Assembly: GCA_024405635.1 (NCBI GenBank)
Contig: JAKSOL010000004.1
Span: 86,919-150,918, forward strand
Source of the DNA: Salinivirgaceae bacterium
GTDB lineage: Bacteria; Bacteroidota; Bacteroidia; Bacteroidales; SZUA-534
Direction: 5' to 3'
DNA: 64,000 nucleotides
Of this stretch, positions 1 through 64,000 are shown in pieces. Numbering within the stretch: the stretch's first letter is position 1; each line of letters starts with the position of its first letter. A program made the translations under genes and the position numbers. The notes beneath the pieces are model-generated. The model saw only the letters and a program-made list of their open reading frames with translations. It was not told where the DNA came from and ran no database searches.

Positions 1-350
1 TTGTAACTTATTGTGTATATGCACACATCGATGCTGCGGTGTGCGTGCCTAATCAAATCAAGAATGGTTGTGGGAATGTCGTCGCTTGGGCTAAAGTAAG
101 CGTGGTGAAAACGAAAAGTGTAGCGGTCAATGGTGTCGAAACAGTTTTCGAGCCATATAAGTGTGTCAAGCTCGGGGCGGCGAACCGACAACCGATGCGC
201 ATAATTAAACAGCAGTTTCTTCATGTCGCCGCGGCCCACTCGGTCTATTTGGTTTATCTTGTCAATAATCTCTTGCGGTATTTGATCTTGAAACCGTTCG
301 CCAATGTGCTTCACAAAGTATTCGGCTATTTCGTATTTCACTTTATTCAT
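1..350 (-). CDS. Phospholipase D-like domain protein (putative nuclease), 5' part; runs off the window
   Basis: Not in the ORF track. Manual translation from ATG at 350: MNKVKYEIAEYF...HHAYFSPSDDIPTTILDLIRHAHRSIDVCIYTISY, matching the typical start of a PLD_2 domain (YFSP...LI..A..SID.C.YTI). The HKD motif would lie outside the window. Confidence 0.7.
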   Translation of the reverse strand, partial: MNKVKYEIAEYFVKHIGERFQDQIPQEIIDKINQIDRVGRGDMKKLLFNYAHRLSVRRPELDTLIWLENCFDTIDRYTFRFHHAYFSPSDDIPTTILDLIRHAHRSIDVCIYTISY

Positions 351-663
351 TCCTGCTGAAATTTGCCGTAAGATAAGGCTTTAACGTAATATGAAGTGAT
401 GCTTTGTGGCGATTTTTATAAAAATGTAGGTTTATGTATCGGCCATTTGCATCAAAATATATTGCCTACTTGCTATAACACTAATAGTAGTGTGCCTTTT
501 GTGCAGTTTTGGATCTTTGCAATCGGTTGTAAATGAGTGCGTAAATGCCAATATGTGGCACTTTATTAACATGTTTATTAACCGTTCGCGTGGCAAATGT
601 TGCATCTTATATAGTTTCAATGTGCACTGGTGTAAAAAAAAATACAGTTGGCATTTAACTATA

Positions 664-671
664 TACGTTTG
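664..671 (+). promoter_or_regulatory. Bacteroidota sigma-A -7 element (TACGTTTG)
   Basis: Matches TAnnTTTG, 28 nt upstream of the ATG at 700. Confidence 0.5.
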
Positions 672-699
672 TGCACTAGAATCAAAAAACCATACTCAA

Positions 700-3600
700 A
701 TGAATTTGAAAAACAAACTGGTATTTGCGTTGATGCTGTGTGCATCGGCAGTATTTGCACAGGTTGAAGAAAGTAGTACCGATTTTGGTGAGGGTATTGC
801 TTACGACTACGATTATTATAGCAATGGAGAAGAGGCTGGTGGAGTTTATTTTAAACTCGATGCTTCAACATTACAGGCTACAGTTGTTGCTGGTCCGTTC
901 CAATATCGTGGCGATGTTGTAATTCCTGCAACTGTTACGGTTGATGGAAAAACCTACGCTGTTACTACTATTGGTAAAATGGCGTTTTGTAACTGCTTGG
1001 AATTGAATTCAGTTAAGTTGGGCGACAATGTTGAAACCATTAAAACACAGGCTTTTTACATTGCCGACAATGCTACAAGTGGTTCAGCTCGTCCGTTTTT
1101 TATGGACCTCGATGCTCCAAAACTTAAAACTCTTGAGTCTAACTGCTTTTATTCAACTTATGTTATTGGTAATACCGACATTAACGGCAACGCTGTAACA
1201 AGCAATACCGCTACCAATTCAGTAATTAAAATTGGTAAAAACGTACAGACTATTGGTAGTGGTATTTGGCAATGGGGCGGCGGCAACTATGCGCAAAAAT
1301 TTGTGGTTGACCCCGAAAACCAATACTACTGCACCGACGAGTATGGCATTCTATATAGCAAAGACAAAAAAACATTGGTAATTGCTCCACGCTATTTGAA
1401 ACTAGCAATGGGCAACCCAACAACCTTTGAATATAACATTCCCGAAACCGTGACATTGGTTCACAGTTTTGCTTTTTATTTTGTATCAACCAACAACTGG
1501 CTTAGTCTTACTGGTCTCGATGGCATTTCATCAATAACCAGTTGTACAGTTGGTAGCGCAATTAAGTCGCTCAACATTGGTCGCAATGTTAAAACAGTAA
1601 ACATTGGTGGTATTATGTATTCAGGCTATACCGATTACACAGTATCGGAAGGTAGCCCATATTTCACTGTTATTGACCACGTGCTTTACAAGTTGAACAG
1701 CAGCGGTCAACCATCGGAACTTGTTCATGTATCGCGCGCAAGCCGCAGCGACACTGTTCGCCTTCCTGCAACTGTTACATCAATCGGAACGTATGCTTTT
1801 TACAGCAACCAATATGTTAAAGGAATTGACTGCTCAAAAGCAACAAACCTAACCTCCATTGCCGAAACTGCAGCTCATGGCGCAAAATTTGAGATTGAGT
1901 ATTCTAATCTTCCTCCGGGCGACAATTCGCCTATTTATGTTGACCAATACGGTATTCAATATTCAAAAGACCGAAAGAAAATGTTGCTTTGGAGTTCAAA
2001 CGTCAAAGCCGATACTGTTATTCTGCCTGTTGAATTAACAACAATTTCGGTTTCGGCATTGCGCGAAAACAATTACATTCAGCACATTGTGATGGGAAAG
2101 AATGTGAGCAGCATTGCCGACCAAACATTTAATCATCGCTTTGCCAATCTTAAGAGTTTTAGTGTTGATCCAAATAACAAAAACTTTAAAAACGACGAAA
2201 GCGGTGCTCTTTACTCAAAAGATGGCAAAAAACTTCGTTGTTTCCCTCGTGGCAACGATAGCTTAACTTACAAGGTACTACAAGGCACTACCGAGTTGCC
2301 TCGTTATAAAGTTTTTTCGGGTAACAAAAACTTGCAGATTATTGACCTTGGTAACACAATGACCAAAGTTGATGAGCAAACCATTACCGATATACCAAAC
2401 TTGAGTCTTATTCGTGTGGGAACTAAAAACCCACCTCACGCATATCTAAGCTCGTTCTCTTCAAACATGTATGGACGTGTGCGTTTGTATGTGCCAAAAG
2501 AATTTGAGAGATACTACGAAACTGCATCAATTTGGAACAAGTTTGTGATTATTAAAGACTTGGCAGAGTATGAAAAAGACGTTGAAACTCTTGAAATTGA
2601 AGTTCCTGTTGAAATTTACGAGGAGAATATTGACGACAACGACTATACTTTTGCATCAACCAAAAACGGTTACAAAGTAGTCTTTAGAGAGTGGACTAAC
2701 TACGACATGGAAACCTACAAAGAGGGTTTCACTATTAAACGTCCAATACAGCAAAAACAAATCAACCGCGGCGGTCAAGCTATATCGATTTATGCAATCC
2801 GTAATCGTTACAATGTATCGTGGAAGGTTGGCGACACCGAAGTTTCTTCAGCTTCGTTAAAATATGGTGCGCAAATTTATCCTCCTGTTGATCCTGCTGC
2901 TCCAGTTGACTACAAATTCATTGGTTGGAGCACCAATGCTTCGGCTACATCGGCAATAAACTTTAGCGATGTTTACACCGTGCCAGCAAACAACATTACT
3001 TTCTATGCAATTTTTGTAAAGAAAGATGCTGCAAACTACACAGTGAACCACTACAAACAAGACCTTGGAGCCAAAACATACACTTTGGTTAGCACACAAA
3101 CAGGTTCCGATATTCAAGACCGTAACACCAATGCCGTTGCCGAGTCGTATGAAGGATTTACCGTTGTACCATTTAGCCAAAAGGTTATTGCAGGCGATGG
3201 CTCAACTGTGGTGAATATTTATTACAACCGCAACAGTTACAGCCTAGGTTGGAATTTTGCCGACGGAACACCTTCTGATCAAAACTACACCAAATCGGGT
3301 AGTGTACAATATGGCGCAGCTCTTGTTGCTCCAACTCTTTTGCGAACCGGCTACGACATGGCTTGGGAAACAACTATTCCAAGCACAATGCCTGCTCAAG
3401 ATGTTACTTACACAGCAGTTTGGACAGCAAAAGAATATCCAATTAAATGGATGATGAACGACGGCACCGATGTTGTTTACTCATCGGGCAATGTGAATTA
3501 TGGTACCGACATTGTTGCTCCTGCAGTTAATCCATCGCGTGTGGGTTACACTTTTGAAGGTTGGAGCGATTCGGAAAATGGTGCTGTTATTGCAAATCTT

Positions 3601-6600
3601 GGTAAAATGAACACTACAAGCCAAGTAACTTACTACGCAGTGTGGACAATAAAACAATACACCGCAACTTGGCATCTTAACAATGGTAGTGGCACTGATC
3701 AAACAACCACCATTACTTATGGTCAGCCAATAAGCCCAATTGCCAATCCAACTGCTCCAGCCGATTACGACTTTGTAGGTTGGAACACCAACGCATCGGC
3801 AACTTCGGCCATTACATTTGACAATAATTACACAGCACCTGCTTCAAATGTCGATTTTTACGCCATTTATGCAATGAAAGGTGCTGCACAATACACTGTT
3901 AATCATTACAAACAAGACCTTGGCGCAACAACCTATACTTTGGCAAACTCGCAAACAGGTTCCGATATTCAAGACCGTTTGACAAATGCAGTGGCCGAAT
4001 CGTACGAGGGTTTTGCAGTTCAACCATTTGACCAAAAAACCATTACAGCCGATGGCAAAACAGTAGTTGACATTTACTACAATCGCATTAGCTACAACCT
4101 AACTTGGGATTTTGCTGGTGGCACTTCAACCAACAACAACTACACCCAAGCAGGTGCTGTGCAATATGGCGCAACCATTGTTGCACCAACCCTAAGCCGC
4201 ACAGGTTACGAAATGAGTTGGGCTACTCCTATTGCTAGTACCATGCCAGCCGAAAATGTTACATACACAGCAAGCTGGAATGCTAATAGCTACACCATTA
4301 GTTGGTTGATGAACGACGGAACAAACGATGCGTTTACTTCAACCTCAGTTAAATTTGACAACGATATTACTGCTCCAGCAACAACTCCAACTCGCACTGG
4401 ATACAACTTCAATGGTTGGGCTTCGTCTTCAAACGGCGCAGTGATTTCCAACTTTGGCAAACTTGCCACCACAAACGCAGTTTCGTACTACGCAGTGTGG
4501 TCAGCTAAACAATTTACTGCAACTTGGCACAAAAACGACGGCTCAAATGCTACTTCAACCACAAGCATAGTATTTGGACAAACTGTTGAGCCAATTGCCA
4601 ATCCAACTGCACCAACCGACTATCGTTTTGTAGGTTGGGGAACTTCAGCCGATGCAACTATTGCTATAAACTTTAACAATTACACAGCATCAACCGACGT
4701 CGATTTCTATGCTATTTATGCAATGAAAGATGCTGCACAATACACAGTTAACCATTATCAGCAAGACCTTGGCAAAACAACATACACTTTGCACCGCACT
4801 CAAACTGGTTCCGATATTCAAGACCGTTTGACCAACGCTGTTGCAGAGTCGTACGATGGCTTTGCAGTTCAACCGTTTAGTCAAAAAACTATTGCAGGCG
4901 ATGGTTCAACTGTGGTTGACATTTACTACAACCGCATTAGTTACAACTTGGCTTGGGAGTTTGCAGGTGGAACACCAACAAACAACAAATATACTCAAGC
5001 GGGAAGCATTCAATATGGTGCTGTAATTACCGCTCCAACTCTAAAACGCACAGGCTATTCTATGGTTTGGAACAATCCTATTGCTGCAACTATGCCTGCT
5101 GCCGATGTAACATACACTGCCGAGTGGAGTGCAAACGAGTATTCGGTTAAATGGATGATGAACGATGGAACAAACGATGTTCACACTACATCGTATGTTT
5201 TGTTTAACGACAACATTGTGGTTCCTTCGGGTATCCCAAGTCGCGATGGTTATACTCACGCTGGTTGGAGCGATAGCAAAACAGGCTCTGCTCTTACCGA
5301 TTTTGGTAAACTAACAACTGCTGCCGACAAATCGTTTTATGCCGTTTGGGCTCCAAACCAATACACCGCAACTTGGCATTTGAATAATGGTTCTGACGAA
5401 ACACAAACTAGTACAATAGTTTATGGTCAGCCAATTAGCCCTATTGCTAATCCAGCTGCGCCAACCGACTATGTTTTTGTAGGTTGGAATACCACCGCAT
5501 CGGCTACAACAGCCATCACATTTAACGAGAGTTATGTTGCTCCTGCTTCAAACGTCGATTTTTACGCCGTTTATGCAATGAAAGGATCAGCGCAATACAC
5601 AATTAACCATTATAAACAAGATTTAGGAGCCGATACCTACACCTTGGTAAGCACCGAAAAAGGTTCCGACATTCAAGACCGTTTGACAAGTGCACAAGCC
5701 GAATCGTTTGAAGGATTTGCAGCTCAAGACTTCGATCAACAACTAATTGCTGGCGACGGAACTACAGTGGTTAATATTTACTACAATCGTATAAACTACA
5801 GCTTGACTTGGGATTTTGCCAATGGCACTCCAGTTGATGACAATTACACCAAATCGGGCAATGTGCAATATGGTGCAGCCATTGTTGCTCCAACACTAAA
5901 CCGCGTAGGTTATTCAATGGAATGGGATTCCCCAATTGCCGAAACAATGCCATCAAGCGATGTTTACTACACTGCACAATGGACAGCTAATAACTACTCT
6001 GTCGATTGGATGTATAACGATGGAACTAGCCAACTATTCACAACAACAAATGTTGACTTTGACGAAAACATTGTAGCTCCAACCGAACAACCAAGCCGCT
6101 TGGGTTACACTTTTGCTGGTTGGTCAAACACTCAAGACGGCGAGGCTGTAACCGACTTCGGAAAACTTACAACAACCAATCAAGTGTCGTTATATGCTAC
6201 TTGGACAGCCAATAGCTACACCGCAACTTGGTTCAATAACGATGGTACCGATGACCAAACAACCACTCAAGTTGAATTTGGCCAATCTATTGTTGAGGTT
6301 GCTTCTCCTTCTCGCGAGGGTTACACCTTTGCAGGCTGGGGCGATGCAGCTAATGCTGAAACTGCCATTTCTGACTTTGGTACAATGACAGTTGACGGTG
6401 CCGAATTCTTCGCTTTGTGGACAGCAAACAACTACGAAGCAAACTGGTACAACAACGATGGAACCGACAATAAAACAACCACTCAAGTGGCATACGGACA
6501 ACCAATTGAGCCAATTGCCGACTTGGAGCGCGAGGGATTCGCATTTATTGGCTGGGGACACGAACTTACTAGCGTAAGCAGCACTATTGTAACCGATTTC

Positions 6601-8328
6601 GGTACAATGACTACCAACGGCGCTGATTTCTATGCAGTTTGGGAAAAGAACATTTACACCATCTCATGGTTTATAAACGATGCAGCCGGCTCAATGGTCG
6701 AAAGCAAAGCAAGTTTCAACGACGAAATAGTAGCGCCTATCACACCAATGATTACAGGATTTGCCTTTAATGGTTGGAGCAAGAGCGTAAGCGGAACAGT
6801 GGTTGATCTTTCGCAAGAGCGCATGCCAAGCCACAACGTGTCGTACTATGCAAGTTGGACTCCATGCAACTACACCATTAATTGGTACAACAACGATGGA
6901 ACCGACGATGTTCTAATCACCGAATTTGAATTTGGTCAACAAATTATAGCTCCTGAAAGCCCTACTCGCAAAGGTTACTTGTTCGCCGGTTGGGGAACCT
7001 CTGCCGATGCAGTTGAACCTCTTGCCGATTTGGGTACAGTAACCGTAAATGGTGCCGATTTTTATGCCATCTGGACTGCAAATAGCTTTGCTGCAGTTTG
7101 GAACCTTAACAATGGTACCGACAGTTGCATAGTCAATACCGTAAACTTTGGCGATATTATTGTTGCTCCTGCTAATCCAATCCGCACAGGCTACAATTTT
7201 GTTGGTTGGGGCATATCTGCCGATGATTCTGAGCCACTTGCAAACTTTGGTACAATGACAACCAACGGTGCAACATTCTACGGCATTTGGACCAAAAACT
7301 CATACAATGTCGAATGGATGTTTAACGACGGAACCGACAATAAACTACAAACCGCAGTTGCATTTGGCGACAAAATTATAGCACCAGCTAATCCTTCGCG
7401 CGACAATTACGTGTTTGCCGGTTGGAGCAACAGCGCTAATGGCAATGTGATAACCGACTTTGGAACAATGCAAGCCGACCACTTAACATTCTACGCTAAA
7501 TGGACCTTTGCTAACTCCGACTTTGACGACGACGGCATTTGCGACCTAAACTGCGATATTGATGGTGACGGTATTCCTGACCTTAACATCGATACCGACG
7601 GCGACGGAAAAGCCGACAAAAACATTGTCGATATTAAAGAATTGCTAACCTTCGACGTGGTTGACTATTTCACAACCTGCGAGTTTGAAGATGATATTGA
7701 ATTGACTCCAGTAAGCGATTCAAAATACATGAACTACGTTGATTACACCTTCTCAATTGGCGATGCAAATTGTAGTGCAAATGGTACAAGCATCAGTTTG
7801 CCAAGCGATGCAAACATTAACGACACCGTTACCATTACTTCGCAAATTGGTACCAGCCACTTGAGCAAACAAGTTGCTTACTCAATCAAACAACGCATTA
7901 TAGCTACCATGTGGGACGATGTTGTAAGCGTAATCAACACTAACCATCAGTTTAACTCATACGTTTGGATGCACAATGGTAAAGAGGTTGGCACCAAACC
8001 GTTCTATCAAGAAGTGGGCGGTATAACCGGTCAATATTCGCTTGTGGCAACCAAAACCGATGGCAGCGTAGTTTACTCGTGCGACGAAAACTTTGGCTCA
8101 GCTCAACAACTAGTTGCTTATCCAAACCCTGTTGTCGATGTAGTTACCATTGCTGGTGGAACTTGGCATAGCGACCAAATAATTAAAGTGTACAGCGCTA
8201 GCGGTGAGTTGGTTCTTGAACAACAAGCAACCGATGGTGAAGAACAAAAAATCGACCTATCGTCGTTGCCTCAAGGATCGTACTTAATAATGATTGGAAA
8301 CAAATCGGTTAACGTTGTAAAACAATAA
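700..8328 (+). CDS. Giant T9SS-secreted surface protein (2542 aa): BspA-type leucine-rich repeats, many InlB B-repeat (Flg_new-like) domains, acidic Ca-binding motif, type A T9SS C-terminal domain
   Basis: Signal peptide MNLKNKLVFALMLCASAVFAQ places the start at 700, not 490. LRR_5-like segments (VTTIGKMAFCNC, VTSIGTYAFY), repeated P..P.R.GY.F.GW...YA.W units, DxDxDG motifs and C-terminal LVAYPNP...IDLSSLPQGSYLI. Confidence 0.85.
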   Translation: MNLKNKLVFALMLCASAVFAQVEESSTDFGEGIAYDYDYYSNGEEAGGVYFKLDASTLQATVVAGPFQYRGDVVIPATVTVDGKTYAVTTIGKMAFCNCLELNSVKLGDNVETIKTQAFYIADNATSGSARPFFMDLDAPKLKTLESNCFYSTYVIGNTDINGNAVTSNTATNSVIKIGKNVQTIGSGIWQWGGGNYAQKFVVDPENQYYCTDEYGILYSKDKKTLVIAPRYLKLAMGNPTTFEYNIPETVTLVHSFAFYFVSTNNWLSLTGLDGISSITSCTVGSAIKSLNIGRNVKTVNIGGIMYSGYTDYTVSEGSPYFTVIDHVLYKLNSSGQPSELVHVSRASRSDTVRLPATVTSIGTYAFYSNQYVKGIDCSKATNLTSIAETAAHGAKFEIEYSNLPPGDNSPIYVDQYGIQYSKDRKKMLLWSSNVKADTVILPVELTTISVSALRENNYIQHIVMGKNVSSIADQTFNHRFANLKSFSVDPNNKNFKNDESGALYSKDGKKLRCFPRGNDSLTYKVLQGTTELPRYKVFSGNKNLQIIDLGNTMTKVDEQTITDIPNLSLIRVGTKNPPHAYLSSFSSNMYGRVRLYVPKEFERYYETASIWNKFVIIKDLAEYEKDVETLEIEVPVEIYEENIDDNDYTFASTKNGYKVVFREWTNYDMETYKEGFTIKRPIQQKQINRGGQAISIYAIRNRYNVSWKVGDTEVSSASLKYGAQIYPPVDPAAPVDYKFIGWSTNASATSAINFSDVYTVPANNITFYAIFVKKDAANYTVNHYKQDLGAKTYTLVSTQTGSDIQDRNTNAVAESYEGFTVVPFSQKVIAGDGSTVVNIYYNRNSYSLGWNFADGTPSDQNYTKSGSVQYGAALVAPTLLRTGYDMAWETTIPSTMPAQDVTYTAVWTAKEYPIKWMMNDGTDVVYSSGNVNYGTDIVAPAVNPSRVGYTFEGWSDSENGAVIANLGKMNTTSQVTYYAVWTIKQYTATWHLNNGSGTDQTTTITYGQPISPIANPTAPADYDFVGWNTNASATSAITFDNNYTAPASNVDFYAIYAMKGAAQYTVNHYKQDLGATTYTLANSQTGSDIQDRLTNAVAESYEGFAVQPFDQKTITADGKTVVDIYYNRISYNLTWDFAGGTSTNNNYTQAGAVQYGATIVAPTLSRTGYEMSWATPIASTMPAENVTYTASWNANSYTISWLMNDGTNDAFTSTSVKFDNDITAPATTPTRTGYNFNGWASSSNGAVISNFGKLATTNAVSYYAVWSAKQFTATWHKNDGSNATSTTSIVFGQTVEPIANPTAPTDYRFVGWGTSADATIAINFNNYTASTDVDFYAIYAMKDAAQYTVNHYQQDLGKTTYTLHRTQTGSDIQDRLTNAVAESYDGFAVQPFSQKTIAGDGSTVVDIYYNRISYNLAWEFAGGTPTNNKYTQAGSIQYGAVITAPTLKRTGYSMVWNNPIAATMPAADVTYTAEWSANEYSVKWMMNDGTNDVHTTSYVLFNDNIVVPSGIPSRDGYTHAGWSDSKTGSALTDFGKLTTAADKSFYAVWAPNQYTATWHLNNGSDETQTSTIVYGQPISPIANPAAPTDYVFVGWNTTASATTAITFNESYVAPASNVDFYAVYAMKGSAQYTINHYKQDLGADTYTLVSTEKGSDIQDRLTSAQAESFEGFAAQDFDQQLIAGDGTTVVNIYYNRINYSLTWDFANGTPVDDNYTKSGNVQYGAAIVAPTLNRVGYSMEWDSPIAETMPSSDVYYTAQWTANNYSVDWMYNDGTSQLFTTTNVDFDENIVAPTEQPSRLGYTFAGWSNTQDGEAVTDFGKLTTTNQVSLYATWTANSYTATWFNNDGTDDQTTTQVEFGQSIVEVASPSREGYTFAGWGDAANAETAISDFGTMTVDGAEFFALWTANNYEANWYNNDGTDNKTTTQVAYGQPIEPIADLEREGFAFIGWGHELTSVSSTIVTDFGTMTTNGADFYAVWEKNIYTISWFINDAAGSMVESKASFNDEIVAPITPMITGFAFNGWSKSVSGTVVDLSQERMPSHNVSYYASWTPCNYTINWYNNDGTDDVLITEFEFGQQIIAPESPTRKGYLFAGWGTSADAVEPLADLGTVTVNGADFYAIWTANSFAAVWNLNNGTDSCIVNTVNFGDIIVAPANPIRTGYNFVGWGISADDSEPLANFGTMTTNGATFYGIWTKNSYNVEWMFNDGTDNKLQTAVAFGDKIIAPANPSRDNYVFAGWSNSANGNVITDFGTMQADHLTFYAKWTFANSDFDDDGICDLNCDIDGDGIPDLNIDTDGDGKADKNIVDIKELLTFDVVDYFTTCEFEDDIELTPVSDSKYMNYVDYTFSIGDANCSANGTSISLPSDANINDTVTITSQIGTSHLSKQVAYSIKQRIIATMWDDVVSVINTNHQFNSYVWMHNGKEVGTKPFYQEVGGITGQYSLVATKTDGSVVYSCDENFGSAQQLVAYPNPVVDVVTIAGGTWHSDQIIKVYSASGELVLEQQATDGEEQKIDLSSLPQGSYLIMIGNKSVNVVKQ
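2809..6216 (+). repeat. Four intragenic tandem units of ~850 nt (~285 aa, four domains each)
   Basis: YT(V/I)NHY(K/Q)QDLG starts at 3037, 3892, 4741 and 5596 (periods 855/849/855); GGTTCCGAYATTCAAGACCG is present in all four units. Confidence 0.9.
6217..7509 (+). repeat. Six single ~72-aa B-repeat-like domains
   Basis: Units begin near 6217, 6433, 6655, 6871, 7087 and 7303 (Y/F-x-x-x-W-x-x-N-D/N-G/A). Confidence 0.8.
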
Positions 8329-8332
8329 GACA

Positions 8333-9211
8333 ATGAAAATGAATAAGATTATACTTTCGGTTGCATTGTTTTTTATAGCAGCAACCATCAGTGCTCAAGA
8401 AAACCAATTGTTGCACGTCGATTTAGGAACCGGACTACACACCTTGCAAGGTAAAGCCGCCGATGGCGACCATGGTCCACAAATGGGCTACACCTTTAAT
8501 CTTGGTTATCGCTATTTTATCGATGCCAATTGGGGCGTTGGCGCTGGCTTAGGCTTATCGAGCTACGCGGGAAAAACAACATTTAACTTTGTTGAGCAAA
8601 GCGAGGCTTTTGACCCAAATGTATGGGTAGGTGGATCAAACTATTCGTTTAATACTTACTACAAAAACTTTGTTGAAAAACAGAGAGTTACTCAACTCGA
8701 AATTCCAATTGTTGCATACTACCGCATGCGCGACATTTCGCGTGGCTGGGACTTTGTAAGTAACATAGGCTTTAAGATAGGAGTGCCTGTTGTTAAAAAG
8801 TACAAACTTAAAGATGGAATGTACGAAACAAAAGGATATTACGATTCAGTTTTTGTAGAGCTCGACACATTGCCAAATCATGGTTTTTATGTGGTTGAGG
8901 CCAATAAACAGAAAATAAAGAGCCAATGCAAAAACTTTAGTCTATCCATTTGTGGCGAGGCTGGATTGCAACGTGTAATTAGCAAAGGAGTTTATGTTTA
9001 TGGTGGCGTTTATTTTAGCTACAGCTTGTTAAGCTTGGCACAAAACAACAACAAACCACTTGTGTCGCCCAATGGAACATACAACGGAACAATGGCATCA
9101 AACCAGTGCAGCCACGCCAACCCTTTGCAATTTGGCGTTAAAGCAAGCTTGTTGGTAAACTTTAACAAAGTGCGACAAATTTTGCACATACAAACTCGCA
9201 CAAAATTCTAA
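8333..9211 (+). CDS. Outer membrane beta-barrel protein (PorT/OMP_b-brl-like)
   Basis: Signal peptide; amphipathic strands (GYTFNLGYRYF, WGVGAGLGLS, QLEIPI, LQFGVKASLLVNF); starts 4 nt after the adhesin stop. Confidence 0.7.
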   Translation: MKMNKIILSVALFFIAATISAQENQLLHVDLGTGLHTLQGKAADGDHGPQMGYTFNLGYRYFIDANWGVGAGLGLSSYAGKTTFNFVEQSEAFDPNVWVGGSNYSFNTYYKNFVEKQRVTQLEIPIVAYYRMRDISRGWDFVSNIGFKIGVPVVKKYKLKDGMYETKGYYDSVFVELDTLPNHGFYVVEANKQKIKSQCKNFSLSICGEAGLQRVISKGVYVYGGVYFSYSLLSLAQNNNKPLVSPNGTYNGTMASNQCSHANPLQFGVKASLLVNFNKVRQILHIQTRTKF

Positions 9212-9230
9212 ATAGTTTATCCAAACCATC

Positions 9231-9275
9231 AAAAAACGGGAATTTTCACCACTACTGAAGATTCCCGTTTTTTTT
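9231..9275 (+). terminator. Intrinsic terminator
   Basis: AAAAAACGGGAAT...ATTCCCGTTTTTTTT inverted repeat with T tract. Confidence 0.8.
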
Positions 9276-9369
9276 GTGTCGAGCGCTAACCTTATCCTAT
9301 TGTTAAAATAGTAACTGCTTTTTGAAAGGAAAGCATACCTTTGTCATCAAAAGAAAAATTTAAAGAGTT

Positions 9370-11511
9370 ATGAAAAAAATATTGCTTTTTGCAGTTACTG
9401 CAATTCTGCTATCGACATCAAAAGTTAGGGCCGACGAAGGAATGTGGTTGCCGTTGCTTATTGAGCGAAACATGGCAACAATGACCGAGTTGGGATTAAA
9501 ACTCACAGCCGACGACATTTATAACATTAATCAAGCCTGTCTTGCAAATGCCATTGTAGCACTCGACGAAGGAAGTTGCACAGCATCGCTTGTGTCGCCT
9601 GAGGGTTTGCTTATCACCAACCACCATTGCGGCTACGGCGAAATACAAAATCATAGCACAGTTGACAACGACCTGCTCACCAACGGTTTTTGGGCTCATA
9701 GTTACGCCGAAGAACTGCCAAATCCTGGCAAGTCGGTTCAGTTTTTACTTAAAGCCGAAGATGTAACGGAGCGTGTGTTGTCGGCAGTACCAAGTAACGC
9801 TTCGTATGATGAGCGTCGAAAAATTGTTGATAGCGTGTGCGCCGTTTTGTTCAACGAAAATACAATTGAGGAAAAACAGATATTTGGCCTTGTTGAAAGT
9901 GTTTTCGAGAGTAATAAATACTATTTATTTGTATATCAACATTATAACGATGTTCGTTTGGTAGCAGCTCCACCCGAGTCGCTTGGCAAATATGGCGGCG
10001 ACACCGATAATTGGATGTGGCCTCGTCACACTTGCGACTTTTCAATGTTTCGCGTTTACTGCGCACCCGATGGCTCTCCAGCTAAGTATAGCGAGAACAA
10101 TGTTCCTCTAAAATCGAAACAATTTTTGCCCATTTCGCTTAAAGGATACAACAAAGGCGACTTTTCAATGGTTATGGGTTATCCAGGCTCAACCGAGCGC
10201 TACATAACATCGTGGGAAACACAATCGCTTATGACCACCAATGCCGACCGTGCAGCTATTCGTGGTGTTAAACAAGATATTTGGAAAAAACACATGGATG
10301 CCAACGAAAAAACACGCATTCAGTACGCTTCAAAGTACGCTCGCTCGTCAAACTATTGGAAAAACGCCATTGGCCAAAACCGCGGACTAAAACGCTTGCA
10401 TGTGGTTGAAAGCAAACGTCAACTTGAGTCACAATTTGCTAATTGGGTAGCACAATCGCCCGAGCGCCAAACCAAATACGGCAAAGCTTTAAGCTTGATT
10501 GAAAACAATATTGTGCCTTGCGCAAAAGCATCGCAAATCGATAATTATTTGTACGAAACACAATGGGGTGGCTCTGAAATAATTCGTTTTGCAAGCCGAT
10601 GCTATCGTTTAGAAAAAAAATTGAAAAGCGGCTCAACCGACATTGAAAAAGATGTGGCAACATTGCGTAATCAAGCAACCGACTTTTTCAAAGATTACAA
10701 CGCAAACCTTGACCGCGAAGCAACAACCGCATTGGTAAAAATGTATATGGACAACATCGACTCTCAATATTGGCCACATTATATGTTTACCATCAAAAAC
10801 AAGTACAAAGGCGATGTGAACAAGTTCGTGAACCAAATGTTTGCTAAATCAATATTCTGTAACGAACAGAAATTCAATGCTTTCCTTGCAAAACCAAGTG
10901 CAAAACAACTTCAATCCGATTTGGCATTTGTAGCAGCAACAAGCATTATCCAGATATCGCAAAACTCGCAAACCGAAAACAACGAAAAGCTATTGAACGA
11001 GGGAAAACGCCTTTTTCTTGCTGGACTTATGGAAATGTTCCCCGATAAGAATTTCTATCCCGATGCCAACTCAACCATGCGCTTAACTTACGGAACAGTA
11101 GGCGATTACAAACCAGCTGATGCGGTTCGTTACGATTATTTTACCACCATGGATGGTGTGATGGAAAAAGAAGACTCAACTAATCGTGAGTTTATTGTTC
11201 CTGCCAAGTTGAAAGAAATTTACCAAGCAAAAGATTACGGCCAATACGGAAATGCCGACGGCACAATGAACGTTTGTTTTACCACCAACAACGACATAAC
11301 TGGAGGTAATTCGGGTAGTCCAGTAATAAATGCAAACGGCGAACTTATTGGTCTCGCGTTTGATGGTAACTGGGAAGCTATGAGCGGCGACATTGCTTTT
11401 GAACCTGAACTGCAAAAATGTATTGTAGTCGATATTCGCTATGTGATGCTGATTATCGATAAGTTTGCTGGAGCACAAAATCTTGTTGATGAGATGTTGT
11501 TGCGCCAATAA
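9370..11511 (+). CDS. dpp7: S46 family dipeptidyl peptidase, DPP7-type
   Basis: ADEGMWLP N-terminus, TNHHC, TGGNSGSPV catalytic Ser motif; AFDGNWEAMSGD has Gly at the S1 position (DPP7-type), not the Arg of DPP11. Confidence 0.88.
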   Translation: MKKILLFAVTAILLSTSKVRADEGMWLPLLIERNMATMTELGLKLTADDIYNINQACLANAIVALDEGSCTASLVSPEGLLITNHHCGYGEIQNHSTVDNDLLTNGFWAHSYAEELPNPGKSVQFLLKAEDVTERVLSAVPSNASYDERRKIVDSVCAVLFNENTIEEKQIFGLVESVFESNKYYLFVYQHYNDVRLVAAPPESLGKYGGDTDNWMWPRHTCDFSMFRVYCAPDGSPAKYSENNVPLKSKQFLPISLKGYNKGDFSMVMGYPGSTERYITSWETQSLMTTNADRAAIRGVKQDIWKKHMDANEKTRIQYASKYARSSNYWKNAIGQNRGLKRLHVVESKRQLESQFANWVAQSPERQTKYGKALSLIENNIVPCAKASQIDNYLYETQWGGSEIIRFASRCYRLEKKLKSGSTDIEKDVATLRNQATDFFKDYNANLDREATTALVKMYMDNIDSQYWPHYMFTIKNKYKGDVNKFVNQMFAKSIFCNEQKFNAFLAKPSAKQLQSDLAFVAATSIIQISQNSQTENNEKLLNEGKRLFLAGLMEMFPDKNFYPDANSTMRLTYGTVGDYKPADAVRYDYFTTMDGVMEKEDSTNREFIVPAKLKEIYQAKDYGQYGNADGTMNVCFTTNNDITGGNSGSPVINANGELIGLAFDGNWEAMSGDIAFEPELQKCIVVDIRYVMLIIDKFAGAQNLVDEMLLRQ

Positions 11512-11699
11512 ATCAAAATAAGAATTGCAAGCAGACAAGTTGTTTGACCTGAAAAATAGTTGAAGAAAGACTTGGTTTTTAGAGCGTGAAAACAAAAAAA
11601 TACTCGTCAAACAATAAATTGCTATATTCGCACGCTTTTATGCAAGGTGGAGCAGTGGCTCTTGCCTTATCAAATGGAAAATATTTAAACTGATATAGA

Positions 11700-12836
11700 A
11701 TGAGAAAATCAATTCGTTCAATCCTTATGGTGTTGGCTGTTGGCTTGCTTTCGGTTAACTGTGAGGATACCGAAGATTACCTTGGTAATTGGGTTCACTC
11801 TGCCGACCTTAATGCTCGTGGTCGTTCGCGCGCAACAGCATTAATGATTGGATCAAAAGTTTATTTGGTTGGTGGTATTGGATACTACAAAACCGTAGAG
11901 TATTACCGCGATGTTTGGGCATTTGATGCAGCAACTCGCACTTGGGACCCAGGAAATCTTTACGATTCAATTCCAGAAACCGACTCGGTAAAAGCTCCTT
12001 TAACAACCAACTATAAAAAAGGTCGTAGTGGACGTGGCTCTGGCGCCGGTTTTGTTGTCGATGGCAAAGCATACTATGGCACAGGTTTGGGTAAAGATGG
12101 TATCTACTACCGCGACTTCTATCGTTTTGACCCAACAGCCGAAAAAGGTTCGCAATGGACTAACCTTGAAACCGAGGGCGACATTTATCCTGGCGATGAA
12201 GTGTATGGCGCAGTTGGCTTTGAAGTTGACAATATTGGTTATATCGGTACAGGATTGACCAAAAACTTTGGATATTCAAACACCTTCTATCAATACGATC
12301 CAACCAAAGCTAAAGGTGAACGTTGGAGCATTGTTGAAAACGTAAGTGCAGCAAAACGCTCAATGGCTTGCACCTTTACTATCGACAACAAAGTTTACAT
12401 ATTCGGTGGCGTTAAAAACGGCATTTTGGTTGAAGAGTTTGAACGCTTTGATCCAAATGCAGGCGAGGGTGGAATACGTTGGTATAAGGTTAGTCAAGAC
12501 TATCGCCGCGACTATCACGAAAACACTATGAACCGCCAAAACTGCGCAGCTTTTTCAGCTGGTGGCCGTGGTTATGTTGTTGGTGGTCAACGTTCGTCAG
12601 GCTCAGTACTAGGCGACACTTGGGAGTATATTCCTCGTGGTGGTCGATACAAACGTGGAGTTTGGACTCAACGAGCATCAATCGAAGGAGCAAGCCGCTA
12701 TGGTGCAGTTGGTTTCTCTTATAACGATATTGGTTTTGTTGCTTGTGGTCAACGTGGTAGCGATGCTTCAAGTTACTTTGAAGATGTTTGGAGCTTCTAT
12801 CCACAAGAAGATTACGACAAGCATACATATAAATGA
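11700..12836 (+). CDS. Kelch-repeat beta-propeller protein, probable lipoprotein
   Basis: Signal peptide ending SVNC; repeated GG/GTG...Y.FDP...W Kelch units. Confidence 0.85.
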   Translation: MRKSIRSILMVLAVGLLSVNCEDTEDYLGNWVHSADLNARGRSRATALMIGSKVYLVGGIGYYKTVEYYRDVWAFDAATRTWDPGNLYDSIPETDSVKAPLTTNYKKGRSGRGSGAGFVVDGKAYYGTGLGKDGIYYRDFYRFDPTAEKGSQWTNLETEGDIYPGDEVYGAVGFEVDNIGYIGTGLTKNFGYSNTFYQYDPTKAKGERWSIVENVSAAKRSMACTFTIDNKVYIFGGVKNGILVEEFERFDPNAGEGGIRWYKVSQDYRRDYHENTMNRQNCAAFSAGGRGYVVGGQRSSGSVLGDTWEYIPRGGRYKRGVWTQRASIEGASRYGAVGFSYNDIGFVACGQRGSDASSYFEDVWSFYPQEDYDKHTYK

Positions 12837-12852
12837 TTTCAATCTTAAAACA

Positions 12853-12888
12853 ATAAGGGGAATCGGCTTGGTTTCCCTTTTTGTTTTT
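12853..12888 (+). terminator. Terminator-like hairpin between the Kelch paralogs
   Basis: AAGGGGAATC GGCTT GGTTTCCCTT followed by T-rich run. Confidence 0.5.
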
Positions 12889-12916
12889 GTACAATACCAG
12901 ACACAAACAAATCATT

Positions 12917-13984
12917 ATGCGTCACAATAACAAAAAGTTGCCTATAGCGTTTCGCGTAGTTATTGCTCTTTTTGCATCGGCTACAATGCTTTTGTGCAGT
13001 TGCGAAGACGATGATTACTATGGCAATTGGAAAATATTGTCAAACGTAAACGAAAAAGGATTGTCTGATGCTTCGTCGTTTGTTATAGGAAACAACGCAT
13101 ACATGGTTGGCGGATATGGATATTACCGCACATACGTTTACTTTAACAAAACATGGCGTTACAATTCTGAAAATCGTGCTTGGACCGAAATGGATTCGCT
13201 GCCAGGTAAAGGACGTTCGCAAGGCGTGTCATTTATGATTGGCAATAAAGCCTATTTTGGTACAGGAATTGCTTCAGATGGTGAGTTTTTTGACGAGTTT
13301 TTTGAATTCGATCCGTCGCAACCAAAAGGTAGCCAATGGAAAAAAATTAACGACCCAATTCCTTGTGGACCTTGTTATGGCGCCATGTCGTTCGTAATAA
13401 ATGGCAAAGGTTATGTTTGCGGTGGTTATACCGAACAAAAAGGTATGAGCCGCGAAATGTACAAATTCGACCCATCGCAACCCGAAGGCTCACGTTGGAG
13501 TTTGATTGAAACAGCCCAACTCGTTAAACGAATGGAAGGCAATGTTATGGTAATTGACAACAAAGCCTACATTATTGGTGGACGATCAAACAAATCTAAA
13601 GTCCCAGAATTTGAATGTTTCGACCCAACTACCGAAACTATAAGAATGGTGAGTGAAAATGTGGCCGACGATTACACCGAAAATCTTTTGCGATACGAAG
13701 CAAGTTCATTTGTGATTGATGGACGCGGATACATGTGCTGTGGTATAAAATTTAGTGGTGAGGTGCTACGCGATATGTGGCGATTTACTCCTAATAACGG
13801 CAAAGGCGTATGGCAAAAAATGTGCGATTTTATTGGCCCTAGCCGCAGTGGAGCCAGCGGCTTTGAAATAAACGGAATAGGCTATGTAGCTTGTGGTCAA
13901 AACGGTGTTGGTGGATATAATTTCTACGACGAAATTTGGTCGTTTGACCCTAACGAGCGTTGGAGTCGCCGAATCTATAAATAA
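12917..13984 (+). CDS. Kelch-repeat lipoprotein, paralog of the upstream gene
   Basis: MRHNNKK...LLCSCEDDDYYGNW lipobox; Kelch repeats colinear with 11700-12836. Confidence 0.85.
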   Translation: MRHNNKKLPIAFRVVIALFASATMLLCSCEDDDYYGNWKILSNVNEKGLSDASSFVIGNNAYMVGGYGYYRTYVYFNKTWRYNSENRAWTEMDSLPGKGRSQGVSFMIGNKAYFGTGIASDGEFFDEFFEFDPSQPKGSQWKKINDPIPCGPCYGAMSFVINGKGYVCGGYTEQKGMSREMYKFDPSQPEGSRWSLIETAQLVKRMEGNVMVIDNKAYIIGGRSNKSKVPEFECFDPTTETIRMVSENVADDYTENLLRYEASSFVIDGRGYMCCGIKFSGEVLRDMWRFTPNNGKGVWQKMCDFIGPSRSGASGFEINGIGYVACGQNGVGGYNFYDEIWSFDPNERWSRRIYK

Positions 13985-14121
13985 TCTGTATTAGATTGAT
14001 ATTCAGGTAAAAAGCGCAACTGCAATAACATTGTATAGTTGCATTTAGTTGTTAGTAACTTCCAAATTGAAGATTGAAAAAAAACATAAATTTGAACTCG
14101 CAATAAAAAATCATTTACTGT

Positions 14122-15252
14122 ATGAATTTCATAGTATCTAGTTCACTTTTGAGCGCACACTTACAATCAGTAGGCCGTGTAATTAGTTCAAAACCTTCAA
14201 TGGCTATTCTTGGAAACTTTTTGTTTGAACTGAATGGTAACATTTTGACAATAACTGGTACCGATATTGAAACAACAATGGTTTCAAAACTTGAGGTAGA
14301 AAGCGCAAGTGGCGATGGCAAAATAGCAATTGAGGCAAAACGTTTGACCGATTTTATGAAAGTGTCAGGCGAACGCCCAATGACCTTTAATATTAATGAA
14401 GCAACCTTGCAAGTTGATATTATTACCGAAAATGGTAAGTACAACATTGCAGCTTTTAACAGCGACGATTTCCCAAAAACTCAAGAGTTGAACGATGATG
14501 CTACCGATATTAAGATGAGTCAAGAGGCTTTGCTACAGGGTGTTACAAAGGCTTTGTTCGCAGCATCAACCGATACCTTGCGTCCTGTAATGACAGGTGT
14601 GTTTGTTGAAATTTTTGCCGACCGAGTAAACTTTGTTGCTTCTGATGCTCACAAATTGGTTCGCTACACTCGCACCGATATTACTTCTGGAATTGAAAGT
14701 TCATTTATATTGCCTCCAAAACCAGCCAACATGTTACAAAGCTTTTTGTCAAAAAGCGAAAGCCAAGTTCGTGTGGCATTTGATAAAAAGAACGCAATTT
14801 TTGAAACCGACGAGTATAAATTAGTTTGCCGCCTAATTGAGGGAAATTTCCCAAATTACTCTAAAATCATTCCCCCCGAGTCACAAAACAAAGTTGTGAT
14901 TGACCGAAGCGAACTTATTGGTTGCTTGCGTCGTGTGGCAATGTGCGCAAACCAAGCTAGTAACCTAATCAAATTCAGCATTGCAGCAAACCAACTTACC
15001 GTTTCGGCTCAAGATTATGATTTTTCAACTTCGGGCCACGAGCGTATAAGTTGCCAATATGATGGCGAGGAAATGGAAATAGGTTTCAAATCAACTTTCT
15101 TGCTCGATTTGTTGAAAAACCTTGACTCAACAAACGAAATTGCAATAAGCCTTGTTAATCCAGGTGCAGCTGGAGTTCTTACTCCATACGATAACACATC
15201 GGAAAAAGAAGACGTGCTAATGTTGCTTATGCCAATGAAGTTGGAAGACTAA
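14122..15252 (+). CDS. dnaN: DNA polymerase III beta clamp
   Basis: LRPVMTGV, VASDAHKLVRY, RLIEGNFPNY, C-terminal LLMPMKL. Confidence 0.97.
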   Translation: MNFIVSSSLLSAHLQSVGRVISSKPSMAILGNFLFELNGNILTITGTDIETTMVSKLEVESASGDGKIAIEAKRLTDFMKVSGERPMTFNINEATLQVDIITENGKYNIAAFNSDDFPKTQELNDDATDIKMSQEALLQGVTKALFAASTDTLRPVMTGVFVEIFADRVNFVASDAHKLVRYTRTDITSGIESSFILPPKPANMLQSFLSKSESQVRVAFDKKNAIFETDEYKLVCRLIEGNFPNYSKIIPPESQNKVVIDRSELIGCLRRVAMCANQASNLIKFSIAANQLTVSAQDYDFSTSGHERISCQYDGEEMEIGFKSTFLLDLLKNLDSTNEIAISLVNPGAAGVLTPYDNTSEKEDVLMLLMPMKLED

Positions 15253-15276
15253 TACGTAATTATATTTTTATTGTAT

Positions 15277-15312
15277 AAAAAAGGAAGGTGACATAATTAC
15301 CTTCCTTTTTTT
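15277..15312 (+). terminator. Intrinsic terminator
   Basis: AAAAAAGGAAGGTGA CATAA TTACCTTCCTTTTTTT. Confidence 0.85.
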
Positions 15313-15380
15313 GTGTAAAAAAATGTGATTGAAATCCCTGTTTTGTGATTTTTAATAATTTTGCGCCGCAAATTCAAACG

Positions 15381-16679
15381 ATGATTACGGTACTCCCAAC
15401 ATCTATCTCGCAAAGTGACTCTTTGCAAGTGCAATCCGCGACTGCACCATTGGTTGTTAGTCGTCAGGTTTTGAACACCGATAGTTTTGTAATCGATTCA
15501 AGTCGATTGCAACAAAAAACGGTTTCGACACCTGTTGTTAAAACAGTACCATTTATTCCGCAAAACGATTCGGTAGCGCACCCAACCTACGATGTTATAA
15601 ACAACGACTTTGTTATTACGCATAACGAAACGTTGATGGACCAGTTAGGCATCAACCCAATTGACCCAATAGATGTTGAGCACGAATCGTTTGCAACAGT
15701 GGAGGTGAATCAACCAGTAGAGGAAGTTGCACAAACTGAGCAACCTGCAGTTTTGGCTGATACAACACCAGTTGTTGAATTAGTGTTGGAGCAAGCTCAA
15801 CCTCAAACTATAGTAGAGGAACCAATTGCGCAAGCACAAGTTGAAATTCAAACTGAATCTAATTCAATTACTGAAGTTGCTGACACTATAGCAGCGGTTG
15901 ATTCGGTTGCATTAGACTCGTGCGTGGTTTTGGCATCAGATAGTGTGGCTCAAGTTGCAAAACCTCGTACCCACACCACTCAAGATGTTGCCATTTTGCG
16001 AAAAGTTCGCAGCATTTCAGCAAATAAGTTGCTAGCCGATGCCGATTGGATGTTAATAACAATCATAGTGTCGTTTGTGTTGTTTGCATGGGTGCGATTT
16101 ACCTCGCATCGTTTTGTTCAATCGGTGCGTCAAACAGTAACAAATATATACGCAGCAGTGCGCTTTTATGAAGAACATAACCTTACTCGCGGTAGAGTAT
16201 TCTTTATGCTCAACATTTTGTTCTTCATTAACTTGAGTTTGTTTGTTTGCCAATGCTTTGATTTTTATTCAATAAACATTGAAGGACTTGCAGGATTTAA
16301 GCTATTTGCGATTTTGTTCACTGTGTTTGTTGTTTTGCTGGGCCTAAAGTCGTTTGTGCTTGCCGTTTTGGAGTTGATTTTTCAAACCGATGGAGCATTT
16401 GGCTTGTACAATTTTTCAATGTTCTGTTGCTACAAATTATACGGAATGTTAATGTTGCCAGTGGTGGCAGCCTTGCCATTTGTAAGTGCAGATGTGGCCG
16501 AAAAGTTGATTTGGGTGGGGCTAGGCTTGTTTGCTTTTGTTTATTTGTACTCTATTCTTCGTGGATTTAGAATAGCCATAAAAAATAGAGCATCAATTTT
16601 TTACATGTTATTATACTTAAGTGCGATAGAGATTTTACCCTTAACATTCATTTTGAAGTGCATATCGCTTTATAGATAA
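15381..16679 (+). CDS. DUF4271-family membrane protein with long low-complexity N-terminal extension
   Basis: Multiple C-terminal TM helices ending FYMLLYLSAIEILP; usual Bacteroidota position upstream of hemD. Confidence 0.75.
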   Translation: MITVLPTSISQSDSLQVQSATAPLVVSRQVLNTDSFVIDSSRLQQKTVSTPVVKTVPFIPQNDSVAHPTYDVINNDFVITHNETLMDQLGINPIDPIDVEHESFATVEVNQPVEEVAQTEQPAVLADTTPVVELVLEQAQPQTIVEEPIAQAQVEIQTESNSITEVADTIAAVDSVALDSCVVLASDSVAQVAKPRTHTTQDVAILRKVRSISANKLLADADWMLITIIVSFVLFAWVRFTSHRFVQSVRQTVTNIYAAVRFYEEHNLTRGRVFFMLNILFFINLSLFVCQCFDFYSINIEGLAGFKLFAILFTVFVVLLGLKSFVLAVLELIFQTDGAFGLYNFSMFCCYKLYGMLMLPVVAALPFVSADVAEKLIWVGLGLFAFVYLYSILRGFRIAIKNRASIFYMLLYLSAIEILPLTFILKCISLYR

Positions 16680-16715
16680 TGCTGAGGGGAGTGTTTAATA
16701 TAAATACCAAAGTTT

Positions 16716-17471
16716 GTGAAAGTTAAGAAGATATTGGTTTCGCAACCAAAACCTGCTGATGGCGTTAAATCGCCGTACTACGACTTGGCCGAGAAGTATA
16801 ACCTAAAAATTGATTTCCGACCATTTATTTACGTTGAACCTGTTGATGTTAAGGAATTTCGCCAAACACGCATCAACATTCTTGATTACACTGCAATCAT
16901 TTTTACCAGCAAGAAAGGCATCGACAATTTCTTTAAAATGTGCGAAGCTTTGCGAGTTAACTTGCCAGAAACAATGAAATACTTCTGCATCACCGAGTCA
17001 ATCGCTCTTTATTTGCAGAAATACATTGTTTACCGCAAACGTAAAATATCGTTTGGAAATGGAACATTTGACGAGTTGCTAACCTTGCTCGACAAACACA
17101 AAGAGGAGAAATTTTTGCTCACATCGTCAGATAAATACAAACCTGAGGTGCCAGTTAAGTTGGAAGAGCACAAGATAAACTACACCATGGCAATTCTTTA
17201 CCGTACCGTTGCAAGCGATATGACCGGAATTATGGAAGAAGGCTATGATGTTTTTGTATTCTTCAGCCCTGAAGGTATTAAGTCGCTAAAAGAAAACTTC
17301 CCCAACTTTGAGCAAGGCGAAGTTAGAATTGCAGCATTTGGACCAAACACTGCAAAGGCAGTGCGCGATGCTGGTTTGCGACTCGATATTGAGGCTCCGC
17401 TTCCCGATGTCCCATCAATGCCAGCGGCTTTGGATTTGTACATTAAAAACGCAAACAAATCACATAAATAA
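16716..17471 (+). CDS. hemD: Uroporphyrinogen-III synthase (Bacteroidota HemD-like)
   Basis: MKVKKILVSQPKP, KIDFRPFI, YLQKYIVYRKRKI, FFSPEGIKSL. Confidence 0.9.
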   Translation: MKVKKILVSQPKPADGVKSPYYDLAEKYNLKIDFRPFIYVEPVDVKEFRQTRINILDYTAIIFTSKKGIDNFFKMCEALRVNLPETMKYFCITESIALYLQKYIVYRKRKISFGNGTFDELLTLLDKHKEEKFLLTSSDKYKPEVPVKLEEHKINYTMAILYRTVASDMTGIMEEGYDVFVFFSPEGIKSLKENFPNFEQGEVRIAAFGPNTAKAVRDAGLRLDIEAPLPDVPSMPAALDLYIKNANKSHK

Positions 17472-17472
17472 T

Positions 17473-17505
17473 ACAAAGCCCGCCCAAAAGCGGGCTTTGT
17501 TTTTT
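17473..17505 (+). terminator. Terminator-like hairpin
   Basis: ACAAAGCCCGC CCAAAA GCGGGCTTTGT followed by Ts. Confidence 0.7.
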
Positions 17506-17512
17506 CTAAAAA

Positions 17513-17902
17513 ATGGAGCAATTCTCACTTAAACGACGCGAACATTTAAAAAGCCAAAAGACCATTGACGGACTTTGGGCGCAAAACACTGCGCTTAAAA
17601 ACTATCCAGTGAAAATGGTTTATGGAACTGCACCTTGCGACAATTTTAGCATCGAAGTGGGATTTGTTTCACCAAAAAAATTTCATCGTCATGCAGTTGA
17701 CCGAAACCGTACCAAGCGCCAAATGCATGAAGCCTTTCGATTGAACCGAAATTTGCTTAATCAACTGCAAAATCAGTCAATTAAACTTTCGATGATTTTT
17801 GTAGCACAAACCAGCGACATGCTCAATTCGGCAGAGGTTAACTCAAAAATTAAAAACTTACTTGAACGTTTGGTTGAAAAGATGCAGCAAACAAATGCCT
17901 AA
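17513..17902 (+). CDS. rnpA: Ribonuclease P protein component
   Basis: KKFHRHAVDRNRTKRQMHEAFRLN (RNR motif); synteny after hemD. Confidence 0.9.
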   Translation: MEQFSLKRREHLKSQKTIDGLWAQNTALKNYPVKMVYGTAPCDNFSIEVGFVSPKKFHRHAVDRNRTKRQMHEAFRLNRNLLNQLQNQSIKLSMIFVAQTSDMLNSAEVNSKIKNLLERLVEKMQQTNA

Positions 17903-17953
17903 TTGCGGCAATGTTTTATTTTTGTTGCTTAAGGTTTTTGAAAAACTAAACGT

Positions 17954-19648
17954 ATGAAAATTTCTATGATAAAAGGATTGCGCCGAGCAACCATTTGTGC
18001 TGTGGTGGTTGTTGTAGCTTTGGCTACCATAGCTTTTTCGCGCTCCGACGACCACGATTTTGCTTTCGTAAAGAACTTTGATATATACCAAACTCTGATG
18101 CGCGAATTGGAGTTGTATTATGTCGATCCTATTGATGCTGGCGACCTTATAACAACCAGTATAAACGAAATGCTGCTAACTCTTGATCCTTACACAGTTT
18201 ACATTCCTGAGGATGATATTGAAGATTTTAGAACAATGACCACAGGAAAATATGGCGGCATTGGAGCAATTATTCGTAGCGAAAAAGACCAAGTGATTAT
18301 TGTTGAACCTTATAAAGGCTTTCCTGCCGATAAAGCAGGCTTGCGTGCTGGCGACATTATTCTTGAAATTGACGGTAAAGCAGTAGGTAAATACAAAGTT
18401 AACGACGTAAGCGAACTGCTGAAAGGCGACCCCAAAACATCGGTTCAACTTACTATTAAAACACCATTTACCGATAAAATACGAAAAGTAAACGTAGTGC
18501 GCGACAATGTTAAGATAAACAGCGTTGGCTATGCAGGCTTGGTTGCCGATAGCATTGGCTACATATCGTTGTCAAACTTTACCGAAAACTGTGCTCAAGA
18601 GGTAAAAGCCGAACTACTTAGACTAAAACGCGAGCATAATATCAAAGCTTTGGTTTTTGACCTCCGAGGCAATCCGGGCGGATTGTTGAGCGAGGCGATA
18701 AATGTTTCGAACTTATTTGTAGAAAAAGGACAAGAAATAGTAAGCACCAAAGGCAAAATGCAGCAATGGAACAAAACATACACCGCATTAAACGATCCAA
18801 CTGATACTCAAATACCTTTGGTTGTGTTAGTGAATAGCGGGTCGGCATCGGCATCGGAAATTGTGTCGGGCGTTATTCAAGACCTTGATCGCGGTGTAAT
18901 TGTTGGAACCCGCACTTATGGTAAAGGACTTGTGCAAACCACTCGCGACTTGAGCTACCAAACAAAACTGAAACTTACTACAGCAAAATACTATATCCCT
19001 AGTGGTCGCTGTATTCAAGCACTCGATTACTCGCACCGAAACGAAGATGGTAGCGTTGGTAAAGTGCCCGATTCGCTTATCAGCAAATTTAATACAAGAG
19101 TAGGCAGAGAGGTGTTCGATGGTGGCGGTGTGCTACCCGATGTTGAGGTTGAACTAAAATCGTTGAGCATAATTGCAACAAGTTTATACGCTAAACATTT
19201 GTTGTTTGACTATGCAACATATTATCGTCAGCATCACGATACCATTGGCAATCCTCGCACCTTTAAAATTAGCGACGAAACTTATGACGATTTTAAAAAA
19301 TTCTTGAGCGACAAGAATTACGATTATACTCTTGATAGCGAACGTGCGCTTAATCACTTAGAGAGCGTACTTAAAAAAGAAAAGTATGACGACCAAACAG
19401 TTGAAGAGTTGCAATCGTTGCGAAACAAATTGGCTCACGATAAAAACAAAGACCTTGAAACGTTTAAGAACGAGATTGTCCAACTATTGAGTTCGGAAAT
19501 AGCTTGTCGCTATTATTACCAAGATGGTCGCACAATATCGGCATTTGCCGACGATATTACACTCGACAAGGCAATTGAAATTCTGAACAATAAAGAAGAA
19601 TATAAGCGTATTTTGTCGGCACCAGAAAAAGAACAACCAACCAAATAA
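17954..19648 (+). CDS. S41 C-terminal processing peptidase (PDZ + peptidase)
   Basis: LDPYTVY, DLRGNPGGLL, SASASEIVSG, RTYGKGLVQ, TTAKYYIPSGR. Confidence 0.93.
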   Translation: MKISMIKGLRRATICAVVVVVALATIAFSRSDDHDFAFVKNFDIYQTLMRELELYYVDPIDAGDLITTSINEMLLTLDPYTVYIPEDDIEDFRTMTTGKYGGIGAIIRSEKDQVIIVEPYKGFPADKAGLRAGDIILEIDGKAVGKYKVNDVSELLKGDPKTSVQLTIKTPFTDKIRKVNVVRDNVKINSVGYAGLVADSIGYISLSNFTENCAQEVKAELLRLKREHNIKALVFDLRGNPGGLLSEAINVSNLFVEKGQEIVSTKGKMQQWNKTYTALNDPTDTQIPLVVLVNSGSASASEIVSGVIQDLDRGVIVGTRTYGKGLVQTTRDLSYQTKLKLTTAKYYIPSGRCIQALDYSHRNEDGSVGKVPDSLISKFNTRVGREVFDGGGVLPDVEVELKSLSIIATSLYAKHLLFDYATYYRQHHDTIGNPRTFKISDETYDDFKKFLSDKNYDYTLDSERALNHLESVLKKEKYDDQTVEELQSLRNKLAHDKNKDLETFKNEIVQLLSSEIACRYYYQDGRTISAFADDITLDKAIEILNNKEEYKRILSAPEKEQPTK

Positions 19649-19661
19649 CACAAACAATTAT

Positions 19662-20792
19662 ATGGAACAGAAACTGAAAATATTTGCCATTGTTCCCAAA
19701 AAACTAAAGGAACCACTTGATGGCGACAAAAAAGGTATTTGCTGTTATTTGGATGCTTTGGGAAAAATATCGCAACTCACTGTAATTGCCGATGTTGAAT
19801 CGGAAGCCGATGACTTTTCGTTTCGCTTGCGCCCAATTATCTTTTCGCACCGACCATTCAAACGCATATCAAAACGAAATGCGAAGATTATATACGAGCA
19901 GATTCAGAAAGATGCTCCCGACGTTATTATTCTTGAACAACCATTTTTAGGTTGGATGGGACAGGTTTCAAAAAGCACAGGTGTTCCATTTTTCCTCGAT
20001 ATGCTGAGCATTGAGTATTTGCGCATAAAATCGGTAGGCCGTTGGTGGTGGATGCTAATGTACGGCTGGGAACGTTGGGCAATGACTCACTCGCGAGGTG
20101 CTTTTTTTGCCACAAACCAAGACCGTTTGATGGCCATAAAAAAATTTAAGCTTAACCCCGAACGAGCATTCTTGCGTTCGCATGGGTTCCCTCAAACATC
20201 GTTGCCCGTTGTCGATCAAAACGAGCGCGCTCAAGTTTTATCACGCCACGGAATAAACCCTAACAACAAAGTGTTTATGTTTTTTGGCGTGCTTAAATAT
20301 TTGTCGAGTCTTGAATCGCTATCAAACATAATTAACGAAATAAGTCCGCGACTGAAAGCCAAATTAGGTGGCGGCTACACCATTTTAATTTGTGGAGGTG
20401 GGTTAGCACCATCGTTCCAAAAAAGTTTGCAAAAGCTTGAGTGCGACAACATTGTATATGCAGGTTTTGTTCCTAACATCGATGAATATATACGCAGTTC
20501 AGATGTTGTGATGAATCCAGTAGTGCAATACGGAGGAATAAAAACCAAGGTGATTGAGGCAATAGGCCAAAATAGAACTGTGGTGTCAACCATTTCGGGC
20601 ATCGAAGGAATAGATGCTGCTGTTTGCGGCGACAAACTAAAAGTTGTTACCGACAACGATTGGGATATGTTTGTCAATTGTATGATTGATTCGCTTGAAT
20701 CTGATAGCAAGACAACACAAGAATTTTATGACAAATACAGCATCGATGGCATTGCAAAAGACATTTACAACATATTAAATAAATACAAATAG
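19662..20792 (+). CDS. Glycosyltransferase family 4
   Basis: GFVPNIDEYIRSSDVVMNP...GGIKTKVIEAIG GT-B C-terminal motif. Confidence 0.85.
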   Translation: MEQKLKIFAIVPKKLKEPLDGDKKGICCYLDALGKISQLTVIADVESEADDFSFRLRPIIFSHRPFKRISKRNAKIIYEQIQKDAPDVIILEQPFLGWMGQVSKSTGVPFFLDMLSIEYLRIKSVGRWWWMLMYGWERWAMTHSRGAFFATNQDRLMAIKKFKLNPERAFLRSHGFPQTSLPVVDQNERAQVLSRHGINPNNKVFMFFGVLKYLSSLESLSNIINEISPRLKAKLGGGYTILICGGGLAPSFQKSLQKLECDNIVYAGFVPNIDEYIRSSDVVMNPVVQYGGIKTKVIEAIGQNRTVVSTISGIEGIDAAVCGDKLKVVTDNDWDMFVNCMIDSLESDSKTTQEFYDKYSIDGIAKDIYNILNKYK

Positions 20793-20793
20793 C

Positions 20794-21852
20794 ATGAATT
20801 TTTTAGAAACAACTTTTTGGGGCAGCACAGCCAAACAATGGATTTTTTGTGCCGCATTTTGGTTGGGAACTTATTTCATCACAAAAATCATTTTGTGGTT
20901 TTTCGACAAAGTAATACATCGCATTTGCCGTAATACCGAAACAAAACTCGACGACATTGTGTGCGAAACACTTCGAGGTCCACTCTCGTTTGGCTTTGTG
21001 TTATTAGGTGTTTGGCTTGGATTGCAGCAACTAACATTTGAATCGGGTTTATCCGATTTTCTTGGAAAGGTTTATACATTTTTGGTAACCATAAACGTAA
21101 CATGGTTTGTGTCGCGCCTACTTACAGGCATAGTAACAACCTACGTTGATCCAATAATGTCAACCAAAGAGAACAAAGTTGGAAAACAAGTTGTGTCAAT
21201 GCTCAAAAGCGTCATTCATGTAGTAATATGGGCATTTGGCGTTGTAATGGCGCTTAATAATATTGGTTACGATGTTGGCGCTCTTATAGCAGGTTTGGGT
21301 CTAGGAGGTTTAATGGTTGCCATGGCTGCCAAAGACACAGTGTCAAACTTCTTTGGCGGAGTAACCATCTTTATCGACAAACCATTTACCATTGACGACC
21401 GTGTTCGTGCCGAAGGATTTGATGGCTTTGTTACCAAAATAGGAATGCGCAGTTTCTGCATCAAAACACTTGATGGTACTGAGGTTGTTATTCCAAACTC
21501 AAAGGTGATTGATGGTGTGGTTGAAAACGTGAGCCGCGAACCAGCTCGTAAAGTGATTTTGGATTTGGGCTTGACTTACGACACAAAACCAGAACAAATG
21601 CAGCGCGCCATGGACATTTTGCGCGAAATATCGGCACAAAACACAAACTTAGACAACACCAACACAATTGTGTCATTTACCACATTTGGTGATTTTTCGT
21701 TAGGCATCAAGTTTATTTATTACATCAAAAGTGGAGCCGATATTTTTGGAACACAAAACGATGTAAACATGAGCATACTTTCGCGCTTTAATGCTGAAGG
21801 ATTGAACTTTGCATTCCCAACGCAAACTATTTATGTTGAAAAAAACAACTAA
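20794..21852 (+). CDS. MscS-family mechanosensitive channel
   Basis: LIAGLGLGGLMVAMAAKDTVSNFFGG, DKPFTIDD, IPNS, FAFPTQT. Confidence 0.92.
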   Translation: MNFLETTFWGSTAKQWIFCAAFWLGTYFITKIILWFFDKVIHRICRNTETKLDDIVCETLRGPLSFGFVLLGVWLGLQQLTFESGLSDFLGKVYTFLVTINVTWFVSRLLTGIVTTYVDPIMSTKENKVGKQVVSMLKSVIHVVIWAFGVVMALNNIGYDVGALIAGLGLGGLMVAMAAKDTVSNFFGGVTIFIDKPFTIDDRVRAEGFDGFVTKIGMRSFCIKTLDGTEVVIPNSKVIDGVVENVSREPARKVILDLGLTYDTKPEQMQRAMDILREISAQNTNLDNTNTIVSFTTFGDFSLGIKFIYYIKSGADIFGTQNDVNMSILSRFNAEGLNFAFPTQTIYVEKNN

Positions 21853-22544
21853 TGGATAAAAAATTGGTTATAGCCATTGATGGCTTTTCGTCGTGCGGCA
21901 AAAGCACAGTTGCCAAAGAATTGGCAAAACAACTAGGCTACACATACATCGATAGCGGAGCAATGTATCGTGCTGTTACATTGTATTGCATCGAAAATGG
22001 TTTGATTGACGATGATGGAACAGTGAACGAACCAGTGCTTGAAGCCGTTGTTAGCACCATCAAAATTGGTTTTACATACGATGCCGATGCACGCGTTTAC
22101 AAAACTTGGCTCAACGGACAATTGGTTGAGGATAAAATTCGCACCATAGGTGTATCGAACAAAGTGAGCTACGTGAGCAAAATAGGCTTTGTGCGCGAGC
22201 AAATGGTTGAACTACAACGCCAAATGGGAGCAGAAGGAGGAATAGTGATGGATGGCCGCGACATTGGTACTGTGGTTTTCCCAAATGCCGATTTGAAGAT
22301 TTTTATGACCGCATCGGTTAAAGTGCGTGCACAACGCCGTTACGACGAGTTGCAAGCCAAAGGCGACAATGTGACGTTTGACGAAGTGGCCGCCAATATT
22401 GAACAACGCGACTACCTTGACCAACACCGCGACATTTCGCCATTGCGTCAGGCTGACGATGCTGTGGTGGTTGACAATAGCAACCTTACACGCGAACAAC
22501 AATTGACTGAAATAGTTCGTTTGGTTGAACAACGCCAAAAATGA
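21852..22544 (+). CDS. cmk: Cytidylate kinase
   Basis: IAIDGFSSCGKST, DSGAMYRAVT, VMDGRDIGTVVFP. Confidence 0.97.
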   Translation: MDKKLVIAIDGFSSCGKSTVAKELAKQLGYTYIDSGAMYRAVTLYCIENGLIDDDGTVNEPVLEAVVSTIKIGFTYDADARVYKTWLNGQLVEDKIRTIGVSNKVSYVSKIGFVREQMVELQRQMGAEGGIVMDGRDIGTVVFPNADLKIFMTASVKVRAQRRYDELQAKGDNVTFDEVAANIEQRDYLDQHRDISPLRQADDAVVVDNSNLTREQQLTEIVRLVEQRQK

Positions 22545-23404
22545 GCAACGTAACCATATCAATCGATCCGCATTCGGGGTTTTGCTTTGGCGTGCAAAAT
22601 GCTGTGAGCAAGGCAGTTGAAGAACTGGCTAAAGGTGCACCATTGTATAGCCTTGGCGCTATGGTGCATAATCCAGCCGAGGTTAAACGTCTTGCCGATA
22701 TGGGCTTGCAAGTTATTGACCATGAGCAGTTTAATAAAATAAACAACTCAAAAGTGCTTTTTCGTGCTCACGGTGAGCCGCCCGAGAGTTACATTAACAT
22801 ACAACAGCGTGGAATTGAATTGATTGATGCCACTTGTCCTGTGGTTTTGCGGCTGCAACAACGCATAAAATCGGCCTACCAAAAGGCTATTCAAAAAAAT
22901 GGGCAGATAGTGATATTTGGTAAAAAAGGTCATGCTGAAGTGGTTGGTCTTATTGGGCAAACCAACGGCACCGCCATTTTGATAGAATCGGAATTGGATC
23001 TTGATAAAATTGACTTTAATAGACCTATTGAATTCTTTTCGCAAACCACCAAAGATGTAGGCCATTTTATGCAATTAGTTGCCATTATTGAGAAAAAAGC
23101 AACCGATTTTAGTTGGCACGACACCATTTGCCGTCAAGTTGCCAATCGTGGACCATTGTTGCACGATTTTGCTGCTCATCACGATTTAATGATTTTTGTT
23201 GGTGGCTCCGATAGCTCAAATGCCAAGGCCTTGTTCGATATATGCAAGCAAGTTAATCCGCAATCAATATTTGTAGAGTCGCCTGCCGATATTACAGCCG
23301 ACATGCTCAAAGGAGCTGCAAGCATCGGTATAAGTGGTGCCACTTCAACGCCATCGTGGCTCATACAAAATGTTGAGTCGTACGTTAGGGGATTGGTGGG
23401 GTAG
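22541..23404 (+). CDS. ispH: 4-hydroxy-3-methylbut-2-enyl diphosphate reductase
   Basis: GFCFGV, FRAHG, DATCPVV, DTICRQ, SSNA, GATSTP. Confidence 0.96.
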   Translation: MSNVTISIDPHSGFCFGVQNAVSKAVEELAKGAPLYSLGAMVHNPAEVKRLADMGLQVIDHEQFNKINNSKVLFRAHGEPPESYINIQQRGIELIDATCPVVLRLQQRIKSAYQKAIQKNGQIVIFGKKGHAEVVGLIGQTNGTAILIESELDLDKIDFNRPIEFFSQTTKDVGHFMQLVAIIEKKATDFSWHDTICRQVANRGPLLHDFAAHHDLMIFVGGSDSSNAKALFDICKQVNPQSIFVESPADITADMLKGAASIGISGATSTPSWLIQNVESYVRGLVG

Positions 23405-23563
23405 TTCAACAAATCAAAAGCCATAAACTTGCATAGTTAGTGCTTGTAACTAAGCCTATTAGATTTTGTTTTTCCCAAAAAAGTTTGATAAACAGCCTTA
23501 ACTAATAAATAGAGGTAAGTGCTAAAAACACAACGCTTTATTAGTTTTGCAATAAACACGTAA

Positions 23564-24406
23564 ATGATGGAAGCTGAATACACCACCATAAAACCGCAAT
23601 CGAGTCTGCTCGACATTGACATGAAAGAGTTGTGGCGATACCGCGATTTGATTTACATGTACACCAAGCGCGACATTGTTACATTCTACAAGCAGACCAT
23701 ACTTGGTCCGCTTTGGTTTGTAGTTCAGCCTGTTCTTACCACCGTAATGTTCATGTTTGTGTTTGGCAACTTGGCAGGAATCTCCACCGATGGCATTCCT
23801 GGCGTGTTGTTCTATTTTAGCGGCATCATTATTTGGAACTACTTTGCCGACTGCCTTAACCGCAACTCAAAAACCTTTACCGACAACCAAAGCGTTTTTG
23901 GCAAAGTGTATTTCCCCCGTTTGGTTGTGCCCATCTCCGTAACCATTTCAAACCTAGTTAGGTTTCTCATTCAGTTGGTGCTATTTGTTGTAATTTATTT
24001 GTACTACATAATTACAGGCGCAGGCATATTGCCTAACCTTTATTTGCTTTTGCTGCCACTGCTTGTGCTGATGACCGCAGGCATAAGTCTTGGTTTCGGC
24101 ATAGTGTTTTCGTCGCTTACAACCAAATATCGCGACCTTACCTTCCTCCTTCAATTTGGCGTGCAACTTTGGATGTACATAACTCCAATTATCTATCCAC
24201 TTAGCAGCATATCGGCCGACAAACAATGGCTAATACAGCTAAATCCAATGACATCGATAATTGAAACATTCAAGTTTGGAGCCTTAGGTACAGGCGTATT
24301 CTCGTGGGGGTGGTTAGGCTACAGCTTCGGATTTATGACTCTAATATTGTTTATTGGCATAATCATTTTCAACAAGATAGAGAAAAGCTTTATGGATACG
24401 GTGTGA
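23564..24406 (+). CDS. wzm: Polysaccharide ABC transporter permease
   Basis: ELWRYRDL, YKQTILGPLW, KVYFPRL, KYRDL, LNPMT. Confidence 0.93.
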   Translation: MMEAEYTTIKPQSSLLDIDMKELWRYRDLIYMYTKRDIVTFYKQTILGPLWFVVQPVLTTVMFMFVFGNLAGISTDGIPGVLFYFSGIIIWNYFADCLNRNSKTFTDNQSVFGKVYFPRLVVPISVTISNLVRFLIQLVLFVVIYLYYIITGAGILPNLYLLLLPLLVLMTAGISLGFGIVFSSLTTKYRDLTFLLQFGVQLWMYITPIIYPLSSISADKQWLIQLNPMTSIIETFKFGALGTGVFSWGWLGYSFGFMTLILFIGIIIFNKIEKSFMDTV

Positions 24407-24408
24407 AT

Positions 24409-24443
24409 TCGGCTATTTGCTTTTGGCTTTTGGCCATTAGCAG
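24409..24443 (+). repeat. Five degenerate 7-nt repeats (consensus TTGGCYW), left arm
   Basis: TCGGCTA TTTGCTT TTGGCTT TTGGCCA TTAGCAG, starting 3 nt after the wzm stop. Confidence 0.8.
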
Positions 24444-24479
24444 TGGCTGATGCAAAATTGTTAACCAACAAAAAAAGGA

Positions 24480-24857
24480 ATGAGAGATTTTAGAAAATAT
24501 GATGTTTGGAAATTGGCAATGGTCTTAACTAAAGACATTTACAACATTTGCGCTACATTCCCACAAAAAGAGCAATTCTCTTTAGCAAATCAAATGTGCC
24601 GCGCTGCTATATCCATTCCTTCAAACATTGCAGAAGGATGTTCTCGAAGTTCCAATATTGAATTTGCAAGATTTATTGAAATAGCTATGGGCTCTGCTTT
24701 TGAATTAGAAACGCAATGCGAAATAGCAGAAACCATTAATTACATAACAACAAATCAAAAGGACAGTTTAATAGAAAAACTTAATATTATTCAGCGCCAA
24801 TTAAATGCGCTTAATAGCAAAATTAAACCGCAAAAGAAACCAAAGGCCAATAGCTAA
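24480..24857 (+). CDS. Four helix bundle protein (23S rRNA intervening-sequence protein family, TIGR02436-like)
   Basis: DFRKYDVWK, FPQKEQFSLANQMCRAAISIPSNIAEGCSR, FIEIAMGSAFELETQ. Confidence 0.93.
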   Translation: MRDFRKYDVWKLAMVLTKDIYNICATFPQKEQFSLANQMCRAAISIPSNIAEGCSRSSNIEFARFIEIAMGSAFELETQCEIAETINYITTNQKDSLIEKLNIIQRQLNALNSKIKPQKKPKANS

Positions 24858-24878
24858 TGGCCAATAGTTAATAGTTTG
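24837..24878 (+). repeat. Six degenerate 7-nt repeats (consensus WRGCCAA), right arm, inverted relative to 24409-24443
   Basis: AAACCAA AGGCCAA TAGCTAA TGGCCAA TAGTTAA TAGTTTG; spans the four-helix-bundle stop codon. Confidence 0.8.
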
Positions 24879-24881
24879 AAC

Positions 24882-26174
24882 ATGCCCACAGCAATAAAAA
24901 TAGAAAACCTAAGCAAGCAATACCGTCTTGGAGTGATTGGCACAGGCACATTGAGCCACGACCTTAACCGTTGGTGGACCATGAATGTGTTGCGAAAAGA
25001 AGACCCATACCTTAAGATAGGCGAGACCAACGACCGCACCACACGTGGCGAATCGGACTATGTGTGGGCCTTGCGCGACATAAACATGGAAATAGAGCAA
25101 GGCGATGTGGTTGGCATTATTGGCAAAAATGGAGCAGGAAAATCAACGTTGCTGAAAATCCTATCACGCGTTACTAAACCCACAACAGGCACAATTAAGT
25201 ACCGCGGACGCATTGCTTCGTTACTCGAAGTGGGCACTGGTTTTCATGCCGAAATGACTGGACGCGAAAACATATACATGAACGGCTCCATAATGGGCAT
25301 GACACGCGCCGAAATAACCCGCAAACTCGATGAGATTGTCGATTTTGCCGGCATTGAGCGCTACCTCGACACTCCCGTAAAACGCTACTCAAGCGGCATG
25401 ACCGTTCGCCTCGGGTTCTCCATTGCCGCCCACTTGGAACCCGATATCCTTGTAGTTGACGAGGTTTTGGCCGTTGGCGATGCCGAATTTCAAAAGAAAG
25501 CCATTGGCAAAATGCAAGACGTAAGCAAAGGCGAAGGCCGTACGGTACTGTTTGTGAGCCATAATATGGCGAGTGTAAAAAGATTATGCAAAAATGGCAT
25601 ATTATTAGAAAATGGACTAATCAAAAAATCGGGATTAATCGACGAAGTCATCGATTACTATATAGACAACTATCAATCAGAGAAATCAATGCCATATGTG
25701 GAAGTGACCAAAGAAATGCATGACAAAAATAGAAGTTTGAAAGCAAAATTTCTTTCGTTTGAACACATAAAAGGATCCACTAAATATGCAACGGACGAGG
25801 ATATTGTTTTGCGAATAAAAATATACTCTGATTATGACATTCAAAATTGCAGAATAAATTCAACCGTTTATACATCTGAAAAAGTGGCAATATGCAATAA
25901 CTCTTCAGAAGACTATTTCCATATTTATGCTGGCCAAACGATTGATGTTGAATACATCATTCACAATCCCGGATTAGTCATAGGCAATTACAATATGAAT
26001 TTTTCTATTGGCATAGGGAATATGACTGAAGGTGAAACCAATTACGATGTAGTGAAAGCTCCTATAACATTTGAGATTGACAAGCCTTACAAAGATGAGA
26101 ATAAGTACTATGTCAAATGGGACAAACATGGATGGGGGAACATATACATGCGTACGGAGACAAGAGTCCTTTAA
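24882..26174 (+). CDS. wzt: Polysaccharide ABC transporter ATP-binding protein with C-terminal Wzt_C-like domain
   Basis: GKNGAGKST, YSSGM, DEVLAVGDAEFQKK, VSH; ATG at 24882 preferred to TTG at 24876. Confidence 0.93.
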   Translation: MPTAIKIENLSKQYRLGVIGTGTLSHDLNRWWTMNVLRKEDPYLKIGETNDRTTRGESDYVWALRDINMEIEQGDVVGIIGKNGAGKSTLLKILSRVTKPTTGTIKYRGRIASLLEVGTGFHAEMTGRENIYMNGSIMGMTRAEITRKLDEIVDFAGIERYLDTPVKRYSSGMTVRLGFSIAAHLEPDILVVDEVLAVGDAEFQKKAIGKMQDVSKGEGRTVLFVSHNMASVKRLCKNGILLENGLIKKSGLIDEVIDYYIDNYQSEKSMPYVEVTKEMHDKNRSLKAKFLSFEHIKGSTKYATDEDIVLRIKIYSDYDIQNCRINSTVYTSEKVAICNNSSEDYFHIYAGQTIDVEYIIHNPGLVIGNYNMNFSIGIGNMTEGETNYDVVKAPITFEIDKPYKDENKYYVKWDKHGWGNIYMRTETRVL

Positions 26175-26191
26175 CAAAAAAAAACTAAACA

Positions 26192-27136
26192 ATGCAATAT
26201 CGCACATTAGCGGATTTGAGTAATCTCGTCAGAACCAACATATACATAGTTCCACACGATATTGATTTGGTTGTAGGAATACCACGGAGTGGAATGTTGC
26301 CTGCAAATATGATTGCACTGTTTCTAAACAAAAAGATGTCCGACATAGACTCTTTTTGCGAAGGCAGGATAATGTCAACAGGGAAACGCTCTCAATATAT
26401 TGCCGATACAGATATTAAAAGAGTCTTAATTGTAGATGACAGCGTTAATCAAGGAAATTCAATTAAAGCCGCAAAAGATAAACTTACAGTACTGAATGAC
26501 AAATTTGAATTTGTATATTTAGCTCCAATAGTATCTTCTTGTGGAAAAGAACTCGTTGACATCTATTTTGAAATCATAGACGACAGAAGAATCTTTGAAT
26601 GGAATCTATTTCATCATCCAATTATTGGAAGATCATGCCTTGACATAGACGGCATATTAAACAAAGACCCTGAAATTGATGATGATGGCAATATCTACAA
26701 ACAATTTCTTCATGATGCTACACCTATGTTTCTACCTACAGTAGAAATTGAAACATTGATTACATGCCGTTTAGAAAAATATAGGAATGACACTGAATCT
26801 TGGTTAAAACGACATAATATTAGATATAAAAATCTTGTAATGCTAGATTTACCCTCACGCGAAGAACGAATCAAATGGGGCCGCTATGGAGAATTCAAAG
26901 GAGAGTATTACAAAAATAACAATCAAGTGTTATTCATTGAAAGCAACAAAAAACAAGCACAAATAATAGCTAACATTTCTAACAAACCTGTAATTTGCTT
27001 AGAGTGCAATTCTCTTATCTCTCCAGAAACGAGCGTTAAGCTAAAAGAGAACAGCAAAAGTCTTATAAAAAAAATGATAAATTTGATTTTACATGGCAAG
27101 ATTTTTCTCTCTTTATTATTAATAATAGGAAAATGA
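26192..27136 (+). CDS. Phosphoribosyltransferase (type I) fused to HAD-like phosphatase domain
   Basis: VVGIPRSG and VLIVDDSVNQG (PRPP-binding loop) at the N-terminus; CLDIDGIL, LITCR and FIES HAD-like motifs at the C-terminus. Confidence 0.75.
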   Translation: MQYRTLADLSNLVRTNIYIVPHDIDLVVGIPRSGMLPANMIALFLNKKMSDIDSFCEGRIMSTGKRSQYIADTDIKRVLIVDDSVNQGNSIKAAKDKLTVLNDKFEFVYLAPIVSSCGKELVDIYFEIIDDRRIFEWNLFHHPIIGRSCLDIDGILNKDPEIDDDGNIYKQFLHDATPMFLPTVEIETLITCRLEKYRNDTESWLKRHNIRYKNLVMLDLPSREERIKWGRYGEFKGEYYKNNNQVLFIESNKKQAQIIANISNKPVICLECNSLISPETSVKLKENSKSLIKKMINLILHGKIFLSLLLIIGK

Positions 27137-28251
27137 AAATATTAGTATTTACACATAAAAGTAGTTTTTTTGGCGCTTCAAAATCTATTTTTGAAATAAC
27201 CAATGTGCTATGTAGTGAGCATGAAATAACTTATGTCATTCCCAACCATGGGAAAATGGAAGTGGAATTACAAAATGCTCACTATAAATACCTTATACTT
27301 CCTAATCCTATTTGGACAATCACACCTAAACCTAAAAAATATAGTAATTGGAACTATTCTAAGCACTATATCAAGACGAAACTTACATTTCTCATTTCAT
27401 TTTTATATGCATATAAACAAAGCATCAACACCGTAAGACGATTGAATCCGGACATTATAATTACAAATACAAGCGTAGCTCCAATGGGGTTAATTGTAGC
27501 AAAACACTTGGGAATACAATCCATACTATGGATACGTGAACCATTATGTAATAAGACAGGCTGGCAAATTCCTACAATTTTTACAATAAGGCAAGTCGCA
27601 AACGTGATTAGCAAGGCTAACATTGTTATTGCCCCTTCAAAATACTTAAAGGATTATTATGAAAATACATTTAAATTAAGCAATGTTTACGTCTTGCCTA
27701 ACATCATTAATTTTTTTCCCAAAAAAATTAATGAACCTCCAAAATATACATTTGGCATGGTGGGGTCGATAACGGAACGTAAAGGTCAATACGAATTTGC
27801 AAAAGCAATGTTAGAGAATACTACCAAAACATCATTAATCATTTGGGGAGAAGAGGGAACTGAATATTCACGGAAAGTTGTCAATCTAGCAAAAATGAGT
27901 AATGGGAGAATTATAATGGGAGGCTATGAAACAAATTTAGATAGGATATACTCGTCATTTCATATTTATGTAAATATGGGAATCAACGAGACTTTTGGTA
28001 GGACCACCATTGAGGCTATGAGAGCTGGCCGATTGGTATTTGGTCGAAATTCTGGGGCAACACCAGAATTAATTCAACACGGAATAACAGGCTTTTTATT
28101 TAATACGCCGGAAACAATTTTTAATATACTTGGTGACATGGAGTCTTTTTTTGAAAACGATAAATACAATGACATAAAGGTAAATGCTCTAAAATTTTCT
28201 ATGAACTATTTGCCGCAGACTATCAAGGAAAATGTGTCATCTTTATTTTAA
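27133..28251 (+). CDS. Glycosyltransferase family 4
   Basis: MKILVFTH..FFGA, RKGQ, ETFGRTTIEAMRAG, GITGFLF. Confidence 0.9.
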   Translation: MKILVFTHKSSFFGASKSIFEITNVLCSEHEITYVIPNHGKMEVELQNAHYKYLILPNPIWTITPKPKKYSNWNYSKHYIKTKLTFLISFLYAYKQSINTVRRLNPDIIITNTSVAPMGLIVAKHLGIQSILWIREPLCNKTGWQIPTIFTIRQVANVISKANIVIAPSKYLKDYYENTFKLSNVYVLPNIINFFPKKINEPPKYTFGMVGSITERKGQYEFAKAMLENTTKTSLIIWGEEGTEYSRKVVNLAKMSNGRIIMGGYETNLDRIYSSFHIYVNMGINETFGRTTIEAMRAGRLVFGRNSGATPELIQHGITGFLFNTPETIFNILGDMESFFENDKYNDIKVNALKFSMNYLPQTIKENVSSLF

Positions 28252-28282
28252 ATAGTCATAGCCACCCTAATTTAATAACACG

Positions 28283-29116
28283 ATGAATAAGAGTCCTTTG
28301 TTTTCTGTTTTGATTGCAAACTACAATAATGGTTGTTATTTACAAGAATCAATTGATAGTGTTATAAATCAGACATATCACAATTGGGAGATAATAATAG
28401 TAGATGATAAATCTACTGACGATTCCTATTCCATATATAACATATATGGATCAGATGATAGAATTCATATTTATTTTAATAAAAACAACAGAGGATGTGG
28501 GTTTACGAAAAGAAAATGTATAGAAATGGCTAATGGGGATTTGTGTGGCTTTTTAGATCCTGACGATGTTATTTTGCCTAGAGCCATTGAAATTATGGTC
28601 GAAAAGCATCAAAAGGAGCCTAAAGCATCTGTTGTTTGCTCTAGACATTATCGTTGTGATGAGCAATTAAATATTTTAAAAGAAAGCCCTCTTTTGCAAA
28701 TACCTATTGGTATGGACTATTTTTCGATGAATTCATATAGGCCTCTTCCATTTGCTTCATTCAAGAAAAGTTTGTACTTAAAAACCCAAGGACTATCCCC
28801 TCACTATCTTGCAGCCGTAGATCAAGAATTATATTTTATCATGGAGGATGTCGGATATATTTGTTCTATAAATGAATTTACATATAAATACAGGATACAC
28901 AACAGAAGTGTTGCTCATTCTAAAAATTCTTCAGCGGGATACTGGAATGTGATTGCCATTTATGAGGCTTGTAAAAGAAAAGGGTTGAATCCTATGATAT
29001 ATTCTTATCCTTTATATCAAAAGTATATTGAACTATATAGTAAATCTACATCCTACAGAATAGGAAGACTATTATTGACTCCTTTAATTTGGATAAAAAC
29101 AAAATTGAAAAAATAG
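28283..29116 (+). CDS. Glycosyltransferase family 2
   Basis: FSVLIANYN, IIVDDKSTD, FLDPDD. Confidence 0.92.
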   Translation: MNKSPLFSVLIANYNNGCYLQESIDSVINQTYHNWEIIIVDDKSTDDSYSIYNIYGSDDRIHIYFNKNNRGCGFTKRKCIEMANGDLCGFLDPDDVILPRAIEIMVEKHQKEPKASVVCSRHYRCDEQLNILKESPLLQIPIGMDYFSMNSYRPLPFASFKKSLYLKTQGLSPHYLAAVDQELYFIMEDVGYICSINEFTYKYRIHNRSVAHSKNSSAGYWNVIAIYEACKRKGLNPMIYSYPLYQKYIELYSKSTSYRIGRLLLTPLIWIKTKLKK

Positions 29117-29130
29117 TTTTGTGCTCAACT

Positions 29131-29940
29131 ATGATTTACAAACATTTCTTAATAACACGATTTAATATCCCGCATAGTTTCGACAAAGACAAAAACGGAG
29201 ATGATACAAAGACAGATTCTTATATGGAAAAAAGAATCTGTCTTTTTGAAACATTTTGTCTTCCTTCCGTACAAAACCAATCCAATAAGGACTTTGTATG
29301 GTTTGTCTATTTTGATAAGCACTCACCTCAGATGTTAATGGACAAAATAAAATCATGGGAAAGGGCGTGTTCTGTTTTTATGCCCAAATATGTTGTTGAT
29401 TATGATGAATGGCAAAAACATATTTGTAGCGAAGATATTATTAGTGCTGTAGATGGGCATAATGTTGAATATATTATTACAACAAGGTTAGATAATGATG
29501 ACGCACTTGGCAAAAATGCAATTCAAGAAATACAAAACCATTTCATTTCACAAGACAATACAATTATTGATCTAGTTAATGGTGCATGCTATGACGAAGA
29601 AAACCATATATTTTCAATGTTTCGCTATAATGGAAATCCTTTTATATCTTATATAGAAAAAAAAACATGCGAACTGCCATCTACTGTTTATAGAAAGAAA
29701 CATAATGGTTATGGCGGTGACACCAATATCACTACAATCCTTACAACTGATCCAATGTGGATGCAAGTTATTAGTAACACCAACATTCTAAACCAAATGT
29801 CATATGGGAGATGCCTATGTTCTATCGGCAAGGACAAGTTTGGATGTGTTGTCGCCATTAACAAAGCCCAATGTCTAAAAGGCAACATGTTTTATCTTTT
29901 ATCACGCATAAAAAAAATTATTAAAAAACTATTCACATAA
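29131..29940 (+). CDS. Putative rhamnosyltransferase-like glycosyltransferase
   Basis: HFLITRFN, FETFCLPSVQNQS, ITTRLDNDDAL, NPFIS; start moved to ATG 29131. Confidence 0.75.
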   Translation: MIYKHFLITRFNIPHSFDKDKNGDDTKTDSYMEKRICLFETFCLPSVQNQSNKDFVWFVYFDKHSPQMLMDKIKSWERACSVFMPKYVVDYDEWQKHICSEDIISAVDGHNVEYIITTRLDNDDALGKNAIQEIQNHFISQDNTIIDLVNGACYDEENHIFSMFRYNGNPFISYIEKKTCELPSTVYRKKHNGYGGDTNITTILTTDPMWMQVISNTNILNQMSYGRCLCSIGKDKFGCVVAINKAQCLKGNMFYLLSRIKKIIKKLFT

Positions 29941-29974
29941 TCTTAAACTTCGGTCAATTTATTTGTCGTAATAT

Positions 29975-31159
29975 ATGAGAGTCTATTATAACATAGCATT
30001 TACTATCACCTTATTGACATATTGGTTTTTAACTAAAATATATCCTTATTTCATACGGCAAACACACAGACAATCAGGAATTTTGTACTTAGAAAACTTT
30101 CCAATAGAAAATTCAGGTTATCAGTATAGAGCTTACAAATGGGCTGAAATACTTTCTCAAAATGGTATAAAATGTGAAATAAAGACAATTCTGCCAGACA
30201 AACATGACTTTGACATTTGTAGTCCGCAACGTTTTCTCATTATTTCAATGCGCAAACGATTTTGGCAATGTTTATATGCTAGAAGGTTTAAAACAGTCAT
30301 TGTACGAAGAGAGCTTCTTCAGTTCAACGACTATGGCAATCTTTTCATGGAGAAATTCCTACTGAAGATACATCCTAATGTTATTCTTGACTTTGATGAT
30401 GACATTGCATCTGCCAAGCGACAACCTCATGAAATAACCAATTTATACGGAAAACTATTTTTAGAAAATGGGAATAAGTTCAATGACTCATTAAGATTAT
30501 ATAGCAAATTCATTGTAGGTTCTGAATACCTTAAAAGCAAGGTATTATACGAGAATCCCGATGTTTCAGATAATTCTATTTTAGTAATTCCTACTTGTGT
30601 GGACTATGATAAATATTCAGCCAAAGAACATCAAAAAGACAATGATGAAATCACACTTGGTTGGATAGGTGGAAATCAGAATCTTAATTATTTGGACAAA
30701 CTAATTGAACCTTTGAACTTATTATCAAAAGACCACAAAATCAAATTAGTTGTTGTTGCGGGTAAAGACTATGAGCACCCAAATGCAAGATTCAAGATTG
30801 AAAACAAGCAATGGAGCCTTGAAGGTGAAAAGGATTTGATTCGCAGTTTTGACATTGGACTAATGCCAATTGAAGATAATGCAATAGGTCGTGGAAAATG
30901 TGGATTCAAGCTACTTCAATATATGGGGCTTGGGGTCATTGGAATAGCAACAAATGTTACTATAAACGGCGAGATAATTACAGATGGAGAAAACGGATTC
31001 CTAGTTAAGTCCGACAATTCCAATTGGTATGAAGTGTTGAAAAAAGCAGTAGATTTGAATGATAAATTTGTGATAATGGGTCAAAATGCAAGGAATCAAA
31101 TACTAAGCAGGTACACATTCTCTTCTAACATCAATAAATATCTAGAATGGGTTTCTTAA
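29975..31159 (+). CDS. Glycosyltransferase family 4
   Basis: LDFDDDI, LGWIG, DIGLMP...[14 protein letters not shown]. Confidence 0.9.
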
Positions 31160-31803
31160 AAAGAATATGGACTGACTTTAAAACCTACTATAAGATAAAT
31201 TCGGTTTATCCAAGACAATATAAGAATTCCACCATTGAATCTTATATTGTAAATGAGTCTATTATCCCCCAAAATATCATAATTAAAAAGGAGGTTTGCA
31301 TTAGCCAGACATTAACAAGCATTGGAGAATACTCATATATAGGAACCCGTTCTGAGATATTGAACTGCGAAAGGATAGGCCGATTTGTTTCGATTTCACA
31401 CGATGTAAAAATTGGGCTTGATAACCACAAATTAGACGCAATTGGTACTAACCCAATCTTTTATTCACGCAGTAGGGAATGGGTGGATATTGATTGTAAC
31501 AAGAAATACATTCCTACAGTAATAGAAAATGATGTTTTGATATCTGCAAATGCCATGATAATGTCTGGCATTACAATTGGTACAGGTGCTGTTATTGGTG
31601 CAGGTGCGTTCGTAAACAAAGATGTACCGCCTTATGCAATTGTTGTTGGCATTCCAGCAAGAATCATTAGGTATAGATTTGATGAAAAGACAATTGAACG
31701 GCTACTAACATCAAAATGGTGGGAGAAGTCAAAAAATGAATTATTGACATACAAGGATAAATTTAACAATGTTCCTTCATTTTTAGAAGAAATTGAGAAA
31801 TGA
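31147..31803 (+). CDS. CatB/Vat-like hexapeptide O-acetyltransferase (probably glycan modification)
   Basis: [53 protein letters not shown]. Confidence 0.85.
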
Positions 31804-32966
31804 AACACATTGCAGTACTGTTAAATGGCCCAATAGCAAGCGACTCTCGTGTAATACGCGAAATCAAGACAATGTCGCGCATCGCAAATATAGACTTGTT
31901 TTACACAAACGGAAACGAAACTGACAACTGCATTTTCGAGAACAATGTGCGCCTTTTCAATTGCATCAAGGAGGAAAACCTTCGTTCAAAATTCATACGG
32001 CATACTTGTTTCTATAACGAATTCATGTTCTTTGTTCCCAAAGTTTTGGAACAAGGCATAGCATATGACTATATCTGGGCAAATGATTTACCTGACTTAA
32101 AGCCAGCATTGAAGATAAAAAAGGTCATTGGCTCCAAAGTTATTTATGACTCACACGAAATATATATCGGCACTCTGAATCAATTTTTTCCAAGCAAGGC
32201 AAAGTTTTACAAATCCCTATTGCATAAGACTGCATTGTTCTTGATGACTGCGCTTGGCCATATGGCTGAAAAAAAAATGGTGAAGCAAATCGATGAATTT
32301 GTAACGACAAGTGTTTCTTTTAAAAACTATTTTCAGCAGAAATATAACTTGAGTGACATCAAAATAGTAATGAATTGTCCTAGGACACAAACTGATACTG
32401 ATTTTTTTGACTTTAGAAAGGAATGTGATTTGCCAGCCGATTCATTTATTATATTATTTCAAGGTCGGCTCAATGCAGGACGCGCTCTTATGGAAATGAT
32501 AGAAGCACAACAATATGTAAAACCAAACATTCATTTATTTGTTTTGGGTGACGGTCCTTTAAAGAAAGATATGATAAATTTTTGCAACAAGTTATCATTG
32601 CAAAATGTCCATTTTATAGATGAGGTCCCCTCTTCTGAATTGTTACATTATACAAGAGGAGCAAATGCAGGAATAAACTTACAAGCAAGTATAAACATAA
32701 GCAAGCACTTAGCATCGGCAAATAAATTATTTGAATACACTCATTCTGGCATTCCTACCATAGGTTCTGATGTACCTGAAAATAAATTGATAATTGAAAA
32801 ATACGATTTAGGGTTATTAGTTAAAAATGAACCTCAAGAAATAGCATCTGCAATTAATAAAATGTCAGTAATGGATTTGTCAAGATACAAAGCAAATTGC
32901 CAAAAAGCTACTCAAGAATACAATTGGGAAAAACAAGAAAATATGATTTTGCAGATCATTAAGTAA
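31800..32966 (+). CDS. Glycosyltransferase family 4
   Basis: [26 protein letters not shown]...GIP, YNWE. Confidence 0.9.
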
Positions 32967-33270
32967 TAGTTATACTATTGTGCATGGAGAAATCATGTTC
33001 AACTAATAGTTTTACAAGGAGTAGTCATGAATAAAAACACCCAATGATTGTCTTTCCTTAGAGTTTTTACAGAAATGTATCTCTCCCAAATCAATGGTTA
33101 AAAATGAGGTTGGGCAAAATGGAATTATGATAATTTTAACCAAAACATCTACGAGTATTAGTTCAAATATGTGGTTAAAAAGCGTATTTATGGCAAAAAC
33201 GCTAGCTTAAATCAAAACATTATTCTATCTAAATACGTATATTATATATTTGATTGATTATAGTCGGCGT

Positions 33271-36200
33271 ATGAAGCATATACTCACTCTAGCATTTTTA
33301 TTTTTGGCATTTATTGCAAATGCGCAAAGTACAAAGAGCATGCGTGACATTGAAGGTTTAGTGGCATGGTTTTCAGCCGACTCTGTTCATTTGACAGATG
33401 ATGGACATGTTGATATTCTTTACGATAAGAGTGGGAATAGTAGGCATGCAGTGCAAAACACTGTAGGTAAGCAACCTATTTGTATGGAGAGAGATTCTTC
33501 CATCAACTATCAACGTACTTTGTATTTTGATGGAAATGATTTTTTTACTTCTTCTTTTGGACAATCCATTTCACAGCCTAGCACCATAGTTGTGCTTTGG
33601 CAGCAATTACAGTCAAACGCAAGTACTACTTGTTATACAGGATTGAGTTCAACCTCTAGGAACCAACTTTATTTATCAAAAAATAAATTTGGATTATATG
33701 CTGGACTTGAGTTAAATGCGAAAAACGTTTCAACTACTACATTCAAACATTCCATTTTCTTCTCGCTATTCAATGGTAATAATTCCTTTTTGGCAATTAA
33801 CAATCATATTACCATAAGTGGAAATGTAGGAGGATTGGCTTCTGACGGATTAATAATTGGTTCATACATTAGTAACAAATATGGCATTGTCGGCAATATC
33901 ACTGAACTAATATTCATTAATAACACATTATCTGTAGCTGACTCATCCGTAATCATGGATTACTTACGCGACAAATACGCTCCAGCAGTTTCACTTAAAG
34001 AATTTAATTCTTCATACGGCTTCAAGCCTATGGTATTCAAAAAGCCTTGGCTTACAAGCCTAATATGGAATGACGGATATACAGATTCTATTAGAGTTTT
34101 CTCTCACAACGGTTTTTATAAAGTCACAGCCACCGACATCTTCGGTTTTACATCTTCTGACTCTGCATACATCTCCATAGTAGAGCCCAATGCTCTAACC
34201 GACACCACCATCTGTCTCGGCGACACCATAACATGGAACACAAATCTTGCAGGTCCATACACCTACCTCTGGAGCAATGGCAGTACAGACCCTTCGCTCA
34301 ATATTTCAAGCGGAGGACAGTATTGGGTAGTTATTACCGACACAGCAGGCTACTCTTGGCACTCCGACATCATTACCGTAACCGTTGATAGTTTTCCAGT
34401 TCAAGCAACCCTTGGACCTGATACCATTCGAGCTTGTGTTGGCAATTACATTTACCTGGCCAATGGCTACGAGAGTGCAACATCGTACTTGTGGTCAACT
34501 GGCGACACCACTAACCACTTTGAGATTTTCGAGAGTGGACTATACAGCGTTAGTGTGGTTAATAATCTAGGTTGCCGCGCTATCGATACTGCCTATTATC
34601 ACGTTGAGGGCATTGCTCCAACTGTTAATTTTTCTTACGATTCGCTTTGCCAGACGCGCAACATAAAGTTCACCAATCTATCGCATAGCAATGACGAAAG
34701 TCCTATTTCTACTTTTAATTGGTGGTTTGGAAATGGAGATTCCTCAGTTCAACAAAACCCAGAATATACATTCCAATCAAGTGGAAATTTCGAGATAAAA
34801 CTAATGGTTGAGTGCCAAAATGGATGCGCAAACGAAGTCCGTAAATCGCTTACAGTATGGCAGTTACCTACTGCCGATTTTGTGCCTGATGCAGTCTGCT
34901 CTGATACAGAAACACAACTCTTTAGCCGCAGCAAGTCACCTGACGATACCATCTCACTTTGGCAATGGACCATTGGCGGCATCGGTTATTCCGAAGTTAA
35001 TCCAAAACTGCAATTTGCCGATGCTGGTAAGGTTGGGGTAACCTTGGCAGTTGCAACAGCTCATGGTTGTACCGATACAATAAGCAAAACCATCGTTGTG
35101 CGTAAAGGTCCTCAAGCCGATTTTAATGTGGGCCCAGTTTGCGTCGATGCTCCTATTTCGCTTACCAATGCCACCATTAACTATCTCAACTTGGCGGTTG
35201 ATTATAAGTGGGAAATTGATGACACTGATTTTTCTAATATGCGCAATGCCGAGTTGGTGCTAAACGATACCGAACCTCACAAAGTAGTTATGACTGTTCG
35301 CCAACATTCAAACGGATGTGAATCGAGCGTGCATAAAACTCTTCAAGCAAAATCTCGTCCCAACGTTGGCTTTGATGTTAACGATGTGTGTGCCAATAGT
35401 TTACCTAAACTTATCGCTGCACAAGGTAATAATGTTGAACAACTTGATTGCGTGTGGACCATCGACACGTTGCCAAAAATCTTTGGTAAGTCGGCCCAGC
35501 TAATTAACTTGAAGGAAGGGCCCCATGCCATTACACTTGTTGCTACCGATGAGGTTGGCTGTCACGACACGGCATCGGCAATCTTCAATGTATTGCCTGA
35601 TGTTCAAGCTACTTTCGTTGCTGATGTTGCTGAAGGTGCAGTACCTCTTGTTGTTACTTTTAAAAATACAACCACTCAAAACTCGGAATTCAATTGGGAT
35701 TTTGGCGATGGATATTTTGCAACAGAGCGAAATGTTCAGCATACATTTGCCGATAGTGGAGTGTTTAATGTTACGCTTACTAGCACCACTCCAAATGGTT
35801 GTGTTACAAAGGCCGAAAAACAAATTTCAACACGAGTAGCACATTCAAACCTTGCCATAGCTCTTGCAAAAGCCAATGTTGTGACCGATTATATTGAAAT
35901 TGAGGCAACACTCATCAATAAAGGTACAGTTGACGAGCACAATGTGCTGATTAACTGTACAAACAATTTAGGCCTTGACATAACCGAAGCTTTGCCCGAT
36001 ACCATTTTTGCGCATAAAGTTTATCAGCATAAACTAAATGCACGGCTCAACTCGCGCGACTTGCAAAACCTTGAGTTTGTGTGTCTAAGCATCAAATCGG
36101 ATAATACAGACGAAGACGAGACCGATAATGAATTCTGCATATCGTTTACCGATAATAGGTTTGTTGTGCTTCAGCCAAAACCAAACCCAGCAACCGACCA

Positions 36201-36420
36201 TGTTAACATCGAATTTGTGACACAAGATGGTGGTAATGCACAACTTGCAGTGTATAATGCCAATGGTAAGCAAATAATGTCAAAAGAGGTAGTTGCCGAA
36301 TCGGGCATTATGCGCATAAAAATTGATGTAAGCACACTGCCTACAGGTAATTATGTGTGCATGTTGTGCCACAATGGTCATGTGAGCAAACAAATGTTTG
36401 TGGTGATGCGCGGAAAATAG
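33271..36420 (+). CDS. T9SS-secreted protein: LamG/ConA-like N-terminal domain, Ig-like and PKD repeats, type A CTD
   Basis: Signal MKHILTLAFLFLAFIANAQ; AWFSADS...DKSGNSRHA, YLWSNG/YLWSTG, WWFGNG, WDFGDG; C-terminal PNPATD...DVSTLPTGNY. Confidence 0.85.
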   Translation: MKHILTLAFLFLAFIANAQSTKSMRDIEGLVAWFSADSVHLTDDGHVDILYDKSGNSRHAVQNTVGKQPICMERDSSINYQRTLYFDGNDFFTSSFGQSISQPSTIVVLWQQLQSNASTTCYTGLSSTSRNQLYLSKNKFGLYAGLELNAKNVSTTTFKHSIFFSLFNGNNSFLAINNHITISGNVGGLASDGLIIGSYISNKYGIVGNITELIFINNTLSVADSSVIMDYLRDKYAPAVSLKEFNSSYGFKPMVFKKPWLTSLIWNDGYTDSIRVFSHNGFYKVTATDIFGFTSSDSAYISIVEPNALTDTTICLGDTITWNTNLAGPYTYLWSNGSTDPSLNISSGGQYWVVITDTAGYSWHSDIITVTVDSFPVQATLGPDTIRACVGNYIYLANGYESATSYLWSTGDTTNHFEIFESGLYSVSVVNNLGCRAIDTAYYHVEGIAPTVNFSYDSLCQTRNIKFTNLSHSNDESPISTFNWWFGNGDSSVQQNPEYTFQSSGNFEIKLMVECQNGCANEVRKSLTVWQLPTADFVPDAVCSDTETQLFSRSKSPDDTISLWQWTIGGIGYSEVNPKLQFADAGKVGVTLAVATAHGCTDTISKTIVVRKGPQADFNVGPVCVDAPISLTNATINYLNLAVDYKWEIDDTDFSNMRNAELVLNDTEPHKVVMTVRQHSNGCESSVHKTLQAKSRPNVGFDVNDVCANSLPKLIAAQGNNVEQLDCVWTIDTLPKIFGKSAQLINLKEGPHAITLVATDEVGCHDTASAIFNVLPDVQATFVADVAEGAVPLVVTFKNTTTQNSEFNWDFGDGYFATERNVQHTFADSGVFNVTLTSTTPNGCVTKAEKQISTRVAHSNLAIALAKANVVTDYIEIEATLINKGTVDEHNVLINCTNNLGLDITEALPDTIFAHKVYQHKLNARLNSRDLQNLEFVCLSIKSDNTDEDETDNEFCISFTDNRFVVLQPKPNPATDHVNIEFVTQDGGNAQLAVYNANGKQIMSKEVVAESGIMRIKIDVSTLPTGNYVCMLCHNGHVSKQMFVVMRGK

Positions 36421-36441
36421 AGTAGATATGTCATAGAATAA

Positions 36442-36474
36442 AAAACGCTCGGCTTTTAAAAAACCGAGCGTTTT
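36442..36474. terminator. Bidirectional terminator between convergent genes
   Basis: AAAACGCTCGG...CCGAGCGTTTT. Confidence 0.8.
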
Positions 36475-36499
36475 GTGTAACTGAAAAGGTAGCTGATTG

Positions 36500-37156
36500 T
36501 TATTTGAAAGTCTCAATCAAAATTACGCCATTAGCAGCGCGCACACCGTAAATACTCGACGATGCAGCATCTTTTAGCACATCGATGCGTTTAACTTGGC
36601 TAGTTGGAATGTTGTTGAACGAGCTACTTTCAATGCCGTCAATTATAATCATTGCGCATTGTGTCCCGTTAGGTGAACCAACACCCCTAATAATAACACA
36701 ATCGCCATTAACCTGAACATTACTTACTGTGGCCGAAATGGCGTCACCAACGGTGGCAAAACGCCCGTATCCGTAATTTAAATCAATGTAAGTTGTTGCA
36801 GTTGTGCGGTTGTCTTCGCTAATGTATCCGTAGCCTATTGCTTTATCAACAGCATCGCGTGTGCGGGGCGATTTTAGTTTAACAACAAGAGGTTGACGAG
36901 TTTTTGAACTTACTTTAATCTTTTGGGTGTCAAAAACCTTGCTAGTAAAAACCAACTCATCTTTATCGTTGCACACAATTGAAAAATTGCCTGTGCTATC
37001 CGACTTGGTTGTTGTTCCCGATTTTTTTGCACTAATGCTTAGATTAGCTACTGGCAAATCGTTCATTACAACCACTCTGCCATTAACAACGTGCGTTTGT
37101 GCCAATGCGCTGAAACTTGTACAAATTGCTAGCGCAAATGATAGTATTTTCTTCAT
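36500..37156 (-). CDS. CarboxypepD_reg-like + TonB-dependent receptor plug domain protein, no barrel
   Basis: Signal peptide; VNGRVV...SDSTGNFSI; IIRG, IIIDG, IDVLKDAASSSIYGVRAANGVILIETFK then stop. Confidence 0.85.
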   Translation of the reverse strand: MKKILSFALAICTSFSALAQTHVVNGRVVVMNDLPVANLSISAKKSGTTTKSDSTGNFSIVCNDKDELVFTSKVFDTQKIKVSSKTRQPLVVKLKSPRTRDAVDKAIGYGYISEDNRTTATTYIDLNYGYGRFATVGDAISATVSNVQVNGDCVIIRGVGSPNGTQCAMIIIDGIESSSFNNIPTSQVKRIDVLKDAASSSIYGVRAANGVILIETFK

Positions 37157-37234
37157 GTTTAGTAGATTGTAGTTATGACCGAAAGATAATTATTATGGCT
37201 TTTCGCCAAATACTTTTTACGTACTTTTATCGCG

Positions 37235-39061
37235 ATGGAATATACCGAGCATTTGCAACATATTAAGGAGTTAATTGCCACGTTACCCGATAGTCCTGGC
37301 GTGTATCAGTATTTTGATAAAAACGGCACGGTGATTTATGTGGGCAAGGCAAAAAAACTAAAACGTCGCGTGTCGTCTTACTTCACTAAGTATCACGAGA
37401 GCGCTAAGTTGCGTGTGTTGGTTAAAAACATTGCCGACATTAAACATATTGTGGTCGAAACTGAGCAAGATGCTTTGCTGCTCGAAAATAACTTGATAAA
37501 AAAGTATCAGCCTCGCTATAATTCGCTTTTAAAAGACGACAAAACCTATCCGTGGATTTGTGTAAAAAACGAACCGTTTCCTCGTGTAATTTCAACTCGT
37601 AGGTTTGTGCGCGATGGCAGTACTTACTTTGGTCCTTATACTAGCACAACAACGTTGCGTATAATGCTCGACCTTATAAAGCAACTTTATCCGTTGCGCT
37701 CGTGCAATCAAACCGTTTGCAATCAAACAATAGCACAAGGCAAGCACAAGGTTTGTCTCGAATATCACATTGGCAACTGTCTTGGTCCATGCGAAGGTTT
37801 TCAAACTGAAAAAGATTATGCCGAAAACATAAGCGCCATTAAGGAATTGCTTCGTGGCAATATGGGTGCGGTTATCAATATGCTTAAGCAAAAAATGCTG
37901 GCCCTAAGTGCCGAATATAAGTTTGAACAAGCTCAAGTCGTAAAAAACAAAATGGACAAACTATCGGAGTTTCAAAGCAAATCAACCATAGTAAGTCCAA
38001 CTATACACAATGTTGATGTGTTTAGTATTATCGACGACGAAAACTTTGCCTACGTTAACTTTATGAAAGTGGTTAATGGAGCCATTGTTCAAGTTCACAC
38101 CTTCGAGGTACAAAAACACGTTGACGAGGACCGCGAATCGATATTGTTCACCGTAATTAACGAGGCTCGCGAGCGACTAATGTCCACCGCGTTTGAGATT
38201 ATTGTGCCAATTGAACCTGAATTTGGATTTGAAAAAGTTGAGTTCACAGTCCCGGTTCGTGGCGATAAAAAGAAATTGCTCGACCTTAGCCAACGTAATG
38301 CTTTGGTTTATCGCGATGAAAAACTCAAGCGACAACTCAATCGCAGCCCGCAAAAACGAGTTGATAGACTAATGGAAACCATGCGCTCCGATTTGCGATT
38401 AAAAGAACCTCCTGTGCTTATCGAGGGCTTTGACAACTCAAACATACAAGGAACAAACCCAGTGGCTTCGTGCGTAGTATTTCGCAATGGTGCGCCAAGC
38501 AAACGCGACTATCGCCACTTCAATATAAAAACCGTTGTAGGCGCAAACGACTTTGCCTCAATGGAGGAAATTATATATCGCCGTTATCGTCGTCAACTCG
38601 ACGAAGGCAACCCTTTGCCGCAACTTATTCTAATCGATGGTGGTAAAGGCCAACTTGGTGCAGCAGTTAGCAGCCTTACCAAACTGGGAATAATTAACCG
38701 CGTGCAAGTTATCGGTATCGCTAAGCGGCTCGAAGAACTTTTCTATCCAGGCGATCCTGTACCTTTGTACCTCGACAAAAACAGCGAGACACTGAAAGTG
38801 TTGCAGCATGTGCGAAACGAGTCGCACCGGTTTGGTATCGGATTCCATCGCGATAAGCGCTCAAAGGCCTTCTTGGTGTCAGAACTTGACTCAATAAAAG
38901 GAGTGGGCGACAAAACAAAAGAACTGCTGATGCGCGAATTTAAGTCGGTTGAGGCTATTAAAAACGCAACTTTCGACCAACTCGCTCATCATATTGGCGA
39001 CTCAAAAGCAAAAATTGTGATGGAATATTTTGCCGAAAAGAAACGTCAAGAAACACTTTAA
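37235..39061 (+). CDS. uvrC: Excinuclease ABC subunit C
   Basis: LPDSPGVY, IYVGKAK GIY-YIG, FDNSNIQG, LIDGGKGQL, RNESHRF, HhH. Confidence 0.97.
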   Translation: MEYTEHLQHIKELIATLPDSPGVYQYFDKNGTVIYVGKAKKLKRRVSSYFTKYHESAKLRVLVKNIADIKHIVVETEQDALLLENNLIKKYQPRYNSLLKDDKTYPWICVKNEPFPRVISTRRFVRDGSTYFGPYTSTTTLRIMLDLIKQLYPLRSCNQTVCNQTIAQGKHKVCLEYHIGNCLGPCEGFQTEKDYAENISAIKELLRGNMGAVINMLKQKMLALSAEYKFEQAQVVKNKMDKLSEFQSKSTIVSPTIHNVDVFSIIDDENFAYVNFMKVVNGAIVQVHTFEVQKHVDEDRESILFTVINEARERLMSTAFEIIVPIEPEFGFEKVEFTVPVRGDKKKLLDLSQRNALVYRDEKLKRQLNRSPQKRVDRLMETMRSDLRLKEPPVLIEGFDNSNIQGTNPVASCVVFRNGAPSKRDYRHFNIKTVVGANDFASMEEIIYRRYRRQLDEGNPLPQLILIDGGKGQLGAAVSSLTKLGIINRVQVIGIAKRLEELFYPGDPVPLYLDKNSETLKVLQHVRNESHRFGIGFHRDKRSKAFLVSELDSIKGVGDKTKELLMREFKSVEAIKNATFDQLAHHIGDSKAKIVMEYFAEKKRQETL

Positions 39062-39095
39062 ACTTAATTACGAATAAAGAAAAACGAATAACAAA

Positions 39096-39773
39096 ATGCG
39101 CATCGATATACTATCAGTGGTGCCCGAATTACTCGATGGCCCATTCAACCACAGCATTATTAAACGTGCAGCCCAAAAAGGCATTGCCGAGATTCACGTT
39201 CACAACATTCGCGACTATTCAACCGATAAACACCACCGTTGCGACGATTATGCTTTTAGCGGAAGTGCTGGTATGGTTATGACTATTCAGCCCATTGAGG
39301 CAGCCATTGAGGCCTTGAAAAAAGAGCGCAACTACGATGCCATTATATACACCTCACCCGATGGCGAAATGTTCAATCAACCTATGGCCAACCAACTATC
39401 GCAACTCAACAACATTATTATCCTATGTGGCCATTACAAAGGTGTTGACCAACGAGTACGCGACCATTTTATTACCCGCGAAATATCAATTGGCGACTAT
39501 GTGCTCACTGGTGGTGAGTTGGCTGCTGCTGTTATTGCCGATTCTATTATTCGGCTTATTCCTGGCGCCATAAGCGACGAAACTTCAGCACTGTCCGATT
39601 CTTTTCAAGACAATCTGCTTTCGGCGCCAGTTTACACCCGTCCTGCCGATTACAAAGGGTGGAAAGTTCCCGATATCCTACTTTCGGGCAACGAACGAGC
39701 AATTGAAGAGTGGAAACTAGAGCAAGCTCTTGAACGTACACGTCGTCTCCGTCCCGATTTGCTTGGCGAATAA
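39096..39773 (+). CDS. trmD: tRNA (guanine37-N1)-methyltransferase
   Basis: [26 protein letters not shown]. Confidence 0.97.
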
Positions 39774-39806
39774 CTAACAAGAATGAACTAATAAAATAAA
39801 CAACCA

Positions 39807-40490
39807 ATGAACGCGATTAGCCAAAAAGTTATGCCTTTTCTTATCGACCTTGGCAATAACAACAATCGCCCGTGGTTTGAAACCAATCGCGGCCGTTACC
39901 AAGATGTGCTAGCTGAATTTACAGCATTTGTAACCGAACTCATCTCGCGCATCTCAGTTGACGATACAACTCTAGCAAACGTAAGTGCCAAAAGCTGCAT
40001 TTACCGTATTTATCGCGATACGCGTTTCAGTGCCGACAAAACTCCATATAAAACGCACATGGCGGCTTCAATATCTGCAGCAGGAAAAAACCACGTCAGC
40101 CCATCGTTTTACGTTCATTTTCAACATGGAAACGAATCTATGTTTGGTGGAGGAATGTTTATAACGGATAGCAATCTACTCAAACAATTTCGCAACGAAA
40201 TATGTTCTGTTCCCGAAGATTTTTACGATATAATTAACGCACCAGAGTTTCGCCGCTTTTATCCCGAAGGTTTGTGGGATTATCAAAAATTGAAGAACGT
40301 GCCAAAAGGTTATGATATTGATGAACGCTATGCCGACTTGCTCAAATACAAACACTACCTTATAACAGGGACGTTGCCCGATAAATCTTTGTCGGACGAG
40401 CACTTGATGGATTATTTGGTTGAAGCACATAGAGTTATACTCCCATTTAACCGATTGCTACTCGATGTAATGAACTCAAGCAACGCGTAG
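39807..40490 (+). CDS. DUF2461 (TIGR02453) family protein
   Basis: NNNRPWF, YRIYRDTRFSADKTPYK, LKNVPKGY, LLKYK. Confidence 0.88.
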   Translation: MNAISQKVMPFLIDLGNNNNRPWFETNRGRYQDVLAEFTAFVTELISRISVDDTTLANVSAKSCIYRIYRDTRFSADKTPYKTHMAASISAAGKNHVSPSFYVHFQHGNESMFGGGMFITDSNLLKQFRNEICSVPEDFYDIINAPEFRRFYPEGLWDYQKLKNVPKGYDIDERYADLLKYKHYLITGTLPDKSLSDEHLMDYLVEAHRVILPFNRLLLDVMNSSNA

Positions 40491-40514
40491 ATTTATTAGA
40501 TAGTAGAAAAACAA

Positions 40515-40557
40515 AAAACCTTGCAAGCGATTGTTTAGCAACCATTTGCAAGGTTTT
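40515..40557. terminator. Inverted repeat between DUF2461 and the tRNA 3' end (likely terminator)
   Basis: AAAACCTTGCAA ... TTGCAAGGTTTT, perfect 12-bp arms. Confidence 0.6.
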
Positions 40558-40566
40558 GTTGTTTAG

Positions 40567-40652
40567 TACCCGGAGCCGGTTTCGAACCGGCACGTCCATT
40601 ACTGGACACAGGATTTTAAGTCCTGCGCGTCTACCGATTCCGCCATCTGGGC
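40567..40652 (-). tRNA. tRNA-Leu (anticodon TAA)
   Basis: Reverse complement GCCCAGATGGCGGAATCGGTAGACGCGCAGGAC-TTAAAA-TCCTG...GGTTCGAAACCGGCTCCGGGTA; long variable arm; CCA not encoded. Confidence 0.93.
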
Positions 40653-40684
40653 AACCATTATTTGTGGAATGGGCAAAAAAAAAG

Positions 40685-40757
<73 letters not shown>

Positions 40758-41077
40758 GATTGCGGTTGCAAATATAGAGCTACTAGCCGTTTCTGCAATA
40801 GGTTTCTTATAAAAAGTTGAATTATTTTTAATGTCGATTGATTATCAGTCGTTTATGATGATATTTTTTTTGAAAAACAACGTCGCAGTGCTTGTTTAGT
40901 TGGCATTTTTGAAGGTTTTTTGCCTTGTTTTTGTATCGAAAAACGCGAGTTTTTGCGAAACGATGCTAAAAATTAAAGAAAAGAGCTCCAAAAAACGCAT
41001 TTCGGCAAACCCCGATTTATTGCTATATTCGCACCGATTTGGCAAAAAATGCCACTATCGCTTAAAAAATCTGACAG

Positions 41078-42400
41078 ATGCAAGATAATATATCACGAGG
41101 TTGTCCTATTCAAAAAATTGATAATGAGACAACTAACTATTATTCGACCTATGCAGGCAAGTTGAATGTTTTTAACTGGCTTACAGGTATTCCTGAGGGA
41201 ATTGATAAAAATGAGATATACGAGGTTCGTTTTAAAAATACTCGTAAGGGCTATTATTATAATTCTAGTGGTTTGCGCCTTGCCGAGGGCGACATTGTTG
41301 CGGTTGAGGCATCTCCAGGCCACGATGTGGGTATTATATCACTCAAAGGTTGGTTAGTGCTAAAACAACTTCAAAAGCATAACATTAGTCCAAAGTCGGA
41401 GTTTAAGACTATTTACCGCAAAGTAAAGCCAAGCGATATCGAAAAATGGAAAGAGGCTATCGATTTGGAGGAGCAGACAATGGTCGAGTCGCGCAAAATT
41501 TCAGCCGATCTTCGACTTAATATGAAAATTGGAGATGTTGAGTATCAGGGTGATAAAACCAAGGCAATTTTCTATTACATAGCCGATGAGCGTGTCGATT
41601 TTCGCCAACTTATTAAAGTTTTGGCCGATAAATTCCGCATTCGTATTGAGATGCGTCAAATTGGAGCGCGTCAAGAGGCTGGTCGCATCGGTGGTATTGG
41701 CTCATGTGGTCGAGAGTTGTGCTGCTCAACTTGGATGAGCAATTTTGTGTCGGTTACTACAACTGCGGCTCGTTATCAAGAATTGTCGCCCAATCCGCAA
41801 AAATTGGCAGGACAGTGCTGCAAACTTAAATGCTGCTTGAACTACGAGGTTGACTCGTACATGGATGCTCGCAAGGATTTTCCTTCAACTGATACACCTA
41901 TCATGACCGAAAACGGAAAGGCTTATCATGTTAAAACTGATGTCTATCGCCGTATGATGTGGTTCTCGGTCACCAACGATGCTAGTAGTTCTGAACTGAT
42001 TCCTATTTCGGTTGAAAATGTTAAACGATATGTTGAATTGACTAAAAAAGGTCAAAAGGTTCAAATTGAGGCAGTTGTCGATGATAAAGATGATGCCGAA
42101 GAACTAGACTTTACCAACAACGTGGGCGAGGAGAGTATTACTCGATTCGATAATCGTAAGAAAAAGAAAAAGCACCGTAAACCACAAGGAGGTGCAAACT
42201 CAGGTGGAGATCGTCAACAAGATTTAAAGGCAGAAGCACAATCTTCTGAAATATCTGAGAATCAAACTGTAGAAAATAAATCGGGTGATGCCCAGGTCGG
42301 AGATAATCGCCAAGAACGTCATCACCATCATCATCATAGACATAACCATAACCATAATGGAAACCGTAATCGAGACAATCAAAAACCTGCTGAAGCTTAG
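41078..42400 (+). CDS. PSP1/RicT-family regulatory Fe-S complex subunit
   Basis: EVRFKNTRK, DERVDFRQL, IGARQEA..IGGIGSCGRELCC, KLAGQC.KLKCCLNYE. Confidence 0.9.
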   Translation: MQDNISRGCPIQKIDNETTNYYSTYAGKLNVFNWLTGIPEGIDKNEIYEVRFKNTRKGYYYNSSGLRLAEGDIVAVEASPGHDVGIISLKGWLVLKQLQKHNISPKSEFKTIYRKVKPSDIEKWKEAIDLEEQTMVESRKISADLRLNMKIGDVEYQGDKTKAIFYYIADERVDFRQLIKVLADKFRIRIEMRQIGARQEAGRIGGIGSCGRELCCSTWMSNFVSVTTTAARYQELSPNPQKLAGQCCKLKCCLNYEVDSYMDARKDFPSTDTPIMTENGKAYHVKTDVYRRMMWFSVTNDASSSELIPISVENVKRYVELTKKGQKVQIEAVVDDKDDAEELDFTNNVGEESITRFDNRKKKKKHRKPQGGANSGGDRQQDLKAEAQSSEISENQTVENKSGDAQVGDNRQERHHHHHHRHNHNHNGNRNRDNQKPAEA

Positions 42401-42839
42401 TTTGTTAGCTCTTGTGCTATGCGCTTGCGATAAGTACTCTGTTTACGAACGTAACTATGACATGCGAGGCGAAGTGTGGAAAAGCGATAGCGTGCTTGTG
42501 TTTAACGCAAATATTGACGATACAACAGTCGCTTACAATATTCTGTTTAATAATAGAATTACTGGTCAATATCCATATAGTAATATGTATTTGTTTATTA
42601 CTATCACCGCACCGGGTAATATGGTGATGCGTGATACTCTTGATTGCGTTTTGGCCGACAATAGCGGTAAGTGGTTAGGTAAGGGATTTGGAGGAGTGTG
42701 GTCAAATACTGTGCGCTACAAAAGCAATATTCTATTCCCTCGAAGCGGAAACTATACTATAAAGGTTGAGCAAGCAATGCGCGTTTCTGAATTGCCACAC
42801 GTGCTTGATGCAGGTTTGCGTATTGAGCGTGCACATTAA
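42357..42839 (+). CDS. gldH: Gliding motility lipoprotein GldH
   Basis: Lipobox LCAC; YPYSNMYL, DTL...LAD..GKWLGKG, FP.SG.Y...EQAMR; conserved position after PSP1. Confidence 0.88.
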   Translation: METVIETIKNLLKLSLLALVLCACDKYSVYERNYDMRGEVWKSDSVLVFNANIDDTTVAYNILFNNRITGQYPYSNMYLFITITAPGNMVMRDTLDCVLADNSGKWLGKGFGGVWSNTVRYKSNILFPRSGNYTIKVEQAMRVSELPHVLDAGLRIERAH

Positions 42840-42857
42840 TCTATAAATCAAATTGTT

Positions 42858-43613
42858 GTGGGAAAAGGTAAATTAGAAAAATTTCAAGAAATTGAAGGCT
42901 TTGCTAATGTAGTTCAGCCTTTGGTTACTGCATATAGCCAAACCGATCATGAATTAAAGGGACATTGGCACGAAAAAATGTTTGGGAACAATAATCCAAT
43001 AGTTCTTGAATTGGGCTGTGGTAAAGGTGAATATACGGTTGGTTTGGCTCGACGTTTTCCAAACAAAAACTTTATTGGAGTAGATATAAAGGGTGCGCGC
43101 ATTTGGCGAGGTGCAAAAACATCAAACGAGGAGCAGATGAAAAATGTGGCTTTTTTGCGCACTCGTATCGAAACAATTACTTCATATTTTGCCGAAAACG
43201 AGATAAGCGAAATTTGGGTTACATTTCCAGACCCACAATTGAAAAAACGACGCGAAAAGAAACGCTTAACGTCTAATGTCTTTTTGTCGCTTTATCAAAA
43301 ACTATTGGTTGATAATGGTTTGGTTAATCTAAAAACCGATAGCCAATTCTTGTATCTATATACAGTGGCAACGGCCGAGTGCAATGGCCTTGAAATTGAC
43401 CACAAAACTGCCGATTTGTATTCTGAACCATGGCTTGATGATGTGCTATCAATAAAAACTTACTACGAACAATTACACATCGATGCTGGAACTAAAATAT
43501 CGTATCTTAGTTTTCATTTGCCTAAAAATCAGCCACTTATTGCCCCTGATGGTTTTGACGACGAGCATCAAGATTTGAAAGATGAGAGTCGTGAGGTTGC
43601 TGAAGAGGAATAG
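42858..43613 (+). CDS. trmB: tRNA (guanine46-N7)-methyltransferase
   Basis: VLELGCGKGEY, GVDIKGAR, TFPDPQ, LKTDS. Confidence 0.96.
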   Translation: MGKGKLEKFQEIEGFANVVQPLVTAYSQTDHELKGHWHEKMFGNNNPIVLELGCGKGEYTVGLARRFPNKNFIGVDIKGARIWRGAKTSNEEQMKNVAFLRTRIETITSYFAENEISEIWVTFPDPQLKKRREKKRLTSNVFLSLYQKLLVDNGLVNLKTDSQFLYLYTVATAECNGLEIDHKTADLYSEPWLDDVLSIKTYYEQLHIDAGTKISYLSFHLPKNQPLIAPDGFDDEHQDLKDESREVAEEE

Positions 43614-43745
43614 TTTGCTACAACCTTTTGCTAAGCTTGGCAATTCGTATGTAAAAAAATGGCAGATACTTGTCCTTGATGTAAAATAATAAATACTTTT
43701 ACATTAGTTTTTTGCATATATATACGCAAAGAACATTATTAGAAA

Positions 43746-46694
43746 ATGAAAAGGTATTTGTGTAATCTATTGATTATTGCCTTTTTACTCGCGTTTTTAA
43801 CGTCGTGTAAAAAGCAATGTCGTGTAGTTACTTATACCGATTCAAATGGATTCGAATATCAAACTGTAACAACCGACCCATATTCGGTTAGGGTTTATAC
43901 TCTCAAAAATGGACTAAAGGTTTACTTGTCGGTAACGCACGATGAACCTCGCATTGTTACTCGCATTGCAGTTAAGGCAGGCTCAGTTGAAGACCCCGAC
44001 GACAATACAGGTTTGGCGCATTACCTTGAACACATGATGTTTAAGGGAACTCCGCGGCTTGGTACAATTAATTGGGAAAAAGAAAAACCCTTGCTCGATG
44101 AGATTGAACAATTGTACGAACAACATTATGTTGCTTCGTCTGAGGCTGAACGCAAAAACATTTATCGAAAAATTGATAGCGTTTCGTTCTTGGCATCAAA
44201 GTATGTAGTGCTTAACGAGATTGATGCACTATCGACAACAATTGGTGCTAGTCGTCAAAATGCTTTTACCGACAACGATATGTCGGTTTTTTATTGCGAA
44301 ATACCGTCAAATGAACTTGATAGATTTCTGCAAATTGAAAGTGAACAACTGCAGAATCCAGTAATGCGAGGTTTTCATACCGAATTGGAGTCTATTTACG
44401 AAGAATTTAACCAATGGCAAGATGGCGCAGGCGAGTCGGCGCTCTATGCAGCCCGATGGGGATTGGTTAAAGGTAGCCCATACGATCATGATGTTGCTGG
44501 TAAATCGGAGCATTTGCGCCGACCTTCAATAACGCTAATCAAGGAGTTTGTAAAGAATTATTACGTGCCAAATAATATGGCAGTGTGCCTTGCGGGCGAT
44601 TTTAATCCTGACGAGGCGGTGGCCTTGGTAAACAAATATTTTGGTAACGCTGAACCGCATCAAGTAGTTCGCCGGGAAGTGCCGCAACAAAAAAAACCGA
44701 CATGCCAAACCGATACTACCATTATCGATCCACAAGATGAATTTGTGGTTATTGGTTTTTTGGGCGGGGGCTATAATTCGTCCGACAAAAAATGTATTAA
44801 CTTGATTGATAATATATTATGCAACGAACAGTCGGGTTTGGTTGATATTAACATTAACAATCAGCAAACTGCGTCGTGGGCCGAAACCTTTATGTATCAG
44901 AACTATGCTAATGGCTATTTGTTTATGATGGGTTGGCCTAATGCAGGGCAAACGCTTGACGAGGTTAAAGATTTGTTGCTAGCCGAAGTTGAAAAGGTGA
45001 AAAATGGCGAATTTGACGATTGGATGCTTGAGTCAAATATTGCAGAAACTCAAATGTATAGCCAAAGCCAATTAAATTCGGCAAGCGGCATTTGTGAGCA
45101 AATGTCAGAGTGCTTTATTTTTGATGTTCCATGGATTTCGCGTGTTACTTACCCCGATAGCTTACAAAGTGTTTCAAAGGCGCAATTGGTTGAATTTGCA
45201 AAAACGTTTCTTACTAATCCAATGGTTGTGTACAAACGTCAAGGAGCCAATCCCAACCTTGTTAGAGTTGAAAAACCTCAAATTACCCCAATCGTTGGTT
45301 CGGGCCAATTGTATTCTGAATTCGGCAAACAGATATTGTCGCAAAAAGTTGAACCTATAGAACCTGTTTATGCCGATTTTGGCAAATCGATAAAGAAAAC
45401 CAAACTATCTGACGATATTTATTTTGACTATGTTTATTCATTGTCGCCGTCATTCAGTTTGAATTATGTTATTGAAATTGGTGAATACAATACCAATTGG
45501 ATTAAGCCCGCCTTAAAACAACTCACTCTTTTGGGCACCGACAAATACTCGTCAGACGAATTGCTAAATCAATTGTCAAGCTATGGTTTGTCGTTAACCA
45601 CTGAAGTGTATCCGCGCTACTCAGTCATTAAATTGTCGGGTGCCGAAAAAAATGCAGAAAAGGGAATGCAGTTGCTTGAACATATTTTATTAAACCTTAA
45701 GCCCGATAATCAAGTGTTTGATGAAATGGTTAACAACATTGCCGACGAGCATCAAAAGAATATGTTTGATCCAAAGTACATAGTGGCCACAGCGTTTCCC
45801 GAATATGCACGATATGGAAAAGATGCACCATTTCGTAACGGATTGTCATCGGAGCAAATGCGCGAAATAGGTAGCGTGGGCTTGGTGGATTTTATAAAAG
45901 AGCTCACAAGCTATCCACATCGTGTGTTCTATTATGGACAATCATCGTATCGCTCGGCTCTTAAAATTGTAAAAAAGTATCATAAGTTGCCTAAAAACAC
46001 GTTGCCTCCTCATCATTTGCGCGATTTTAAGGTTATAGCAGATGGAATTCCAAAAGTATATGTTGTGGATTATGAATCGCTACAAACTACGGCGCTATCA
46101 TTTGCAGTAGGCGAACAAATTACACCTCTGCTATTTGCTTACGACAGCGTTTTTAATATGCTGTATAATACAAAAAACACAATGAACACCATTCCACAAC
46201 AAATGTTGCGAGAATCGAAGGCTTTGGTTTACGATGTTTTGGCGCGATTTGTTATGCCTGACGATAGCAAAAGCCCAACATATATGCAGACGCAAATGAG
46301 CATGCAGAACGATAAACTAATATCGGCCTTAAGCGAAATGCAGAACGTTACAACCGAACTATATGTGCAACCCGAAAATTTGGAATCGGCATGTAAAACT
46401 CTTCAAAAACGCATCGAAACATCGCGAATAATAGGTGAAAATATTTATTGGACATGGCACAAACTTAAACTGATGAATATGGATTTTGATGTTCGCCGAT
46501 TAGTGTATGAACTGTCAAAAACTATTGATATCGAGATGTTTAACGACTATTTTATTGAAAATGTTGCGGGGCGCCAACAAACCATATTCCTTTTAGGAAA
46601 TAAGTCAGAAATGGATTTGGAGGCACTAAGCCGTTTTGGTGAAGTACAAGAGTTGACTCTTGACGAATTATTCAATGTAAATCAAATTAATTAA
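43746..46694 (+). CDS. M16 family zinc peptidase, lipoprotein
   Basis: Lipobox LTSC; YTLKNGL, GLAHYLEHMMFKG (HxxEH), YYVPNNM. Confidence 0.92.
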   Translation: MKRYLCNLLIIAFLLAFLTSCKKQCRVVTYTDSNGFEYQTVTTDPYSVRVYTLKNGLKVYLSVTHDEPRIVTRIAVKAGSVEDPDDNTGLAHYLEHMMFKGTPRLGTINWEKEKPLLDEIEQLYEQHYVASSEAERKNIYRKIDSVSFLASKYVVLNEIDALSTTIGASRQNAFTDNDMSVFYCEIPSNELDRFLQIESEQLQNPVMRGFHTELESIYEEFNQWQDGAGESALYAARWGLVKGSPYDHDVAGKSEHLRRPSITLIKEFVKNYYVPNNMAVCLAGDFNPDEAVALVNKYFGNAEPHQVVRREVPQQKKPTCQTDTTIIDPQDEFVVIGFLGGGYNSSDKKCINLIDNILCNEQSGLVDININNQQTASWAETFMYQNYANGYLFMMGWPNAGQTLDEVKDLLLAEVEKVKNGEFDDWMLESNIAETQMYSQSQLNSASGICEQMSECFIFDVPWISRVTYPDSLQSVSKAQLVEFAKTFLTNPMVVYKRQGANPNLVRVEKPQITPIVGSGQLYSEFGKQILSQKVEPIEPVYADFGKSIKKTKLSDDIYFDYVYSLSPSFSLNYVIEIGEYNTNWIKPALKQLTLLGTDKYSSDELLNQLSSYGLSLTTEVYPRYSVIKLSGAEKNAEKGMQLLEHILLNLKPDNQVFDEMVNNIADEHQKNMFDPKYIVATAFPEYARYGKDAPFRNGLSSEQMREIGSVGLVDFIKELTSYPHRVFYYGQSSYRSALKIVKKYHKLPKNTLPPHHLRDFKVIADGIPKVYVVDYESLQTTALSFAVGEQITPLLFAYDSVFNMLYNTKNTMNTIPQQMLRESKALVYDVLARFVMPDDSKSPTYMQTQMSMQNDKLISALSEMQNVTTELYVQPENLESACKTLQKRIETSRIIGENIYWTWHKLKLMNMDFDVRRLVYELSKTIDIEMFNDYFIENVAGRQQTIFLLGNKSEMDLEALSRFGEVQELTLDELFNVNQIN

Positions 46695-46706
46695 TCATAT
46701 TGAAAA

Positions 46707-47180
46707 ATGGGACAAAAAGCAGACAGACACACCGCAATAGCAGAATTGGTTACTAATAATGAAGTAACCTCGCAAGAAATGCTACTTGACATGCTTAAAG
46801 AAAAAGGCATTGTTGCAACACAAGCAACATTGTCGCGCGATTTAAAACGAATGAAAATATTTAAACGCTCGTCAATATTAACTGGAAATTATTGCTACGC
46901 CTTGCCCGAAACTATAACTACAGCACCAGTAACATCAACCACGTCGCCTCTTGATGGTTTAGTGTCAATTGAATTTTCGGGTAGCATGGCAGTTGTAAAA
47001 ACACTTCCAGCGTATGCTCAACCAGTGTCGCAAATAATTGATGATGCACAAATGGTTGAAATAGCAGGAACTATTGCAGGTAATGATACTATATTAATGG
47101 TGTTGAGAAATGGCTTTACAAAGAAACAAGTAAAACAAACCTTGCTTTCAAAATTCCCAAGCATAAAGGATAAATTATGA
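46707..47180 (+). CDS. argR: Arginine repressor
   Basis: SQE.L, ATQATLSRDL, VVKTLP, GTIAGNDT. Confidence 0.92.
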   Translation: MGQKADRHTAIAELVTNNEVTSQEMLLDMLKEKGIVATQATLSRDLKRMKIFKRSSILTGNYCYALPETITTAPVTSTTSPLDGLVSIEFSGSMAVVKTLPAYAQPVSQIIDDAQMVEIAGTIAGNDTILMVLRNGFTKKQVKQTLLSKFPSIKDKL

Positions 47181-47257
47181 TTGCTAATTGGTTTTTGATA
47201 CCGAAAATCTCTTACATTTACGCACAAAATTGATTATCAATTAAAACACATATCTCT

Positions 47258-47395
47258 ATGAAGAAAATAACCTACATCGCATTGTTTGTTATGTTGAGTG
47301 TTGCTTTCTTAAGTTCTTGCAAATCATCTGGCGGAACTTGCCCAGCATATTCAGATAACGGAGCACAGCAAACAGAGCAACTTGCTCAACGCTAG
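47258..47395 (+). CDS. Small (45 aa) lipoprotein with CPAY motif
   Basis: Below the ORF-track cutoff. MKKITYIALFVMLSVAFLSSCKSSGGTCPAYSDNGAQQTEQLAQR; clear SPII signal, A-rich leader, terminator directly after. Confidence 0.8.
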   Translation: MKKITYIALFVMLSVAFLSSCKSSGGTCPAYSDNGAQQTEQLAQR

Positions 47396-47398
47396 CAG

Positions 47399-47429
47399 AA
47401 AAGAGCCTCTTAAAAAGAGGTTTTTTTTT
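47399..47429 (+). terminator. Intrinsic terminator
   Basis: GCCTCTT AAA AAGAGGT followed by a long T run. Confidence 0.75.
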
Positions 47430-47603
47430 GCTCAAAAACTACTCGCTATATTCTGTTTGCTACAATGCTTGGCTAAGTAGCATTGCGTCGGTACTCTTAT
47501 GGTGAGTTTTTTCTTCTACCATAGTCGCGAAAAGAGAAAGGAGTTGCGGGTTAAGTTTTTGATAGATAGATGATTGTGGGTGAGTAAAAATGTGGAGTAA
47601 TTG

Positions 47604-47635
47604 TTTGCTTATATTTGCTCTATTATCTACATTTG
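47604..47635 (+). promoter_or_regulatory. Bacteroidota sigma-A promoter of gapA
   Basis: TTTG (47604-47607), 20-nt spacer, TACATTTG (47628-47635). Confidence 0.65.
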
Positions 47636-47681
47636 TGCGATTTTTTGAAAAAGGAAAGAGACATTTTTTTTAATATTTTAA

Positions 47682-48692
<1,011 letters not shown>

Positions 48693-48711
48693 TTTTTCCG
48701 ATAATCAATAT

Positions 48712-48742
48712 AAAAAGCCATCCTTCGGGGTGGCTTTTTTTT
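48712..48742 (+). terminator. Intrinsic terminator
   Basis: AAAAAGCCATCC TTCG GGGTGGCTTTTTTTT. Confidence 0.9.
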
Positions 48743-49165
48743 GTCTATTGTTCACTTTTGTGTTGGGTTTGGTTAAGTCATGGATTGTGTTAATAAATTC
48801 TCAGATCGAACCGTTTGTTATAGTTACAATTATCTAAACCATTATACGTCCCATAAAATATCTCACTATCTACTTTTGAAAGAAGTTTAGATTGGGTGGA
48901 TATTTTTGTGTATCTGTTGTTATGCATGTAATGGGGTTGTTTATGTTATTGAAAATCAAATAATAATAATTGTTGATAATATCCTGTAGTTGGTTCTGCA
49001 AGCAAAAAACACATGTAGTATTAGTAGGATTGAATATGAAAATAAGGCCGATAATTCAAAAGGTGAGCTCTTTTTGGAGATTTTTGATGATTAATGACGG
49101 GTTTAATTAAGTGTCATAATAGTATATTTGGATAATTTTATACAATTGATTGAAACTATAAATGT

Positions 49166-49540
49166 ATGAGTATGAAGAAAATGCTATTATTCTTGGTGTC
49201 TATATTTTTTTCAGTTAGTGTGTGTGCTGAAGAAGTTAGTCCTACTTTTAATGTGGAGATTGAACGCAAGGTTAGCTATATTGATATTGAGGGTGAAATG
49301 TACTATGATTGTGTAGTTGCTATTAGAGCTAGTAGTGCGACCGTATCTGTGGTGTCCGTGCAAATAAAGGATAAAAACGGCAAACGAATATATGTTAGGA
49401 AGTTTAAGGGTTCTTATCTATATATTTTTAGTAGTGGACAAATTCAAATAGGCAAGCCTCGTTTTGACAAGGTGGTGATATATAGTAGGCCATATGGTTC
49501 TTATGTCGGTAAGATAAGGGAGAAAGAAGGTGTATATTAG
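49166..49540 (+). CDS. Hypothetical exported protein
   Basis: Signal peptide MKKMLLFLVSIFFSVSVCA; beta-rich; AT-rich islet. Confidence 0.65.
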   Translation: MSMKKMLLFLVSIFFSVSVCAEEVSPTFNVEIERKVSYIDIEGEMYYDCVVAIRASSATVSVVSVQIKDKNGKRIYVRKFKGSYLYIFSSGQIQIGKPRFDKVVIYSRPYGSYVGKIREKEGVY

Positions 49541-49570
49541 GGCGGAATGGATTAATAATGTTGGTTTTAT

Positions 49571-50629
49571 ATGCTAGGGGTTAAATACAAATATGCATAC
49601 AACCAAAACGGAGAACTAGTTGATGCTAGTTTAATTATACCGCTTATAGAGCAAAATCCATCTGTAAGAAAGATGGAATATCGTTGTATTGAATGTGGTG
49701 AAATAATTAGACCTCGAGGAGGATCAAGATCTCCGCATTTTTATCATGAAAACCATAATTGCAATCCGGAAACATATCTCCATAAACTAGCTAAACTTCG
49801 CATCAAACAAGCATTTGATGCTCAAAAAGAATTTTTTATTTCATTACCTAAAATATCTACTTGCACTGACGTTAACACTTGCAAATTTGCAATAGGTTTA
49901 TGTAAAGAGAGTCTATCTTCAGAATCGTTTGATTTAAAAAAATGGTTCGACACTTGTGAATTGGAAAAGGTGGTGGGCGGTTTTATTGCAGATATTGATT
50001 TGTATAAATCTGACAATCCTAATCGTTCTCATATCATGATAGAAGTTCAAGTTTCGCATCCTTGTACAAAGGAAAAATGGGACTCTCCATATAGAATAAT
50101 TGAAACCAAGGTAATCCGGAAAGAAGAAGATATTGAACGGATTATTCAACAAGGATTTGATTCTTCAAATTGTAGAATAAATGAGAGGTTTAAGGTCTTT
50201 CGAAAAAATGAGAGAATGGAATCAGATCACATTCAACGGTTTTATTATTTCAAAAGTGGAAAAGCATATGTAAAATCTCCTTTCCCAACAGGAGATTATG
50301 AAAATGATTTTAAATCATATGTTAATTGTCGGTCAAGGAATAAGAAGAAAAAAAATAATTCAATGTTTGAATTGAACGTAGAAGCTGATTATTTAGGAGA
50401 ACCGAATGTTTTGCAAGTAGGTTTGTTGTATTTATATATGAAGCATCGGATAAAGAATTGTTTAATATGTAAATACTATTACTACGAAGGGGTTTTGTCT
50501 CGGTGTAACTTGTATAAGAAGTATGGAACGCCTCACAATCCTGAACAACCATATGCTAAAATATGTAATTATTTTAGAGCTATGGACTATAACCCTCAAG
50601 ATGTAGAATCAAAAGTGGAGGAAGTATAA
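49571..50629 (+). CDS. CoiA-like protein (Zn ribbon + PD-(D/E)xK-type nuclease) with Cys-rich C-terminus
   Basis: YRCIECG...PHFYH...CNPETYLHKLAK; ADIDL...IMIEVQVSH; C-terminal CLICKY...C..YKKYGTP...C. Confidence 0.7.
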   Translation: MLGVKYKYAYNQNGELVDASLIIPLIEQNPSVRKMEYRCIECGEIIRPRGGSRSPHFYHENHNCNPETYLHKLAKLRIKQAFDAQKEFFISLPKISTCTDVNTCKFAIGLCKESLSSESFDLKKWFDTCELEKVVGGFIADIDLYKSDNPNRSHIMIEVQVSHPCTKEKWDSPYRIIETKVIRKEEDIERIIQQGFDSSNCRINERFKVFRKNERMESDHIQRFYYFKSGKAYVKSPFPTGDYENDFKSYVNCRSRNKKKKNNSMFELNVEADYLGEPNVLQVGLLYLYMKHRIKNCLICKYYYYEGVLSRCNLYKKYGTPHNPEQPYAKICNYFRAMDYNPQDVESKVEEV

Positions 50630-50788
50630 TTGCCTAATAATAATCGGTTAATGGATATTGTTATGTCATTGTAAATATTACTTCTCTCGTTTTCAATTTC
50701 TTAAAGTTGCTTCCGTCTAACTGTCGGTTTTCACTTTCACTTCTCTCAATTATATTTGTGCCACAATTGATTGAAAATAGCATTTAAT

Positions 50789-52192
50789 ATGTCGCGAAAG
50801 AAGAATCAAAAAAACGTGTTCGAAAATATTGAGATAACCGACATTGCCGCAGAGGGAATGGCAATAGGACACTACGATGGTATGGTGGTTTTTGTACCAA
50901 TGGCTATACCTGGCGATGTGGTTGATGTTGAAGGGAAAATTAAACATAAGCGATACATTGAAGGTCATATTGCGCGTTTTGTTGAATATAGTAAAGACCG
51001 CGTAGAACCATTCTGTAAACATTTTGGAGCTTGTGGAGGTTGCAAATGGCAAATTTTGCCTTACGAAAAGCAAATCGCATACAAGCAAAAGCAAGTGGTT
51101 GATAACCTTACTCGCATTGGTAAGATTGATTTGCCCGAAGTGATGCCAATATTGGGTAGTGCTAAAACTCAAGAATATCGAAATAAACTAGAGTTTACAT
51201 TCTCGGTAAAACGATGGTTGACAAATGAGGAAATGGAAAATCCAGAAATTGAAACTCGTGGTGTTGGTTTCCATGTGTCAAACTTCTTCGACAAGGTTGT
51301 CGATGTGGAAAATTGCTACCTCATGTCAGAGCCTATAAACCAAATACGCAATGCGTTGCGCCAATTTGCGTTCGATAATAACCTTACATTTTACAATCAA
51401 CGCGAACATGTAGGCTTGTTGCGCAATGTGGTTGTGCGTAATTCAAACACAGGCGGACTGATGGTTATTATGATATTTGGCGAAGACGACGCACAAGGAA
51501 TTGAAAAGGTAATGTCGTTCCTTAAAGCACAGTTTCCTGCCATTACATCGTTGTTGTACATAGTTAATCAGAAATTAAACGACACATATACCGATTTGCC
51601 AGTTGAGTGCTACGCCGGCAACGATTATTTAATAGCCCAAATGAACAACTTGAAGTTTAAAGTGGGTCCTAAATCGTTTTACCAAACCAATACCGACCAA
51701 GCAATAAACCTTTATCAAGTGGCAAAAGACTTTGCTGAACTAAAAGGCGACGATGTGGTTTACGACTTATACACCGGAACAGGAACAATTGCGTGCTTTG
51801 TTGCCGATAAAGCTAGTCAAGTGGTTGGTATAGAGTATGTTGAGTCGGCAATAGTTGACGCAAAAGTAAATGCTGAGATGAATAAACTCAACAATTTGAA
51901 GTTCTTTGCAGGCGATATGAAAGATGTGTTGACCGACGAATTTATTGCAAAGCATGGAAAGCCAAACGTAATAATAACCGATCCTCCACGCTCAGGAATG
52001 CACCCCGATGTGGTTCAAACAATATTGCGCACAGCACCCGAACGAATAGTTTACGTAAGCTGTAATCCGGCAACTCAAGCACGCGACTTGGAAATGATGA
52101 AGGAATATTACACTGTTACTAAAGTTCAGCCAGTTGATATGTTTCCACACACCCATCACGTTGAAAACGTGGTGCAGCTGATAAGAAAATAG
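50789..52192 (+). CDS. rlmD: 23S rRNA (uracil1939-C5)-methyltransferase
   Basis: TRAM domain, CKHFGACGGC, YRNKLEFTF, SFYQTN, DPPRSG, YVSCNPATQARD, DMFPHTHHVE; TATATTTG promoter element at 50751. Confidence 0.95.
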   Translation: MSRKKNQKNVFENIEITDIAAEGMAIGHYDGMVVFVPMAIPGDVVDVEGKIKHKRYIEGHIARFVEYSKDRVEPFCKHFGACGGCKWQILPYEKQIAYKQKQVVDNLTRIGKIDLPEVMPILGSAKTQEYRNKLEFTFSVKRWLTNEEMENPEIETRGVGFHVSNFFDKVVDVENCYLMSEPINQIRNALRQFAFDNNLTFYNQREHVGLLRNVVVRNSNTGGLMVIMIFGEDDAQGIEKVMSFLKAQFPAITSLLYIVNQKLNDTYTDLPVECYAGNDYLIAQMNNLKFKVGPKSFYQTNTDQAINLYQVAKDFAELKGDDVVYDLYTGTGTIACFVADKASQVVGIEYVESAIVDAKVNAEMNKLNNLKFFAGDMKDVLTDEFIAKHGKPNVIITDPPRSGMHPDVVQTILRTAPERIVYVSCNPATQARDLEMMKEYYTVTKVQPVDMFPHTHHVENVVQLIRK

Positions 52193-52196
52193 CCCA

Positions 52197-52895
52197 ATGT
52201 CAGACATAGAAAAAAATACGCCTATAAAAGAATGGGCACGCGACGAACAACCTCGCGAAAAGTTAATTGACAAAGGGCCTGATGCCTTGTCTAATGCCGA
52301 ACTATTGGCAATACTCATATCAACGGGAACTACAAAATACAGTGCCATTGATTTAGGTCGAAAAATTATGCAACTGGCCGATAATAGTTTAGATGTGCTA
52401 GGTCGGTTGTCGGTTAAAGATTTGATGAAGATTAATGGAATAGGCGAGGCCAAAGCAGTGACTATTGTTACAGCAATGGAATTAGGTCGAAGAAGGCTTA
52501 AAGATGGAGTGCCAGCTGCTGAAATATTTAATGCTCCAGAAAAAATAGCGGCACTAATGGCCCCAAGGTTAGCAGACCTAACACAAGAAGAATTTCATGT
52601 GTTGTACCTAAAACAAAATTTGCAACTGATAAAGGAAGAAACAATTTGTACTGGAGGTTTAACAAGTACCATGGTTGACATACGGCTGGTTATGCGTCAT
52701 GCACTCGAAAATTTGGCCGTAGCAATGATTTTGGTGCACAACCATCCGTTAGGAAATCCAAAACCAAGCGAGGCAGATAAACAACTGACTAGTCGCATAA
52801 AAGAAGCATCAGCAATGCTTGACATAAAAGTAATTGATCATGTAATAGTGGCAGGACATAAGGTATTTAGTTTTAGCGAAGAAGGTTTGTTGTGA
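52197..52895 (+). CDS. radC: RadC/JAB-domain protein
   Basis: PREKL..G..ALS.AELLAIL, GIGEAKA, HNHP.G...PS..D, DHVIV. Confidence 0.93.
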   Translation: MSDIEKNTPIKEWARDEQPREKLIDKGPDALSNAELLAILISTGTTKYSAIDLGRKIMQLADNSLDVLGRLSVKDLMKINGIGEAKAVTIVTAMELGRRRLKDGVPAAEIFNAPEKIAALMAPRLADLTQEEFHVLYLKQNLQLIKEETICTGGLTSTMVDIRLVMRHALENLAVAMILVHNHPLGNPKPSEADKQLTSRIKEASAMLDIKVIDHVIVAGHKVFSFSEEGLL

Positions 52896-52966
52896 GCAAA
52901 AAAACAGGTTGTTTTTTCTGCTACCCTGAATAACTTTGCCAATCAAAAAAATCAATAAACATAAAA

Positions 52967-53632
52967 ATGGAAGCAAAAGTAGCACCATCGTTGTTGTCGG
53001 CTGATTTTGGCAATTTGGCGCGCGATGTTGAAATTGTAAACAATAGTTTAGCCGATTATATCCACGTTGACATTATGGACGGCGTGTTTGTTCCAAACAT
53101 TTCAATAGGATTTCCTGTAATGTCGGCGATTAAAAAAGCAGCACGCAAGCCACTTGACGTACATCTTATGATTTCAAATCCCGATGCCTATATCGATCGT
53201 TTTTGTGAAGCAGGTGCCGATATACTTACAGTCCACTACGAAGCATGCACACATTTGCATCGCACAATTGAGCACATTAAGTGCTTCGGGAAAAAAGTTG
53301 GAGTAGCAATTAATCCACACACACCAGTTGAGGTGCTTACCGATATTATAGCCGACATTGATTTAGTGCTGATTATGACTGTTAATCCTGGGTTTGGAGG
53401 GCAATCATTTATCGAGCATTCATATAATAAACTCAACCGTTTACGCGAAATGATTGAAAAACAAGGAGCCAATGTTATGGTTGAGGTTGATGGAGGCGTA
53501 TCGTTAAAAAATGCAGCAAAATTGGTTGAACACGGAGTAGATATTTTGGTGGCTGGTAACTCGGTTTTTGGTTGCGTTAATTCAACCGAGGCTATCGAAA
53601 ATTTGAAAAAACTCAACGACGGAGCGAAATAG
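52967..53632 (+). CDS. rpe: Ribulose-phosphate 3-epimerase
   Basis: APSLLSADF, HVDIMDGVFVPN, MTVNPGFGGQ, VDGG. Confidence 0.97.
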   Translation: MEAKVAPSLLSADFGNLARDVEIVNNSLADYIHVDIMDGVFVPNISIGFPVMSAIKKAARKPLDVHLMISNPDAYIDRFCEAGADILTVHYEACTHLHRTIEHIKCFGKKVGVAINPHTPVEVLTDIIADIDLVLIMTVNPGFGGQSFIEHSYNKLNRLREMIEKQGANVMVEVDGGVSLKNAAKLVEHGVDILVAGNSVFGCVNSTEAIENLKKLNDGAK

Positions 53633-53798
53633 TTTCGTTGTAAGTAACTGATTTTTGGAAACAAAACAGCGTAATGTTGCCGCGCACAAAAAAGACGGTC
53701 GCAATCGTCAAACAAAATCATTTGTTTACCAAAATGAAGTATAGTAACAGACAAAAATTTATAAATAACTATATATTTGTAGAACCAATAATAGTGTT

Positions 53799-54596
53799 AT
53801 GAATAAATATGTACTAATAGCATTGGGAGCCATGGTGATGGCTTCGTGCTCAAATTCGTCAAACAACAATAAGGCTAAACAACAATTAGAAGAAGTATCG
53901 GTATCGCAAATTGTTGAAGATATTAATAGCATCCCAGCTCCAAACTCTTTGGAGTTGATGGATATGATAAACAAATCGGGTGCTGCTTATTTGCTAGATG
54001 CAACCAATAGTATTGAAAATATTGAGAATTACTTGAGTACAAAATCAAAGGCATTGAACCTTGGTGTTTATGCTGCCGATTTGTGCTACAATGTTGCATA
54101 TAACAAACAGGCTGAAGTTGAACTTTACTTAAAGAACTTGCTTGTTATTGTGAGCGACCTTAACATTAGCATCAATGCCGAAAAAATATCTGATAGCTTT
54201 AAAGATAACAGCAGCGATTTTGCAACTCTTTCAAAATTGACAACCGATATGCTTGAAGAGTCGCAATATATTTTGAATCAAACTGATCAAACTGAAATTG
54301 CGCTAATGTTCTTAATTGGTAGTTGGGTTGAAACTGCAAGCGTTTGCTTGTCGGTTGTTGAAAATTCACAAAATCCAGCAGCTGCAATGGATATGGTTAA
54401 AAATCATTTTGACTACATTGACAACATTATTAAATACTTAGATTTGAAAAAAGAAAGCAGCGAGTTTGCTGACTTTATCGAGTCGTTTGCTTCAATAAAA
54501 GTAAAATACGAGGCATTTAAGGCAGATTCGTCAAATGCTGATGCAACAGCAGCTTTGACTGAAGAGGTTGCAAATCTTCGTTCGTCGATTATTTAA
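53799..54596 (+). CDS. Hypothetical alpha-helical lipoprotein
   Basis: Lipobox MASC; KALNLGVYAADL, GSWVE; own TATATTTG promoter element and terminator. Confidence 0.7.
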   Translation: MNKYVLIALGAMVMASCSNSSNNNKAKQQLEEVSVSQIVEDINSIPAPNSLELMDMINKSGAAYLLDATNSIENIENYLSTKSKALNLGVYAADLCYNVAYNKQAEVELYLKNLLVIVSDLNISINAEKISDSFKDNSSDFATLSKLTTDMLEESQYILNQTDQTEIALMFLIGSWVETASVCLSVVENSQNPAAAMDMVKNHFDYIDNIIKYLDLKKESSEFADFIESFASIKVKYEAFKADSSNADATAALTEEVANLRSSII

Positions 54597-54619
54597 GAAA
54601 ACATTTAGTTTTAAGATAT

Positions 54620-54657
54620 AAAAACGCTGGGAGTATTGTTCTCTCAGCGTTTTTTTT
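54620..54657 (+). terminator. Intrinsic terminator
   Basis: AAAAACGCTGGGAG...CTCTCAGCGTTTTTTTT. Confidence 0.85.
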
Positions 54658-54810
54658 GTGTGTTGTTTTCAGTAATAAGTATAAAACTTGCTTAAGCAGT
54701 AGAAATCTGAATTTTGGTATATTATAGAGTGAGAAAAAACGAGAATAACGAAAAAATGTCAGTATTTAAGGTTTAAAAATGTAATTTTGTCACACCAAAG
54801 TTTTTAGACA

Positions 54811-56085
54811 ATGGATATTCAACAAATACAGCAAGTAAAGCAACGGTTTAATTTGATTGGTAACAATGCCGAATTGAACCGAGCAATAGATATAGCTATT
54901 CAAGTGGCGGCAACCGATTTAACGGTTTTGGTTACAGGAGAGAGTGGTACGGGTAAAGAAACAGTTCCAAAAATTATTCATCAGTTTAGCTCCCGAAAGC
55001 ATGGTGAGTACATTGCAGTGAACTGCGGAGCAATTCCAGAGGGAACAATAGATTCGGAATTGTTTGGTCATGAAAAAGGCGCATTTACAGGAGCACACGA
55101 GGCCCGAAAAGGCTATTTTGAAGTGGCAAACAACGGAACAATTTTTCTTGATGAGGTGGCTGAATTGCCATTATCAACACAAGTGCGTTTGTTGCGCGTG
55201 CTTGAAACAGGTGAATTTATTCGTGTGGGCTCGTCAAAAGTATTGAAAACCAATGTGCGAGTTGTGGCTGCCACAAATGTTAATTTGCCATTGGCTATTG
55301 AGCAAGGTAAGTTCCGCGAGGACTTGTATTATCGTTTAAATACTGTTCCTGTTAAATTGCCGCCATTGCGAGAACGTAGCGAAGATATTTATCTCTTGTT
55401 TCGCAAATTTGCCGCCGACTTTGCCGATAATTGGCATGTGCCGGTTATTACACTTACTCCAGATGCGAGAAATGTGCTCGAAAAATTCCGTTGGCCAGGT
55501 AACATACGCCAGTTAAAAAATGTGACCGAGCAGATATCGATAATAGAAGAGAGCCGAGAGATAAATGCTCAAACAATGATGAAGTATTTGCCAATGACTG
55601 AAAGCGGGCATTTACCTACAATAATGTCGCATCAAACTGAAGATCAGTCGTTTTCGTCGGAAAGAGAAATTTTGTATAAAGTTCTTTTTGATATGAAGAA
55701 CGACATGAACGACTTAAAGAAACTTGTTCATGATTTGATGCTTAACAAGGCCGATAGTCAACAACTTATTAAAGATAATGCTCGGGTTTTTCAGAATATT
55801 TACCCATCGCATCAAACTTCGGATATTTCGGTTGACGAATCTATGCAAAGCGATACTAATACTCCAATAATTATCAGTCAGCCAACACATAAAACCAATC
55901 ATGGGCATATTCAAGATACCGATGAATTTGTTGAGGAGTCGTTGTCGCTTGAAGATAAAAATGTGGAGATGATTCGTAAAGCTCTTGAAAAATATAATGG
56001 TAAGCGCAAATATGCAGCGCAAGAGTTGGGTATTTCGGAGCGCACACTTTATAGAAAGATTAACCAATACAACTTGGACAAATGA
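54811..56085 (+). CDS. Sigma-54-interacting AAA+ regulator with Fis HTH (no receiver domain)
   Basis: GESGTGKE, ELFGHEKGAFTGA, FLDEV, WPGNIRQL, LGISERTLYRK. Confidence 0.93.
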   Translation: MDIQQIQQVKQRFNLIGNNAELNRAIDIAIQVAATDLTVLVTGESGTGKETVPKIIHQFSSRKHGEYIAVNCGAIPEGTIDSELFGHEKGAFTGAHEARKGYFEVANNGTIFLDEVAELPLSTQVRLLRVLETGEFIRVGSSKVLKTNVRVVAATNVNLPLAIEQGKFREDLYYRLNTVPVKLPPLRERSEDIYLLFRKFAADFADNWHVPVITLTPDARNVLEKFRWPGNIRQLKNVTEQISIIEESREINAQTMMKYLPMTESGHLPTIMSHQTEDQSFSSEREILYKVLFDMKNDMNDLKKLVHDLMLNKADSQQLIKDNARVFQNIYPSHQTSDISVDESMQSDTNTPIIISQPTHKTNHGHIQDTDEFVEESLSLEDKNVEMIRKALEKYNGKRKYAAQELGISERTLYRKINQYNLDK

Positions 56086-56594
56086 AAGTTAAGCAGTTGA
56101 TAATGTGTTTGGCATTGGCCTTGGTATCGGTATCGTGTACTATAAAATATTCGTTTACAGGAGCATCAATACCAGTAGATGCAAAAACCTTTGCAGTTGA
56201 AGATTTTAAGAATATGGCTCCGCTAATTAACCCCGATTTGGCAAATGAATTGTCGGAGGCATTGCGAGAGAAATTGCTGAAACAAACATCGCTCAAACAA
56301 GCTAGAGATTATAATTCGGGCGATTTGCGTTTTTCGGGTACTATTACGAACTATATGACAGCGCCTACGGCTATTAAATCCGATGATGTCGCTTCGTTAA
56401 ACCGTTTAACAATTGTTATAACTGTAACTTTTGAGAACGATAAGGACCCAAAATCGAATTATAAGTCGGGTTTTTCGCGATATGCTGATTATAATAGCGA
56501 AAATAGTTTGTCGGATGTAGAATCGACTTTAACAGCCGAGATTGTTGAGCAACTTGTTGACGACATCTTTAGTAAGGCAGTAGTTAACTGGTAG
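56082..56594 (+). CDS. lptE: LPS assembly lipoprotein LptE family
   Basis: Lipobox VSC, YSFTGASI, C-terminal DIFSKAVVNW; Bacteroidota synteny. Confidence 0.82.
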   Translation: MKVKQLIMCLALALVSVSCTIKYSFTGASIPVDAKTFAVEDFKNMAPLINPDLANELSEALREKLLKQTSLKQARDYNSGDLRFSGTITNYMTAPTAIKSDDVASLNRLTIVITVTFENDKDPKSNYKSGFSRYADYNSENSLSDVESTLTAEIVEQLVDDIFSKAVVNW

Positions 56595-56602
56595 TAAGTA
56601 AA

Positions 56603-57286
56603 ATGAAGCGCGACGATATATTGCGATATATTGATTATCCTGAAACGCTTGATGCGCGCTCGGCTGAGCAACTTGAGGTTTTGCTTGGCGAATGCCCGTT
56701 TTTTCAATCAGCAAGGTTGCTTCATATAAAAAATTTAAAGAACCAGACTAGCATAAACTACTTGCGAAATTTGCGCAAGGCGGCCATTTATGTAACCGAC
56801 CGAAAAAAACTGTTTTATTTGCTAGATGAAAGGTCGCTTTTTCGTAGTACAAAAAGCAGTCAAGATCAATTGGCGGAACTTGAGACGTTTGATTTTGCCG
56901 ATTTAGAGCAACTTACCGACTTTGGTGAACTTGACCAAATTCGTGATATGTACGAGAGCGAATCGTATTCGTTAGAAGCAAACGAAATTGGTGCTGCTGA
57001 AAATGACGATGAAATGGATAGCTTGCTAAGTGCTGTGGGGGCATTTGAGCGTCGATCGTTGGAGGTGAAACAACAGCCGCAAGAGGAAATTAAAATTGAC
57101 GTTGAGGATAGGTCATCAGATATGTCAAGCGACTTGATGTCAGAAACTTTGGCTCAAATTTATGTTAAGCAAAAACATTATGACAAGGCTATTGCTATGT
57201 ACGAGAAATTAAGTTTGAAATATCCAGAAAAAAGTACTTATTTCGCGACTCAAATAAAATCAATAGAAGAAATTATAAATAGTTAA
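56603..57286 (+). CDS. Tetratricopeptide-repeat protein
   Basis: PFFQSARLL; SETLAQIYVKQKHYDKAI..YEKLSLKYPEKSTYFA. Confidence 0.8.
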   Translation: MKRDDILRYIDYPETLDARSAEQLEVLLGECPFFQSARLLHIKNLKNQTSINYLRNLRKAAIYVTDRKKLFYLLDERSLFRSTKSSQDQLAELETFDFADLEQLTDFGELDQIRDMYESESYSLEANEIGAAENDDEMDSLLSAVGAFERRSLEVKQQPQEEIKIDVEDRSSDMSSDLMSETLAQIYVKQKHYDKAIAMYEKLSLKYPEKSTYFATQIKSIEEIINS

Positions 57287-57290
57287 TACA

Positions 57291-57611
57291 ATGTTTACAC
57301 TTATTACAGTTTTAATTTGTGTTGTTTGCGTCTTTATGATTCTTATTGTATTGGTGCAAAACTCAAAAGGTGGAGGCTTGGCTTCAAACTTTGCAAGTTC
57401 AAACCAAGTATTGGGAGTTCGCAAGACAACTGACTTTTTGGAAAAAGCAACTTGGACTTTGGCAGGTACCTTGTTGGTACTTTGCATTTTAGCTTCAGCG
57501 TTTATTCCACGCGACGAAGTTGAAACAACAACCAGCAAAATTCAACAACAAGTTGATGAGTTGCCAGATCCATTCCAAGTACCTGAATCTACTGCTCCTG
57601 TAGCAGAATAA
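57291..57611 (+). CDS. secG: Preprotein translocase subunit SecG
   Basis: VLVQNSKGGGL, GVRKTTDFLEKATW. Confidence 0.95.
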   Translation: MFTLITVLICVVCVFMILIVLVQNSKGGGLASNFASSNQVLGVRKTTDFLEKATWTLAGTLLVLCILASAFIPRDEVETTTSKIQQQVDELPDPFQVPESTAPVAE

Positions 57612-57629
57612 TTGATTTTGAAAACCCAT

Positions 57630-57665
57630 AAAAGAGCCAATCTGAACTTTCAGGTTGGCTCTTTT
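57630..57665 (+). terminator. Intrinsic terminator
   Basis: AAAAGAGCCAATCTGA ACTT TCAGGTTGGCTCTTTT. Confidence 0.8.
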
Positions 57666-57680
57666 GTTTTGCGTTAAATT

Positions 57681-58379
57681 ATGGCTTATACTGATATTTT
57701 GATTGATTTTGACGATACAATCTTCGATACACATGGTAATGCAATTATTTCGTTAGGCGAGGTGTTTGAACACTTTAACCTTGGTCGATATTTTGATAAG
57801 GTTGAAGATTTTACTATCCCATATTGGAAAACTAACGTTGAATTGTGGAACTTGTATAGTCATGGTAAAATTGAACGCCCAGTGCTTATGGTTGAGCGAT
57901 TTAGGCGCCCACTTGCTTTGGGGAAAGGACTAAGCCCAAGTAAAGAGTATTGCCTTGAGGTGAGTGATTATTTTCTCGACCGTTGTGGTGAAAAATCGGG
58001 GTTGATTGCTGGTGCTCGTCAGTTGCTTGAATATTTACAGCAAAAATATCGCCTACATGTGGCAAGTAATGGGTTCCACGAGGTGCAATACAAAAAGATG
58101 CGAAGTGCCAAAGTTGAACAATTTTTTACAAGTGTTATTTTATCGGAGGATGCAGGGGCAAACAAACCTAGTACTGAGTATTTTGACTATGCATTGGCAA
58201 AAATTGGCGCATTGCGTCAGCAAACTATAATGATAGGCGATACATTTTCAACCGACATTATGGGTGCTATGAATTATGGTATTGACCAAATTTTTTTGAA
58301 TCATAATGCCGATTTTATATTGCCAGTAAAACCAACGCATGAGGTAAAAAGTTTGCTTGAAATTATGAGAATCTTGTAA
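57681..58379 (+). CDS. YjjG-family HAD pyrimidine nucleotidase
   Basis: DFDDTIFD, SNGFHEVQ, KP, MIGD...DIMGA. Confidence 0.88.
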   Translation: MAYTDILIDFDDTIFDTHGNAIISLGEVFEHFNLGRYFDKVEDFTIPYWKTNVELWNLYSHGKIERPVLMVERFRRPLALGKGLSPSKEYCLEVSDYFLDRCGEKSGLIAGARQLLEYLQQKYRLHVASNGFHEVQYKKMRSAKVEQFFTSVILSEDAGANKPSTEYFDYALAKIGALRQQTIMIGDTFSTDIMGAMNYGIDQIFLNHNADFILPVKPTHEVKSLLEIMRIL

Positions 58380-58405
58380 CTTTCTTTTAAAAAGTATATA
58401 AGTAT

Positions 58406-58444
58406 AAAAAAGGCTGATAATCAATTTTGACTATCAGCTTTTTT
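58406..58444. terminator. Bidirectional terminator between convergent genes
   Basis: AAAAAAGGCTGATAATCAA TT TTGACTATCAGCTTTTTT. Confidence 0.8.
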
Positions 58445-58467
58445 GGCTTTAAATAAAAGTTTGTGTA

Positions 58468-59754
58468 TTAATTATTTAAAGGTTTGTGCTTAAAAGTTTT
58501 AGTGCCGTTTGCATAGTCGGCAACTATGTGTCCGTTGCCTTTTAATCTCCATTTGTAACTTTGCAAACCGTCGAGGCCAACAGGACCGCGAGCGTGTATT
58601 TTGCTAGTTGAAATGCCAACTTCAGCGCCTAATCCGTAGCGGAAACCATCGGCAAAGCGGGTGCTGCAGTTCCACATAACACTACCGCTATCGCAAAGGT
58701 CCATAAAACGTTGGGCGGCATTTGCATCTGCAGTAATAATCGATTCGGTGTGGCGTGAGCTGTATTTGTTAATGTGAGCAATGGCTTCGTCAATCGAGTC
58801 AACTAGCTTAATTGAAACTTTGTAGTCAAGATATTCGGTTTTCCATGTGGTGTCGGTAGCTGGGGTTACATCTGGAATGATTGCGGCAACACGCTCGCAA
58901 CCAAATATTTCAACGTTGTGTTTGTCGAGCTCGGCTTTCAGTTTTGGTAAAAATACTTTTGCAACGTTGGAGTGAACTAACATGGTTTCGGTAGCATTGC
59001 AAACCGATACGTATTGGCATTTAGCATCAACAGCAACTTTAACGGCCATATCGATGTCGGCAGCACTATCGATGTAAAGGTGGCAAATGCCATCGGCGTG
59101 ACCAAGTACGGCAATGCTGCTATTTTGCATAATGTATTGAACAAAAGCATTTGAACCGCGAGGGATGATTAGGTCAATGTATTGGTCGAGTTTTAGCATT
59201 GCGTTAACGTCTTCGCGGGTTTCAAGCAACTGAATCCATCCCTCTGGCATTCCAGCGGCAATGGTGGCTTCTGCAATTACTTTGGTAAGTACGCGGTTGG
59301 TTTCAATAGCTTCGCGGCCGCCTTTAAGCAATACTGCGTTGCCACTTTTAAGGCATAGCGACGAAATTTGCACAAGGGCATCGGGGCGCGATTCAAATAT
59401 CATTCCAATTACACCTATTGGGCAACTTACGCGGCGTAATTCAAGTCCATCGTCGAGTAGGGTGGCTTGTTGTACGTGGCCTACAGGGTCGGCTAATAGT
59501 TCAAGGCTTGCTATGCCGTCAACTACCGATTGCAACTTGCTTTCGTCGAATTTTAAGCGTTTTAGCATTGGGGCATCAAGGTTCTCGCTTTGGCTGCGAG
59601 CAATGTCGGCATGGTTGGCTTCAAAAATGGCAGCAGCATTGTTGGTTAATGCTTTTGCCATTGCTTGCAAAGCTTGGTTCTTTATGTCGCTTGAAATGGC
59701 CGCCATTTGTAGTGATGCGGTCTTGGCTTTTTGTGCGGTTTCAATAATATTCAT
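58468..59754 (-). CDS. proA: Gamma-glutamyl phosphate reductase
   Basis: PIGVIGMIFESRP, LKSGNAVLLKGG, IIPRG, CNATET, STRFADG..GLGAEVGIST.K.HARGPVGL. Confidence 0.97.
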   Translation of the reverse strand: MNIIETAQKAKTASLQMAAISSDIKNQALQAMAKALTNNAAAIFEANHADIARSQSENLDAPMLKRLKFDESKLQSVVDGIASLELLADPVGHVQQATLLDDGLELRRVSCPIGVIGMIFESRPDALVQISSLCLKSGNAVLLKGGREAIETNRVLTKVIAEATIAAGMPEGWIQLLETREDVNAMLKLDQYIDLIIPRGSNAFVQYIMQNSSIAVLGHADGICHLYIDSAADIDMAVKVAVDAKCQYVSVCNATETMLVHSNVAKVFLPKLKAELDKHNVEIFGCERVAAIIPDVTPATDTTWKTEYLDYKVSIKLVDSIDEAIAHINKYSSRHTESIITADANAAQRFMDLCDSGSVMWNCSTRFADGFRYGLGAEVGISTSKIHARGPVGLDGLQSYKWRLKGNGHIVADYANGTKTFKHKPLNN

Positions 59755-59772
59755 AGTGTATTGTGTTTCAAT

Positions 59773-60540
59773 TTATAGCCCCGTTTTTGGAACGTAGCCT
59801 TCATATTCTTCTTCAACTTTGAAATGGTAAAAGTTCCAAAGCAAGGTGAATGATAAGCTTGTTTCTTGAAGGCGCGAGGCTTGAATGATATCAGGTTGAC
59901 TGCGTTTTACGTTCTTTTTTAAGAAATTCTGACCGCCAGCTACTTGTAGGTCATAACGGCCATCGATTAAAATCGAGATGCTTTTGCCAAAGTTGTAGCG
60001 TATGCCCCAGCCAAGTTTGTTTCCAAAGTCGAAATCGCGCACTGGACGACTGTAGTGGTTGTAACGCGAAAAACGGATGAATGAGGCTTCAAAGTTTTGA
60101 CTTTCAGTGTTGTCGGCTATTTTGTATCCCACGTAGGGGCCAACGTATCCAATAAGGCGCAAGCTGCCTTTGCCCAATTCAAAATGGGCAAACATTGGAA
60201 CTTCGATGTAGGTTAATGTGCGAGTGAATTTTGAGCCTTCAACTTTTTCGTCACGTTCGGTCCAACCTTTTTTCATGTAGTTGCATTCGAACTGAATGCC
60301 GCAATTGTTTAGGTTGTTAAGTAGTAGCACCGCGCCAAAGTTGCTGTTGTATAGTGGGCGTTGCAGTTGGTTTAGCGCGTGGGGCTCAAAGTTTGCTCCA
60401 AATTTGCCGTATCCTACGCGTGCGCCTATTGAAATTTGGGCAGAGAGAGTAATTGGTATAAATAGCAAAAACGTTAGAAGGAATCGAGTTGCGATTCTTC
60501 TAACGCATTTATAATTAATAGTTTTGAAGAAATTAATCAT
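59773..60540 (-). CDS. PorT-like outer membrane beta-barrel protein
   Basis: Likely start MINFF overlapping the recA stop; [25 protein letters not shown]. Confidence 0.7.
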
Positions 60541-61573
60541 CGCTTCCGCCAACCAAAGCTTCACCAGCCGATACTTTTTCAACAATTTTGGTTTCAATCT
60601 CTTTTGCCAATTCGGCATTGTCGCGTAATAATTGGCATACGTTGTCGCGCCCTTGACCTATTTTGTTGCCATTGTAGCTAAACCACGAGCCGGCTTTTTG
60701 AATAATATCAAGTTCAACCCCCATGTCAACTATTTCTGCAACTTTTGATATGCCTTCGCCATACATAATGTCGAATTCGGCTTTGCGGAAAGGTGCAGCA
60801 AGTTTGTTTTTTACCACTTTGGCTTTTACGTGGTTACCAGTAATCTCGTCGCCATCTTTAACTTGGGTAGAGCGGCGAATATCGATGCGGATTGAGGCGT
60901 AGAATTTAAGAGCATTACCGCCAGTGGTTGTTTCAGGGTTGCCAAACATTACGCCAATTTTTTCGCGTAATTGGTTAATGAAGATGCAGCAAGTTTTGGT
61001 TTTGTTAATGCTACCAGTGAGTTTGCGAAGGGCTTGCGACATTAGTCGAGCTTGTAAACCAACTTTGTTGTCGCCCATGTCGCCTTCAATTTCGGCTTTT
61101 GGTGTAAGTGCAGCAACCGAGTCGATGACAATAATGTCAATTGCACCTGAACGGATAAGGTGGTCGGCTATCTCAAGAGCTTGCTCTCCATTGTCGGGTT
61201 GCGAGATTAGCAAGTTTTTAATATCAACGCCAAGTTTTTCGGCATAAAAACGATCAAATGCATGCTCAGCATCAATAAATGCAGCTATGCCGCCAGCTTT
61301 TTGTGCTTCGGCAATGGCATGAATGGCCAAGGTTGTTTTACCCGACGATTCGGGACCGTAAATCTCAATGATACGTCCGCGAGGGTAACCACCAATGCCT
61401 AGTGCAAGATCAAGGCCCAGCGAGCCCGAAGGTATTACTGGTACGTCATCAATTGCGTGGTCGTCGCCCATTCGCATAATTGAGCCTTTGCCAAAACTTT
61501 TTTCAATTTTATCAATGGTTAGCTGTAGAGCCTTGAGTTTCTCTGCTGCCAAATCTGCTTGTTCTTTTGCCAT
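60533..61573 (-). CDS. recA: Recombinase A
   Basis: [40 protein letters not shown]; start moved to MAKEQ at 61573. Confidence 0.99.
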
Positions 61574-61824
61574 AGTGTCTGTTTTATTGTTTTTTATGAA
61601 TGCAGCCAAAGATAAAAGGTTTTGATGTTGTAACTGCTATTGTTGAAAAAGATTGTGGAATAGTAAATATTAAGATTGTATTTTTTTCTGTTAGCTTTCG
61701 GTTTATTTGGTAAAGTTAGTCTATATGCCATAATGTATTATTTTCTCTTTGCCAACCGTGCTTTCTCGTTGTTGCTTTTATGACAAATCTCCTCAAATCT
61801 TGCATCCCAAACAATCTATTTTGA

Positions 61825-61832
61825 TATATTTG
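61825..61832 (+). promoter_or_regulatory. Bacteroidota sigma-A -7 element (TATATTTG)
   Basis: Matches TAnnTTTG upstream of the leader ORF and lipoprotein pair. Confidence 0.55.
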
Positions 61833-61886
61833 CAAAGTACTTTTAGTATTTATCAAAGACTTTTATAGGATATTAAACGCAAATAC

Positions 61887-61943
61887 ATGCGTAACGAATT
61901 GATATACAATATTTTAAAGGGGGGGGTAATACCGCTCCGCTAA
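61887..61943 (+). promoter_or_regulatory. Putative 18-aa leader ORF containing a G8 homopolymer (61919-61926)
   Basis: MRNELIYNILKGGVIPLR*, preceded by A-rich sequence and lying downstream of the promoter element. Confidence 0.5.
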
Positions 61944-61966
61944 GCGTTTGTATATTAAAGGATTAT

Positions 61967-62013
61967 GGCCTTCTGCCGGTGCCGTGTGCATCAGCGGAAG
62001 GCTTTTCTTGTTT
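61967..62013 (+). terminator. Terminator/attenuator-like hairpin in the 5' leader
   Basis: GGCCTTCTGCCGGTGC CGTGT GCATCAGCGGAAGGCT followed by TTTCTTGTTT. Confidence 0.6.
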
Positions 62014-62043
62014 ATGCAATTAATAATCTAAAACATAAAACTA

Positions 62044-62478
62044 ATGGGAAATAAAGTGTTCAATTTTTGGGGCAAGACATTTGCCGTTGCACTGGCGGCT
62101 GTAATTGCAGCATTCTCGCTTGCTTCTTGCTCGGATGATGATGAGGAGGATACTAAAAAAGAAGAAGTAACAAAAGCTGTAGAATTTGCTCCAGAAAGTT
62201 CTGCTGAATCGCTGCTTGAAGAATTGAGGATTTTTGCGAATGATTCCACTGTAGAAAAGATTGTCTGTAAAGCAACGGGGGATTGGAGCTCGTATAATTC
62301 AGAGTCAGTAACGTTTTTTTACAGGAATGTTATTCCAGACATGGATGAAGCCGCAAAGGGAAAGTGGATTGGCGAAGGCGATTTAAATTATAAACTGGGC
62401 GAGGCATCTAAGGTTCCTGATGACAGTATAGGAATTGTAAAACGTGGTTTTACGATTAATGCGAATTTGAAGAAATAA
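62044..62478 (+). CDS. Hypothetical lipoprotein (paralog 1)
   Basis: AAFSLASC lipobox followed by acidic SDDDEED. Confidence 0.8.
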   Translation: MGNKVFNFWGKTFAVALAAVIAAFSLASCSDDDEEDTKKEEVTKAVEFAPESSAESLLEELRIFANDSTVEKIVCKATGDWSSYNSESVTFFYRNVIPDMDEAAKGKWIGEGDLNYKLGEASKVPDDSIGIVKRGFTINANLKK

Positions 62479-62495
62479 CTAAAACACATACAATT

Positions 62496-62960
62496 ATGAA
62501 TATAACAGAAACAGTCAAGCGCAGTCTCCGCTTTGTGGCAATGGCAGGAGTTGTAATAGCAGCATTCTCGCTTGCTTCCTGCTCGGATGATGATGAGAAG
62601 GAAGAATCTGCAATCGAAAAACATAATGTTGAATTTGTAGTAGAAAACCCTCTTTCAATGACAGCGAATGAAAGTTTAAATAATTTATTGGATTTGGACA
62701 GAATAAAAAAACTTGCGTCGGCGGATGATGTTGATTCTTTGATTATTTTGTCAGATGGTTCCGATAAATGGAAAGTTGCGGATGCTCTTGTTATGAAAAT
62801 GCTTAAAGACGACTATATGAAACCAATATTTGATGCGGTACCAAATGCATATGGCAAGGGTAGCTTTAATTTTAAATTGGGCGAGGCATCAAAAGTACCA
62901 AACGACAGCATCTGGTATGTAAATCACGGATTTACGATTAATGCAAATTTGAAGAAATAA
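62496..62960 (+). CDS. Hypothetical lipoprotein (paralog 2)
   Basis: Same AAFSLASCSDDDE start and LGEASKVP.DSI...GFTINANLKK end as paralog 1. Confidence 0.8.
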   Translation: MNITETVKRSLRFVAMAGVVIAAFSLASCSDDDEKEESAIEKHNVEFVVENPLSMTANESLNNLLDLDRIKKLASADDVDSLIILSDGSDKWKVADALVMKMLKDDYMKPIFDAVPNAYGKGSFNFKLGEASKVPNDSIWYVNHGFTINANLKK

Positions 62961-62963
62961 CAC

Positions 62964-62995
62964 AATAGGCGCTGCCATCGGCAACGCCTATTTTT
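62964..62995 (+). terminator. Intrinsic terminator
   Basis: AATAGGCGCTGCC ATC GGCAACGCCTATTTTT. Confidence 0.75.
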
Positions 62996-63150
62996 GTTTA
63001 GTATCCTGTTCTGCGTTACTCCACATTTGTTAATTGCAAAAATTTAATATAAAAATATATCAAATTTGACGAATGCTTACTAAGTTTGCATCATTAACTT
63101 CCGAAAAGTGTAGTAAAGCTACACAAAACGGAACTTGTTGATGTAGTTGT

Positions 63151-64000
63151 ATGGAGATAAAAAGAGATATAATAGATATATTCAAAGCATGGAAAGAGAA
63201 TGTAAGGCGTAAGCCGATTCTCCTAAAGGGTGCTCGTCAGATTGGTAAAACATGGGCCATGGAGACATTCGGACGCGAATGTTTTGAATATTGTGTGAAG
63301 TTCGATTTTGACAGGCAACCGGAACTAAAGTCGGTATTTCAGGCAACAAAATCGCCACAACAGCTTGTCAAGGAGTTGTCTCTCTATTGTGACGATCCTA
63401 TTGAGCCTGGTAAGACCTTAATGGTTTTCGACGAGATACAGGAGTGTGAAGAGGCATTGAACAGCCTAAAGTATTTTTGCGAAGATGCGCCTCAATACCA
63501 CATCATTGCTGCAGGATCGCTCTTAGGGGTGGCCGTAAAGAAAAGAAAGATGACTGTGCCGGTGGGCAAGGTCAGTATCATCAGGATGTATCCTATATCT
63601 TTCAGAGAATTTCTTCGTGCCAGCGACGCTAAAACATACGGCTACATTTCGTCGCTTACCTCCATAGAACATCTGCCGTCGATAATCCTTAATAAACTAA
63701 AGAGTGAATACCGTCGTTATCAGATATGTGGTGGTATGCCCGAAGCCGTAGTTGCCATGCTAGAAGAGAGAGGTGTGCGAGAGATTGATAACGTCTTGCA
63801 GAACATACTCGACCTTTACGAGTTGGATTTCTCAAAATATGCCGAACCACGTGAAATACCACGTATACATTCATTGTGGCACTCTCTGCCGGCACAGCTG
63901 TCGAAAGAGAACAGGAAGTTCATATACAAGGTAATCAAGTCGGGCGCCCGTTCTAAGGACTATGAAGATGCGCTCATGTGGCTCGAAGATGCAGGCATGA
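63151..64000 (+). CDS. AAA_14-family ATPase (DUF4143-associated type), 5' part; runs off the window
   Basis: Not in the ORF track. MEIKRDII...KPILLKGARQIGKT (Walker A), VFDEIQE (Walker B), IIAAGSLLG, MYPISFREFL, GGMPEAV. Confidence 0.9.
   Translation, partial: MEIKRDIIDIFKAWKENVRRKPILLKGARQIGKTWAMETFGRECFEYCVKFDFDRQPELKSVFQATKSPQQLVKELSLYCDDPIEPGKTLMVFDEIQECEEALNSLKYFCEDAPQYHIIAAGSLLGVAVKKRKMTVPVGKVSIIRMYPISFREFLRASDAKTYGYISSLTSIEHLPSIILNKLKSEYRRYQICGGMPEAVVAMLEERGVREIDNVLQNILDLYELDFSKYAEPREIPRIHSLWHSLPAQLSKENRKFIYKVIKSGARSKDYEDALMWLEDAGM

Follow-up and report, generated by a model that had tools for sequence, protein, structure and literature searches.

The closest published relative of the cassette described here is the intervening sequence (IVS) of 23S rRNA which bears an open reading frame (ORF). 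In the available excerpts of PMC4990558, the IVS of Coxiella burnetii lies in helix 45 of the 23S rRNA and has a 28-bp terminal stem which is cut mid-stem by RNase III, with the S23p ORF lying in the loop; tandem heptamers of the sequence GACAGAT, the number of which varies by strain, are found upstream of the ATG of S23p. ORF-bearing 23S IVSs are also named in these excerpts for Leptospira, Xanthomonas and Brucella. The S23p/IVP family, first found in rRNA IVSs, has since then had no function assigned to it, and the domain was still termed functionally uncharacterized in a 2024 preprint.

Arrays of 7-nt units are known from several bacteria. According to the consulted sections of Rehm et al. 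2015 (PMC4692102), Xanthomonas carries GGGAATC arrays, often as convergent inverted pairs (70–75 array pairs are convergent, with the G-rich strand first), and Nostoc carries GGGGAYT arrays; heptanucleotide elements are reported for Geobacter metallireducens in the consulted sections of PMC2700814. In these sections the repeats are regarded in both papers as G-quadruplex or regulatory elements, and PMC4692102 states that there was no detailed literature on bacterial heptamer repeats as of 2015. The terms S23, intervening and four helix are absent from the main texts of both papers, which do not link the repeats to this gene family or to an enclosed gene.

We analysed a window of 64,000 nucleotides (the whole stretch of DNA presented above), in which a gene of the family of 23S rRNA intervening-sequence proteins and two arrays of heptamers lie between a wzm-like and a wzt-like gene. 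The features of the locus are as follows:

23564..24406, + strand: wzm-like ABC-2 permease gene, the upstream neighbour (PF01061 ABC2_membrane, 66 bits; ORF table)
24404-24406, + strand: wzm stop, 2 nt ahead of the left arm
24409..24450, + strand: left (5') arm, five to six in-phase heptamers with consensus TTGGCYW and G > C (lag-7 self-match; pairing with the right arm)
24451..24479, + strand: A-rich stretch which separates the left arm from the ATG, likely the translation-initiation region of the cassette gene, as judged from the sequence
24480..24857, + strand: 125-aa four-helix-bundle gene of the family of 23S rRNA intervening-sequence proteins (PF05635, TIGR02436, PDB 2GSC, AF2 model)
24837..24878, + strand: right (3') arm, six in-phase heptamers with consensus WRGCCAA, the inverted complement of the left arm (lag-7 self-match; 26-bp duplex)
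24882..26174, + strand: wzt-like ABC ATPase gene with a Wzt_C domain, the downstream neighbour (PF00005, 77 bits; PF14524, 32 bits)

We found that 24407-24881 occupies the whole of the wzm-wzt gap and that its content is the 125-aa PF05635/TIGR02436 gene with the flanking heptamer arrays. The right arm terminates 3 nt short of the wzt ATG (24882), and the last seven codons and the stop of the cassette gene lie inside it. An earlier note on this DNA had given coordinates for the wzm stop, the wzt ATG and the arms, all of which are correct against the sequence, and had stated that the right arm codes for the final KPKANS* and ends just ahead of the wzt start, which the ORF at 24480-24857 bears out.

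We compared the cassette with the systems above. Like 23S IVSs, it encodes an S23p (PF05635) protein, and it also agrees with those described in the excerpts of PMC4990558 in its size (about 430-480 nt), in the terminal stem of about 26-28 bp which closes a stem-loop, in the position of the ORF in the loop and, for the Coxiella IVS, in the tandem heptamers between the 5' terminus and the ATG (five to six at 24409-24450). Unlike 23S IVSs, it lies between protein genes and not in an rRNA helix, with an ABC2_membrane gene on one side and an ABC_tran/Wzt_C gene on the other, and its processing is only predicted, unlike that of the 23S IVSs in the same excerpts for which RNase III cleavage was demonstrated. 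The Coxiella ORF appears, in these excerpts, to be decaying and unexpressed, whereas the cassette ORF is intact and has a full-profile match. The cassette is IVS-like by anatomy, but it is not an rRNA IVS. Like the Xanthomonas array pairs in the sections of PMC4692102 cited above, its arms are intergenic tandem 7-nt units in convergent inverted orientation, with the same G-rich-first polarity. We found no description of this design outside rRNA in the searchable, non-subscription literature.

MITEs, REP/BIME elements and integron cassettes are small elements in intergenic DNA which are bounded by inverted repeats. The present cassette resembles integron cassettes in having a promoterless ORF which is co-oriented with its neighbours and tightly packed between them. 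Unlike all of these elements, it has arms which are tandem arrays differing from copy to copy and a cargo which is not a transposase, and no integrase, attC site or target duplication was seen.

Only one ORF is contained in the cassette, and it is not a transposase (ORF table and profile search). No recombinase, nuclease, integrase or attC site was seen within 24407-24881, and inspection of the sequence by eye found no direct repeat outside the arms which could represent a target duplication; we agree on both counts with the earlier note, which had seen no transposase and no clear target duplication. A search of 24200-25100 against Rfam returned no match at E ≤ 1, PADLOC returned no match to a defence-system model, and a promoter and terminator scan of the region returned nothing beyond shuffle expectation, with no + strand terminator predicted within the cassette. 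On the minus strand, a local hairpin of the right arm followed by a T-run (24845-24862) is terminator-like; sites of this sort are no more numerous in the region than expected from shuffles. The genome contains two PF05635 genes, both of which lie between protein-coding ORFs and neither in rRNA.

The encoded protein matched PF05635 with 126 bits (cut-off 33.8), covering profile positions 2-106 of 106, and TIGR02436 with 122 bits (cut-off 24), covering positions 1-109 of 109. Its closest solved protein by sequence is XCC0516 (PDB 2GSC, E = 2e−22). The AF2 model (pLDDT 94.8) contains four helices (8-24, 35-54, 59-85 and 91-115) and superposes on 2GSC with TM values of 0.89/0.95, and likewise on BT_0352 (PDB 2RLD), which is a member of the family; Bacteroides thetaiotaomicron also gave a match to the family in a control search. 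These profiles and the model support the earlier note's description of a compact stem-bounded cassette with an IVP/Avd-fold gene. The crystals of 2GSC and 2RLD contain five chains each, and the excerpts of PMC4990558 describe 2GSC (XCC0516) as a homopentamer; by analogy with these solved relatives, the cassette protein is probably a nucleic-acid-binding pentamer.

The four-helix-bundle fold is shared with Avd, which is part of a reverse-transcriptase ribonucleoprotein (PDB titles), and the AF2 model matched the Avd structures of diversity-generating retroelements (DGRs; 4DWL, 8UB7) with a TM of about 0.73 at 13% identity. This likeness, together with weak matches to the Avd models, is what would be expected if the gene were a DGR remnant, that is an Avd which has lost its reverse transcriptase and repeats. 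However, both of these matches are under cut-off (PF22296 28.1 vs 40; NF033474 21.5 vs 80) and the neighbours are wzm and wzt. There is also no RVT_1 match in the whole 99.8%-complete genome, and with no reverse transcriptase found in the genome this is not a DGR. We consider an origin as a DGR remnant to be highly improbable.

The left heptamers at 24409-24443 read TCGGCTA, TTTGCTT, TTGGCTT, TTGGCCA and TTAGCAG, followed by TGGCTGA at 24444-24450, and the right heptamers at 24837-24878 read AAACCAA, AGGCCAA, TAGCTAA, TGGCCAA, TAGTTAA and TAGTTTG. The five left TTGGCYW heptamers and six inverted right heptamers of the earlier note are present as described, with TGGCTGA as a possible sixth left unit. 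The 12-nt inverted repeat which it reported is exact, with 24430-24441 being the reverse complement of 24853-24864, and its three G-U pairs (G24426:U24868, G24425:U24869 and G24419:U24875) exist in the 26-pair register. As RNA, the arm duplex has 26 pairs, including 4 G-U, at −36 kcal/mol. We also ran the fold of 24400-24890 which the earlier note had suggested, and the two arms are joined in the minimum-energy structure (z −2.15).

The inverted-match score of the arms is 26, compared to 15.0 ± 2.5 in dinucleotide shuffles; this score was reached by 4 of 1000 shuffles, and it was not reached in any of 1500 trials in which the same geometry was placed at random in the genome. The lag-7 self-match is 0.57 in the left arm and 0.66 in the right arm, values equalled or exceeded by 1 and 0 of 1000 shuffles, respectively. 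It should be noted that the copy described here is a weaker example of the design, the family median score being 32.

We examined three further sets of loci: 29 from 40 related genomes, 80 from named genomes across a wide range of phyla (among them Bacteroidota, Planctomycetota, Verrucomicrobia, Proteobacteria, Actinobacteria, Nitrospirae, Clostridia and Omnitrophota) and 20 extra copies from three genomes. The family was carried by 35 of 41 genomes (the 40 relatives and the present genome), with as many as 16 matches per genome. Together with the two copies of the present genome, the first two sets make up 111 loci, 109 of which had usable flanks. Arms were scored by comparing the 150 nt upstream with a segment made up of the final 60 nt of the ORF and the 120 nt which follow it, and 206 shifted placements drawn from the same loci served as controls. 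Inverted arms scored above the 99th percentile of the controls in 82/109 loci and above all controls in 74. By the score used, neither inverted nor direct arms were found in 21/109 loci, while arrays in direct orientation only were found in 6/109 and both orientations in 15. Direct rather than inverted arrays were observed at L057, L095, L101, L004, L073 and L107, with L057 having GACTYT hexamers on both sides.

The score of 26 at the present locus is barely over the best of the 206 controls (25), as could be the case for chance matches or for ordinary slippage-prone simple repeats unrelated to the gene. Such an origin nevertheless has next to no credibility given the shuffle and placement tests at the locus and the recurrence of inverted arms, with changing units, in 82/109 loci.

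Periods were analysed in 77 loci with clear arms, after five near-duplicate ids had been left out. The best period was 7 in 54/77 left arms and 54/77 right arms, vs 9/152 control segments. A period of 8 was best in 13 left and 16 right arms, periods of 6, 9 and 10 also occurred, and among the 20 extra copies, a lower-scoring set, periods of 6-10 were common. These counts, with those for inverted arms, are in line with the earlier note's proposal that homologues are flanked by inverted 7-nt arrays; we rejected a strictly 7-nt period.

The unit sequence was found to change between cassettes, also within the sets of 10, 8 and 2 copies from three single genomes, while the complementarity between the arms of each copy persists. 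The two copies of the present genome have different units (TTGGCYW-type and TAATGWT). As the unit differs among copies within one genome, the arms are set by the cassette and not by the host. Protein identity and the sharing of arm k-mers were correlated (rho = 0.21, 0/500 permutations as high), and most protein pairs at 45-50% identity had no arm k-mers in common. As the correlation is weak, a one-to-one specificity between protein and arm unit was rejected.

The arms also have a strong polarity. The 5' arm contained more G than C in 68/77 loci (with 6 opposite and 3 tied) and likewise in 10/13 further loci (with 1 opposite and 2 tied), giving 78/85 untied loci when pooled. With the arms inverted relative to each other, the polarity is the same whichever strand is read. 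It is a newly found constraint which is not predicted by a simple stem model. One possible reason is that a C-rich, G-poor first arm, which would be single-stranded for ~400 nt, would invite Rho-dependent termination; another is that a G-poor second arm may avoid spurious starts ahead of the next gene.

The cassettes are tightly placed between their neighbours. Across the family, the distance from the end of the left arm to the ATG has a median of 31 nt, and the right arm begins a median of 6 nt past the ORF stop, frequently overlapping the end of the ORF, as at the present locus. Between the upstream stop and the left arm the gap has a median of 4 nt, and between the right arm and the next start one of 11 nt. 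The upstream neighbour was co-oriented in 70/74 loci, and both neighbours were co-oriented in 59/70 loci where both were found; a crude baseline, taken from the present genome only, is 0.775 for one neighbour and 0.614 for both. The cassettes are operon passengers, and this placement suggests that the ORF depends on read-through transcription.

The position of the right arm, which stops 3 nt before the wzt ATG, could also be explained by a host regulatory device recruited for glycan export, in which the stem would sequester the wzt initiation region or determine the wzm:wzt ratio. Such a stem would be opened when translation of the cassette ORF runs on into the right arm, and the related genome G022 likewise has an IVP cassette in its wzm-wzt gap. 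However, the same design was found between unrelated genes in 100+ loci and consequently shows no specificity for glycan export, the cassette of G022 differs in its unit and encodes a protein which is just 36% identical, and other relatives have other occupants in the gap or a rearranged locus. We regard a regulatory device of this kind as improbable. The earlier note had suggested control of wzt translation among the roles of the element; with the same design present in unrelated operons, nothing ties it specifically to control of wzt.

The second PF05635 gene of the present genome lies in a sister cassette:

Contig C5:62660-63084 (L002:1449-1868; L136), between argC-like and aminotransferase-like ORFs: sister IVP cassette with TAATGWT / WCATTA arms

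We found that the site of this sister cassette is empty in five relatives, in which the flanking genes are 10-21 nt apart. At the same site the TAATGWT arm is present in G024, and inverted arrays without a gene are present in G025 and G011.

The wzm-wzt gap was found to hold three different arm families in relatives. The G022 cassette in this gap has an 8-nt unit, ACGAATCA, and this different unit, together with the low identity of the protein, suggests an independent arrival. In G018, G012 and G020 (L034, L035 and L036), ~8-17 GGAGTTA-type heptamers lie straight after the wzm stop with no IVP gene; the array is followed by three direct repeats ~45 nt apart with the common core CGTACATAAAATGTG, and in two of these three genomes an ATPase-like gene is inserted between wzm and wzt after the array. 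In G024 the sole array between wzm and wzt is the complementary CTCCTAA, next to wzt. Solo arms remain in this gap in L034-L036 and L039, and the wzm-wzt locus is rearranged in two genomes. In L037 and L038 (G004 and G015), a large ORF breaks the operon right after wzm; its start is topoisomerase-like by a reading of the translation, and it may mark the border of an integrated element. Only in a distant wzm/wzt pair (L049, 34% identity) are the two genes adjacent, lying about 20-30 nt apart according to tblastn coordinates.

The earlier note had looked to empty wzm-wzt alleles as a sign of acquisition. No clean empty allele was found among close relatives, in which the gap holds other occupants, and neither an empty allele nor a deletion joint was found in samples X2, X4 and X5, where contigs can hide rare variants; an empty site was found for the sister cassette, in the five relatives mentioned above. 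In the samples with the cassette, the left junction is spanned by contigs of X2 and X4 and the right junction by contigs of X4, while a single contig of X2 covers 24317-24895. In X2, which is an independent metagenome run, contigs break at both cassette edges (24317-24365 and 24893-24895), which fits repeat arms disturbing short-read assembly. The cassette is discrete and acquired, as indicated by the empty sister site in five relatives and by the three arm families in the wzm-wzt gap, and this gap is a hot spot.

The unit families of the two cassettes in the present genome are also found in arrays without a gene. The present genome contains 28 further TTRGCYNx3 arrays, vs 0-19 for eight permuted-unit controls, and 11 further TAATGWTx3 arrays, vs 0-3 for controls. 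TAATGWT arrays are far more numerous than IVP genes (23 in the present genome, 91 in G024, 49 in G032 and 33 in G020), and the reversed control pattern was counted 0-3 times in array-rich genomes. They are also lineage-specific, with 0 in all seven genomes of genus g7 (among G000-G040). Gene-less arrays are frequently clustered in composite arrays. In the present genome we observed composite intergenic clusters with no IVP gene at C8:40600-43100, C4:60480-60790, C16:1-240, C26:18600-18990 and C35:10850-13650; these string together 7-8-nt arrays of TAATGWT, WRGCCAA, ACGATTCA/ATCAACAA, GTTCTAC and AACTTAA, partly as nested hairpins. In the C8 cluster the arrays occur with short GC-rich palindromes (GCCCTGAAAGGGC). 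Other array families in the present genome have no cognate IVP gene.

We also counted the mismatches between the two arms. In the aligned arms of the 77 loci there were 2201 Watson-Crick pairs, 99 G:U, 93 A:C and 243 other mismatches; per locus, G:U outnumbered A:C in 26, A:C outnumbered G:U in 23 and the two were tied in 28. The 13 further loci gave 27 G:U vs 25 A:C, so that the pooled count is 126 vs 118, a count which is uncalibrated against known RNA stems. The earlier note had taken the G-U wobbles at this locus as a sign of selection on RNA pairing, but family-wide there is no excess of G:U which could serve as an RNA signature. The arm mismatches look like unfiltered noise. The similar numbers of G:U and A:C, together with the differences in unit number between orthologous cassettes (L003 vs L005) and among the Coxiella strains of the PMC4990558 excerpts, point to complementarity which is maintained by rapid DNA-level turnover of the arrays. 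Such upkeep is compatible with a stem which acts in RNA, and the counts leave room for one. The single RNA run (X8, kept as contigs) had contigs on wzm 23900-24188 and wzt 25209-25400 only and is uninformative on the cassette.

Several of these observations bear on a DNA-level mobile element, for which the inverted arrays would be a hairpin or cruciform substrate for insertion, excision or copying, the pentamer a mobilisation factor and the gene-less arrays non-autonomous or decayed copies. The presence/absence polymorphism at the sister site, the three arm families and solo arms of the wzm-wzt gap, the variable copy number of the arrays and the equality of G:U and A:C, as expected from DNA copying, all argue for this, as do the extra TTRGCYN and TAATGWT arrays, the latter lineage-specific and outnumbering IVP genes, and the weak correlation of protein identity with arm k-mers. 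However, neither a recombinase nor a nuclease is encoded in the cassette, a target duplication was not seen, the family has no known catalytic function, and no reverse transcriptase was found in the genome. In addition, the three other samples gave no empty allele or joint, the genome has array families without a cognate IVP gene, and arm k-mers are not shared by most protein pairs at 45-50% identity. We consider a mobile element of this kind possible, though on balance doubtful; that the arms take part in spread at the DNA level is a serious rival, and it is compatible with RNA processing. A wider proposal, which we hold to be rather unlikely, is that the PF05635 pentamer and short-period inverted arrays constitute a new class of selfish element without a conventional recombinase, in which the protein would act in trans on matching arrays and the gene-carrying cassettes would be autonomous.

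The explanation which we favour, with a confidence only a little better than even, is that 24407-24881 is an acquired cassette of the 23S-IVS kind in a protein-operon spacer, the arms of which would pair in the transcript so that RNase III can release it. The element is a real IVS-type cassette outside rRNA, and it is its mechanism that we infer. Its anatomy is an array with units of ~7 nt, a ~30-nt A-rich leader, the four-helix-bundle gene and these same units in an inverted array, with the arms abutting the wzm stop and the wzt start. The cassette would have no promoter of its own and would be transcribed along with the operon. In the transcript the arms would pair into a stem of ~26 bp, a pairing which tolerates shifts of register because both arms are tandem repeats. 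RNase III is encoded by the host (TIGR02191, 199.8 bits) and the stem is a plausible substrate for it; by analogy with rRNA IVSs, the enzyme may cut the stem, so that the cassette RNA is parted from the cistrons of wzm and wzt. As the mismatch spectrum suggests, the arms would stay complementary mainly through fast turnover at the DNA level, by gain and loss of units and copying between arms, and not through selection on RNA acting base pair by base pair.

It should be noted that a number of findings count against this IVS-type explanation: the similar numbers of G:U and A:C, the 21/109 loci without arms, the 6 loci with direct arrays only, the periods of 6 and 8-10, the polarity of the arms and the lack of a clean empty wzm-wzt allele in close kin and in three samples.

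The new observations are the arm polarity in 78/85 loci, the three arm families at the wzm-wzt gap, the empty sister site and the many gene-less arrays of the same unit families. The PF05635 gene normally travels within a stem of inverted short-period arrays, co-directionally in operons. This gene-in-array-stem design links two puzzles, namely the function of the S23p/IVP family and the heptamer repeats of bacteria, and it is of importance for annotation, since operons are split and assemblies broken by cassettes of this kind. If the selfish-element reading were true, it would explain why intergenic heptamer repeats have long been seen in excess in bacteria, the tens of gene-less arrays per genome among them, and the IVSs of rRNA would merely be copies which have landed in rRNA.
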